DNA from: Podarcis vaucheri
Lineage: Eukaryota
Length of the DNA: 64,000 nt
Direction: 5' to 3' (one strand)
NCBI GenBank assembly: GCA_965113315.1
Contig: OZ220372.1
The first letter of the stretch is position 1; each line of letters opens with the position of its first letter. This document shows, piece after piece, positions 1 to 64,000 of the stretch. The notes under the pieces are model-generated. The model did not search any database. It was given only the letters and a program-made list of their open reading frames with translations, and was not told the DNA's origin. The translations under genes were made by a program, and so were the position numbers.

Positions 1-809
1 ATGGGCTATTGAAATTTGAACTGGAAGAAACGTTTCTAGATTGTAATCAAGAGAGGTCTGATCATCACCCCAATGGAGATGAGGATGAATGGGGAAAAGG
101 AATTTGAAAGAACCTATTAGTGACTATCCAGATAAAGTGTTTTCAAATGGAGAAGCATATTTAGCGCTGATCTTCTCAGGGTTCTTGGAATGGTTAACAG
201 AAACTCAATAACTGATCAGCCAGTTATACACTCATGCAGTAGCAAAATGAGAAAGATCAAGGAAGACTGATAGAAAGTCAGTAAACCTATGGGTTAGTTC
301 CATGAAAATGTCAACATATAGGCCCACTTTTCATTTTCATACATGTTTAGCATGTTCTGCATCTTTCGAAATATAATTATCTGAAGTCTCATGATCTGGC
401 AACAGTTTTACAAATGGCATTACGTATGAGCAGAACTATGCAAGATGACTCAGAATTTCTATTCCCCCACCCACCAAAAAGGTTATTTAAAGGTGTTTTC
501 AAGAAATATGCAATAGGTGAATGGCCCTTTATCGTATTAATAGTTTTGCTTCCTTATTCAGCAGAAAATAAATTGATGTTAGGAACAAAACTTACGTTGC
601 TTGAGTATGTTATACTGGCCACAAAAACAAAGCCCTCCCTCATACATGAATGGAAGGTTGAACCAAGCACCACAAATACACTGTGAGTTTAGATTTGTTG
701 TGCTGTCACTACTTTCAATCTGATACTTAGCACATCAGAGACAACCTGGTTGCAAACCTTGCACTCCATACTTGAAGTGTCTCTGCCCTTCCTACTGAAA
801 GCTGAAATC

Positions 810-888
810 CAGTCCTCTTCCATTATTTCTTCTCCCAAATCTCGGATTCTGCCAGTCATTTCAGCCAGTTCCATATAGTCCATCAGGT
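810..888 (-). mobile_element. L1-clade LINE ORF2 C-terminal fragment
   Basis: Translates to LMDYMELAEMTGRIRDLGEEIMEEDW, resembling the C-terminus of squamate L1 ORF2 (recalled). Confidence 0.6.
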
Positions 889-899
889 CCTCTCTGCAG

Positions 900-1140
900 G
901 CTTCCCACAGGGATCTGGTTGGTCACCAAGAGAACAGGATGCTGGACTAGGCAGGCCATTGATCTGATACTGTAGAGCAGTGTTCCCCAACCTTGGGCCT
1001 CCAGCTGTTTTTGGACTACAATTCCCATCATCCTGGACCACTGTTCTTGCTAGCGAGGGATGATGGGAGTTGTAGTCCAAAAACAGCTGGAGGCCCAAGG
1101 TTGGGGAACACTGCTGTAGAGCACTTCTTATTTCAGTTCT
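900..1140 (+). mobile_element. Degenerate 3' end of a CR1-tailed SINE/LINE (Squam3-like), interrupted by a hAT MITE
   Basis: GGATCTGGTTGGTCAC..GAGAACAGGATGCTGGACTAG..CTGAT, resuming as CACTTCTTAT after the MITE. Confidence 0.6.
978..1113. mobile_element. Palindromic hAT-type MITE
   Basis: Long inverted repeat CAGTGTTCCCCAACCTTGGGCCTCCAGCTG... and perfect 8-bp TSD CTGTAGAG (970-977, 1114-1121). Confidence 0.93.
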
Positions 1141-2105
1141 CTTGAGTTTTGTGTATTTATTTACTTATTTTGAAAGGTGCTTGGAGACTCAGGACAATAT
1201 GATGAGTTTGCCACCAAAGTGCCGATCTAGTTGCATCCTCCTCTGTGAGCAAAAGGCTGCTTAAAATGCCGTAACGCGGGTTTTGCGCAAGAGTGTCTTT
1301 TCACATAAAGGAGCGCAATCAAGTAAATTAATATATAGCATGCTACAAGAACAAAAGCCGACCTGTCATTTGATTCTTGCTTACGGTTCTGTGATATACT
1401 GCAGGAATTGTATGGCTGGGAAGAAAACAATTCTTTATGCATGGAGGTAAGCATTCCATCTTGAGCTCGAGGGAGTGTTGCAACGAAGCATAATTAATTA
1501 TGCTAATACAAGCCGAAACTTACCAACCTCGTCCCTAGTCAATTTATTTCATGCTTTGTACTGACTATGAAACATTACATTTATGTTGCAATGGACAATC
1601 AATATTATATTTTCTAAATTAGTTGTGAATGTTCTTTTTTCTTCTCCCTCTTAGGCTGATTGGGTTATATTTACTTAAATCATCCCCCCTCCTCATTTCC
1701 ACAGTTCCAGTTTCTGTCTAGGAAAGAGGGGGAAGAAGACTTTCCTTTCGAAGTACCGGAAAAGAGTTCACTCAGGGAAGGTCTCTTATTGACCAGTCTG
1801 TGGAAAGGTTTCTCATATTCAGGGATGAACTAGCTTCGAGATGGAGAGCTTGTGATATATGAAAGCCTTTTGGGGTGTTGGATTTGCAAAGCAGACCAAG
1901 GAACTTTGCAGGGTATATCAGTGCCCCATTCTCACCTTCCAATGAACACATGAAATCCTACTGTGGCAATGCCAAATATAGAAATCTAACAAGGATAGGA
2001 TTTTTCCTTGCCCATTCCCAGGGGTACCTGTCCTACATGCTTTAGTTTTTTTATTTTTAAAAGAATAAAATAAAAAAAATGAAAATATTTCAGTTAAACA
2101 AAATA

Positions 2106-2357
2106 TAGTCGTACCTTGGATCTCGAATGCCTTGTGACTTGAACATTTTGGCTCCTGAATGCCACAAACCCAGAAATGAATGTTCCGGTTGGTGAACATT
2201 CTTTGGAACCCGAACATCTGACACAGCTTCCGTGGCTTCCAACTGAGTGCAGGAAGCTCCTTCCAGCCAATCAGAAGCTGCGCCTTGGTTGTTGAATGTT
2301 TTTGGAAGTAGAACGGACTTCTGGAACGGATTCTGTTTGGCAACCAAGGTAAGCCTG
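2106..2357. mobile_element. Tc1/mariner (pogo/Tigger-like) MITE, family B
   Basis: Degenerate TIRs (AGTCGTACCTTGG...CCAAGGTAAGCCTG) with TA flanks. Inverted homologue at 9688-9931. Confidence 0.8.
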
Positions 2358-2959
2358 TAAAGTGAAAAAAATGGAAAAGGAAACCAAAAGCTGCATTAAA
2401 AAACCTATAATTATATACATATTTGTCTGAGACAAAGATATATAAGTGAAATTATTATTCTAATACACATACATTTATTTATAACCTAAATTTTAAAAAT
2501 GTTTTCCAGTTATCATAATATTTGTCCATACACAGTTTATGCCGATAAGTTCATATGATGCAAGAGTTGTCATGCCTTTTATCCATTGATTAAAGGGGGG
2601 CATAGATCTATCTTCTCAGTGGATCAATATCAGTCTTTTAGCCACAGTGAGCGCGCAGAGAATCCTTTTACATTGACCAGTTGTCAAATTCCATGTTGTG
2701 GGTAGGTAACTTAAAATAATATTATCCTCTGACAATGCTAGCTTCCCCCCAAAGTAATATTTAGACAATCTAGTACTTTCTAGTACTGTCATTGATGAGA
2801 TGACTGCGTTGTAGAGGGTTGGATTACATGGCCATCGAGGTCTGTCCCAACTCTATGGTTGTATTATTCTTTTTTGTAAACCGCTTTGAGGCTTTTTACA
2901 ATCAAGCAGTGTATACACTTTAAGGAATAAAATGTGAGATACATAAATAATAAAACACT

Positions 2960-3430
2960 GAAGGATGTGCAGAAAAATGCATCTATTAGTGAACCATATT
3001 GGAGGGAAATGCCTGTGAAAATGTGTATGTTAGTCAAATCTGCACACAAACTGCATTCATTGGGAGAAATTTGAACTAAAGTACAGTGGTACCTCGGGTT
3101 ACATATGCTTCAGGTTACAGACTCCGCTAACCCAGAAATAGCATTTCAGGTTAAGAACTTTGCTTCAGGATAAGAACAGAAATCATGCTCCAGAGGTGCA
3201 GCAGCTAAAGTGGTACCTCAGGTTAAGAACAGTTTCAGGTTAAGAACTGACCTCCGGAACAAATTAAGTACTTAACCCGAGGCACCACTGTACCAATGAA
3301 TGCTGGTGAATATTTTTTAAATAAATAAATAAATAAATTTGCCAATTGCTGTAGAAATGTGGAGAACTGGATTTAAGATTGGAAAGATGAGAAAGGGAGA
3401 AGCTGAAATTGACAGACTTGTCTATTCCTA
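2960..3430. mobile_element. Old AT-rich non-autonomous DNA element (homologue of 24440-25124), interrupted by a MITE
   Basis: Reverse complement aligns with 24440-25124 (TCTGTCAATTTCAG, AATTTCTCC, TTTGACTAA, TTCACTAATA). Confidence 0.6.
3084..3290. mobile_element. Tigger/pogo-like MITE, family A
   Basis: TIR CAGTGGTACCTCGGGTTA...TAACCCGAGGCACCACTG and TA TSD. Six copies in the window. Confidence 0.92.
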
Positions 3431-4730
3431 GATGCAGTCAGCATCCAGAGATGAAGGGAACTGGGTCTCCCAACAACATCTGGGGTTAACCCCTGTCATG
3501 CACAGGGAACGACCCAAACAAGTGCTGCTTAAGCAAAACTGTGTATGTTTTATTAACTTTTGTCCAGGCCTTGTTTTATCCCCTTCCTGTTGTCTGAATG
3601 TGAAAAAGCAGTTAAAGCAATGCAAACAATTAAATCCAAAAAAGACCAAGGTGAAGGGAATAATTTGTAACAGAGTGTCTGCTGTTATATGGTTGATAAG
3701 CCTTCGGTGTGCGTACCTGCAAGAAATCACCAGGAGCAGGCAGTGTGTACAAACAGGCTTCTCTTGCTAGATGAATAGGACAGGAAACATCTGGCCGAAT
3801 GGGAACTCTTGCAGTGATTAATTTAGCCGCGAGACAGCATCTTCACTTCTATGCGGAAGGGGGAAAACGCTTTCATAGTCAAACTGCAGTCCAATATTTG
3901 TCTCTGCCGAAGGAAGTGGAAAGTTTAACGTAGGCGAAAAACACTCCTCTTTCGTTTCATTTCTTCTCTTATGTACAGATGAGGGTTCTCTAAGTCAGGC
4001 ACACATTGAAAACATTGTACTCAAACTTACATGGCAGAAGTAGCCTGACCAGGTGTAAGAATGCTCCACACTTCACACAGTCACCCTCCAGCTCATAGAG
4101 GGTGACTGTGTGTTGTTTTCACCCTATTCCCAGAACACCTAAAGAGGACAACATGCACACCCCTCAATGTGCTGTCCATATCCCCAAGCTATACAACTTC
4201 TGAAGCCATCAGAACTGTGTTCACAACTTTCCATTCTTGAACCTAGTTATTGCCAGCTGCTCAACTAGGTGAGTAAAACTGACCTTTCTTTTCCAACATT
4301 TCTAAATCTTGGAAGCAGCGCAGATGTTGCTGCAGCCAGAAAACCACACCAATCCTGCAAAAGTAATATGATGTCAAAAGTGAAGGCTCATGTTGAATGC
4401 CTCTTTCCCTTCTATGAAAAGTAAACCACAAGTATGAAGACAATGGGCTGTGGATGTTGCATTTTGGAATGGGGGTCAAGGAACATGAGAGGAGGGCTGT
4501 GGGGGGTGAGCTATTAGCTCTGCCCCCATCCTTGCCATCTTCCCTGAGTTGAAGGGTGACTGTATGAAGTATGGAGGCTGTGAGAATCCCAGATGTATTC
4601 TCAATAGATTGTTTACTTTGCATATAAAAGAGGCTGCATTATTGTTTCTGATTGCCAAAGGTTTACTTTAGGCTTTCTATAGAAATGGGTGGTGGTGTCA
4701 AATGCCCAGAGCTCAAACTATGTGACATTT

Positions 4731-5043
4731 GACGCGGGTGGCGCTGTGGGTAAAACCTCAGCGCCTAGGACTTGCCGATCGCATGGTAGGCGGTTTGAAT
4801 CCCCACGGCGGGGTGCGCTCCCGTTGCTCGGTCCCAGCGCCTGCCAACCTAGCAGTTCGAAAGCACCCCCAGGTGCAAGTAGATAAATAGGGACCGCTTA
4901 CTAGCGGGAAGGTAAACGGCGTTTCCGTGTGCTGCTCTGGACAGCGCTGGCTCCCGGCCTCTAGAGTGAGATGAGCGCACAACCCTAGAGTCTGTCAAGA
5001 CTGGCTCGTACGGGCAGGGGTACCTTTACCTTTACCTTTTACC
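4731..5043 (+). mobile_element. Sauria SINE (full length)
   Basis: tRNA-like head GACGCGGGTGGCGCTGTGG, core GCCAACCTAGCAGTTCGAAAGCA..GCAAGTAGATAAATAGG, (ACCTTT)n tail. Confidence 0.92.
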
Positions 5044-5272
5044 TAGCAGTTCAAAAGCATAGTGCAAGTAGATAAATAGGTGCCACTCCGGCGGGAAGGT
5101 AAACAGTGTTTCCGTGTGCTGCTCTGGTTCACCAGAAGCGGCTTAGTCATGCTGGCCACATGACCCGGAAGCTGTACGCCGGCTCCCTCGGCCAGTAAAG
5201 CGAGATGAGTGCCGCAACCCCAGAGTCGGTCACGACTGGACCTAATGGTCAGGGGTCCCTTTACCTTTTTAC
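5041..5272 (+). mobile_element. Sauria SINE, 5'-truncated, different subfamily, in tandem
   Basis: Starts at ACCTAGCAGTT and ends GGGGTCCCTTTACCTTT. Confidence 0.9.
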
Positions 5273-5837
5273 TTAAATCATGTCAGATTTTATTAGATAT
5301 GATTTAGCTGATCAGCAGCAGCACTACACAATTTCACGTTGATTTTGCTTAACTATACATTGCCTTCCTTGTAAATCTGCCATGTTAAGCAGAAACTGCT
5401 TATTCAAAGAAATAATAATAAAAAATTGGGTTTAAAATAAAATCCAATCAGTTCTTTCCTTTCAGAGACCAACAACATTGACTATTGGAGTCAATCAGGA
5501 AAACATGGATTTCACTGGTGTCTGGCGACTTGAGCCAATATATCCTGCAAAACAATTAGAACCATCTGTGGTTAGCTAAGCATTTGATGAAGATTATAGC
5601 CAACAAATTATAGTTTTAGCATGCAGGGTGAAGAAAATGTGTTTACCTCCTGATGCGGAAAATAGTTTATGCTCAAATATTCTTACCTGTGCCAAATACA
5701 AATGAACAACGTTGGCAAGATGGTGGGAACATAGTCCTCTTGCAGGAAGAAATTTGTCAGTAACTTTTATGGCCATCCTTCCATAAAGTCTGAAGTGTGC
5801 CTTACTGGGTTTCTAATGTGTCATTATTGATGTAGAG

Positions 5838-6200
5838 CAGGGCTGGAGAATCCTTTTTTGACCCAAGGGCTGCATTATGGCAAACCTTAGGTCAATGGAG
5901 GACAAGGCAAGATGCAAAAGATGTGGGTGGGTGGTGTGACAAGAGTCAATGAGTGGGTGAAGCAAGAGATGTGACCCATTTTTGTCCAGTAGGCAACACT
6001 CCAACCACCCAAAAGTAAGAGGTTTCTAAGCCCCTCCTCTCAATATTTCCATCCAGGAAAACAAAGGCAGCATGACAAATTCCAGTGATACAAAAGAATT
6101 TGAGGTCATGGAGCAGGGCTGGTGAAGAGATGTTACATTATGTATTATAGAAGCCCAAGGAGCCACATCTGACCTCTTCGTCTGAAGCTCCCTGTTCCTG
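5838..6200. mobile_element. Degenerate hAT (Charlie-like) non-autonomous element
   Basis: Starts CAGGGCTGGAGAATCCTTTTT..CCAAGGGCTGCATT; weak complementary end near 6200. Confidence 0.4.
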
Positions 6201-6339
6201 ACATATGGAGATCCTTTTGCATTGCTGGAGAGGCCAAGTAGTCACTTTAAACATTTTAGCAACTGCACTGCATGGCTGGCTCAGGTTCACCTAGTGTTGC
6301 AAGTCAGACTTCACTCATCCTGTATTTTTGTCTTTGACT

Positions 6340-6720
6340 TGTGATGCCTAAATGCAGGACTATTTATCTCAGTCAATTTCATCTGCTTGGTTTCAATCCA
6401 GAGGTCTAATCTGTTGAGATAATTGTGAATCTCGATCTTGTCTTTTATGGTGCTAGCTACGTACACCTCTCAACTTCACATCATCTGCACATTTGAGAAG
6501 CAGCCCCTCTCCGCTTTGTTGCCCAAGTCATTTATAAAGTACAGAGCCTAACACGGAGCCCTGTGGTACTCCACCCAAGGCCTCCAGGTTGATACAGAAC
6601 TTTGGGGCATGGTTGCTCCAAGCTGATCCACCATAACAGTGGCACCATCCAGCCCACATTTTACCAGGTTGACATCAAGGATATCATGGGAGATCATGGT
6701 CAGGAATTTATGAAAGGTAA
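6340..6720 (-). mobile_element. Old CR1 LINE RT-region fragment
   Basis: Minus strand gives remnants LVKCGLDG and GVPQGSVLG with indels. Confidence 0.75.
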
Positions 6721-7696
6721 TAAGCATACCAAAGTCTTTTGGAGTCAAAGAAAATTGTACGAATAAACTGACATGGGAGGACAAGATGAAGAAGGAGGAG
6801 ATTAATCTGAAAATAATTTGCCACGTTTGCAAAGCATAGCTTAATAACTGAAGGTGTTGTGCTTTTCAGTAGCTTACAATGGAACAGCTGGAAAAAAATA
6901 TCACTAGATATTAGAGAGAGCCACTTCCCAGGAAAGGGTCATTGATGGGGAAACTTCTACATGGCTTCATTTTCACATACTACTCTTAGTATGTGTGAAT
7001 GGGGTTTAATTCTACAACTTTGCCAAATAACAGTGATCTGGACTGATTTTGTCAAAACCATCTTCCTCTGTTTCTAAAATCTGGTCCACCTACTTGTCAG
7101 AGCCTTAAACTCTGCATCTCCAAAAGATTTGGGTCAAATCTTTTCACTTACTCCCCATTTCACAACTGAATGATATTTGAGAGAAACATGATCCTAGGCA
7201 AGGTCATTTTGTTAGAATCGTATTTGTTATCAGGGAATAATGATCATACTGCCATGTCAAAGTGACAGGAGTGAGAGTGAAGGCCTCATTCTATCTAGTA
7301 AAAAGTAACGAATCAGCAAAACGCTCTGGACTGAGTGGGAACGGGTGATTTGGGTGATACAAGCTTGAAAATAGATAAAGTGAGGCTTGTCCAAGATGAA
7401 TACTTCTCTGACAATGCAAAAGGAACTACGCACATCAGGAGTGGGGAACATCAGACCCAGAGGTCAGATGTAGCTTGCCAGGCATCTCTAATACGGTTTT
7501 GTGAGTCTCCCTGGGCCACACATCTTCACCAGTCCTGCTTCATGTTCTTAAATACTTTTGCATCACTGGAATGTGCCTTGAACTGTCATGCGGCCTCTGT
7601 TTTCCTGGATGGGAAGACTGGGAAGAGTGGCTTAGAAACCTCTTAGTTTTGAGTGGTTGGAATGTAGCGTCTTGGACAAAGATGAGTCAAATTCCT

Positions 7697-8659
7697 TGCT
7701 CCACCTGTGGAATGCCCTCCCATCAGATGTCAAAGAAATAAACAACTACAGTGGTGCCTCGCAAGACGAAATTAATTCGTTCCGCAAGTCTCTTCGTCTT
7801 GCGAGTTTTTCGTCTTGCGATGCACGGTTTCCCATAGGAATGCATTGAAAATCAATTAATGCGTTCCTAGGGAAACCGCCTTCAGACCAGGTCCAGGGAC
7901 AGTCTGTCCCCGGACCTCTTCTGAAGGCTGGGGGGGGGGACAAGGGCTTTTCTTCCCACCCCCAGCATTTTAAAAAACCCCGGGACAGCGGAAGACTTCT
8001 CCGCTGTCCGGGCGATCTTAAAATGCTGGCGGGCGGCATTTTAAAATCGCCCCGGGACAGCGGAGGACTTCTCCGCTGTCCGGGACGATTTAAAAGCCCC
8101 TGGGAAGGCAGGCAGGGGGGACAAAGACTTTCGCCCCCCGCCCGCCTTCAGAAGGTGTTCCCGCCCGGCTTCGCAGCAGCGCTCCGGAGCCCGCGGCGGG
8201 GGCAGGTGTTCCCGCCCCCCGCCCGGCTTCGGAGCACTGGGAGAAGCGATCTCCCCGCAGCCCCTTGCTTCAAAAGAGGTCCGGGGGCAGCGGGAAGCGG
8301 TTCCCGCTGTCCCCGGACCTGGGGCTGCAGGGAGAAGATCGCTTCTCCCCGCCGCCCCTTGCTTCAAAAGAGAAGACCTGCTGTCCCCGGGGCAAGCTTC
8401 GTTTTGCGAAGCAAGCCCATAGGGAAATTCGTCTTGCGAGGCAACTCGAAAACGAAAAAACCTTTCGTTTTGCGAGTTTTTCGTCTCGCGAGGCGTTCGT
8501 CTTGCGGGGTACCACTGTATTGGACTTTTAGAAGACATCTGAAGGCAGCCCTGTTTAGGGAAGCTTTTAATATTGGATGAATAATTGTATTTTAATATTC
8601 TGCTGGAAGCTGCCCAGAGTGGTTGGGGAAACCAAGCCAGATGGGTGGGGTATAAATAA

Positions 8660-8703
<44 letters not shown>
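7697..8703 (+). mobile_element. L2 LINE 3' end with (TTA)n tail, split by a DNA element
   Basis: LWNALPSDVKEINN then FRRHLKAALFREAF. 3' end GGGGTATAAATAAA(TTA)n, homologous to 11280-11480. Confidence 0.85.
7749..8517. mobile_element. GC-rich Tigger/pogo-like non-autonomous DNA element (769 bp)
   Basis: TIRs CAGTGGTGCCTCGCAAGACGAA / TTCGTCTTGCGGGGTACCACTG, TA TSD (7747-7748, 8518-8519), internal direct and inverted repeats. Confidence 0.9.
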
Positions 8704-8706
<3 letters not shown>

Positions 8707-9073
8707 TCTGCTTGTTGCCTCTTGCCCTTTCTACCACTACATGGGACCGCTGGAAGGTTTCCCATAAAAAAGAGCCCTCAGACTGAAAAAAGATTCTTCT
8801 CCCCTGGCCTACATCAATAAATATGCTGCAGAAACCTAGGAAGGTAGAAAGCACACCTGAGATTTTATGGAAGGATATCCAGTGATACTAATCAATGTTT
8901 TTAAAAAGTTGCTGATAAATTTCATGAGGACTATGTTCCCACCACCTTGCATTTGTTGATGGTGAGGGCTCTGCATTTAGGTAATCTCATTGATGTTATA
9001 TTTAATAACTATTGTTTGCTGCTTTTAAAAATGGTTTTAAATTAATGTTAATGTTTATTGATTTATAATTTAT

Positions 9074-9078
<5 letters not shown>

Positions 9079-9139
<61 letters not shown>
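9079..9139. repeat. (TC)n(AC)n microsatellite
   Basis: Direct reading. Confidence 0.95.
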
Positions 9140-9145
9140 TATACA

Positions 9146-9583
9146 CAGGTGTCCCTCCACTTATGCACAATGGACTCACGCATGACATGATAAATATGCA
9201 AGATGCCAGGATATAAGTACATAAATAATTCAATTCAATGGTGGGAGAGAGCTGGAGAGTCCTTGTGGTTCATGAGGAGACCCTGAAGCGCAGAAGAGAG
9301 CAGAGGCAGAGCGGGGCTTTGTTTGGGCTGCTCTGCCTCCCCACCTAACAGTTGGCATGTGGGGTAGTGCAGCCATTTTCCCATTCATCTCCAGCCTCCT
9401 GCCGGTCCCAGAGCTTCAAGTCTAGTTGTGGAAATTTTTGGATACAGTATTTTTGGTGTGGATTGGAGAGAGCAACAGAGAGGGCATTTAAAAGATATTT
9501 TGACAGTGCCCCCCCACACTTTACATGACTTCACTTATGTGTGTGGCCCCCCTAGAATGTAACTCCTGCATGAGTTGGGAGTA

Positions 9584-9589
<6 letters not shown>
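9146..9589. mobile_element. Older Tigger-like non-autonomous element
   Basis: Imperfect TIRs CAGGTGTCCCTCCACTTATGCA / TGCATGAGTTGGGAGTACACCTG. Confidence 0.65.

Positions 9590-9627
<38 letters not shown>
9588..9627. repeat. (TG)n microsatellite
   Basis: Direct reading. Confidence 0.95.
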
Positions 9628-9628
<1 letters not shown>

Positions 9629-9687
9629 CATCCTTCCTCTTGGGATCTTACTCAGTGCAGCAAAATGTAATTTATAAAATAGTTGTA

Positions 9688-9931
9688 CAGCCATACCTTG
9701 GAAGCCGAACGGAAGCCGTTCTGAAAGTCCATTCAATTTCCAAAACTTCTGACTTCCGAGGTATGGCTTCTGATTGGCTGCAGGAGCTTCCAATCGGAAG
9801 CCACGGAAGCCCCACTGGACGTTTGGCTTCCAAAAGAACATTTGCAAACCGGAACACTCACTTCTGGGTTTGCGGCATTTGGGAGCCAAAACGTTTGACT
9901 GCTAAGGCGTTCATCAACCAAGGTACAGCTG
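9688..9931. mobile_element. Tc1/mariner (pogo/Tigger-like) MITE, family B
   Basis: CAGCCATACCTTGG...CCAAGGTACAGCTG; reverse-complement homologue of 2106-2357. Confidence 0.8.
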
Positions 9932-10187
9932 TGTTTATAAAATCAGGGGGGAAACACAAGAAAAGCAAAATTACAGCAATTACTAACCACCAGCAACCAT
10001 TCTCAATAGCCTGGATAAAGATCCATGTTTTGAGCTGGTGACTGAATGCCATTACATTGGACACCAGCCAAATTTCACGGAGCAAGGATTTCAAAAACCT
10101 CCCCAGTTTCCAGCACCCAGGGTCAGGAGCAGCCTCTTCACTTGCCTTGGCATTGTGCATGAGCAAAAGTTTATAATACACTTCATA

Positions 10188-10535
10188 AAGGGACCCCTGA
10201 CCATTAGGTCCAGTCGTGACCGACTCTGGGGTTGCGGCACTCATCTCGCTTTACTGGCCGAGGGAGCCGGCGTACAGCTTCTGGGTCATGTGGCCAGCAT
10301 GACTAAGCCGCTTCTGGCGAACCAGAGCAGCGCACGGAAATGCCGTTTACCTTCCTGCCAGAGTGGTACCTATTTCTCTACTTGCACTTTGACGTGCTTT
10401 TGAACTGCTAGGTTGGCAGGAGCAGGGACCAAGCAACGGGAGCTCACCCTGTCGCAGGGATTCAAACTGCCGACCTTCTGATTGGCAAGTCCTAGGCTTT
10501 GTGGTTTAACCCACAGCGCCACCCGCATCCCTATG
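10188..10535 (-). mobile_element. Sauria SINE (full length)
   Basis: Reverse complement of the Sauria consensus. 9-bp TSD CACTTCATA (10179-10187, 10536-10544). Confidence 0.93.
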
Positions 10536-10892
10536 CACTTCATACTTGACTTCAATTTACATGTAAATACCGTACGTCACAGCACAACCAATCTGATGCC
10601 TATCATTACAAAAGAATATATCTAGGAGGCATGCATGATGACACTTGTGTAGCCGCATTCCACTGAGATTCACATCAGCATGAAGGGCAGTGCTCAGCTC
10701 TGGGCACTGCAATTTCCCGTATGCTGACATACTGGAAGTTCCCTGTGCATTCAAAGAAACTGAGCCAGAGAAAGGCTTTCCTTTTTTAAAACTGCAGTTT
10801 AGTGCTCTCTGCTTGGTCTAGGCTTTCCCCTTAGCTGCCCCACGGCTGTTACAAATACTAAGGATTGAACACTGTGGCAGACTGTCTTGCCA

Positions 10893-11480
10893 GAGTGGTG
10901 CATGCTCTAGTTATCTCCCGCTTGGACTACTGCAATGCACTCTACATGGGGCTACCTTTGAAGGTGACTCAGAAACTGCAATTAATCCAGAATGTGCCAG
11001 CTAGACTGGTGGCTGGGAACAGCCCCTGAGACCATATAACACAGGTCCTGAAAGATCTTCATTGGCTCCCAGTATGTTTCCGAGCACAATTCAAAATGTT
11101 GGTACTGACCTTTAAAGCCCTAAAAGGCCTCAGCCCAGTAAACCTGAATGAGTGTCTCCACCTTCATCATTCTGCCCGGACACTGAGGTCCAGCGCCGAG
11201 GGCCTTCTGATGGTTCCCTTGCTGCAAGAAGTAAGGTTACAGGGAACCAGGCAGAGGGCCTTCTCGGTAGTGGCACCTGCCCTGTGGAATGACCTCCCAG
11301 CAGATGTCAAGGCAATAAACAGCTATTTTACTTTTAAAAGACAACTGAAGGTGGCCCTGTTTAGGGAAGTTTTTAATGTCTGATGCTGTATTGTTTTTAA
11401 TATTCGGTTGGAAGCCGCCCAGAGTGGCTGGGGAAACCCAGTCAGATGGGTAAGGTATAAATAAATTATTATTGTTGTTG
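10893..11480 (+). mobile_element. L2 LINE 3' fragment
   Basis: SRLDYCNALYMGLP...HWLPV...LVLTFKAL...RAFSVVAPALWNDLP; ends TATAAATAAATTATT. Confidence 0.92.
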
Positions 11481-11481
11481 C

Positions 11482-11550
11482 AGAATCTTAGAACTATAGA
11501 GAAGGAAGGGATCCAAAGGGATCTAGTTCAACCCACTGCAATGCAAGGGC
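11482..11550 (-). mobile_element. CR1-like 3' tail fragment (probably the tRNA-Lys SINE tail)
   Basis: AGAATCTTAGAACTATAGAG..GGAAGGGA..ATCTAGTTCAACCC..CTGCAATGCA; homologous to 35393-35460. Confidence 0.6.
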
Positions 11551-12927
11551 ACTTCTGAAACATTGAGATCATGCCCTCCAACATTATGCAGCCCAAATCC
11601 GGGACACCCACTTCCTGGCCCAAAATCCCTTGTTGAGTCATATGACCTGTGCAAGATTGCAGACCCAGAAAAAGCACTTGTTTGGGCACAGTGCCCAAAA
11701 ATGTGCATTTTGGGGTGCCATACGAGATCAAGGACCCGAAAAAGCATTTCGGGGTGAGATCCTGGACCCAATTAATGCAAGAGCAAGGAGCCCGAAATGA
11801 CGATCATGCTCTCATAGGGAGAAAACTGGGTGTCCTGGATTTTTCCAGGGCAGTTAACAGGTATATGATATGCCATGATAGTAGAATGACACAATGTTCC
11901 TATTAAAAACTGATTGCTTCTATCAGCATTAACGTAAGTGGGCAAAAAACGGTTGGAGATGTTGATGCTGGAGTTTCAGAGCTGTGAAGCTTTCATAAAT
12001 TAACACCATCACATTGGAAAGGGCAATGTATTTCTGTGACACGCTTGTCCTCTCCACAGGCTGAACTATGCTGCTGGAAATTGGTTCAGATCTAAAAAAG
12101 AAAAACTAGCAAGGAATTCTTTCCAAAACACCACAATTAAAAACAAAACACAGTTCCGCTTTATGTTTTCCATTACTCTGCCCTCTTTGGGTTAAAGGAT
12201 GTAACGTGGCACTTAACCTTGACTGCTTCTGTCTAGATCAGGTATCCATGTTTTCCGTTTTCCAGGAACTATCTGTGGTTCTGTTCTTGTCACTCGTTTT
12301 CTGCAGAGAGATACACTGTGCACGGCTAGCTGTTCCATGGAAAACAGCTGCCAGTGCTTGTCATGCCATCTGCGGTGTATGACTTTGGGACATAAGCAGC
12401 AGCTCTGTGGAAAAACCGTGCCAACTTCCATTCTTAGTTACAATTGCTACCCCATTGGCATCAGTGGGATGGCACCGATACAACATAGGGATCTAGCCGA
12501 TTGATTCGAGCCGCAAAATAATGAGCACCAAGGATAACCTTACCATCAGGTGACTCCAAGCATCTGCTTGCAGTGACACATTGCAGGGGGCTTGTACACC
12601 ACAAAGGCAGTTTCAATTCTCAACATGACTTTTGCACCTCACCTTTTTGTGAGGAAGATCAGAATGCATGGACCGCCGGCAGATCTGATAGCAGGCACAA
12701 TAGTTGTAAGCCCTCCTTTGGATCCTAGGTGTCGCCCCAAACATGTGAAGTGGGATCCAGAGGCAAAGTGAATCACAGTAAATATTCCCCATGTATTTCT
12801 GAATGCTGCTGCAAGAATGGACAGTGGTGTGAAAAGACCCTGGAAATCATGGAAAGTGTAATCCTGATTCCTGAACACCTACCATGATGGAGCTTTTAAC
12901 ACTTCCTGTTGCCCCACCTTATTAAGT

Positions 12928-13262
12928 GGTAGTAGTAGTAGTAGTAGTAATAGTAGTAGTAGTAGTAGTAGTAATAATAATAATTTATTATTTATACCCC
13001 GCCCATCTGGCTGGGTTTCCCCAGCCACTCTGGGCAGCTCCCAACAGAATATTAAAAATACAATAAAATATCAAACATTAAAAACTTCCCTAAACAGGAC
13101 TGCCTTCAGATGTCTTCCAAAAGTCAGATAGTTATTTATTTCCTTGACATCTGAACGGAGGGCATTCCACCGGGAGGGCACCACTGCCGAGAAGGCCCTC
13201 TGCCTGGTTCCCTGTAGCCTCACTTCTCACAGTGAGGGAATCGCCAGAAAGCCCTCAGAGCT
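12928..13262 (-). mobile_element. L2 LINE 3' end with (TAT)n/(TAC)n tail
   Basis: Reverse complement of the same L2 3' end; tail expanded into a (GTA)n microsatellite at 12928-12972. Confidence 0.9.
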
Positions 13263-13532
13263 AAACAGTGGTGGTGGAGAAGCTCCTTCAGATATACTGG
13301 TTATTAAGTTTAACTGTAGGACAGAGAATAGGTGATAACTATCTGTAGGGCACAGCAGGCATCTAGGAAAAGGCCGGATTGGGTCTGATTCTGAACGGAT
13401 CCCAGTGGAATCATGGAAATCCAGTGACCAAACATAACTCACATGGTTAGTTTGACATGTGCACATTAAATCTGTGCAAGAACCCTAGTTGATCATACAG
13501 AAAGAGAGGCTAAATGTAGCTATGAAACAGAT

Positions 13533-13676
13533 CATTGCTCAGTCGGTAGAGCATGAGACTCTTAATCTCAAGGTCGTGGGTTCAAGCCCTATGTTGGGCG
13601 AAAGATTCTTGCATTGCTGGCGGTTAGACTAGATTACCCTTGTGGTCCCTTCCAACTCTACAGTTCTAGGATTATG
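13533..13676 (+). mobile_element. tRNA-Lys(CTT)-derived SINE with CR1-like 3' tail
   Basis: GCTCAGTCGGTAGAGCATGAGACTCTTAATCTCAAGGTCGTGGGTTCAAGCCC followed by GACTAGAT..GGTCCCTTCCAACTCTA..TTCTA. The 5' acceptor stem is damaged. Confidence 0.88.
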
Positions 13677-14675
13677 TATTTTTTATTGTATCAATATAGA
13701 TTATAACAAAGTAAGAAATGGTAAATAAAAGAGTGCTTAAAACAAGGTTCAAATAATCACTATGTATCAAACTAATCATTATATAAGCAACTGGGTTAAA
13801 TCAGTGCAGGTGCTACATCCAAACAGCTCAGACTTGTTTAGCATTGGGCAAGCACAGAAAGTAGCAGCAGAAAAAGCAACACAAAGATCTGTAGTTTTGC
13901 ACGTTGCCTGGCCAGTCCTATTTAGACTGGGCTACCTGTGCTGACCTATTAATACCCTGATCAGCCACATGGAATAGCAGGTATGAAACAAATCCCAGAG
14001 TTGTCAGGTGCCAGCCCCAAACTGATATACCTGCAATACCATCTTGCTTGAAGGTCTGCATCAAATAATTGTCTCTTTTAGACCATAAGAAAAATCGATA
14101 GGTCTTACTAGGTGGATTTCTCGCAAGAAATGTATTCTCCAGAATGCAAGAAGGTTTTCATCATGCACATGCTTTTTCAAAAGTCCCATTGAATTCAGGG
14201 AGAATTCCTTCCGAGTAAACAAACTTAGGATCCATGTCATTGGCAGCACAATCCTACACACGTTCACACAGAAGCACATTCTGTCCTGTTCAGTGGGGCT
14301 TACTCCCAGGGAAAGTGTGCATAGGGTTGCAGCCTGGTCTCTGGCTGTGTACACACCATATGTTTATAGCACCCCACCAAAGATTGACTGTAGTTTTTAA
14401 GGGTGCTGGGAGCTGTAGTCCTGCCAGCAGGTGAAGATCTTCTTCCAACAGGCTTGGGGGAATTGACTGCTTTAAATGAAAGTTCTGGAACTGTGCTGAT
14501 TGTAATTATGTGTATGTTTCAAACTGATTTTATATATGTATGCAGTTTCAATTCTATTAATGTTTCATTGTTTATTAAATGGTTTATTTCTTTATTTCTT
14601 TTTTTAAGCGATTCTTGTTTTTATCTGTAAGTTGCTTAGAGTCCTGTAAGGGGAAAAGGTGGGGTATAAATAAAT

Positions 14676-15023
14676 CAGGAGTGCCTGGCCAGTGTGGTGT
14701 AGTGGTTAAGAGCGGTAGTCTCGTAATCTGGGGAACCGGGTTTGCGTCTCTGCTCCTCCACATGCAGCTGCTGGGTGACCTTGGGCCAGTCACACTTCTC
14801 TGACGTCTCTCAGCACCACTCACCTCACAGAGTGTTTGTTGTGGGGGAGGAAGGGAAAGGAGAATGTTAGCCGCTTTGAGACTCCTGAAGGGGAGTGAAA
14901 GGCGGGATATCAAATCCAAACTCCTCCTCCTCCTCCTCTTCTTCTTCTTCTTCTTCTTCTTCTTCTGGCGTGGTTTGGTCCATGGGGTCACAAAGAGTCG
15001 GACATGACTAAACAACAACAACA
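14676..15023 (+). mobile_element. Bov-B (RTE) 3' end, interrupted by a SINE
   Basis: CAGGAGTGCCTGGC | CTGGCGTG..GGTCCATGGGGTCACAAAGAGTCGGACATGACTAAAC(AAC)n. TSD ATAAATAAATCA (14666-14677, 15024-15035). Confidence 0.85.
14688..14965 (+). mobile_element. tRNA-derived SINE with CORE-like body and (TTC)n tail
   Basis: A box GTGGTGTAGTGG, B-box-like GGTTTGCGTC, GGGTGACCTTGGGCCAGTCAC. Near-identical copies at 26973 and 38497. Confidence 0.9.
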
Positions 15024-15774
15024 ATAAATAAATCAACAACAACATGTAATGTGAATTCCCAGCTATTAACAGGTGTCCCTGTGTCACTGTGAGTGGAAAG
15101 CAGAGGAGAACTATTTTCAAACAGAAGGTACATTCCAGTTCACATAGGTTTAAAATAAAGGAGAAAAACAGGGAGAACTGCTCTGAGGGCTCCTCCAGAC
15201 CACCTGTTTATTTAGCATTCATCCTGATTTGCTGGTCTTTATTGATTTTTGTTCTGGTTAATTTATGGCGTAGTTATACGACTGCACTCATCCTGCTTTG
15301 CTTGCAGGGTATTTACACAGATTTGTTGTGCTGGAGTAGTAGGGAATGAGGTGGGATGCTCTTCCCGTGCCAGTGAGCAAGGAGGCCAAAGTGGCTGTTG
15401 TAGATCTCTCCATAGGGAGCACCATGGAACCAACTCTCCCTGACCTGGGTATCCAGAAAAAGGCGGTTTTCCAGGGAGGAAAGAAGAGGACACCCCTCAT
15501 TGGTGCTGCTGAGATGCTACAATTTGTACTGGTGGTGGCAGGCACTCCCATTCATTCAATGGGGCATTTGAACCTGATGCGACTTGGAGGCACAGGAGCC
15601 AACTTCTAGGGGCTCAGGTAGCCCCCCATAAAATATTTGAGTGCTGGACCCCCATGGACAGGGGAGGCAGCTGCCACCCCCAATCAAGTAAATAAAAAAA
15701 TACCTAACTAACCAATCACACTGCAGATAATTCAGTTCTGCTCCCTAACAATACATCAAGGTATACCTCCATAA

Positions 15775-16168
15775 TACCTCAAGGACTGCCTCTTCCCATG
15801 TGAACCTACCCGGACCCAGAGAACATCTTCTGAGGCCCTCCTTCGTGCACCTCCTCAAGAGATGCAGAGGGTGGCAACACAAGAATTGGCCTTTTCTGCA
15901 GTGGCTCCCCATCTGTGGAATGGTCTCCCTAGGAAAATCAATCTGGCACCTTCATTATACACCTTTAGGCGCCAGGCAAAAATGTTCCTTTTTAACCAGG
16001 CCTTGGGCTGACCTGATTGACCTCCTATACCCTTTTAGAATGTGGCTCTTTTTGTGTGTGTTATTGTTCTTATTTTAATTGTATATATTGTGATCTTTTC
16101 TGTGATCCACCCTGAGACCTCTGGGTATAGGGCACTATATAAATTCAATAAAATAAATAAATAGAATA
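15775..16168 (+). mobile_element. L2 LINE 3' fragment (older)
   Basis: TACCTCAAGGACTGCCTC...GCCTTTTCTGCAGTGGCTCCCCATCTGTGGAAT...TATAAATTCAATAAAATAAATAAA. Confidence 0.75.
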
Positions 16169-16253
16169 AATCCTGGCTATGCCCACGCATCCCTCCCCCA
16201 AGTTGATGGGCATCACCATTCAAATGGTGGGTGGGTGTGCCCTGCCGTGTGGG

Positions 16254-16300
16254 GTAAGGTAAAGGTAAAGGACCCCTGGATGGTTAAGTCCAGTCAAAGG
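16254..16300 (-). mobile_element. Sauria SINE 3' tail fragment
   Basis: (GGTAAA)n followed by GGACCCCTGGATGGTTAAGTCCAGTC. Confidence 0.7.
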
Positions 16301-16330
16301 CTTACCTGCAAACCCTGCCCCACCCCAATA

Positions 16331-16543
16331 CAGTGGTACCTCGGGTTAAGAACTTAATTCGTTCCGGAGGTCTGTTCTTAACTTGAAACTGTTCTTAACC
16401 TGAGGTACCACTTTAGCTAATGGGGCTTCCTGCTGCTGCCGCGCCGCAAGATTTCTGTTCTCATCCTGAAGCAAAGTTCTTAACCCGAGGTACTATTTCT
16501 GGGTTAGCGGAGTCTGTAACCTGAAGCATATGTAACCCGAGGT
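16331..16543. mobile_element. Tigger/pogo-like MITE, family A; right TIR broken by Bov-B
   Basis: TA|CAGTGGTACCTCGGGTTAAG...TAACCCGAGGT; the remaining ACTG-TA reappears at 16955-16960. Confidence 0.88.
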
Positions 16544-16954
16544 GGTTGTTGTTTAGTCATTTAGTTGTGTCCGACTCTTTGTGACTCCATGGACCAGAAC
16601 ATGCCAGGCACTCCTGTCTTCCACTGCCTCCCGCAGTTTGGTCAAACTCATGCTGGTAGCTTCGAGAACACTGTCCAACCATGTCGTCCCCTTCTCCTTG
16701 TGCCCTCCATCTTTCCCAACATCAGGGTCTTTTTCAGGGAGTCTTCTCTTCTCATGAGGTGGCCTCTTCATGGATCACTGCCTTGCCATGGCGAAGGAGC
16801 TTGGATAACTCAGAGAAGCTATGAGCTATGCGGTGCAGGGCCACCCAAGATGGACAGGTCATAGTGGAGAGTTTTGACCAAACGTGATCCACCTGGAGCA
16901 GGAACCGGCAAGCCACTCCAGTATCCCTGCCAAGAAAACTCCATGACAAAGACA
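16544..16954 (-). mobile_element. Bov-B (RTE) insertion: 3' end on minus strand joined to inverted 5'-region sequence
   Basis: 16544-~16763 is the Bov-B 3' end reversed ((GTT)n tail; WLDSVLEATSMSLTKLREAVEDRSAW). ~16763-16954 reads CATGGATCACTGCCTTG..GGGCCACCCAAGATGGACAGGTCATAGTGGAGAG, Bov-B 5' region, on +. Confidence 0.82.
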
Positions 16955-16989
16955 ACTGTATTTTATTCAAGTTAGCATCCCTGCTTGGA

Positions 16990-19510
16990 TGCGTGGCCGA
17001 GGATCCAGGACGTGGCCGAATGGTTGCCCCCCACATCCTGTCCCTACGATCCTGATCTAGTTATGGGGCAATTTGTGCCCCCCCCAACACCCCCAAACCC
17101 TTCAGGGCGCAGTTCAGCGTCCTTAGGCGCGCTCATGGCTCGGCCGCTCGCGTGCCTGCCTTCCCCGCCGCGTCCTGGCCTCGCCTCTTCTCCTCTCCCG
17201 CCGCCGGGAGCCTTGGAGATGTTGCGGCTCAGGCAGCAGGCGCCTCCCCGCCGCCCGGCAGCCTCCGCCCCACTCGGCGAGGGCGGTGGCGGCGGCAGCG
17301 GCTCCTGGTCGAGCCTCCCCGGCTGCCCTTGACACCAATCCCCCTCGGAGCGGCAACAAAAAGCAGGCAGGGGCAGGTGGCGGAGAGGGACGGCGGCGCG
17401 CCTCCTCCTCCTCCTTCCGCGCGCGGCCTCCCAGCGACTCCAGCCCGAGGCGGCCGCGGCGCACAAAAGGCCCCGTGTCTTTCGTGCCGCCTCTTTTCTT
17501 TCGCGGCGGCGGCGGCGGCGGCCTCTGCAGGCCACGTCATGGGGAAATAAATAAATATCGCCCCATTCAGCCAGTGGCAGCGAGCAGGAACCGGCGGCGG
17601 CGGCGGCTGGAAGATTAGGACCAGCCCACCCAAACTAGACACACACAGAGAGGGAGACCAAGCCAGGTAACGTAAAACGGAGCCATCCAGTTCATCTTTT
17701 TTTTTTTTTAATTAACAAAATAGATGGGCAGGGCGGCCGGGTTTCTAGGCAGAAGGGGGCCGCCGTCTGTTCCAGCCCCATTGTCTCCGCCGCTTCGTGT
17801 TTGAATGTCCCTGCTTCTGCCGCCCGAGTGTGTTGCTAACTGTGTCGGAATGGTGTCGCTTAAGCAACGAGAAGAGCGCCTGGTCTGCTGCTGCTGCTGC
17901 CGCCGCCGCCGCCGCGATCGCGTTGGCTTTGGGATGCGAGGCGCCCAAGTCCCAGCTCACACTGTGGATGATGCATCACACACGGGGGAAGCGGGCAGAG
18001 CAGGCGCGAGGGGTGCGGGGTGGGCGGGAGACCCACACTATGAACGGCGCCCGCCGGCAAAGGAGCAGCGGGGAGTTGCAAGCAGAACACGGTGCCCACC
18101 CCCGTCCCCGTGGATGAGAAGGATGGATGGGGAGCGCGGTCAGAGCTCGCCTCTCTGCCAGCCCCCGTCCGATCAGTGACCTCCAGAGATGTACCCCGTG
18201 GAGAGCGCGCAATGGCACTCACCCACGTAGACCCAAGTGACAGATGCCCATCCGAACCACCATATGCCCCTTAGAGCCACTCCCACGCTCCCACGTAACC
18301 CCCCCCCTAAAACATAGGAGCCAACATAATTTATTGGAGGGGCCGCTCCCAAAGTGGATGGGCATTGCCATGGTGCGCGCGCGCGCGCTGCGTCGTCATG
18401 TGGCCTGGGGCTCACCTGAGCGCCCCAACATTTTATTCAAGCTGGCACCACGTTGCGTGTGCGCGCCCGATCACAACCGATCCCCCCCCCTCTCCTCCCC
18501 ATCACGTTGCTCCCCGGTTCCAGTCTTTAGCTAGCGGGATACGCACGCCTGCAGCTCTGCTGCTTTTCGAAGAGGGGCTCTTCTTTCTCTCCCCCCCCCC
18601 ACCAAAAGGAGCCATTTTGAATGGGGGAGTGGGTGGCACGGTGGAGAAGGAAGGAGCTGCTTGCCTGGGCCGGGCACCGTGGCTTGCAAGAGCTGCGGGT
18701 TTGTGGCTGGTTGGGTGGGTAGGCAGAACGCGTGCCGCTACGTCGCTGGTGCGCCTTTGTGTCTGCGCTGCCGCAGCAGGCGGAGGTGGCTAAGGCATCG
18801 CTCGCGTGTGCGCGCGGGTCTCCTTCTGGAGCTCCTTGCCGAGCGCGGCCCTTGCCTCCGCCTCCGCGCCGCGAGGGGACTCGGGGTGGCTAGGATCAGG
18901 CGGTGTATTTCTGGGCAGGCAGGTCTGCCTGGGACTGGCTTTTCTTTCTCTACCCCCCCCCCCCGCTTCTTGGTAGTCAAATCCTCCAAGGGTCAGGCGC
19001 CTGGAGCCGGATGATGCTCTTCGCGCTGGGCGGGGAGGCGGCGCGTCAGAGGCGCGCGTGGATGGCCTGCCTTTGCGCAGCGCGTCTCCTGGTTTCCAAG
19101 GCCCCACCTCGCCGGCGGCCAATGGGAGGCGCGCGGCGGCCAGCAAGGCTTGCGAGGGGATGAAGGAAGCGAGAACTCGATCCGTCGGCGAAGGGAGGGA
19201 CGCCGACGTCACGAGAGAGGGGGGCTTGGCCGGCAAGCTGCAGCCGGTTGGCTCTGGCGGGCGCCAGGCCATGTGGAGCGCGGCGCAGCAGCCGCTGGCA
19301 CCGCCGTCGGCCCGCACGCCGGAGAAGGGCACGCCAGGCTCCTCGCAGATGCAGCCTCCTCATTCATTGCTGGCGCCTCCGCAGGGCAGCTTGACCTTGC
19401 CGGGCAGTTTCCGTTTCGCGCCGCCTGCGGAGCTCCGGAGCTGTCCAAAGAAATCGTGTGCACGTTTGTTTGTTTTTTTGCGGGGGGGGGGAATCGGCTC
19501 CACGGATCTG
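16990..19510. promoter_or_regulatory. CpG island, probable gene promoter region
   Basis: About 2.5 kb very rich in GC and CpG within a CpG-depleted AT-rich background, with no repeat hallmarks. Contains a GC box (GGGGCGGAG on minus near 17265), a (GC)n NRF1-like run near 18374, YY1-like GCCATTTTG at 18611, GGCCAATGGG near 19117 and CRE-like GACGTCAC near 19205. Confidence 0.85.
17100..17666 (+). other. Candidate non-coding first exon (5' UTR) of an unidentified gene; start uncertain
   Basis: GC-rich segment with (GGC)n tracts ending in donor CAG|GTAACG (GT at 17667-17668). No recognisable coding sequence. Confidence 0.45.
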
Positions 19511-19714
19511 GAGGGGGCTTTCTTCTGAGTAAATAGATCAGGCAGTAAAGGAGGAATCTAACGTAGGATGGTGGGTTTTGTCATGGTCGTGTGATCCTCA
19601 ATTCATTTCATTTGCAAGGTCATTGGCTTATAGGGGACCGTCAGCATAGTGGCTTTGCTGCCGGGACTTGTATGTGAGGCTCTGAATAGTGGTGGCCTTA
19701 GGAGTCGACTCCAG

Positions 19715-19803
19715 TAAGAGTCTAAGGACACTTTAAAAACGTGATACATTTGTTGTTACTTGAGCTTTCCAGGACTAGAGCCTACTTCTAGGTGCATGAA
19801 GTG
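19715..19803 (-). mobile_element. Degenerate Penelope-like terminal fragment
   Basis: CACTTTAAAAAC..ACATTTGTTGT..GAGCTTTC..GGACTAGAGCCTACTTC..GGTGCATGAAG resembles a decayed PLE terminus, related in layout to 43077-43277. Confidence 0.5.
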
Positions 19804-20142
19804 CTTTGTTCCAAAAATATGAAAAACAAGCATTGCATCATATTGTAGTTGGGCTGAACTGGGTGGGTGGGGGAGCGGTCAATCTTGCCCTGAATATAGA
19901 AATATTTAACCAAACCAGTTTAGCCAGTTCCATTTCAACTTCACTTTTTCCTTTCCTCAAACTTAAACCACACAACCTTAATATAAGAGCTGTTGATAAG
20001 GAAATCATTTATTTAAGCAGAGTGGTTTCTGAGGCTTTAAAGAAACAGCAACATAGAAATGATATTTAGAACAGAAAATGTTTTCTCAAAACCATCTGAA
20101 TTGCATTGTTTTACATCAGGACCCATGGCCAATAAGCGGTGC

Positions 20143-20272
20143 ATCAATGGTGGGGAACCTGTGATCCTTAAGATTCTAGTCTCCATCATTCCTGGCCATT
20201 GGTCATACTGGCTGGGGCTGATGGGAGCTGGAGTCCAGTGACATCGGCAGGGCCATAGGTTCCCCATTCCTG
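20143..20272. mobile_element. Old hAT-type MITE
   Basis: GGTGGGGAACCTGTG...CATAGGTTCCCCATTCCTG with the CATCA/TGATGGGAG core shared with 978-1113. Confidence 0.65.
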
Positions 20273-20701
20273 TAGTCAGAAGAGTCCCAAGTCATCTTGC
20301 TGCCTGAGGCAGAGGACAAGAAGTCATTCCCATTCTTAGTACTAAGGTGAGCCAAATTGGCTATTGCATCTTCAGCCCTGGTGATGGACAGCATCCTTTG
20401 CTGAACCTGAGACAACAGGCTAGCTTAGGGGCACAAGGCAGATCACATGGAGCTCTTTCCTCTTAACATCTTGCTGCAGCATCCCAGCATTTGCCTCCTG
20501 AGGCAGCTTCCTCACACTGTCTAATAGTAGGTCTGGCTCTGCGTGTAGTAAGACCCTCTAGTGAAACCTGCTGATGAATCTCACCTGAGTCCTTGGGCAC
20601 CACAAGTCAAGATGGTGCCCTCAAGAGCTGAAAGGTCCTGACATCCATTGAACTTTATCAGAAATAAAAACATACAGCGCACCATAACCATGCATAGCAA
20701 A

Positions 20702-21468
20702 ATAGAATCATAGAATCATAGAGTTGGAAGAGACCACAAGGGCCATCGAGTCCAACCCCCTGACAAGCAGGAAACACCATCAGAGCACTCCTGACATATG
20801 GTTGTCAAGCCTCTGCTTAAAGACCTCCAAAGTAGGAGACTCCACCACACTCCTTGGCAGCAAATTCCACTGTCGAACAGCTCTTACTGTCAGGAAGTTC
20901 TTCCTAATGTTTAGGTGGAATCTTCTTTCTTGTAGTTTGGATCCATTGCTCCGTGTCCGCTTCTCTGGAGCAGCAGAAAACAACCTTTCTCCCTCCTCTA
21001 TGTGACATCCTTTTATATATTTGAACATGGCTATCATATCACCCCTTAACCTCCTCTTCTCCAGGCTAAACATGCCCAGCTCCCTTAGCCATTCCTCATA
21101 AGGCATCGTTTCCAGGCCTTTGACCATTTTGATTGCCCTCCTCTGGACACGTTCCAGTTTGTCTGTGTCCTTCTTGAATTGTGGTGCCCAGAACTGGACA
21201 CAGTACTCCAGGTGAGGTCTGACCAGAGCAGAATACAGTGGCACTATTACTTCCCTTGATCTAGATGCTATACTCCTATTGATGCAGCCCAGAATTGCAT
21301 TGGCTTTTTTAGCTGCCGCGTCACACTGTTGGCTCATGTCAAGTTTGTGGTCAACCAAGACTCCTAGATCCTTATCACATGTACTGCTCTCAAGCCAGGT
21401 GTCACCCACCTTGTATTTGTGCCTCTCATTTTTTTTGCCCAAGTGCAATACTTTACATTTCTCCCTGT
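20702..21468 (-). mobile_element. CR1 LINE, 5'-truncated, ORF2 C-terminus open (~230 aa)
   Basis: [58 protein letters not shown]; (ATTCTATG)n octamer tail at 20702-20721. Confidence 0.97.
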
Positions 21469-24439
21469 AATACAAAAGGAAGATATAATTAACATTGGAG
21501 AGACACAGGTGATCTAGGCTTTTTTGTTTGGTATAGGTCGGCTGATCTTCTAAAAGAAAAATCTGAATTTGTTGTAGTTATTTTGTTTCACACAGAAGAA
21601 TGGCAGCCCTCAAGTTAACAATCAAGGGCATCTCTTGTTAAATAACTCCATTTGGCAAACTTGTGAAAGAACTTTGTCACCAGACAAAGTAGCTCATACT
21701 AGGCTAGATGGTCCAGTGATCCATGAAGGCTTCATCTGATAAAGGTAATGAATAGAAAACACCCTTAAAAATGAGACTTGTCACATTTTTCATGCATTTC
21801 AGTAGAGAAAATTACAAGAAAAGCTTGTTGTGGGGTGGGGAGTCAAGTTCTGTAGTCCTACAGCAATGTATGCAGTGGCCTCCACAGCAAGTGCAATTTT
21901 GGCCCCCCTGCTACTGCTACTACTACAGAGCAACAATAGGTAGAGCATCATGAGTTCAGCATAGATGTCTACACACCTGGAGCTTCCTGTGGTTTTCTGA
22001 GCCCTGCATTTCAAAACAGACTTGCAGAGAGGCACTCAAATGTGGGGAGAAGAATGTGCCATTGCAGACTTTTGCTTCACAGTGATTAATATACAAATTG
22101 GTTATTTAGCATGCTATTTGTGTTAGACGAATCTTAAGCAGTAACTTTGCTTCTTTATACATTTTTTTAAAAAAAATCAAGTTAAAAAGACACCAAAACC
22201 CCACACCTACATACATAAGTCACCATGTCCATAAATGACAAATCTTTTCTGTTAGTGAATTGCTGTCTACCTTGCCCTTAAAAAAAGAAAAGAATCTGAG
22301 CTTTCAGTGCCAGTGCTGCGCTATTCATGTACAATCTTTTTTTTTCTAATCCATGTTGCGTCCTGGGACGCAACAGTCCCAGGGAAATAACCAGGAGTCT
22401 AAAATGATATAGTTCTCTCAAGCAAAAGACCTTTTGGGTTGTCGCCAAAGGCTGCACCTAAACTCTTATGCAAGTGCACTTGGGCTACCTGCCCAACAGT
22501 TTGAAAACTCGCAGGCTACAGTTGTAAGCTCACAAGAAGCGGAGCTTTAGCAAGAAGCCAAATGCTGACAGTTGCCTAAGGTACTAACGGAAGGTTAAAG
22601 TAAGAATGCGGTGGGGGTGGGCATTCTCACATTTTACCTGTTCCATTATGTTTGCATGTGTTCCTGCAAGTTCTCATTCCAGAACTGAAGGAAAAGGTAC
22701 GTGCCGTGTTGAGCAGCATTGATCCAGTCAAATTTTAGCTCTTAGTTTTGGGTGCAGTTTCAAATTTTGTAAGTCGTAGAGAATAGCTGGTGCATGATAT
22801 TGATAAAGCACAGCCATGTGTGTGTTTTGGACACTAGGATTTCAGTCCTAACGACATGTATGTGAAAGTAAATTCCATTGAAGTCAGTGATATTTACCTC
22901 TGAGTGACTATGTTTTAATATCCCTTTTTAAGACTCCCATTTACATGCACAAGCATGTACTGGTGGGCGCAGCTCACCCCAGGAGGAAGAAATCAAATAT
23001 GTAATATCAGTGGAATTGTAGGAGACTGTAATGAGATGAGATAAACTGCTTATAATAGAAGGCTACTTGGCCAACCATTGAGGCAAGTAAGAATCACTTC
23101 CAGGGGATCATATACAAAAGTGTTTATATATGGAAGGGAAACAGTTTTTCCTTTTTCCTTTAGACTCTCAGTGTGCCACAAACGGCTATTGTGTGTACAT
23201 GAGAGCAAATATTCTAGCTCGGAATCAACATTTTGAAAAGTAACATTTGTGCTTCTGTTTGTGAGGCTCTTGTCAGTCCTCTCACCATTGCTTTATTGTT
23301 CTGCAACGGCAATTGTACTGTGTTGTCTTTTCCTTCTCCTGACTTTATTATCTCTGTTCCTGAAAGATAAGCTCTGTATCATAGGGGCTTTCCTGTGAAG
23401 CTCATCCTATTTTATAGTAGGCCATAGCAGGCTTATGTTGGGTTAAGCAGCTAGGCAAACTATACCTGAGTGTAGACTTTGAAATGAGCATTTGCGGCTA
23501 TTGAGGGGGCCATTGCTTATCCCATCCTCTTGTCTGTCTTGTATCTCCCCCACCATCTCCTTATGTTATGTTCATCTTTCCTCTCTGCCCCTTTCCTCTT
23601 TTTCTTCTCATTTTCCAGAGGAAGAGGAATGTGTGTCAAAGACAAAGAAACCATTAGTGTCCCCAGTGATGGCTCCTTTCCTAAGTCAAAAGTGAGAATT
23701 GGTGGTGAGGAGTCTTACAGAGGGCTGCTAAATATTTAGTGAAGGGATAAGAAAGAGGAAGATAAGAAATGTATGTGTATTTGAAGGCAAACCAGAACAT
23801 TCCATTCCAAGATTAGGCAGAGAGGGGAATACAGCATTATAGCTGGCAAATTACATTGTCTAGAGTGACTTTAGCAATTCAAAATAGATAAGCACAGATA
23901 TGGCTATCGTAGACTTCATTCCAACAGCTAGAAGACCTCCAGTGTACAGAGGGAGTGACAGTTTACTGTCCTATGGCATGTGGAGCCCCCCCCCTGCACT
24001 GCTTTATGTCCACCTCCCATATATTTTCGTTAAGTAAAAGGAACTACACTAACTAAAGCAGTTCCTGGGCTTGCTGTAGAAATACATCTGCCTCATCAGA
24101 AGCTATGCTTCTGACCTGAATTCTGTGGGTGGTATCAAACAAAGTAGTTCTGCTAGCACAATGACTACTTCACCCCTTCACCCATCCCTGTGTTCCCTTC
24201 TACCCTCCTCAGATCTGGTGCAGAAGGTTCAGAGAACCCCCCGAGCAGATTTTGGAAAATGGGGGAGGGGAGAGAAAGGGGAAGTTCTGTTGTGCAACCC
24301 AAAGTCCTTGTGCTAATGGAACAACTTTGTGCTAATGGAAAAACTACATTTTACTTCATTGTGCAGCTGTGTTTTGATTTCCCCCGATCTTAATCTTCTC
24401 CTTTGTTTTAGTGTAAGGAGATACAAAGTATTGTGTGCT

Positions 24440-25124
24440 TAGTGGAAATGAATAAATCTGTCAATTTCAGTTCTCTAACTTTTTCAGTCTCCACCCGACA
24501 ACTATTCCGTTATCCAGAATTCCATGGTAATTTGCTTTTTAAAAAAATCATGAATTTTTGTCTGCATTTCAGTTTGAATTTCTCCTTATAAACACATTTT
24601 TTGTCTGCAGCTTTGACTAATATGCCCATTTTTGCAAGTAATTTCTGTTAATGCAATGCATTTCAAGCGGTTATTTTCACTAATACAGTGGTGCCTTGGA
24701 TTACAGACACTTCAGGTTACAGACGCTTCAGGTTACAGACTCTGTTAACCCAGAAATAGTACCTTGGGTTAAGAACTTTGCTTCAGGATGAGAACAGAAA
24801 TCTTGCGGCAGTGGCGTGGCAGCAGCAGGAAGCCCCATTAGCTAAAGTGGTACCTCAGGTTAAGAACAGTTTCGGGTTAAGAACTGACCTCCAGAACGAA
24901 TTAAGTTCTTAACCTGAGGTACCACTGTACATGCATTCCCTTGTGCTTTCCATCCTAATATATTTATTTTTGTGCACAAGTGTTTGGCTGGAGAACTACA
25001 TCGCAAATTTCAGAGTACGAATTTCAAAGCATAGCTGGGATTTGGTTTGCATATTGGTTTGAGAGATGTGGAATAAGTAGTTTTTTTGTTAAAATGCAAA
25101 CAAAATTGAACTTCTCCATCCCTA
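24440..25124. mobile_element. Old AT-rich non-autonomous DNA element ending CATCCCTA, interrupted by a MITE
   Basis: Inverted homologue of 2960-3430. Confidence 0.6.
24686..24927. mobile_element. Tigger/pogo-like MITE, family A
   Basis: CAGTGGTGCCTTGG...GAGGTACCACTG, TA TSD. Confidence 0.92.
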
Positions 25125-26972
25125 GTGGTTAGTCAGAGGAGGACTAGCGAAAGAAACTATGTGGTTCTGATGCTACAGAAATAAAATGTATGTCCCTATC
25201 CCTGAATTTTCTGGTGCAGTCTGAAGTGGAGGTAACTGCTGTGGCTTAACGAAGCAACAGAGCCTGCTAAAAGGGAGTCTTAGCATAGGAGGCTTGTTTG
25301 GCACTTGAAGAAGCCTGTATGTTACTTGGAGCATGTAAGGTCAGAGTGTTGACACTCAGGAGGCAAAGCTCTTTCATGCTATCATTCAAGAACAGCTGGG
25401 ATAGCAAAGGGGATGGCGCTCACACATCAAACTCAGTGGTGCAGTGTGTTTTCTCAATAGAAGCGTGAGGCCAAGCAGCGAGGCAGTGGTGTGTGCAATG
25501 GTGTACAGGGTGGTTGGTCAAATAGATTTACTGCTTGGCTGTCTTCTTGGGAGCAGCTGCTACATCCCACAAAGAGCAGACAAACTGCACGATGGCCTTC
25601 TTGTATCTCAAAGTAAGTTTCTACACAACAAAGCAAGCAACACTCATCCGTATGTGCCAGACTTCCAGTTACAATTCAGTATGCAACTGCAATTTTTCGT
25701 ATAGTACAGAAGCAAGGATTACCGATGATGATAAGGTTCGAAAATACATACGAGGTGTAATATGTGTGCATTAGGTAGGAATGACAGTGAACTTGTCGGG
25801 AATAACTACGAGCTCTACTTCCTGAGCAAACCCAGGTGCAAAGCCCAGGTGTGCTCAGAAAGCTCCTTAATATTCCCTAAACCATCAGTCTGATCTTGTG
25901 CCCTGCAGGTGCAGTTAGAAGTTCACCTTCGTGCCACGGCTGTAAACAGCTCTGCACATAAGTGGAGATGCAGTCAAGAAAGTCTTGCTTTAGTACTCAA
26001 AAAAGTGCTTGATTTCATTGAACTCGGAGTGCTGAAGACCGTTTTTCTGCCAACTTGTTGGTTAGAAAGGAATGGAGCTGTATGGTGAGGCATGCAGTTT
26101 GAACCCGTGCATGCTTGCTTGAGAGTAAGTCTTCGTGGTTTGTTCAGGAAAGTGGACGAAGATCAGGATTGTGAGCCGGGGAGATAGAAGTGTTAGAGGA
26201 CTGCATATTGTCCTCAGCTGTTGTCATTGCAAGCTTGACCGCAAAGTACTTCTACTCCAGAGATTTTCTGCAGCAGGAAGCTCTTAACAGTTTTGCTCGT
26301 GAAATTATTGCCTCGTGATAAAGTGCCATGCAAATTGGATGGACAGGAACATGCACAACAAAGCATTAGGTAGATCGAGAGAGTAATATCTGCTTTTCCA
26401 CAATGGTAGATTTTAAATTTATTTCAGCTGACTGTTTATAGCAACATGAATTGCATAAGACCTTAGCGGCTGCTTAAAAACTTCTTTTAATGTCAAGTGC
26501 TGGCAGGCAGGCAGGCAGGCAGTCAACAATGCAAGACTCAAATGCCTCGCATTAACTTTGGGGCGAGGGCACATTGTGGTCCAAAGTTTCTGTTCTGAGA
26601 TTATTGTGATTATTTTTAAAAGCTCCACCACCCCAACAAGTTTATTGTTACCTATGGCCGTGTTCTCGTTTCAAAAAATCTTTGAAGCAGAAAGAGTAAT
26701 GTTTATGTCCAACGATTTTCTGCCAGACCACATAGGAGCCCAAAGGAGGAGGAGATACCAACTTCTAAATCTGAACACTAATGTTTAGTGGAATTTGGAA
26801 TTATCAGACGGCATCAAATTCAGTGAAAGGTCTAAAGAAATTGATAAGCACACAATGCTTTGTACATCAGTAGGCACCCTGCTTGAAATTGGGAACAAAA
26901 CTTTTAGTTCTAAAACCTTGGTCTGGTTTTTGATATTGGTCCTAAGTCTGACATTGCCTTCTTTCTTCAATG

Positions 26973-27218
26973 AGCCAGTATGGTGTAGTGGTTAAGAGCA
27001 GTAGACTCGTAATCTGGTGAAGAGGGTTCACGTCTCCACTTCTCCACATGCAGCTGCTGGGTGACCTTGGGCCAGTCACACTTCTCTGAAGTCTCTCAGC
27101 CCCACTCACCTCACAGAGTGTTTGTTGTGAGGGAGGAAGGGAAAGGAGAATGTTAGCCGCTTTGAGACTCCTTCTGGTAGTGATAAAGCAGGATATCAAA
27201 TCCAAACTCTTCTTCTTC
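26973..27218 (+). mobile_element. tRNA-derived SINE with (TTC)n tail
   Basis: Same family as 14688-14965. Confidence 0.9.
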
Positions 27219-27751
27219 AGTGCTGGCAAGAGGAATGTGAAGAATATTAGACCTTCTCTGTCTGCTCCCACCCCCCTATCCTGTTGTGTGAATTGGATCC
27301 CTTGGGTTGTCCTTGTTGAGCTGCCTTGTTAACCTTTCAGGTCACCACATCCAGCCAATTGTTTTTGCAGTTTAGACAAAAATCACTCTTCATAAAGGCT
27401 CTGTTTCCCTGCAAACTCTTTCTTATTTATCTAGCTAAAAATGCTGCTGCAGGTTACCAACCAAGTATGCATTCCTGACCTTTTCTTATTACTGCCACCC
27501 AAGAAAGGTCACCATGCTGGGTACTGCACTTTAGGTATAGAATTGCCCGACCTGAATGCATCTGGCTGAACCTCATTTGGTCAATGGTTCAGCATACTTG
27601 AGCATTTCCAAGAAGCTAGCCATGATCACCCACCCTCTGTTGTGCAGCATGTAGGTAGCAGAAAGGACAGAGTATGTTGCATCAAACATCTTAAACTTCA
27701 TAATAATTTGGCCTCCATTAATTATCTTTCGGTACACTGCTTTTGCATGTA

Positions 27752-27977
27752 CAGTGGTACCTCTGGTTATGTACTTAATTAGTTCCAGAGGTCCGTTCTT
27801 AACCTGAAACTGTTCTTAACATGAAGTACTACTTTAGCTAATGGGGCCTCCTGCTGCCGCTGCGCCGCCACCGTGCGATTTCTGTTCTCATCTTGAAGCA
27901 AAGTTCTTAACCCGAGGTACTATTTCTGGGTTAACAGAGTCTGTAACCTGACGCGTATGTAACCTGAGGTACCACTA
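27752..27977. mobile_element. Tigger/pogo-like MITE, family A
   Basis: CAGTGGTACCTC...GAGGTACCACTA, TA flanks. Confidence 0.92.
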
Positions 27978-28881
27978 TATTTTCCTACTTCATTTGCCCT
28001 TTGCAAAGCACCCAAATGGCAAAGGAACCAAGCCATTGAAGTAGCTTTCCAAGTGTTCCTCTGGCCTCATATACAGCTTTGGAGAGCTAGCTCCAAATGT
28101 CACTGTATCAGGATGTGACTGCATGGCTTTTTTTCCTGCTCTAAGGCATGTGGAACTCATTCAGGTGCTCAGTCTCATGTGGAAAGTGCCCAGTTCCATC
28201 TAGTAGTGGCTGGAACATCCTGCACTGTTTATCTGCTGCTTCAAGCTTTTCCTGCAGTGGTCAGTAGTGGACTTCATGGCTCCCTTTCCATGGATTCCGA
28301 AAGACCAAGCCAAGCCAGACACTAGCAATGCTTGACTACTGTGCTGTGGAGCAGGCAGTCCCACTGAACTTCTTTTTATGCCAAGAAAGCATGGAGAAAG
28401 TGATCATCATCATTTTTAAAATAGTTGTGTGGACTACCAATATGTTCTCCTTATGCAAGGATTGAGTCGACATTGTACAAAACCTCTACATAATTATTCC
28501 ATCCCTTTTCTTCTCAGACTTCATATCCATGATCTCTGCTAATAAGTGCATGTATGTACTTTTAAAAATATTGCATTCATCAATATTGCATTTAGAGAGT
28601 GGCAAATCTCAATAACGTAGCTGTGTTAAAAGTAAAATTCATTTTTTTTTTTGCCCTTTGGTGTTTTAGCTGAATGGATATTACACATAGTCATTATAGA
28701 ATCAAACTACCTATGTTCAGGTGTGTTTGATTCTGTACCTAAATTTTGAACCATAATCTAATTATTTTGACAATTTTGGTCATGTGCAGGATTTAGAATT
28801 TAACTATGTAGTAATCTGATTTATCTACCCAAACACCTGGTTCAGTTAAGTTCACATTGAAGTGAATTGAAATTCCAAACA

Positions 28882-28955
28882 ATGAATGTTTGACCAAAAA
28901 TCCACTGACATAAACTGAAACGTTTATGTCCGTGGATTTTTGGTCAAACATTCAT
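28882..28955. repeat. Near-perfect inverted repeat (34-bp arms, 6-nt loop)
   Basis: ATGAATGTTTGACCAAAAATCCACTGACATAAAC-TGAAAC-GTTTATGTCCGTGGATTTTTGGTCAAACATTCAT; 33 of 34 positions pair. Confidence 0.95.
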
Positions 28956-29549
28956 GGCTTGGAAAATTTAAAAAAAAAAACACATAACAGGGAAGTCATG
29001 AATTTTCACTGTATGTCCACCATTTTTGTTTTTTAAAAACAATCTTTTGACCATATTTTAGTACTTATCTAATTGAAAGATTTATGGGGATGTTTAGTTA
29101 GTCTGACAGCACCAAGCTGAACTCTGTAGCTGAGTTCCAGTCTGGTATGACTGGTAAAACAGCATGTACTTTTGGCCGTTCTTTCGGTGTTGTTCAAGTG
29201 ATGTCAGGAATCACAGTGAACAAGAAATGAATTGTTTCCCCGTTGAACCTGTTTGAGAAATTAGAAGCTGCTATTTGAACTGTTGCTTACAAACGTAATT
29301 TCTAGGTACGAATTTATCTTCATATTGTAAGTTCTAATAGTCGGGGGGGGGAGGAGATACCCATAGGTTTTGAGGGTTACTGATTTATTTGTATGTTTTG
29401 GAATACTAAAAGAAAACAGAAACAGAAAGATCATTCTCGACAGCGACAGCAGTTCCCGCCTTGTACAGCTGTGGGCAACTTATGGGCGAGGGCGAGAAAA
29501 GCTTCCCATGCTATTGGCTGGCCAATGTCATCAGCCCCAGTTGGTGGTG

Positions 29550-30270
29550 GGGAGTGACAGGACTCCCCTACCTCTTTTGACATTAAATTGACCAATCAGA
29601 AGCCAGTGGAGTGGGAATTTGGAGATGGACCTGGGAAAGTCTGTTTCCACCCAGATCCACATCTCCAAATTATAAAAGCCACCTTCCAACAATCCCCAGT
29701 GAGCATCCCATCCTCCCACTCTCCATAAATTTGGCTCCACTTGAAGGTAAACAGGTGGTATATGTGTTTATGACCTTGTTGAGGAGTGACTGAGTTGCCA
29801 TATTTGTGGCCAGGGAAGAATTTGCCTGCAGACCAATTGGGCCTGTTTAGAGGTTTTCCCTGCCTCGCAGCAATTGCCACAATGTCTTGGTGGGAAAAGG
29901 CATTGGGTTGCATCCTTTGTCTAATTAGGGGTGTGTGAAGGAGCTATGCCCCCCTCTCCTCAGGATCAAAGAATCAGCACCCTGGTTATGGAGTCCAAGG
30001 AGGAGGATCCTGTCCATATGCCCAGAAAGGGGCTAAGGGGCCATGGAACTCCCCAGTTGGCATCCTGGAGGGGTCACCTGTATTTGATGTGCATCATATG
30101 GGGATCCTTAACCCAGGATTGACCCTGATGGAATTAATCAGCCAGCAACCAAGATGGCATACCCAGTGCTAAAGCCAAAGCCTACTTACATCTGTAATCA
30201 ATAAAGTAACCAGTTTGATCTCCCCCAAAGGTTGCAATGTTGTTTATTGCTTCTTATGCCCCTACCTCAG
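29550..30270 (+). mobile_element. Unclassified LTR-like or DIRS/Ngaro-like remnant
   Basis: CCAAT (GACCAATCAG ~29590), TATAAAAG (29671) and CAATAAAG (~30200) in LTR-like order. No TSD or coding remnant seen. Confidence 0.35.
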
Positions 30271-31310
30271 CAACCTCAAGCTTCCTGCGATTGGCCTGCA
30301 AAATAATTTGCCAGAAGCAATTGCTTAAGGCTTTTAATGCATTTATTTAATACAAATATATCCAATAGTTTCTTGGTCAGATTTAAGTTAAATGTCTACT
30401 GGGGATAATTTGTGTGTGTGCTGCTAACAAGTGGAGTAAGTGAGAAATCTTGGGTGCATTTCTGTAGCTAACGACATTGAAATATATATATTTTCACTTT
30501 GTGTCTATCTAAAATGCTGCATCCGTGAAAAGCAAATGTATTCACTAAACAGCTAAACAATAGGATTCTGCATTTTGTTTGATGAGTGCATTTAAAATTG
30601 TTGTTAGTCCTAGAGATGAATCTAGAGGATAAATGCAGGCGACATATTCCTTATTCACCCCATCTTTCTAATGGGCTGGGTACTTTGCTCTGCTCATCAC
30701 AAGTTTCTTACGGCAGTTTTCTCCCCCATATAATATTAATCTCTTCTCATAAAGTGTTTTGAACTTCATTTATGAAAAAAGGTCAAATAGGAGGTATCTA
30801 TTATTATTCTAATCGTTGCCATAAATCAGTTCGGGTGTCACTCTGTTCCATGCAAATGAACACAGCACAGCTTGTATCCTAGTTGATTTCCTGTCCTCGT
30901 TTCCCTTCCTCTGTTCCTTCTGCCAGTCCCTTAGGAAGTTGTCTAAAAGCTGACTCTTAGCACTTTAGAAATGGTGGCACTAGCCATTTCACTCCACTGT
31001 CAACCTGAATGAAAGAATGAACGAATGAATGAGCACATTAATGAAGGGAGTGGGGAGGGGGAGAGCAGAAACTTATGAAAGGAGAAAGACAATAGGGAAT
31101 GGCAAGAACATCCCTTGCACAAGGTGAGGATGAATGCTGAGCACAAATAGGGAGGGAAAGTGAAACAGAAAAGATTTTTTTAAAAAATAAGTTGTCTAAT
31201 TCATTGCGTTCAAAAACCCTCTCCTAGAGCAACTGAACCAAAGCTGTAAGACAGGTGGGGAATAGGGTCCCTATTTTTTCCACCCTCCCATGTCAGCTAA
31301 CGGTAGAGGT

Positions 31311-31621
31311 ATAAGGGACCCCTGACCATTAGGTCCAGTTGTGATCGACTCTGGGGTTGCGGCGCTCATCTCACTTTATTGGCTGAGGGAGTCGGCGTAC
31401 AGCTTCCGGGTCATGTGGCCATCATGACTAAGCTGCTTCTGGCGAATCAGAGCAGTGCACGGAAATGCCATTTACCTTCCCACCGGAGTGGTACCTATTT
31501 ATCTACTTGGACTTTCTGGTGTGGTTTCGAACTGCTAGGTTGGCAGGAGCAGGGACCGAGCAACGGGAGTTCACCCCGTCGCAGGGATTCAAACTGCCGA
31601 CCTTCTGATTGGCAAGTCCTA
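31311..31621 (-). mobile_element. Sauria SINE, 5'-truncated
   Basis: Nearly colinear with 10188-10495. Confidence 0.92.
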
Positions 31622-32269
31622 CCTGATGTCATAATGATTTCTGGTGACTGACACTTGTTAAAGCTCAAAAGGAGGTTGACGTAACCCCTGATCGGTGGTC
31701 ACAGTAACCTCTTGATGGCACGGCTTTAAGGGGCATGCCTTCAGAGGGGCTTGTTGTAACTGCCAATCAGCTGTTTACAGGGATTCCTTGTCAAGTCAGT
31801 TTGAAGGAAGTGGTTTGCATTGAAACCATCTCCTCTGTGTGATACGTTTCCCCCCTCTGCAGACATCTGCGATTTGAGGAAGTGGTTTAAAACCAAACCG
31901 CTTCTCAGCTGCGCTTGCGTCCTTTATGAGGAACTAACACCTTAATGCAGTCAAGCCCAGCAAGGCTCCCAGCATCGTTCACTGTAAGCTCCCGATGGTT
32001 CCTTTGCAGCCACAACTGTACCTGCCCCACACCTGGTGCTCTTATAAGAACCCAGAAATAACTGTCACACTGCAGAGAATAGCCAGTTTGGTTGGCATCT
32101 TTTAGTTAGCTTCAGAGGTGAAATGCAAGTTGTTGCTTCACTTCTGCTAATTAAAAGGAGCATTTATGTCAAACCTAAATAAAATAGTTAACATGCTAAA
32201 GAAGAAGGCCACCTAAACTACTCATTGCTGTATTTTAGAGTTTCCACTGCTGTGAGAGCAGAGATATTT

Positions 32270-32830
32270 CCAGGCCCCCCAAGTGTCCCTGTTTTCCAGG
32301 GACGTCCCTGATTTAGAGAAGCCATCTCAGTTTATGATTCGATCCTGGAATGTCTCACCTTTCCTTAGGCTGTCCCTATTTTCATTGGAGAAATGTTGGA
32401 GGGTATGGAGTTATCCGACCCACAAGCTGTCTGAAGGCAATCCTGTATAGGGGAGGTTTTTTAAAAAATAATAATGTTTTATTATGTTTTTATATACAGT
32501 GGTACCTCAGGTTAAGAACTTAATTCATTTTGGAGGTCTGTTCTTAACCTGAAGCACCACTTTAGCTAATGGGGCCTCCCGCCACGCGGCCGCTGCATGA
32601 TTTCTGTTCTCATCCTGAAGCAAAGCTCTTAACCAGAGGTACTATTTCTGGGTTAGCGGAGTCTGTAACCTGAAGCATCTGTAACCTGAAGTGTCTGTAA
32701 CCTAAGGTACCACTATATGTTGAAAGCTGCCCAGAGTGGTTGGGCAACCAGTAAGCTGAGTATAAATAGTAAAATTTTCATTGTGGAATGGGACGTCCCT
32801 CTTTTCATCAGAGAAATGTTGGAGGGTATG
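32270..32830. mobile_element. Composite repeat with duplicated AGAAATGTTGGAGGGTATG end, containing a MITE
   Basis: GTCCCT.TTTTCAT..GAGAAATGTTGGAGGGTATG ends at 32407 and again at 32830, with L2-tail-like sequence between. Confidence 0.55.
32497..32715. mobile_element. Tigger/pogo-like MITE, family A
   Basis: CAGTGGTACCTCAGG...AGGTACCACTA, TA flanks. Confidence 0.9.
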
Positions 32831-33949
32831 TATTTCACCCACAGCCCCATAAAGGGTTGGACATAATAAGATGTGGCTGTTGGCCAAAGGCCCTCGTAGT
32901 TTAGCACCATCTTCTCACAGTGACCAACTAGATTTCTGTGGGAAACATGCACTCTGTGGGAAACAGCGTTCTGACATCCTGTAATTTGCAGCAACTATTC
33001 AGAGCCTGTGACAATGTAGGCGGAACCTTGCCATCATGGCTGGTTTCCAAGGAACTTTCTTTCAAATTAAGCCTGACTCAGTTCACACCTGAGGGCTAGT
33101 ATCCTGTGCACATTTACTTGGGTGTAACTGAACTCAGTGGGAATTGCTTCTGGGTATGGATTGTGGTACTGAAGGGGAATATTACTCCTAGTTTTCTATT
33201 AAGTAATAAAGAAATGTTATTTGTACCATTTCTGGTAAAGGAGGCTTATTGGAAATATTTGCAGTGTTGGGAAATATCATCAGCTGATTCATGTGGGAAT
33301 CCTTAAAGCACAGTCTGGAGCTCTTAAGTTGACTAACAGGAGACAAGTTATCGGCAGAAGGTGAACCCAGGATCTATTGCAGCTCCAAAGCCTTTCTTAA
33401 TACTCTAGCAACATTTCAGCAACACCACTGGAAGAACCACTGGCCAAATATTCAGCGATTTTCTTTTTAATCCTTTTACCCCTTTAAAAGTTTACACATT
33501 GAATGTTTTACAGGGGGAAATCAGCTAAGTAAATGTTTGTGTGAGGAGATGGAGGTTTTTGCCCTGTCTGTAATCTTACTTAGTGGTAAAAAAAGGAGAA
33601 TTTATCGGTGTGTGCACACATAGAAGAACACAGTTGTACATAAAACAGGGTTGGGCAGAGGGTAACGTTATTGATATATCCCTGGGTGACTTGCTGCGGA
33701 TTGGTAAGGGTTTCTATCTCCTCTCCCAGCTTTTTAGTAATAGCAGCAACAAAATGACTGCCCTGCCCCAAATTATACAGCTGATAGAGAGCTTGGAAAG
33801 ACCAGGAGTGGTGTTTTGGGTTCAAGGCTGTTGGACATCATTTGGTACTGGTCCTCCAGATCCTAGGTTCAGAATACTTTAGTGTTTAATGTCTTACTGT
33901 TGTGCCAAGCATGGAGTAACAATAATAAATAAAAACGATATTAGTAATA

Positions 33950-34354
33950 ATTAGGACAAAGGTTTTGTGCAACTGATATATTATCCAAAACCAGTTTGAA
34001 GTCTGTATTGTGATATCAGTTTCATAATTTTTGACTGGGCAATATATTATGAATCGTGGTGTGTGTGTGTGTATGCGCGCGCGCGCATCTGTGCTATGGA
34101 AAAAACACAACATGGGAAAAACCGTGAAGCCAGCCAATGCTTCTCTCAATTCCTGCAGCCCCTGCCATCTCAGTTCTCTGCCTCATGCAAGGGGCAGTGA
34201 ATCACAAAGAGCAGCCGCTGGCAAAAATCACAATGTAGGGAAAACCATGCAGCCAACCAATACCTCTACATAGCTCCATCCTTATTGTCAGTATATCACA
34301 ATATTTAGCTGGTGATCTGTTACAGTGTTGAAAACCAGATATTGCCCAGTCCTA
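33950..34354. mobile_element. Old hAT-like non-autonomous element
   Basis: Ends GATATTGCCCAGTCCTA, with complementary GACTGGGCAATAT at 34033 and two internal AAAA.CACAA..GGGAAAA.C.TG.AGCCA.CCAAT repeats. Confidence 0.5.
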
Positions 34355-35392
34355 GTAATAATAACAGCAAAGTAGGAACAGTAAGTGTAAAGTCTTCTTA
34401 CTTCTGGTGTAGACATGGGAGAACTAGTTCAATAGTGTTAGGGCTAAATGTGATGCATCCCTTGAAACACACTGCCTGTTTTCAATGACACATTGTGGGT
34501 TTGACCCATGAACAGGAATCGACCTTCCTGTTGTATTATGCTCACTGGTTTTAAATTGCACAAAACAAGCATGGCCCCAAACTCTTCTTTCCAGTCTTCT
34601 GAAGGGGCCTGTTGTAGGGAGACCTATATTAAGTAAATAGAAAAAGAACAGGAGGAAGAATGCTGAACCATATCCATACTTATCATTTCTGCGACAGTTA
34701 ACACAGAAACAGGAGAAGGGACCCTGCCTTATTTCCAGGGTTAAGACTATACAAAGCCTTGTGCAAGATCAAATGATGGGATGGGTGGATTTCCCACAAG
34801 TCGTTCTTCAGATATAAGAGAACTCTGTTTTCTGGAACTAGCCAGCTGGGATTCTTGGTTTCACAATTCTTACTGCTTCAGTTGGTAATTTCAATTGTGT
34901 TAGTTGACTCCTGCCAAGTTCATTAACCTTTTGTGGCTTCCCCTTCCTCCCGCCTCTAACAACTTCCAGAGAAAGGAACTGTTTGTATTTGTTTTGCTAA
35001 AAGGGTGGACTTGAATTCTTGAGATGAGCCCCGCTGAGGACGGAACTTCTTGTGTTTGGTTGAACTCTTACCACCAAGGGTGACACAGTTTTGCTCTTTT
35101 GACTCTGCCAGGAGAGAATCCATCTATTTGTTTCCTCACCTGCAACAGTGTTTATTTGGATCCTGCTGTGGGGAGAAATGGACTGTCTACTTCCTTGGCT
35201 GGAAGGAAGCCCCCAGAAACTGTTCACTATCCAGAAGAGAAACGGGCTTATTTCAAATGTCTTTGTCTCTCCCTGCAGCCTAAGGATGAGTGAGCCTTTG
35301 TGTCAGGGAACATGTCTTCTGGAGTGACTTTTCTTAGAAGCATGAAGGGACAAAAGTGGAGGCAAGGAGACAAAAGAAATGCACCTTGGTAG

Positions 35393-35500
35393 TAGAATAG
35401 AATTGTAGAGTTGGAAGGGACCACAAGGGTCATCTAGTCCAACCCCCTGCAATGGAGGAATGTTTTTGCCCAGCTTGGGGCTCAAACCTATGACCCAGAG
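35393..35500 (-). mobile_element. tRNA-Lys SINE with CR1-like tail, 5'-truncated
   Basis: Reverse-complement homologue of 13565-13676. Confidence 0.8.
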
Positions 35501-35931
35501 AAGAGAACATTTTCAAATAGCTTACTTCATATGGTTCTCACTTGGAGTCAATTCCGGCAAATGCCTGGCTAGTGTAGTAGCATAGTGGATAAGGGCTAGA
35601 TAAGAGATTGTGCTTTTGTGTTTGATTACCAGACTGTGGTTTATCAGTTAGATAAATTACTGTTTGGTGATTAATAGGGAGCATGACATCTGCAAATAGT
35701 CTAAGACATTGCAATGGAAACTCCCATAAATCTCAAATCAGATCCAAATTATAATACAAACAAACAAATAAACACCTAGCATCAAAAAGAGCCTTCCATG
35801 ATAAACATAATCTATCCCTTCTTTATGATCTTTTCAGCCATAGGTCAAGGCAAATAACTTTTTATGCATCCAGGTTTTGGGGTTTAAAATGTTCATTATG
35901 CTGCCTCTGTGCAGGAATTTCATTTTTTGCA

Positions 35932-35932
35932 C

Positions 35933-35975
<43 letters not shown>
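35932..35975. repeat. (CT)n(CA)n microsatellite
   Basis: Direct reading. Confidence 0.95.
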
Positions 35976-35976
<1 letters not shown>

Positions 35977-36507
35977 TTATTGTTGGTTTTTCCATTGTCC
36001 CTTAGTTGGATTAATTCCATAAATTTAATTCAGTCAGTTGCTTGATCCGTTTTATCTGCCCAATTTTTCATCTGAGTAAAACAATAAGTCTGACGAAGAA
36101 AAAGGCTTTCTTTGTTTTTAGATGATGTAGGGGCACATCATATCAGGCACTAGCTTTGAAGAAGTTTCCCCTGATGTATGTCATAGAAGGGGAAAGCTTC
36201 TTTTAAAATGGTGCCTGCTGCTTACAGTTTTTGAAAGTAATTGCGCAAAAACAATTTACAAGTTTTTTTGTCTTCTAAAAAACAAAAACAAAATTTAAGA
36301 TCTGCTGCTGTGTTCATCTGTGGAACCTTTTTGTTTTATCAAGTTGTTTTTTTAAAAAAATGAATGAACGGAAACAGTTTATTGCTTGAATTTTCAAAGT
36401 CTAGCATTCAGAAGACTTGTAATGCTGAGCTGCGGTAGGTCACACCCAGTAGCTGATTCCACTAAGCAGCAGGTCATTGGAAACACCACTAAAAAGAGAT
36501 ATCAATA

Positions 36508-36733
36508 CAGTGGCACCTCAGGTTAAGTACTTAATTCATTCTGGAGGTCCGTTCTTAACCTGAAACTGTTCTTAACCTGAATCACCACTTTATCTAATGG
36601 GGCCTGCCGCTGCCACTGCGCCACCGGAGCACGATTTCTGTTCTCATCCTGAAGCAAAGTTCTTAAACTGAAGCACTATTTCTGGGTTAGCAGAGTCTGT
36701 AACCTGAAGCGTATGTAACCCAAGGTACCACTG
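36508..36733. mobile_element. Tigger/pogo-like MITE, family A
   Basis: CAGTGGCACCTCAGG...CAAGGTACCACTG. Confidence 0.9.
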
Positions 36734-38496
36734 CATTAGTACATATAAGAGCAGAAGAAGGTGTAACAACATCAGAAGTGGCTCAACAAGGGTGAGCCAT
36801 GATGCTCACTTCTTATTAGGTATGCTACTATTGCTTATCAGGAAGGAGCAAGGCAGCGTGGTGAGGATGCCAGTGTGGTGCAAACACACCAGCAGAGCCA
36901 ATCCAGCACTCCTTGCAATGCATTCACCCAGTACCCTGCTGCCTCTCCCCGAGATACCACTGTATATAGAAGACACTCTGAACAAGATACATATATTCCA
37001 AGATTTCTGTTTCATGACTGTCTCTGTCTGTCTGTCTTTCTGTTTTATTTCTCACCCACCTGTGAGTTTAGTCCAGGACTGGTACACCGTAGCCTGCATT
37101 GAATTCTTTCTGATTGGTTGATCAAAATTCCATCTTATTGACTCCTATCACCTGTCATCTAAAACTTCAGCCAGGACACAGCCAATGTCTGGGTAACATG
37201 ATGAGCTTTTTGGTTGACAAGAGATGCTGCATATTGTTTTGAATTGGTTTTGACTTGAACTGTAGCCTAAACAGCAGATTCTGACACCTTTTGCCTTACC
37301 TCTCAAAATACCTGGCCCTCTGTGTTACAAACTTATGGGCAGTATCTGGGGATGTTGTCCAGCTTGCAGTGCACTGGTTTGCAGTACTTTCAGGGTAGGG
37401 GGTGGGTGGGTTAAAGGTCTGTTGCAGAGACCCATGGCGTGTCGTTTTGATAATATGTGGTGGCTTGCTGTCTGGATTCCTGTTAAATTCAGGGTCATTA
37501 TGCTAGAATAACAGCCCTGGTACATCTTGTTTAATATGGAGCAAAGGTTAAGTATCTAATAGGTGGTAAGCAGGACTTTGCATAAATAGGGCTTGGGAAT
37601 GACTTCCACGAATGAACATTGTTAAGGAATGCGTCCATTGTTGTAAACAGAGGAGCCCGCTGAGCTCTATGCTGTGATTTTGTGTTATTTCTGACATGAT
37701 TTCCTTATATAGTTCTCTCCACCCTGAAAATTCTGTGCTTTTATAACCATAATAATTATACTGGATGCCCTAAAGAAATTTATCTTATGATCACATAACA
37801 CTGGAAAAATAAAATGTTCTCTACCTTTTAAGCTTTAACCTTTGTCCTACTTAACACAGTCAAGCATGCAGCTATTAAATAATTCTGATACCCCTGTCTT
37901 ATTATTACTTAATCCTGGCATGCCGCTGTTATCTAAGCTAATAAATATTCAACTGTATGTGTTGAAGCTATGCAAATAATTCATTAAATAGTTCTTTGTT
38001 CAATGACAGTTGCATCCTTTTTTTCCTCTTTTTTGAAAAAATAATGAGAGACTGAGAAAGGTATTCTTTCTCAATCAAGACACTCCTTTAGTTTCTATTG
38101 CAAGGTTGTTGTTTTCTTCACCCAGGTTTGCAAGCCTCTGTTGCACTCACCAAGTTCAGGGGAAAGATTTTCCATGACATTTCCATGCTCAGAAATGTAT
38201 TTGGTCACTACTGGATGTCTTAAAAGCTTCCAGCTGGGCCCAAATAAGTGGGGGTCTTGAAGTCACCAAGAGACCCTGATCTCTCAACTGCAGCATACAT
38301 GCCATGGATGGATCTCTTCTCTCTTCTGACACCGAGATCCCAAGGAGAGCCAGAGCCACACCAAGCAGGCTGCAATCATTTCAGAAGCTATGCTTTTGCA
38401 CACACAGATCCTGTTGCAAAAAACAACAATCTGCTGTTGTCTTTGCCCAGCATAACATTGCATGTACATGTTAGGTAGTGTAAATGACTATTGTGA

Positions 38497-38745
38497 GAGC
38501 CAGTTGGTGTAGTGGTTAAGAGCGGTGGACTCGTAATCTGGTGAACCGGGTTCGCTTCCCCGCTCCTCCACATGCAGCTGCTGGGTGACCTTGGACTAGT
38601 CACACTTCTCTGAAGTCTCTCAGCCTCACTCACCTCACAGAGTGTTTGTTGTGGGGGAGGAAGGGAAAGGAGAATGTTAGCCACTTTGAGGCTCCTTAGG
38701 GTAGTGATAAAGCGGGATATCAAATCCAAACTCTTCTTCTTCTTC
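38497..38745 (+). mobile_element. tRNA-derived SINE with (TTC)n tail
   Basis: Same family as 14688-14965; probable TSD CTATTG (38488-38493, 38745-38750). Confidence 0.9.
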
Positions 38746-39578
38746 TATTGCTTCTGAACAGCGATGCTGCATGATCCTGGATTCACAGAAGCAGGCAGGG
38801 TGCCTGCCTAGACTACAGCCTTGGTACAGTTGGAGTCTTCCCTTCTTTCCATGTCCTCAGATGACTCAGACTGGTTAGCAAGGAAGCTTCATTCTGCACT
38901 GTGCTCCTAAGCCCAAGTCTGTGCCAGTACCTAGGCTACAAGACCGAGCCTGTCAGGAATTCCCCTTAAAAACTAGTCCTGTCCTGTTAATCAATTTCCC
39001 CTGGTGGTAAGAGTCCATTTGAATGTATGCTCACAGTAGTAAAGTAACATTGCAGTTTAAAAACCAAACTGTGGGTGTTATAAAAGCAGAATACCCTTTT
39101 TACTGCTATATGATAAGAGGGTGAGGAACATGTAATGGCAACAGCTGCCCATGAAGTATGTGGTATCATATTCATCATATCTGTTTGGAAGGTTCGATGT
39201 AGCACGTATCCTATATTCCTTTTTCACCTCCAGGACTAAACGTAACCTCGTCTATCTGGGAAAGCCTGTAAAAGTGAACATTTGCATTCATATTTTATGG
39301 CATGTATACCATGCTGGGTCTTTTCTAACGTCTTCCACAAGGCTGGTTGATGCCCCCCAGTGCTGAAGGACCCGATCCAAGCTGCCTCAAAACAAACCTT
39401 TCATTGTGGTACCACAAGGATGTAGATGACTGTAGTGAATGGGCAGGTATAGAGAAGCTAAGGCAGGTCTTCAGCTATGTTAGTGCCAAGTTGTGTAGGG
39501 GCTTTGTATACTAATGATAAATTCGATCCGTTAGCATATTGGCTTCCTATCCTATGCAAATTGTGTAGGGCTTGATAT

Positions 39579-39759
39579 TTGTTGTTGTTTAGTCGTGCCC
39601 GACTCTTTGTGACCCCATGGACCAGAGCACGCCAGGCACTCCTGTCTTCCACTGCCTCCCGCAGTTTGGTCAAACTCATGCTGGTAGCTTCGAGAACACT
39701 GTCCAACCATCTTGTCCTCTGTCGTCCCCTTCCCCTTGTGCCCTCAATCTTTCCCAAGA
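39579..39759 (-). mobile_element. Bov-B (RTE) 3' fragment
   Basis: LGKIEGTRGRGRQRTRWLDSVLEATSMSLTKLREAVEDRSAWRALVHGVTKSR; (AAC)n tail; TSD TTGATAT (39572-39578, 39760-39766). Confidence 0.93.
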
Positions 39760-42700
39760 TTGATATAGACTGTGACAATAGTGGGGGGGGGGCAGAGAAA
39801 TGTTAAGCCCTAACTGTAGTCCCTATCCCTCCCCTACATCTGTTCAGAGAGAGAGCCTTCCAAACAACATGGACAATTGTATGAGAGGGGCACAGGGAGG
39901 CTGTAGCAGGAAGGAAGAATCTGCAGAAAATCACCTCTGCTTCTCTCACACCAGCACACCTTTCCATTATATCAAAATCCATCACACATAATGATTCACA
40001 CACGCCCTCTTAATAAGACTTGCTTCTTATCCTCTTAATGCAGAAAGTCTGGTTGAAAAAAGATGGTCTAGTTTTCTAATAAAGTCTGACCCAAGGAGCT
40101 GCTAAATTCTCCCAAATAAATGCTACCCTGCTATAGGCTTTGCAATGCTGGAGGATGTCATGTCACTTATATAAGGAAACTTAATTTTTATTTTACTGTT
40201 GCATTTCTGAGGTTATAGAAATGATTTTCTGTGTCACTTCCACATGCAGCACCATTGCAAATATATACTGTAGAATTGTGACTATGACTCTTCTAAACAA
40301 GGGTAGTGTTTCATTCATTAAAAATATAATACTTCAGTGCTTTTAATAAATGATCATTATTTCTGTGAAGTAGCACTAAAGGGTTTAAAAAGAAGTCCTC
40401 GTAACCTTCTGCACTAAGTACTCTGAGATGCCTTTTCAGTTTTCAATTGGTTGCCTAAAATAAACAAACAGCATGCTTTATCACTGACCAATCAGGATTA
40501 CAAAAGGGCTTTAAATGCTCATACTAAAGTTTCTATAGCCAGGAGAGTTAATTATTGTCTTTGGGCAGAGGTCTTCTACCAGGTAATTCACCACTTTCTC
40601 TTCCATTTTTACTTAAAGATAGCAGACAATGTTGGACCATAATAATGGACATTAATAATTAGCAGTAATGAAATGATTATGGGTTGTTTTGCATTGTGCT
40701 AGCATGTTGGTGTAATTGTTTAACTGCATGCATCGCATATATATTAGGTCTTTTAGGCTGCAACTGTGTAGAAACTTACGTGAATTCAAGTTCCATTGAA
40801 TTCAGTGGGGCTTACTCCTGAGCAAATGTGTTTACATACCTCTAGCCCCAGCCTTTTCAAAATCAGATGTATTCCTAGTCATTTCAACATAACAAATGCG
40901 ACAATTTTACTGTGTTACAGGTGATGATGGAAACCTTTTCATGAATAATTTGAAGAGTATGTGAAAGGCCTGGTTATGAATTTTTCCAAGTTCTTATTTT
41001 TTCCCGGAAAAAATATTTTAAAGATATTCTTGTGATAAGGTTTCATTTGGGAATCAGTCTATATATTTATTCCTTCTTTCAACTGACTGTGCCTGATTTA
41101 TCAGTTCACCAAAGCCTTTGCCTAAATTAGAGAGCCTAGCAATTTTCATGAAAGCTAATCACTTATGCAGCTAAAAAAAGAAAAAAAAATGCTCTAAAAA
41201 TTAATCAACCTCTACCTGTTTCATCAAATTGGCAATACCTTTGAGTAATTAATGAAATGCTACCTGCTACAATGATGAAATGTCTGCATAATTCACAAAG
41301 GGCTGTGGTTATTTTGCAGATTTGACAAATGAGCTTGAAAATTCACCAGTTAGGCAGGGGATTTGCTTTATTCCTTATTTGTTGATTCCTGAGATTAGGC
41401 TGAACTTTAGTTTATTTCACGAACTATTAAGACACTGCTGAGTTCCCTGAATTAGTCAGGGACTTCATTTAAACTGTGAGAGTCAGGCAGAAGTAGTCAG
41501 AATTTTATGTTGCAAGCAGAGGAGCTTCTTCATTTCAGCAATTTATATACTGCTGAAACTTGCTCAAATTACCACTATTAAACATTTATTTAGCGCCAAT
41601 CGTTGTGCTGTATGATGTTACCAGTTACACATGGAAGAACTTTTCATGACTTAAAGTGGTATTTTGATTTTAAACGTAAAACCATTTATGATTACTATTT
41701 TACAAATATAGCAATTGACAGTATACTTTTCACAGTGCAATCCCAAACATGCATACATAGAAGTAAGTTCCATTGATCTTCACGATGTTTAAACCCAGAT
41801 CATATATGAATGGAGCCTTAGGGTGTAATCCAATTCTCTCTTACCTGGGAGTAAACTCCATTGAATTAAATGAGTAGGCGTGTAGGATTGCATTGCCAGC
41901 ATGTATACATCTGTAGATGGCAATAATCTGGGAAATTATCCATTGTTATGCATATTGAAACTCCTTCCAGACTAGATTTAGTCAACGTATTTGTGCATTA
42001 AGTGAAACTGAGTGGGTGGAGGATTTAATTAATGCATGCTGGATGGAAAGGGGGAAATGGATAGACTAGGCAAGTGAAAAAAAGAAAAATGAGGACTGTA
42101 AAGCAAAATTTATGCTGGATTTCAAGGTGAGGACAAAAAGTGGAAATATAAAGTGAAAGGGACGAGTGGCAATAAAAGAGACCCGACTAAAGAGCTGGAT
42201 GTGCTTGAAACAGCACCCAAGAAATATGTTGAATGGTTTTGCAGAATAAGAAGGGGGGAAAAGAGACTCATAATGCAGGACATCAGAAATGAATAATCTT
42301 TTATGAAATAGTCCAACTTTTATAAGCATGCATTGCCTTGTTAAATAGATACATCTCAAGGTGAGACACCTGATATGATTTCTGCCAAGACCACCGTTAT
42401 TTTCCCAATCCAGAGATCCATGTGTGCTTCTGAGACAAACAAAATTATTCGAAAACATTTATCTTAGGCCTTTTTAAAAAGGGGGTGGGTGTTTTAGAAG
42501 TTGCATTTGTTTTGGTGGCACACAATTTCATATCACTTTGGTGCCCAAACTATACACTTTCATTATAGCATGCTTACTAACAGCCTCTGAGGGTGCTGCA
42601 AAAGAGATGGGCCAGAAATCCACTGTGCTTCAAGGCATCATCTTTCTTTCATTTCTAGACCACCCATTGAGCCAAGTCCTCTGGGCAGTTTACAGAAATA

Positions 42701-43076
42701 TAAGCAATATCATATCATCCATAAAGCCATATCAATGCAAAAACTCAACGTCCACTATAAAATGTTACCAAGAAGCAGCATAAAAACAGAGTAGCATAAA
42801 ATTAACAGGAAAAACCAGCAAGAGAAAGCATTTCATGCCTTGACATTTTTTTTAAAAAAAAATCAAAACATATAACTGAAACTAAAAGACCCTGTTGAAT
42901 AAAAAAAAGTTAAATTTGCTTGGCCTTGAAAATAACATAATATAGGTGCTAGTAAAACCTTTTTTTTTGGGGGGAAGATATTCCATAATTGGGGTGCAAC
43001 CACCAAGAAGCCTCTCTTGATGCCTGGCCATATACAGGCTGGGAATGTATATGAGAATCCTAACATAGTAATGTTT

Positions 43077-43277
43077 CAGTTACAGATAGGTAGCCGTGTT
43101 GGTCTGCCATAGTCAAAATAAAAAAAATCCTTCCAGTAGCACCTTAAAGACCAACTAAGTTAGTTCTTGGTATGAGCTTTCGTGTGCATGAAAGTGAAGA
43201 AGTGTGCATGCACACGAAAGCTCATACCAAGAACTAACTTAGTTGGTCTTTAAGGTGCTACTGGAAGGAATTTTTTT
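43077..43277. mobile_element. Penelope-like element terminal fragment arranged as an inverted repeat
   Basis: GGTAGCCGTGTTGGTCTG start; ~62-bp perfect inverted arms (TCCTTCCAGTAGCACCTTAAAGACC...CTTTCGTGTGCATG and complement); 12-bp direct flank ATAGTAATGTTT (43065-43076, 43278-43289). Confidence 0.8.
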
Positions 43278-44465
43278 ATAGTAATGTTTGTACCACAGTT
43301 GGACCTGCTGTCCTTATTGAGTAAACTTCAAAATATTAGCACTGAGCATGCCATTTGAACAGATGTTCTCTTCAGATGCAAAGTAGTTATACCACCGCTC
43401 CAGGTGAATGTTGAGTTCTAGAGATTACAAATAAATTGATGATCATTCGGAGAAGGATACAGTTAAGACACTGGCATTCTTGCAGGATCTTGGTCCGATC
43501 CAGCCAGGCACCTCTTACATTCTTAAGTGATCCTGAATATATCAAGGTAAGATGAACCTGCTAGATCAAGCCAAAAGTCCACCAAGGTGGTCAGCAAGAA
43601 GAATTTGAGTGCAGCTGCACTCTCTGCATCTGTAATTCCCAGCAATTGGTATTCAAAGACATACTAACTCTCACAACGAAGGTAGAACAGATCTATTGTG
43701 GCTAGTAGCCATTGATATTCCTTCACCTTTAAGTAGAACTTTAAGATCCCCAAAGCCTGTGTCTCTGTTTAGTATTCCTTATGCTCTTAGTGGTTCCTGA
43801 AAAGTTGCTTTAAAAGTAGCACACAAATTGACTTGCCAGGATACCTTCCCGTTTTGTCAAACAGCCAGAGAGAGAGAACAAGAGACTTAGTTTTGTAGCA
43901 TTTTTCAGTTCCTCCTGGGTAGCCTCAGAGGAAGGAAACATCTTGCCTGACCCACTTAGTATCAGACACATTGGGATGTAAGGTAGGTGGGATAAGCAAG
44001 AGCACACTGTGCCATAAAACCACACTAGAATAATAAGAATGTGGTTGGTTTTATGGTACTGACATTGCGTCTGACAATCCATTTTTGATCTCCTATTACA
44101 ATGCAAGGAAGTAAGGAGATAAAAATTATCAGGAAACCAAGAGTATCCAGAAACTGCAGAAACACAAACAGGAAAGCAAGATGGGATGAACTGGAAAAAG
44201 CAAGGGATTCTTATGCAGAAAAAATATTCCTATTTGAAACTGAGGTTGTCTATGTGCTTACAGGGCACCCCCAGGGAAGCACGTAAGCAGGTTAATGTCA
44301 TAACATGTTTTGCAAGAAAGGATTAGTGTTAAGTTGCAGGTACAGTGGAGCATATGCTTTGAATGCTCAGGCTCCCAGTGAATGGGGCAACACAAATGAT
44401 GTGAGAGAGAACAAAAAGTTTAAAATGGCACATGGATCCAATAGTGGAATTCTACTAATAGGACC

Positions 44466-44815
44466 GGGATGCGGGTGGCACTGTGGTCTAAACCACAGAG
44501 CCTAGGGGTTGCCGATCAGAAGGTCAGTGGTTCAAATCCCCGCGACGGAGTGAGCTCCTGCTGCTCAGTCCCTGCTCCTGCCAACCTAGCAGTTCGAAAG
44601 CATGTCAAAGTGCAAGTAGATAAATAGGTACTGCTCTGGCGGGAAGGTAAACGGCGCTTCCGTGCGCTGCTCTGGTTCGCCAGAAGCAGCTTAGTCATGT
44701 TGGCCACATGACCCGGAAGCTGTATGCCGGCTCCCTCGGCCAATAAAGCGAGATGAGCGCCGCAACCTCAGAGTCGTCCACAACTGGACCTAACAGTCAG
44801 GGGTCCCTTTACCTT
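44466..44815 (+). mobile_element. Sauria SINE (full length)
   Basis: GGGATGCGGGTGGCACTGTGG head, B box GGTTCAAATCC, CCTTTACCTT tail. Confidence 0.93.
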
Positions 44816-45994
44816 GCGAATTTTTCGCTGATTTCTTGCAGCCCCCTGTTTTATCCCCAAGGTTGTTCCTGGGGGGGGGGTGTATGGAGAGACCCATGAA
44901 GGTCGCCTTTCCTTTCCTCCAGCAGCAACCTCTGCTGGTTCGGAATCCCTTGCATAATGGAAGGAGCCCTTCCATACACGAAAGGGCATGGCTGGATATG
45001 TCCCAGAATCTTTCAATGGCATGATATATACAGTCACATGTAAAGCATGACAATGCTTAAGTTTAGTGTGGGTGATCTTTATCACACATAAATTTAGTGG
45101 CAAACAACCTATATCGTAGGAGAGAATTAAAGCCATAATGCTGCTTTCCCTTGTTTGTTCTTTTTAAAATTGAAACTACCCAAATCTTATGCTTCCATTT
45201 TGCATTTAAGCCTGTAATCCTAAATACACTATCTTGGAAATAAATCTTCCATGAATTCACTTACTATATGTGCACTTCATTTTCTTATTTCTTGAAAGGA
45301 ATTCTGGACAATTAAGTCTGTCTTCCTACACATGCAGAGAACATCTAGTATGGAAACAGCATTTGGAATAATATTATGAATGCTTTCAAAAGAACAAAGT
45401 AAACTCACTGAAAAGCTTTAAAAGAAAATACCATTGTTCTGACTTGCCTTTTATTTGTGTAGCCCGAAGTAGAAATCACCCAAGTTGTTTCTGAGTTAAT
45501 TATATTATTTTTATGACAGCATTGCAGTTGGGAAAGAGGAAGGGAGGAAAGAGAGATCAAATGGGCTTTGCTGAAAAAGATAGGATTTAAACTGTCAACT
45601 TTGTAGGTTCCATTTGTGCTACGCTATTATGTGAGGCAATGGTTCTTACTACTTTACTTGTTCTCAAAATGCAGTAACTCTCGCCTACTGAAAATGCTTC
45701 GGGGTTGAACCAATAAAAATAATTTGAATTTTCTAAATAACTATTGCTTTTAGAGGATGCATTTGAGCAAGAAGTCGGCTCCCCACTTCAAATAATAGTT
45801 AATGGTCTTCAGATTCTTCTCTCTCCAGGTGCGCCCTGAATCATAGATTTCACTGACATGCGCATGAAAATGTACCGTTCGTTGTGAGCAGGCAATTTTT
45901 ACCTCAGTCTTTTATGTAGCTTTGAATAAGTGTGTCTCTGTTGCAGTTATAATGAACTTTGTTGAAAATCTACGGTATGTCCATTCGTACATGG

Positions 45995-46585
45995 AGCAGA
46001 ATGCCGCAGCGAGACTCCTTACGGGGTCTTCGCTGCGGGATCACATTCATCCGGTGCTATACCAGCTGCACTGGCTCCCAGTGGAGTACAGGATCAGGTT
46101 TAAGGTGCTGGTTTTAACCTTTAAAGCCCTATACGGCCTAGGACCCTCGTATCTACGGGACCGCCTCTCCTGGTATGCCCCACAGAGGAACTTACGGTCC
46201 TCTAATAAAAACATCTTGAAGGTCCCAGGCCACAGAGAGGTTAGGCTGGCCTCAACTAGAGCCAGGGCTTTTTCGGCTGCGGCTCCAACCTGGTGGAACG
46301 CTCTGTCACAAGAGACAAGGGCCCTGCAGGACTTGACATCTTTCCGCAGGGCCTGCAAGACAGAGCTGTTCCACCAGGCCTTTGGTTAGGGCACAGCCTG
46401 ACTCCCTCCTTCAGCAATCTTTACAATACTTTAGTTTATGGTTGCCATTAATTTTGATTTTAATTAATTCTTATGATGTTTTTATATTGTTGCACTTTTT
46501 TAGTGTTGTTAGCCGCCCTGAGCCCGGCTTTGGCTGGGGAGGGCGGGATATAAATAAAAATTTATTATTATTATTATTATTATTA
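45995..46585 (+). mobile_element. Young L2 LINE 3' fragment, ORF2 end open
   Basis: QNAAARLLTG..DHIHPVLYQLHWLPVEYRIRFKVLVLTFKALYGLGPSYL..RAFSAAAPTWWNAL; CpGs retained; (TTA)n tail. Confidence 0.95.
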
Positions 46586-49500
46586 AGGCAAGAGGGAAAT
46601 GGTTGCCATAGCAGATCAACACTATCACTGAAGGTATTACCTGACACAAATCTGCCAGGGATATGCCCTCTCTCTGTTAGCTCTGGTGCTGCTAATGTCA
46701 CTGCAGGCAACGACTGAAGGGAGAAAGGACAGTATATGAAGTATCAGAGAGAACAGGAGATAGAGCCCCTATGTATCTCAAGGCAACCTTCCAGACTTCA
46801 TGCCCTGCACGTTATGAACTAGGCAGCACTTACAAAGAGCATCCAAAAAGGTGGCAATCAGATCTGTAAGTCAATAAACCAGAACATGGTTAAATTCCAA
46901 TACATGGAGAACCATGATGAAAGGAAGCATGCACCGACTTGTCCACAGCACAAGTTGATTTTTGACCCAGAAGCTTTCATAGATACAACTCACGGCGCTT
47001 TAGGAAGTGGAGCCATTTCAGACAGGTATGGAAGGGAGAGGTTGAGTGATAAGGAGAGGGAATGTCAACATTTCCATGGTCAATAGCTTAGTCGTGTCGG
47101 GAGGTCCCAACCCACTGATTTCACAGGCTGGAAGGCCCATATTCTGTCAAGTCAGGGGTCAGAGGTTTGCTATGACAACAGGCTCTCTTCATATTATTAT
47201 TGGAACGCCCTTCCACTTCCCTTTTGTGAGGCAGAAATTGGGGCAAGCTTAAAATACCTTCTGAAGATCCATCTATTTAAGCAGGCTTTCCCTTGCTCAT
47301 AAGATTCATCACACTGCTCTGCTTTATTATGCATTGACATTTAATTGATGCCTTATGTGTTATTTCCAATGTATTTTTTGCTTATCATGTTGCATGTAGA
47401 CTTTTCTCTTTTTAATAACCTTACTGTGTTTTTATGTATGCGTTTTGTATGCTTAGGAATTTGGCTATTAAGTGGTACATAAATGTACATAAATCATCTT
47501 CCTGTTTATTGGCTGAAAATAGGAGTATTTAAAAACAACAACAACCAGGTTGACTGAACACCAGCCATGTAGTTCTTAAACATACACAAAACACATACAC
47601 AGCTGCAGACAAAGAACGGCTTGAGAAAGAGGTAAAAGACATGCTTTGCTCAGTTATTTCTGGTCAAAGCACTGTTGCTCCTGTGTTAAAATCTACTGGG
47701 AAAGGTCAATGCAAAATGAGGAAAATTTAAATACCTTGTATACAGAAAACACTTTATTCTCAAATGCCATTATGCATTGAGCAGATCGACCAAAGAGCTG
47801 TTCGCACAGCTGCAATTCCCCATTTTCCTTTCAAAATTTGGGTCATAGTCATTAAAAGTTGCTGCATGGGAGTTTGCTATTACCTAGGCTGCAAATAATT
47901 CCCAACTTGTAGCTGGGCATTTTATTCTGGGGGGGGGGGAATAGAGAGAGAACTGAGAGAGCCCTCATAACTGGCTTTTTAAAGTTCATTACACCTTCAT
48001 TCTGACACAAACGCTCTTCCAGCTCTCAGATGACAAATGTTACTGAGAGATTTTTATGGGCTTGTTGCAATTTTAATTTTAGTGTGCATTGTTCTACATT
48101 TTCACTTGAGGGAATTGCATTATAATTTTCCCGCTCTTGGTACTGGTTTCTTCAGACTTCATTTATTACATTTATATTTTGCCAAAATGTATCCAGAATA
48201 AGAAAGGGGGTAACAAAAAAGTGTTTCAAAAGAATGTAAGTTTTGTTAACCCCAAATGACAGTAGTAGAAATCTTGCCCCAGGAAACAAAAATTGTGTCT
48301 TCTTTCTTTATTTTCTTCTTGCATACACTTGCTGTAAGAATTTCTAAAGTCACATTTCCCCCAAACAATTGTCCCAAAAAACCCCACAAACTCTAGCAAC
48401 AATGAATCTTTCTTTTTCTCTTTTGTAGTAATGAAACCACATTTGTAGAATTTTATGGGTCAAGTGGGGAGGGAAAACCTGACAGTGATAAAGAAAGGCG
48501 GGGAGATCAGTTTTAGGTGCCATTTCAGTTTAAGAGTTTTCTCAGTTCGCTTTGAGACAGGGCATTTATGGGATTGGTCAGGATGATGCACACATGGTAA
48601 CTCAAACTGTGAACATGAAGGAAAGTACTGGGAGGAAAAGGAATAGAAGGAGATATGTACAAATTGAAATTGATGCCCAAGGTTCCTTAGTAATGGATTT
48701 TTGTTGCCATTATAAAATTTCCAGGGAGAGATTAACAGCATCTTGTCTGCTTCTAGGACAACTGGAAGTGTTCTGCGGCTGACTAGGAGAGGTTACAATG
48801 ACTCCCTGGGACATTTTTAATGTCATCTTGTGCCTCCAAGTCAGGGACACTCTAAAAATGAACAATAGGGTTCAAGACTAGCACAGTCCAGCCACTGAAA
48901 TATGAAATTTGGTTTACCTAGAGGTTTGTGAACACATTGTGAAGAATATTTGTGCCTCTTAATACCACAATTGGAAATAAAATAATTAGAAAATGTATAA
49001 TTAGGAAATGTCCAACTGATTTCAATGGGTGCCCACTAAGTATAAGTCTGGATTCAGCCTGCAAGTAGCATTTGAGCAAAAACTTAGTTGTTCTTCCTTA
49101 ATTAGAAGCAGAAGCTCAGAGTTTTCAAATAATATTTCACTAGTACATATGACTGTCTCATAGCAACCCTTCTCGCTTATATCAGCTTGACCTTCTCCAG
49201 GTCAACTGATGGTCAAAGCTTGTGGTGGCTGGAATGCCAGATGACTAAGAGCAATGCATTCAATGAGATTGCAATGGAAGTCTTTCCTAAAATGTTAGTA
49301 GAACTCCTTCCCTGCCAACGAGTTCAAGAGGAGCTTTCAGCAGGTTTATTAATTTCTATTTATAAACCTTGGAAACATTCTAGCACACTGTTCGCTCTCA
49401 CTGAATAAAGGAGAGCTAAATAAATTGTACCCAGTCAGAAACTCGTGGTGTATTTCGGAACGCTTTATGTTGACTTGCTATTACAGAAAATTGGAAAAGT

Positions 49501-52336
49501 CCCATAACGCTGTTTCATAGATTGTGGGTACAGTAAGCCTTGGAAAATATATGTTAGCAGAGAAGCTTATCCAACAGGTACGTGCCATTAATATGAGAAT
49601 TCCCCTAAAAAGTACATTTCACAGTTGAAAAAAACAATGGTGTGCAGGAATTATGAAGATTGGGGCTAAGGTAAAGGTTGGTACTTAATGGGGTCAGCAT
49701 TGCAATTTACAGTTTTTGGTGTCAGAAATAAGGGAATGAAAAAGAATCTTCTGTTGTCTTTGTAACAAGAAAAGAAACAATATTATCTTGCTGTTGAACT
49801 GTTTGTTGCTTGTTGATATGGGGTGGGGTGGGTATGGAGTTGTTCTACTCCAAGTAGACTCATTGAAATTAACGGAATAATATCAGCAATGTCTATGAAT
49901 TTCAATGGGCCTATTGTTTTGTGTGACATACTTAGTCTACTCTCATGAGGCATCCCAAACGAGCAGCTTTGGGGAGCTGTGTATGTTTGCACTCCTTCTT
50001 GGAGACACGACACATGAGTTGACAGTAGCCATGGGTCTATCTTTGGGTAATGACGGTGATCAACAAGCCCATGAAAAGATCTCCCAGGCCTTTAAGATGA
50101 TGATTATGAGTGGAAATGTACATGATGGCAGCCAACCACCGTCTTCCAACCTAGTAAGATGGGATGGTTTCAAATGGAGGCCCTAGAAGGCCTAGATTCT
50201 TCTAGCAACCCCAGTCCCAAACTACTTTTCTCCTGGTCTTTGAATGTTGGGGTCAGGTCGGGAGGGAAGGATGTCACAGTGGGAAGTGATGAGCAGATGA
50301 AGGTTCAACATGCTGCCTATCATTAGGATTCTGTTTTTTCAAGTGTTTGGTGGTGACCTGAGGACCAAACTACAGATAACACTAAAACTCATAGTTTGTC
50401 CCAGCTTGTTTTCAATTGATAAATGGTAACTGGGGGGGACCCATTGCAGCGTGATTTTGGTGGTGGTGACAGGATCATCCTTTTACCTTCAGACACCATG
50501 GTCTATTTCTGAAGCTGTTATTTGCATCCACGGCAAAGCTACACTTGCTTCTATGGCAGCTTGACTTCTGGGTTCAGTAGCAGATTTAGAGGGGGTTTTT
50601 TGGTTGGGGGAACCATGAAGGAAGGGTTTTTAAACTTTCTATCACAGGCCCGATCCTGTTTAACCCTCTCAATCCTGACAGTTGCTATTTAACGTCGTTT
50701 TAAAGCAAAATAAAAGAAACACACAAGGCCAACCTATTCAGTGTAGTGTGCAGTTTGGCTCTGAGTTTGCAGAAGCAAGCCTTCTGCCATCATGCATAGT
50801 CCTAGACAAGGTTGCGGGAATGGAAATGCCTGAGAGCAGACAGGCGAAACTTTAGAGTTTATAGGAAGCTGAGACTGATTGATGTGGGGGAAAGCTGGAA
50901 AAGAGTAAAGTAACATTCCGAAAGTGTTAATAAAGTTGTTAGGGTCCGTTGTGTTGCATACTATCTAAAGCCAGGAGAATGGCAAAGAGAAATGCAGCCA
51001 GCTCTATGAATATGTATACTAAACATGACACACATACTAAGTAGAATCACAACAGACCACTTGATTGTATTATTTTGTGTAAATTTTGCCTCTCCCTCAG
51101 TTTTTGGTGTTAGGTCATCTGACTGGAAATTCAAGACTCATTAGATTGTAAATTCTCCAAGGCGGGCACTGTGACTTTCATTTGTCTGTGAGACACTTAT
51201 TTTAATAATACAAAAGTCTAAGTAATGCCTCTGAAGTTAACAATGTTTCCCCTGTAAGTTATTTCTCATTCTGCAACATGTTGCTCCCTAATCCAGTGAA
51301 TTTGTATAGGCCACTGAGCTCTGATCTGGACCCAGTTTCCCAGACTAAGGTGGGCTTCCCCATTGATTCCAGTGGGTGATGAAGACCTATATGTATATAT
51401 TTTTTAATGTGAGCAGATCAACTGTTTTGATTGGAATGACTGCCCCCCGCATAAAACGGGGGGCGCCCTTTGCGTGGACGTGCACAGCCCCTGGATCTGG
51501 AGCGGCTCCATCAGCATAGGCTTGGCTTTGCCTTCCCCCAGGTGGGATACCTGGAGGTCTCCGCCTACCTCAGTCAGTTGTCCAATCCTGCCTGGGGGAA
51601 GCGTTGCCAAGGAGACCAGGCCAGGTAGGGGAGGGACTACCTGCCCACACATTAGAGGGAGGATCTTACTTGGCACATGCCACCTGAGAGCTGCATCCAC
51701 ATCTGGACTGCGATCTGCAGTCCACAGTCAATTTGTTTGGAGTTGTCATATAAGAATAGTAAAATACCAAAGAATGTAGGCTGTGGAATTTGTCTTCAAG
51801 TGTATACTAAGACTGTGGGAAGTTTGATCATGTACATGTGCTGGGGCAGGGGGTTGCTGTAGAAAATGGCAAACCTTTGTCAAGTTCCCCATTCTTTCTC
51901 CTCTAGTTATGGAAATATGGAATACCATCATGATCTTCATTTCTCCTTACTTCCTCCATATCATTGACTTTTGTGGGGAGATGCAAGAAAGCTAATGATG
52001 TGGAACTCCTCGTGGAGTTCACATTCTTGGCAGTAACCTCACATTCATTGTCACTTTTAGTTTTGCCCTAAGTCTCACCGAAGTTCCCTGGGTGCACATT
52101 AATGTGCATCCAAGTGGCAGTTTCCATTAGGGCTGAAATGATGGGATCAGAAGGGTGTCAAAGGGATCAAATAGCATAGGGTTTTGGAGCTAAGATTCTC
52201 TTTGGGATTGGCTATCCATTCAACACTTTCTAGATCTTGGCCTAACATTCAGACCAACAATCAGGGGTTCATATTTGATTTCACAGCTAGGAAAAAAAGT
52301 CAAGATGAAAAGGGAAAAGATTAGAAGAAATGTGAA

Positions 52337-52345
52337 AGAGAGGGA

Positions 52346-52386
<41 letters not shown>

Positions 52387-52402
52387 AGAGAAAGAGAGAG
52401 AG
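52337..52402. repeat. (GA)n / (GAAAA)n purine-rich microsatellite
   Basis: Direct reading. Confidence 0.9.
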
Positions 52403-54250
52403 TGCACACTATTGTTACAGTTCAAGTAGAGTTATGTTAAGGCTGACCTACACAATTTGCGGTATACCAGTTTGGTGCAGAGTGCATTCACAACCCAACA
52501 ATGTGATTGACACTGCAGGTAGGCGATACTTGGAGCGATTAGCATCTGAAGTGTCAGAAGAGATGTCAGCAGTGACTTATCCTTTGTTACATCTCTACAA
52601 GCTTATGTTGACCCATAGCAGCACTGGAGAAGAAGCTGTAGATGCAGTTAAAGGGGTAACAATAGGAAATCCAACAACAACAACAACAAAATACAGCATG
52701 CCATTCCCTTCAGGGGTTGACTAGTACAATGGCAAACAAATATTATAATGGTGTCTGTGATGCTACAGATAACTGAGAAGTGAACAGCTCTGAGCAAAGT
52801 TATATAGCTTTTGTTTATTGTCCAATGACGGGGGAAATGAGGTAGCAAGTTACAACAAAGATGCCAGATAGAAGAGCTTAAAAGAACAGCAGAAAGAGAG
52901 AGAAGAGAGTTATTTAGAATGATAACTTAGAAGGAGTTTAATTAGAGAAGCAGCGAGAACAAGCACTTTTAACACAAGCATAGGATGTTGCAATGCAGTT
53001 TCCTCATGCCACATTGTCAAGCTGTGACCTGACAGTAACCCAGAGGAGTGTGGAAGGAACTTTGGCAGTGGCTGCCTGTGTCCTTGTGAGTGTGACTGTG
53101 TCCTCCTGCTTGAAGGAGAGAGGCAGAGTGTCTGGCCGACGGGAATGTCTAGGGTGAAGGGTCAGATAATAGCAGACTGCGCAAATCATGAGGAAGGGTG
53201 CATGCCGTGATAGGGGAGGCGGAGAAAATGTTTTCACCAGACACCTTGTTCAGTACAGCTGATATTTTAATGCTTGCTTGGCAGAGAAGTCAGCAATGAG
53301 CACAGAACTGACCAGATCCAAGAAAACAAAGTCCGGTGTGTGTGTTCATCATAAACACAATTGCTTGGGACTAGAATGTCATGTTGGAGAACCTCCACCC
53401 ACCCCCGACCCTGGCTTTTACCTGATTGCTTAAGGAAGAATGATGATCAAAATATTATTTATATTACGAATATTATAATAAAAGTAGTGTGGAAGAACAG
53501 TAAGATCCGTTTGAAACTATGTGTTGTTGTTTTTTTAAAAAAGAGAAATGGACAACCTTTAAAATATACCCAAAGGGAGCAATTCTAACCTACCTTACCT
53601 GGGAGCAAGCCCCATTGAATTCCATATGATTTACTTCTGAGTAGAGATGGGAAACCCAAGTGTCTATTAGTATATGGTATGATGGCAGATCACTAAAGAA
53701 CAAGTTCCATCCCCCCCCCGTCTTCTACCCCACCCTTTTTATTGCTCTTCACATGATTGACTTAACCTCAATATAGTTCAAACCTTTAGTAGTTTGGAAT
53801 AAAATTATTTGTTCTGGATTTGGTGATATGGGAGGGAGCTTTATGTTGTAGGTATGAAATAAACAATAAAAGTTTATTTTATTTTTTCAAGAACAGCAGC
53901 TAGAACCTTAGAGCAAATATTTGCAAAGAGGGAGTTTACCAGAGGCAGGTCTCAAATACAGCCAATGCAATCATGCAAATAAATCTACACAGTTTACTAG
54001 TGCACCAAAACTTTTTCAAAAAATTAGTTATTACTGAAATAAAAGCCTGTTGCACATGTATACTTCTCTTATAGCCCAATCCATATATATTTAGTCACTG
54101 AGTTAAATGGCACTTACTCCCAGGTAATAGGATTGCCTCCTTAGTTTCCTGTGGTGCAACAATAGTCTAATCAAAAGAAACCAACTCTCTTCCAGTTTAC
54201 AAAATCTTTCCTTCCTATTCACCTGGAATCAAGTTTTTCTTACCATAGGA

Positions 54251-54385
54251 CAGGCCTAGGCAAACTCAGCCCTCCAGATGTTTTGGGACTACAACTCCCA
54301 TCATCCTTGACCACTGTTCCTGTTAGCTAGGGATGATGGCGTTTGTAGTCCCAAAACATCTGGAGGGCCGAGTTTGCTATGCCTG
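54251..54385. mobile_element. Palindromic hAT-type MITE
   Basis: CAGGC..GCAAACTC / GAGTTTGC..GCCTG; 8-bp TSD CCATAGGA (54243-54250, 54386-54393). Confidence 0.93.
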
Positions 54386-55426
54386 CCATAGGAGATGTGG
54401 CAAATGCCATGTAGGGTAACTTGATTGTTTTGTTTCAAAAGGATTTAGACTAAGCTTTAGGATCACCTGATGCTGCCATGTTTGGCAGTGGAACAGATCT
54501 TGCAGGTCCAAAGAGGCGTCTTCCTCCAACTGTGACTAGTGGCCACAGGAGGCATTTCATCTTCACCAGGGTACACGTCTGCATATTAGAATGCAGTCCC
54601 TTTAACTACCTAGTAGGCTTCCTCCATGATGGCAAAGGCACACCCATGTCTCTCTCTGCAGGAATATCTAAAACTTCAGAAGGCTGTAGACCAGTGCTGG
54701 AGCAACACTCCTCGTTTCCTTCTGAGTCTAGCACCCAGCCCAATCCTCACTCTTGTTCTACAGAGAGCTCTCCATGGTCCTGACCCCTAGCTGTCTGACC
54801 TTTGCCATGCCATACTATGTGCCTGATCACCCTTATATCTTCCGGCGAATTTTCTCAATTTGACAGGATGTATTATGCATGTTGTTTGTTAATTGTTCAA
54901 ATGAAGTACATTCGCTGTTGCGTTGTCATCTGCTCCGCCAAAAACAAGCGGAGGAAGTTGACCATTCGCCTATACCAGGATCTATTTCTACAGTAGCAAA
55001 ACATGTCCAGTGGAAATGTAACAAGCTTCTCTTGGCTCAGTTAACAAGCAAGGAGAGTTTCCAAGTGCATGAAGTCTTTGTTTTCCCCCAAGTCTTGAAT
55101 AACAGCCAGTGGAATACTAAAGCAAAACGCCTACCCTTAGCATGTAGAGTTTAGCCTTTGTCTAAAGGAAATGGAAAGTCACCTTTACCACCTGAATTAA
55201 GATTCAGTTGCTGTCCTGTGCATACATACATGTATCTGTTGATTTGCATGTTTTTCTTTGATTTCCATAAGGCTTATAGCACCATCTTAAGCATGTTCTT
55301 TTTCCTTTCAGAAGTAAACATGAATCCCACTGAATTTTAAGGATTTTACTCTCAGGTAGGCATGCATAGAAGTGTAGCCTTACACTCAGTTAAGTAGTAT
55401 AGGGTTGCAGCCTTAGAGTTCAGTTG

Positions 55427-55804
55427 TGTCCCATTAAACTTTAATTAGTTTAATGCTTATCAAATGTCCAGTGCGCTTCCGATGCCACAATGTCCCATTA
55501 CAGCAGAGCATTTCGCACAGCGGCTCAAGAAGGGCTGGAGAGTCAGCATCTTTTCAATAAAGGAATCTTGGAGCAAGCGGTTTGGAACTCAAATAAAAGG
55601 TTTATTTACACAAAACAAAAACCCTGGTGAAGAATCACACATTTCAGCAAACACGCCCCAAAAGAAAAAGGGGGAAGGGAAGGGGCAGGCACACGAGTGA
55701 GTTGACTATTTATACAAACTCACATTCCTGGAAGCCTAACGACCTCCAGCTGCTCAGTGATTAGAGCGTCTTGATTAGAGCTTCTTAACCCTTTAATACC
55801 AACA
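55427..55804 (-). repeat. 3' LTR of the copia element (378 bp)
   Basis: No difference from the 5' LTR found by visual comparison; both give the same 78-aa antisense ORF. Preceded by the PPT. Confidence 0.96.
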
Positions 55805-55816
55805 CCCCCTCTCGCT
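55805..55816 (-). other. Polypurine tract
   Basis: Minus strand AGCGAGAGGGGG immediately before the TG of the 3' LTR. Confidence 0.85.
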
Positions 55817-55839
55817 CGTAACACTGAGCTGTACCAACC

Positions 55840-58800
55840 TTAATTCAAATTTAAACCTGAGCAGAAACATTTATGAGATTGCGGACTCAAAGCTTTTGTA
55901 AAACCGTCTGCGAGATTTTCTTGGCTTGGACAATACTTTAGTTCAATTAAACCATGTTTTACACTTTGGCATACATTTTGATAACGGATATCCAAATGTT
56001 TTGTGTGTGCCTTGAATTGACCTGATTTAGCTAGTTTAATACAAGGTTGATTGTCTTCCCACACTCTGATAGGTAGGGAACATTCTCCAAACAATTCTTG
56101 TACCAGTTGCTTATAAAATTCCAGTTCTCTACATACATCTGATAATGCATTGAACTCAGATTCAGTTGAACTTAAAGCTATAAGTGATTGTTTTCTTGAT
56201 CTCCAACCAATTAGTGCATTTCCAAATTTTATCGCCATTCCTGACACTGATTTTCTATCTGGTCCAGCATCAGCCCAACTGCTGTCAGCCCAACATTCAA
56301 GTTGTGTGCTGCCCGCTGCTGATAGTTTTAAGCAAAACCTTTTGGTAGTTTGGAGATACCTTAAAACTCTTTTTACTCCTTGCCAAGCATGCATTGATGG
56401 TTTTTCAGCTTGTCTACACAGCATGTTGACAGCATATGTTATATCGGGCCGAGTCCACTGTGCAATGTGGAGTAGACTGCCTATCGCTGACTGGTAAACC
56501 CCGGGATTACAGAACGCTGCCTGTTGCTCAGTTTGAGCATCCTTTGTGTAACTTAACTCCATTGGGGTTTTAACACCAGCACAGTTGTCCATTTTAAACC
56601 TTTCCAGCAACTGCTGGATCTTAGCTTCTTGGCTGAGCCAATAGTTCCCATCTTCATCTTGCTGTATTTTAACTCCTAGATAAACAGATACATTGCCTAG
56701 TGATTTTATCTGAAACCTTTCTCCAAGCTTTGTGGCAAATTGTTGTGCAAGTTTATCGTCCTTTCCACTGTATAATAAATCGTCAACAAATATCAAGACT
56801 GCTTCTTGTTCACATCCCAAGCCTTTTAGATAAAGACACGCATCTGCTGCGCTCTTTCTGAACCCCATGCTCTCTAGAGCATCGTTTAAGCAGGAATTCC
56901 AATTACGGGCAGACTGTTTCAACCCATAAATGGATTTGTGTAGGCGCCAGACCTGGTTTGGCTTGTCTCCTTCAAAACCTGGTGGTGGCGTCATATAGAC
57001 TTCCTCCTGTAAGTCTGCATTTAAATAAGCCACATTGACATCAAAATGAAACAGCTTATTTCCCTTCTTAGCTGAAGAGGCTAAAAGCATTCTTAATGAC
57101 TCCGATCTTGAAGTAGGGGCATAAATTTGAGAATAGTGAACTCCTTTGCGCTGCGAAAAACCTTTTGCAACTAGTCGAGCTTTATATTGCAACTCCTCAG
57201 TAGTTGTGGGCTTTAAACGATATACCCATCGACAACCTACAGCTTGTTGCCCTTCTGGAAGCTCTGTACTTGTAAACACACCGAGAGACTTCATTGAAGC
57301 CATCTCTTTTTCCATTGCTTCCTGCCACTTTGCGGCTTCTGAGCTTGGAAGCTGTTGTACCTCTACATAGCTATCTGGCTCACACTGTGCCATATTTACG
57401 TATACACTTGTCACCTTAAACCGCTCTGGCGGCTTGCCCTTTGTGGCACGTTTTGACCTGCGCAATTGCTCCTCTTGTGCCCCCTCTGACCGTTGGCTGT
57501 CAGAATCTGTCTCAGACTTTATGTCTGGACGTGCCTCTAGGGATAAAGACCTCCGTTTAGATACCTCCCTTGGGCTTGGTGTTGCAGGCGACCTGCTTCG
57601 CTTTTGCTGTCTGCTAGGCCTAACGACTGGCGATGTTGGAACACTCCTAGATTCTGGCTTTTCTACCTTAGGAGAAGAACCTTGTGCCTGGTCAGAATCT
57701 GCATCTGGACCATGTGCACCATCCCCTTCTGGCTCAACACCCTCTGGACTTTCATTCTCAGCATAAATGCCTAAATCATCTCTCAAAATGTCAGGGTTAG
57801 CATGTAAGTGAGTCCATCCGGATTGCTCACAAAATTCAGCGCTCCTACTGAGGACCACTCTTGTAGTATCCCCATCTGGGTTCACAAACCTCCAAGATTT
57901 GGCATGTGGTTCGTACCCACAAAAGATGAGTTTCCTAGCCCTTGGACTTCCCTTTTTCCTTAACGCTTTTGGGATAAGTACATAGGCTTGAGATCCAAAC
58001 ACCCGAAAGTAATTAACTTTGGGCTTTTTCCCATATAAAGCAAAATATGGCGTAGTATCAATTACCGAATTATATACTCGGTTCAGAACATGAGTAGCCG
58101 TCTGCCAGGCTTCCGCCCAGTAACTTTGAGGAAGTTTAGCATCAAACAACATAGAGTTTGCCAACTCTTGCAGAACCCTGTTTTTACGTTCGGCCACGCC
58201 TCCTTCTTGGGGGGAATAAGGTGTAGACAGACGATGCTTAATTCCCTTTTTCTTAAAGAAATTCTGCAACACAGACCCGGTAAATTCTGACCCTCTGTCT
58301 GTCTGAAAAGCAAGAACTCTAGTACCGAATTCAAGTTCTACTGCATGAACCCAATTTTTAACTGTTTCTGCAGTATCTGCTTTTGTTTTGAGAGGAAAAA
58401 ACCATGTAACCTTTGTTTTGTCATCTGAAAGACACAGTGCATACCTCGAACCTCCCATGCTAGCAACAGGCATTGGGCCACATAGGTCCATATGCACAAG
58501 TTGGAATACCTTGTCAGATTTCCTATTTGAACTGGGATAGCTGCATCTATGAACCTTCGCCCTTTTGCATGCAGTACAATCCAAATACTTAGTACATTTG
58601 TTCAATTTGCACCCTTCTGATAATTCAGGTTGTCTTTTAACATACTGAAAATTAATATGTCCCAAACGGCGATGCCATAAATGAACACAAGAATTATGGG
58701 TAGGCAAGTTCACACAACCAGCATGAACCTGTTCAACTTCATCTGGACTTGTCTCAAAATAATATAACCCATTTCTGCATTCCACCTGCAAAAGAGATAC

Positions 58801-59985
58801 ATTATTCTTTGAAATAGTGCAAACCCCATTTTCAAACACAGTTTTAAACCCATTTCTATCAAGTTCTGACACAGACAAAATACACCCCTTCATTCCCTTT
58901 AGCACGTAGGCATCAATTTCTGTTTGCAAACACTTCAAAAACACTGTGCCTACGGTCTCTAAGGAACGTTTAGTTGAATCTGCCATTGTCACAACTTTAA
59001 GGGTTTGCAAATGTCTGCAATTCTGCAAACGGACACTAGATGGCGCCACCAGGTGGTGAGATGCACCACTGTCGATCAACCAGCGTAGATTGCTGCCTTG
59101 GCCACGCCCTTGCATCAACGCCATTGCTGAAGCCATGTGCTGTGTGCTGTGGGAGTAGCCATGACCTCCTCCTCTTCTTCGACGTCCCCTGGAACTCCTT
59201 GTCTGGTAACTAGGGGCAACGGCCTTGGTGCTGTCTTGACCAGGTTCACGTGTACAATTCCTGATTAAATGGGAAGAGGAACCACAGCGAAAACAGTGTC
59301 TAGCTGCAAAAGCATTTACTGTGTTCTCAAACTCAGCATCCCCACTCTTAGGCACAGCATAACTCCCCTTTGAAGACAAACCTCTTTCTCTTTGCCTTTT
59401 ATCCTGTTCATCAGCAAGTCGAGAAGGAATGTATTCAAGGGTTAATTCAGATGAAGGCATAGCTTCCAAAGTTAAAGCTAGAGTCTCATAGCTTTTATCA
59501 AGAGAAGACAACAAAATGTATGACTGCTGCTCCATAGAGAAAGGAATGCCCAGCTGTCTTAGTTGATTAAAGGCTGACACCATTTTGGCAATATGTTCTT
59601 TCACACACGCTCCCGGTTGGAGACGTAAATCAAACAAACATCTTGTAGCATGGATCTTGGCCCCCGCAGTGTTTCTGGAATTTAACCGCTGTAGAACCGT
59701 CCAGACCTCATGCGTGTTCTTTAACTCAGAAACATAAGGCATTTGCTCTGGTCCCACTGCCAAAACTAGTAGACCTCGGGCTTTCCTGTCGCGTTTCTGA
59801 GAAGCTGCCGCTGCTGCTTTGTCTTCTGCAGACGCGTCTGCAGCTGCCTGTAAAGGCGGTGCTTCAGTACAACTCCACAACTCTTTTGCTTGCAACCAAA
59901 CCCTTACTCTAGCCTTCCAATCTTGCCAATTTTTCCCATTGAGTCGCGTAAAGGGGACAGTAAAACTTTCCTGGGACTCTGCCAT
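55840..59985 (-). CDS. Copia-type Gag-Pol polyprotein, 1381 aa, uninterrupted
   Basis: Gag N-terminus LNGKNWQDWK; zinc knuckle CFRCGSSSHLIRNC; aspartic protease WLIDSGASHH; integrase HHCC (LWHRRLGH...CTAC) and D,D35E (VHMDLCGP, QTDRGSEF, GVAERKNR); RT (YKARLVAKGFSQ, FDVNVAYLN, LHKSIYGLKQSARNW, FVDD); RNase H (WADSSWA, STESE, EDNQ, KHLDIRY, LADGFTK). Confidence 0.97.
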   Translation of the reverse strand: MAESQESFTVPFTRLNGKNWQDWKARVRVWLQAKELWSCTEAPPLQAAADASAEDKAAAAASQKRDRKARGLLVLAVGPEQMPYVSELKNTHEVWTVLQRLNSRNTAGAKIHATRCLFDLRLQPGACVKEHIAKMVSAFNQLRQLGIPFSMEQQSYILLSSLDKSYETLALTLEAMPSSELTLEYIPSRLADEQDKRQRERGLSSKGSYAVPKSGDAEFENTVNAFAARHCFRCGSSSHLIRNCTREPGQDSTKAVAPSYQTRSSRGRRRRGGGHGYSHSTQHMASAMALMQGRGQGSNLRWLIDSGASHHLVAPSSVRLQNCRHLQTLKVVTMADSTKRSLETVGTVFLKCLQTEIDAYVLKGMKGCILSVSELDRNGFKTVFENGVCTISKNNVSLLQVECRNGLYYFETSPDEVEQVHAGCVNLPTHNSCVHLWHRRLGHINFQYVKRQPELSEGCKLNKCTKYLDCTACKRAKVHRCSYPSSNRKSDKVFQLVHMDLCGPMPVASMGGSRYALCLSDDKTKVTWFFPLKTKADTAETVKNWVHAVELEFGTRVLAFQTDRGSEFTGSVLQNFFKKKGIKHRLSTPYSPQEGGVAERKNRVLQELANSMLFDAKLPQSYWAEAWQTATHVLNRVYNSVIDTTPYFALYGKKPKVNYFRVFGSQAYVLIPKALRKKGSPRARKLIFCGYEPHAKSWRFVNPDGDTTRVVLSRSAEFCEQSGWTHLHANPDILRDDLGIYAENESPEGVEPEGDGAHGPDADSDQAQGSSPKVEKPESRSVPTSPVVRPSRQQKRSRSPATPSPREVSKRRSLSLEARPDIKSETDSDSQRSEGAQEEQLRRSKRATKGKPPERFKVTSVYVNMAQCEPDSYVEVQQLPSSEAAKWQEAMEKEMASMKSLGVFTSTELPEGQQAVGCRWVYRLKPTTTEELQYKARLVAKGFSQRKGVHYSQIYAPTSRSESLRMLLASSAKKGNKLFHFDVNVAYLNADLQEEVYMTPPPGFEGDKPNQVWRLHKSIYGLKQSARNWNSCLNDALESMGFRKSAADACLYLKGLGCEQEAVLIFVDDLLYSGKDDKLAQQFATKLGERFQIKSLGNVSVYLGVKIQQDEDGNYWLSQEAKIQQLLERFKMDNCAGVKTPMELSYTKDAQTEQQAAFCNPGVYQSAIGSLLHIAQWTRPDITYAVNMLCRQAEKPSMHAWQGVKRVLRYLQTTKRFCLKLSAAGSTQLECWADSSWADAGPDRKSVSGMAIKFGNALIGWRSRKQSLIALSSTESEFNALSDVCRELEFYKQLVQELFGECSLPIRVWEDNQPCIKLAKSGQFKAHTKHLDIRYQNVCQSVKHGLIELKYCPSQENLADGFTKALSPQSHKCFCSGLNLN

Positions 59986-60240
59986 CCTCCCTGGGGCTTA
60001 GGAACGATACTCACAGACCTGTAGACCGTCTCCCAGCTGCTGAGGTGGCTCCACGAGGAATAAGACGTCTTCCAGCGAGTACAAACTGCGCAGTGCCTCT
60101 TTAAAACTTTTCCTAGGCACGTTGCAGGACTCAAGCTGCTTTGAAGGCTTTCGTTGTCGGCAACCGCTTCTGTCTTCACTCCAGTCCTTGCATAAATCAC
60201 TCTTAACTGCACTCCTTATCTCCTTCTTGACGTACAAACA

Positions 60241-60248
60241 CCATAACC
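60241..60248 (-). other. Primer-binding site, half-tRNA-iMet type, short (GGTTATGG)
   Basis: Abuts the 5' LTR. Complementary to CCAUAACC in the anticodon arm of initiator tRNA-Met, matching the first 8 nt of the Drosophila copia-type PBS GGTTATGGGCCCAG. Confidence 0.8.
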
Positions 60249-60626
60249 TGTCCCATTAAACTTTAATTAGTTTAATGCTTATCAAATGTCCAGTGCGCTT
60301 CCGATGCCACAATGTCCCATTACAGCAGAGCATTTCGCACAGCGGCTCAAGAAGGGCTGGAGAGTCAGCATCTTTTCAATAAAGGAATCTTGGAGCAAGC
60401 GGTTTGGAACTCAAATAAAAGGTTTATTTACACAAAACAAAAACCCTGGTGAAGAATCACACATTTCAGCAAACACGCCCCAAAAGAAAAAGGGGGAAGG
60501 GAAGGGGCAGGCACACGAGTGAGTTGACTATTTATACAAACTCACATTCCTGGAAGCCTAACGACCTCCAGCTGCTCAGTGATTAGAGCGTCTTGATTAG
60601 AGCTTCTTAACCCTTTAATACCAACA
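60249..60626 (-). repeat. 5' LTR of the copia element (378 bp)
   Basis: Minus strand begins TGTTGGTATT and ends AATGGGACA. TATAAA at 60531-60536 and AATAAA at 60423-60428 on the element strand. Followed directly by the PBS. Confidence 0.96.
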
Positions 60627-61878
60627 AGTTGTAACACACAGAGTTAAGCACTGTTACAATGGCTCTTGTCTCTAAGTGACGGTATATACTGTCTCCACCT
60701 TAACCACCTAGAACTACAGTTCCCATTATCTTGCTGACTGGGGCTGATGGAAGTTGGAGTCCAACAACATCTGAAGGGCCATATATTGCCTATCCCTGAC
60801 CTTGTCTATAAATCCCTGACCTATAGAATATTGTCACTAAGCAGTTATCCACACCTAGCACCAAAAACTCAGGTGAGCTAAAGGAAGTTCTTCTTCTCAG
60901 TGTCTGTTTTGATTTAAGATTATTCTGGACTTCCAAGAAATCAGGACAACCTGGAAAAATATTGCAGAGCCAATCTAAGGATGTCCGATATACAGTACCT
61001 TGCTCATCTACATAACTCCCTGCTAGACCCTAATATTACTCCACCCTTTGCAGTGATGGGTGTACTGGAGGGGGGAATCTCCTTTTCCTTCCCTCTCTGT
61101 CACTCCATTGTGCTTGATAACAGCTTTGGGGAGTAGGGAATAGTGACGAGAGATGTGTCTGGGGATTTTGAAAACATGAGTCAGGAGAATTTTGGAGCTT
61201 GTGAAGTACAAGTTTGGAAGTGAACTTCTGACAAGACACACTGTTTATTTCCCAGCTTGGCTTAGGAAAACTTCACTGGCATCTCTGCTTCCCTTACATG
61301 TGGCATCCTTCATTAGAATAATGGAAGGTAGGATTGAGCTTGTTCCTTGCTAAGTGACTAGACAGAATACTGTCCGAACATACTGCTTTGTATTTTTGGA
61401 TCTACACGGGCAACAGTTGACTGTAGAAAAAAGGCTGGGAGGCCTGGCCAAATAGTGGCCCACATGCTTACTAAATGGCATACACAGAATTTGGGCAAAT
61501 CCTAAATTGGTCGTGTGGCAAGTCCATTGATCCGAATGCATCGTAAATGCATTTACAAGACTGGGTTGTCCATAGATAACTAGCACGGGTGACTCAAACA
61601 AGTATTCCTCAAACAAGTGGGAAAAACACACCGTTTTGTGAGTCATGGTGTCTTTAAGTGCATATTATGCAAGATAGATTATATACTCAGCTTTAAATTG
61701 AGAAACGACAAGGATTAACATTTTATTGCATCAGATAAAATATTGCATTCAATTAAGAACCTAAGAAGAGCCTGCTGGGTCATGCTAATGGCTCACCTTG
61801 TGCACCATCCTGTTGTCACAGTAGGCAACCAGATGCCCGTGGGAAACACAAGCCGTACCTGATCACAGAGGTGCAGCA

Positions 61879-62137
61879 CCGTATTTTTCGCTCTATAAGA
61901 CGCACCAGACCACAAGACGCACCTAGTTTTTGGAGGAGGAAAACAAGAAAAAAAATATTCTGAATCTCAGAAGCCAGAACAACAAGAGGGATCACTGTGC
62001 AGTGAAAGCAGCAATCCCTTTTGCTGTTCTGGCTTCTGGGATAGCTGCGCAGCCTGCATTCGCTCCATAAGATGCACACGCATTTCCCCTTATTTTTTAG
62101 GAGGGAAAAAGTGAGTCTTATAGAGCAAAAAATATGG
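61879..62137. mobile_element. pogo/mariner-like MITE with CCGTATTTTT termini
   Basis: CCGTATTTTTCGCTCTATAAGAC / GTCTTATAGAGCAAAAAATATGG, with TA on the right. Confidence 0.85.
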
Positions 62138-62247
62138 TACTTTCTCTGTTTGTGAACCCCGGCAACAGATTTTCAGAAGCATTTGCTGCCTCTGTCCACT
62201 AAGGCAGAGCATAGCCATAATGGCTAGTTGTCATTGATCACCTATCC

Positions 62248-62579
62248 CAGGGGTCTGCAACCTTTAAGACAAAAAGAGCCACTTGGACCCGTTTTCGAGG
62301 AAAAAAAAACCTGGGAGCCGCAAAACCATTGCGACATTTAAAACAAATATATCTCCGGAGCCGCGATCTGACAGCGGGTGGGAAGGTGACGTCGGGACGG
62401 TGCGTGACTAACGCACGCACCGCCCCCATGCGATGTCACAGCCAGTACAGCGCCCGCCACAGTGGGGAGTGTCGGGGCGCACAATGCGCCTCCTCCCCTC
62501 GCTAGTATCCGCCCCGGAGCCGCGGCAAAGGTGTAAAAGAGCCACATGCGGCTCCGGAACCGCGGGTTGCAGACCCCTG
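62248..62579. mobile_element. hAT (Charlie-like) non-autonomous element
   Basis: Perfect TIR CAGGGGTCTGCAACC / GGTTGCAGACCCCTG; 8-bp TSD ACCTATCC (62240-62247, 62580-62587). Confidence 0.93.
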
Positions 62580-62691
62580 ACCTATCCTCAGTGAATTTGG
62601 GTAAGCCTCTTTAAAGCTATTCAAGTTAGTGGCCATTGCTACCTCCTGCAGGAGCAAGTTCCATAGTTTATTTATATTCTATAGATTAAGC

Positions 62692-62827
62692 CAGGCTTCC
62701 TCAACCTCGACCCTCCAGATGTTTTTGGCCTACAACTCCCATGATCCCTAGCTAGCAGGACCAGTGGTCAGGGATGATGGGAATGGTAGTCTCAAAACAT
62801 CTGGAGGGCTGAGGTTGAGGAAGCCTG
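62692..62827. mobile_element. Palindromic hAT-type MITE
   Basis: CAGGCTTCCTCAACCTC / GAGGTTGAGGAAGCCTG; 8-bp TSD GATTAAGC (62684-62691, 62828-62835). Confidence 0.93.
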
Positions 62828-64000
62828 GATTAAGCATACTATTATTCACAATGCGATTCTAAACATTTTATAAAGAAGCCCCATTTTGTTCCATGGGATT
62901 TACTCCCATATATATAGGGTTGCAGTTGTACAGTGCAATCCTATATATGTTCACTCTGAATTAAGTCCAAAAGGCTTGCTCCCAGTCAAGCAATGTGCTT
63001 GATGCATCTTCCCATCTCTTCTGTTTCTCTGTGAAAGTTACTAAGATGAATGGCTTGCAAAGCAAAACAAAAGCTTGCCTGCTGGTTCATCTCTCTCCTT
63101 CCTGAAACATCAAATGCCATTCCCATTTAAGCATTGCATTTGGCCCAAACGATCCCATGTTATCTCCCTTCGAACTTGGCAGGGGATGATTTACATGAGC
63201 AGCATGTACGTAACATCTGGTTGGGAAGGGTAGCTGAATAACTTTGTGCAGTAGAGGCATGAAATGAAAATGGCAAGCTAGTGTACATAATTTGGGGCTC
63301 AAGGGCCCAGTTTTTTTCCTGAGCAAATCTGGCTTGGCAGATCTGACAAAAAAAATAGTGCCAGCTTGAGACATGTTAATGTGGGCAAATATAATCAGCT
63401 CCCAATTTTAAGTTAGACTAATTCAAACAATGGGCAGATGCTGTTGGAAGACAGCAGAGTCATTTCCCATTTAATCAAACTATAGACTCGAACAGTACTT
63501 TACTAGCAATGACAGCCTTGCTCAGTGGTACACCTAAGCTTTAAAGGCAATTCAGGAGCTCCACTTATGGCACAGGCAGTAGATGCCAGGAGGTAAGAGA
63601 GGCACACTACTGAGCCATCTCAGCTTTCGAAAGGTAATTCTGAAAGGCCGTTCTTGTAGAGCAAGGAGAGCAGCTAACTCTTCACAATGAAAGAAACTTC
63701 ACATATGAGAGATTAGGCTTAAAAATAAGAGCAAACAATCTCAGAAGGATATCTTAGAATGCCATCAAGGGATGGCAGCTGTGTTCCATTTTTAGGATAT
63801 CAAGTTAACAAACGTTATGCTTTCAACAGTAGTAAAATAATAATGCAGAAAGCACTATTTCCCTCCTCTAGATCCAGCATCTTACAATACACATGGCTTC
63901 CTCCTCCTCCATGCAGGCAGGTTGTCATTTATCTTCTGATGTCTTCCTTTCCATAGCATAGATTCATTCATGGGTATAGTCAGCACTATGTGCTGATTTA

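What the first reader, a model, noticed from the sequence alone, without database searches (positions are those of the whole stretch)
55427..60626. Intact, apparently very recent Ty1/copia retrotransposon in an amniote genome
Seen: LTRs with no visible differences, an exact TSD, and a 4.1-kb ORF without stop or frameshift. The catalytic acidic residues of PR, IN, RT and RNase H appear present and CpGs are retained. Known: LTRs are identical at insertion; copia elements are sparse in amniotes and essentially absent from mammals and birds. Inference: this is a currently or very recently active vertebrate copia family, possibly polymorphic at this site and possibly acquired horizontally.
Basis: partly seen in the sequence, partly recalled or inferred. 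Interest (0 to 1): 0.75.

Follow-up and report, generated by a model that had tools for sequence, protein, structure and literature searches.

The report
Young copia jumping gene in lizard
This is a complete copia-type retrotransposon with identical end repeats and an unbroken gene, at a spot that appears empty in two related animals, so it likely jumped in recently from a still-multiplying family in a likely wall-lizard host; recently active copias are already known from snakes, so it is a new family of a known kind.

Summary
Observation confirmed: a 5,200-bp Ty1/copia element (55427-60626, minus strand) with two 378-bp LTRs that are 100% identical, a 5-bp target duplication, one 1,381-aa gag-pol ORF (PR-IN-RT-RH) and all catalytic residues.

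Recent activity is supported. In three DNA runs (two organism labels) near-identical copies (0.6-1.0% from the window) collapse into contigs at about 33-66 times flank depth. In two of the three the flank contig runs past the site without entering the LTR (inferred empty site); in the third it stops exactly at the fork (likely heterozygous). Both LTRs share letters that differ from the high-depth copies, which argues against a polishing artefact.

Horizontal transfer is not supported. The element sits in a well-supported clade whose only named members are Podarcis lizard copias (44-62% in RT-RH); named invertebrate copias are 36-42%.

The surprise is smaller than claimed: copias make up 0.5-1.7% of elapid genomes, and a recently active corn-snake copia causes two colour mutations. 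One small oddity is a primer site with only 8 nt of the half-tRNA-type motif. New member of a known kind.

The parts
55422..55426 (.). Target-site duplication, left copy (5 bp)
   Evidence: identical to 60627-60631
55427..55804 (-). 3' LTR, 378 bp, TG...CA; poly(A)-signal-like hexamer at 55606-55601
   Evidence: 378/378 identical to the 5' LTR; hexamer position, its function inferred
55805..55817 (-). Polypurine tract (12 of 13 purines) abutting the 3' LTR; predicted plus-strand primer
   Evidence: sequence; role from established LTR-element biology
55840..59985 (-). Single gag-pol ORF, 1,381 aa (P0001)
   Evidence: an independent full-length relative P0255 is 1362/1381 identical
55876..56301 (-). 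RNase H region (about aa 1229-1370; D1234, E1277, D1311, D1360)
   Evidence: motifs located (assignment recalled); aligns to RT-RH relatives; no Pfam hit
56557..57279 (-). Reverse transcriptase (RVT_2, aa 903-1143; D982, D1068, D1069)
   Evidence: PF07727 E 2e-69
57814..58035 (-). SH3-like domain after the integrase core (aa 651-724)
   Evidence: PF25597 E 3e-21
58210..58770 (-). Integrase: HHCC/GAG-pre-integrase (aa 406-477) and core (aa 492-592); D500, D563; E599 lies just past the Pfam stretch
   Evidence: PF13976 E 9e-10, PF00665 E 1e-12; motifs
58846..59082 (-). Aspartic protease (aa 302-380; D305)
   Evidence: PF22936 E 4e-5, below its cut-off; D-S-G motif
59254..59904 (-). Gag: copia-type capsid (aa 28-201) and one CCHC zinc knuckle (aa 231-244)
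   Evidence: PF14223 E 3e-26; knuckle pattern
60241..60248 (-). Primer-binding site directly after the 5' LTR: 8-nt core of the half-tRNA (initiator Met) type
   Evidence: same first 8 nt as the motif after the LTR of L001, and the same motif occurs in L003; tRNA identity recalled, pairing not tested
60249..60626 (-). 5' LTR, 378 bp; TATA-like box at 60536-60531
   Evidence: promoter role inferred
60627..60631 (.). Target-site duplication, right copy (5 bp)

Best explanation
It is a structurally complete Ty1/copia LTR retrotransposon with identical LTRs and one intact gag-pol gene, likely inserted very recently from a multi-copy family that has likely long been resident in lacertid-type lizards and is likely still segregating at this site. 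Mechanism (inferred from the anatomy and from known copia biology): RNA polymerase II would start in the 5' LTR about 25-30 nt after the TATA-like box and end after the poly(A) signal in the 3' LTR. The 1,381-aa polyprotein would be cut by its own protease into Gag, IN and RT-RH and form intracellular particles (there is no env gene). Minus-strand DNA would be primed by a cleaved initiator-tRNA half at the 8-nt PBS and plus-strand DNA at the PPT. Two strand transfers make the LTRs identical, and the DDE integrase leaves a 5-bp duplication. This copy likely came from a minor sub-lineage of the family: it differs by about 0.6-1.0% from the commonest copies in the runs laid, and its two LTRs share those differences.
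For: Anatomy. Multi-copy and young: internal contigs up to 1.57 kb long at depths of 731-1,980, against 10.6-33.6 for unique flank, ratios about 33 (X1), 66 (X3) and 56 (X7). They differ from the window at 23/3663, 29/4133 and 28/2808 letters. Not fixed: X3 record 10 and X7 record 18 fit the left flank through 55427 and run on 127 and 124 letters unlike the LTR, departing exactly where an empty allele would; X1 record 3 ends at 55427. Not a polishing artefact: both LTRs carry letters at 55673-76 (against X1) and 55688-89 (against all four runs) that differ from the high-depth contigs. If the 0.63% were decay after insertion, P(0 LTR differences) = 0.009. Selection on coding: 10 of 18 differences in X1 records 4-7 are synonymous (one unlisted site counted as non-synonymous), crude dN/dS 0.22, P = 0.002. 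Independent intact ORF P0255. Resident lineage: clade of 9 rows at 100/99 whose only named members are Podarcis lilfordi and P. raffonei; inner clade of 7 at 100/100; 3 of 6 gag hits are P. lilfordi. Element divergence is similar to flank divergence (0.6-1.5%).
Against: The X1 fork could have another cause, and X1 may be the source sample. The tool states that depth is not a copy number. Identical 378-bp LTRs only bound the divergence below 0.8% (95%), or under about 1-4 My at assumed rates. The dN/dS of 0.16 rested on 19 sites from the 40 of 132 rows shown; P0255 differs at 19 residues, which gives about 0.44 if 12 differences are synonymous (P = 0.025). 5 of those 19 sites look like CpG decay in the window copy. 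Host species is not shown by any search. Priming and autonomy are untested.
Confidence: 0.82

Rival explanations
1. The family entered this lizard lineage recently by horizontal transfer from a distant host.
For: The element is near-identical across several organism labels (20 runs, 10 studies and 9 labels hold 0.44-0.76 of the words). Its nearest other family is only 60-66% identical in RT-RH. Most close relatives are unnamed.
Against: Only Podarcis is named in the clade; the best named non-vertebrate is 42%. The two organisms laid share the flank too (0.6-1.5% divergence), so they are close kin. PMC7070016 reports that 93.7% of vertebrate transfers involve ray-finned fishes and that retrotransposons persist vertically under purifying selection.
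Confidence: 0.08
2. An older insertion whose LTRs were made identical by assembly collapse, polishing or gene conversion.
For: The copy differs by 0.6-1.0% from the commonest copies and has some CpG-type changes.
Against: The LTRs share non-majority letters; the internal differences lean synonymous; the ORF is unbroken; the site appears empty in 2 of 3 DNA runs.
Confidence: 0.06
3. This particular copy is a weakened or passive variant, copied in trans by proteins of other family members (compatible with recent insertion).
For: 19 residue differences from P0255; a one-letter length difference just behind the PBS core against the high-depth contigs (table 5c). The RNA reads of X23 carry the other copies' letters (for example 6 of 6 at 55861).
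Against: No stop or frameshift; none of the 19 differences falls on a listed catalytic residue. X23 is another organism label, so it says nothing on this locus.
Confidence: 0.2
4. The near-identity among related species reflects spread of the active family by hybridisation or introgression rather than plain descent.
For: In X3 and X7 the element is closer to the window (0.70%, 1.0%) than the flank is (1.38%, 1.49%), and many differences are shared by all runs.
Against: Purifying selection on active lineages, and collapse of many copies into one contig, lower the element's divergence by themselves. In X1 the two values are equal (0.63% and 0.60%).
Confidence: 0.15

Closest known systems
Podarcis lilfordi copia polyprotein CAI5768508.1 (P0003, annotated 'Retrovirus-related Pol polyprotein from transposon TNT 1-94') and P. 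lilfordi gag proteins P0243-P0245
   Same: Same domain order and near-equal length (1,376 aa); 56% over IN-RT-RH, 62% in RT-RH, 41-52% in gag; same clade at 100/100.
   Different: A separate family (long branches between them); P0003 breaks off in late RNase H; its LTR and PBS were not seen.
Corn-snake Copia LTR retrotransposon (OCA2 amel and CLCN2 stripe alleles; PMC4657000, PMC11948899)
   Same: Full-length squamate copia, recently active, near-identical insertions (1 nt apart), 85 copies at >95%, restricted to a young host clade.
   Different: 5,832 bp against 5,200 bp. Read by eye from the supplement, it has another LTR, is more A+T-rich, and has a PBS of the tRNA-3'-end (TGG) type. It was not aligned, so its place relative to this clade is untested.
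Drosophila copia and yeast Ty5 (half-tRNA priming)
   Same: Single gag-pol ORF in copia order; PBS begins with the motif recalled for initiator-tRNA anticodon-loop priming. Half-tRNA priming by copia and Ty5 is stated in PMC5371799.
   Different: Only 8 nt of the motif, against 11 or more in L001 and L003. No spliced gag RNA was seen. Proteins were not compared directly.
Arthropod, nematode and cnidarian copias (Anopheles, Aedes, Araneus, Trichuris, Paramuricea)
   Same: Same superfamily and domains.
   Different: 36-42% identity in RT-RH; outside the lizard-containing clade. Assignment to a named clade (Mtanga, Hydra1.1, GalEa) was not tested: no reference sequences were at hand.

Membership tests
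Ty1/copia (Pseudoviridae) | Direct LTRs with TG...CA ends and a short TSD | tested here: met
   378-bp LTRs, 5-bp TSD
Ty1/copia (Pseudoviridae) | Integrase upstream of RT (PR-IN-RT-RH) | tested here: met
   rve aa 492-592 precedes RVT_2 aa 903-1143
Ty1/copia (Pseudoviridae) | Copia-type RT (PF07727), gag (PF14223) and GAG-pre-integrase (PF13976) | tested here: met
   all three above their curated cut-offs
Ty1/copia (Pseudoviridae) | PBS after the 5' LTR and PPT before the 3' LTR | tested here: met
   8-nt PBS core 60241-60248; PPT 55805-55817
Half-tRNA-primed copias (copia/Ty5 type) | PBS complementary to the initiator-tRNA anticodon stem-loop, used as primer | tested here: inconclusive
   8 nt shared with the L001/L003 motif, then departs; host tRNA not fetched; priming not testable
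Endogenous retrovirus or env-bearing element | env ORF; RT-RH before IN | tested here: not met
   only 35 nt between the stop codon and the 3' LTR; IN precedes RT
Ty3/gypsy or BEL | RT-RH-IN order, RVT_1-type RT | tested here: not met
Currently active autonomous element | De novo insertions or extrachromosomal cDNA from this family | not testable with these tools
   only indirect signs: inferred polymorphism, tens of near-identical copies, about 40 RNA reads
Named copia clade, or an existing Repbase/Dfam family | Grouping with curated reference RTs; 80% or more DNA identity to a library entry | not testable with these tools
   no such library is on hand
Horizontally transferred element | Higher identity to a distant host's element than host genes show; patchy distribution | tested here: not met
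   nearest named relatives are lizard copias; invertebrates 42% or less; vertebrate sampling in the database is thin

The most novel reading that the evidence does not exclude
A copia family is transposing right now in wild lacertid lizards, with tens of near-identical copies per genome and insertions segregating within species, and it primes reverse transcription from a cleaved initiator tRNA through only an 8-nt site. That would give a natural amniote system in which to study copia mobility, tRNA-fragment priming and its control.
Probability: 0.4. Interest if true: 0.45.

Novelty: new member of a known kind. Interest (0 to 1): 0.3.

Why it matters
Mammals and birds lack copia elements, so live examples in amniotes come only from reptiles. 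The corn-snake family shows that such insertions create visible mutations. A second, separate young family segregating in lizards with many public genomes would be a source of structural variation and useful population markers, and a place to look at half-tRNA priming in a vertebrate. It does not overturn anything: recent copia activity in squamates is in print.

Tried and rejected
No whole genome is held, so copies could not be counted in the assembly.

P0241 (98% identical gag, 354 aa) first looked like a spliced gag-only product. Its last 7 residues match a sequencing-adapter read-through (recalled), so I rejected it. Of 15 listed members of its 19-member cluster, 10 are unrelated 41-46-aa peptides, so the cluster size is no count of copies.

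Self-priming: no complement of the PBS elsewhere on the element's sense strand. The fold of the LTR end and leader is unremarkable (z -0.29).

No spliced joint inside the element was listed for the RNA run, but depth was only 1-8. X23 gave about 40 element reads (my estimate from table 2), nearly all first-mate on the minus strand and piled at the element's 3' end. Orientation cannot be fixed without a host-gene control.

The first dN/dS (0.16) was set aside as resting on a selected subset.

A HxxCxHL(W/L)H motif, tried as a clade marker for placing the corn-snake element, also occurs in 5 unnamed proteins not shown to be in the clade; the one of them in the tree (P0027) falls outside it (12 of 96).

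Host gene: 270 open stretches (150 from 30-64 kb, 120 from 1-17 kb) gave no real Pfam hit; the one hit is a GA microsatellite. The 58 stretches of 19.5-30 kb were not scanned.

The metagenome scan found only 4 distant copias (30-34%) among 84 candidates. Earlier scan notes: nothing. Paper searches listed no description of this lizard family, and none of its PBS; the library covers open papers only. The first tree (85 rows) was the quick method; the careful tree used 26 chosen rows and left out the plant, fungal and algal rows and most unnamed ones.
Full report
1. The observation. The repeats 55427-55804 and 60249-60626 are identical over 378 bases and cannot be extended; they begin TG and end CA on the minus strand, and the same five bases flank both ends. 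One minus-strand ORF runs from 59985 to 55840 and gives 1,381 residues. Pfam finds copia gag, protease-region, GAG-pre-integrase, integrase core, SH3-like and RVT_2 domains in that order; two of the seven hits (Pol_BBD, DUF4219) are below their cut-offs. The expected acidic residues of protease, integrase (D500, D563, E599, with 35 residues between the last two), RT and RNase H are present (motif assignments recalled). CpG observed/expected is 0.49 in the element, 0.25 in the left flank and 0.37 in the short right flank. A 13-nt purine tract abuts the 3' LTR. There is no room for an env gene (35 nt between the stop and the LTR). The window holds no other copy.

2. Host. No call names the host. 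The nearest named proteins are from Podarcis wall lizards, and the surrounding repeats look like squamate SINEs, CR1 and MITEs (labels recalled), so a lacertid-type lizard is likely. No coding exon was recognised near the insertion: 270 open stretches were scanned, with one spurious hit; 58 stretches between 19.5 and 30 kb were not scanned.

3. Is it young and multi-copy? Twenty public runs from 10 studies and 9 organism labels hold 0.44-0.76 of the sampled words of 53000-60245. I laid 4 of the 24 listed runs on 53400-60245: X1 and X3 (organism A), X7 (organism E) and X23 (RNA, organism I). Unique-flank contigs have depths of 24-32, 10.6-12.7 and 31.6-33.6; internal element contigs have 871-939, 731-802 and 1,474-1,980. 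The ratios are about 33, 66 and 56. The tool warns that depth is not a copy number, so I read this only as tens of copies. That they collapse into contigs up to 1.57 kb long means they are nearly identical. The listed contigs differ from the window at 23/3663, 29/4133 and 28/2808 letters; the flanks differ at 11/1837, 25/1818 and 29/1949. An independent contig encodes an unbroken 1,381-aa protein, P0255, identical at 1362 of 1381 residues.

4. Is the site fixed? In X3 and X7 a single-copy contig fits the left flank through 55427 and then runs on for 127 and 124 letters unlike the LTR (records 10 and 18). Position 55427 is the last letter shared by the filled allele and the predicted empty allele, since both continue with T after the target site. 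In X1 the flank contig ends exactly at 55427, as a fork between filled and empty alleles would make it. This suggests a heterozygote, but it is an inference, and X1 may be the source sample. X1 and X3 carry the same organism label, so the site likely segregates within a species.

5. Are the identical LTRs real? Both LTRs carry letters that differ from the high-depth contigs (55688-89 in all four runs, 55673-76 in X1). Polishing towards the commonest copy would have removed them. If the 0.63% internal difference were decay after insertion, identical LTRs would have probability 0.009. The differences lean synonymous: 10 of 18 in X1 records 4-7 (one unlisted site counted as non-synonymous; crude dN/dS 0.22, P 0.002). 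Against this: my first figure of 0.16 came from 19 sites among the 40 of 132 rows shown; P0255 differs at 19 residues, which would give about 0.44 (P 0.025); and 5 of the 19 sites look like CpG decay. The best reading is a fresh insertion from a minor sub-lineage whose parent had sat in the genome for a while. Zero differences in 378 bp bound the LTR divergence below 0.8%, or under about 1-4 million years at assumed rates of 4e-9 to 1e-9 per site per year. The polymorphism suggests much less.

6. Expression. X23 (12% of the run read) shows depth 1-8, about 40 reads by my estimate, mostly over 55232-57063 and nearly all with the first mate on the minus strand. The reads carry the letters of the other copies. 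The pile-up at the element's 3' end fits a polyadenylated sense RNA, but in the commonest stranded chemistry that mate direction means antisense RNA. Without a control gene the orientation is open. No splice joint inside the element was listed at this depth.

7. Origin. Over IN-RT-RH the best hits are P0002 (53%, unnamed), P. lilfordi P0003 (56%), P0008 (59% over 61% of the query) and P0007 (42%); the rest of the 120 listed rows are at 28-41%. In RT-RH, unnamed P0122-P0124 reach 60-66% and P. raffonei P0154 44%, and the best named invertebrate 42%. Three of six gag hits are P. lilfordi. A careful tree of 26 chosen RT-RH rows puts the window and P0255 with P0002, P0122-P0124 and P0003 (100/100), and these with P0007 and P0154 (100/99), apart from Anopheles, Aedes, Araneus, Trichuris and Paramuricea. 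The quick 85-row tree agrees. Several diverged families of one clade in the same lizard genus are what long residence gives; nothing points to a recent outside donor. Limits: six of the nine clade rows are unnamed, the database holds few vertebrate transposon proteins, and an ancient transfer or spread among congeners by hybridisation is not excluded.

8. How it likely works. Shown: anatomy, intact ORF, catalytic residues. Inferred from established copia biology: transcription from the 5' LTR (TATA-like box at LTR position 91, poly(A) signal at 199); proteolytic processing of one polyprotein; intracellular particles; tRNA-primed minus strand; PPT-primed plus strand; two strand transfers giving identical LTRs; integration with a 5-bp duplication. 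The PBS starts directly at the LTR edge with the same 8 nt as the motif behind the LTR of the distant copia L001, a motif also present in L003, where it continues for 11 or more nt. I recall this motif as the complement of the initiator-tRNA anticodon loop. PMC5371799 states half-tRNA priming for Drosophila copia and anticodon-loop priming for Ty5 (passages). Here the match stops after 8 nt, both in the window and in the high-depth contigs, which have one extra letter behind the core (table 5c). Whether 8 nt suffice or further pairing helps is untested; no self-priming partner was found.

9. Comparison with what is known. PMC4350176 (passages): copia is absent from mammals and birds and present in reptiles, amphibians and fish. 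PMC8872380 (passages): copia is 0.47-1.65% of six elapid genomes, expanding and expressed in hydrophiines. PMC4657000 (passages, supplement parts 4-5) and PMC11948899 (passages; its three text supplements searched without a hit): a 5,832-bp corn-snake copia disrupts OCA2 and CLCN2, the two inserts differ by one base, 85 copies exceed 95% identity, and the authors suggest it is currently active. By eye that element has another LTR and a TGG-type PBS, so it is a different family; it was not aligned. PMC4131045 (passages): copia families are present and transcribed in frogs. PMC7070016 (passages): most vertebrate transfers involve fishes, and retrotransposons persist vertically under purifying selection. 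My searches listed no paper on this lizard family. It may still stand in repeat libraries or in closed papers that I could not see.

10. Verdict. A real, intact, very young Ty1/copia insertion from a recently expanded lizard family; site likely polymorphic; horizontal transfer unsupported; present-day transposition plausible but not shown. New member of a known kind; interest 0.3.

Noticed in passing
window 54260-54377: MITE-like inverted repeat (47-nt arms, 91% complementary) with enormous summed depth in all runs laid; a similar element lies near 62695-62830.
   Followed up: partly
window 17000-19500: CpG island (GC 0.57-0.60) that looks like a promoter region, possibly bidirectional; the host gene was not identified.
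   Followed up: partly
window 20780-21577 (-) and 45868-46389 (+): Open stretches of 265 and 173 codons that read like 3' ends of CR1-type and L2-type LINE ORF2 (labels recalled, no call).
   Followed up: no
window 13537-13592 (+): Partial tRNA match (Rfam RF00005, 42.8 bits), probably the tRNA-derived head of a SINE.
   Followed up: no
window 55330-55419 and about 53600-53640: The flank just left of the insertion appears to be part of a small dispersed host repeat also present near 53600 (joint 55419->53628 in X1 and X3).
   Followed up: no
window 60240-60241: High-depth contigs of all three DNA runs have one more letter directly behind the 8-nt PBS core than the window copy; it does not lengthen the match to the motif of L001/L003.
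   Followed up: partly
P0241 and its cluster: The database protein ends in an adapter-like peptide, and its 90% cluster holds 10 listed short peptides unrelated to copia.
   Followed up: yes
window 55376 (X7): A 12-base deletion in the left flank of organism E, 50 bases from the insertion site.
   Followed up: no
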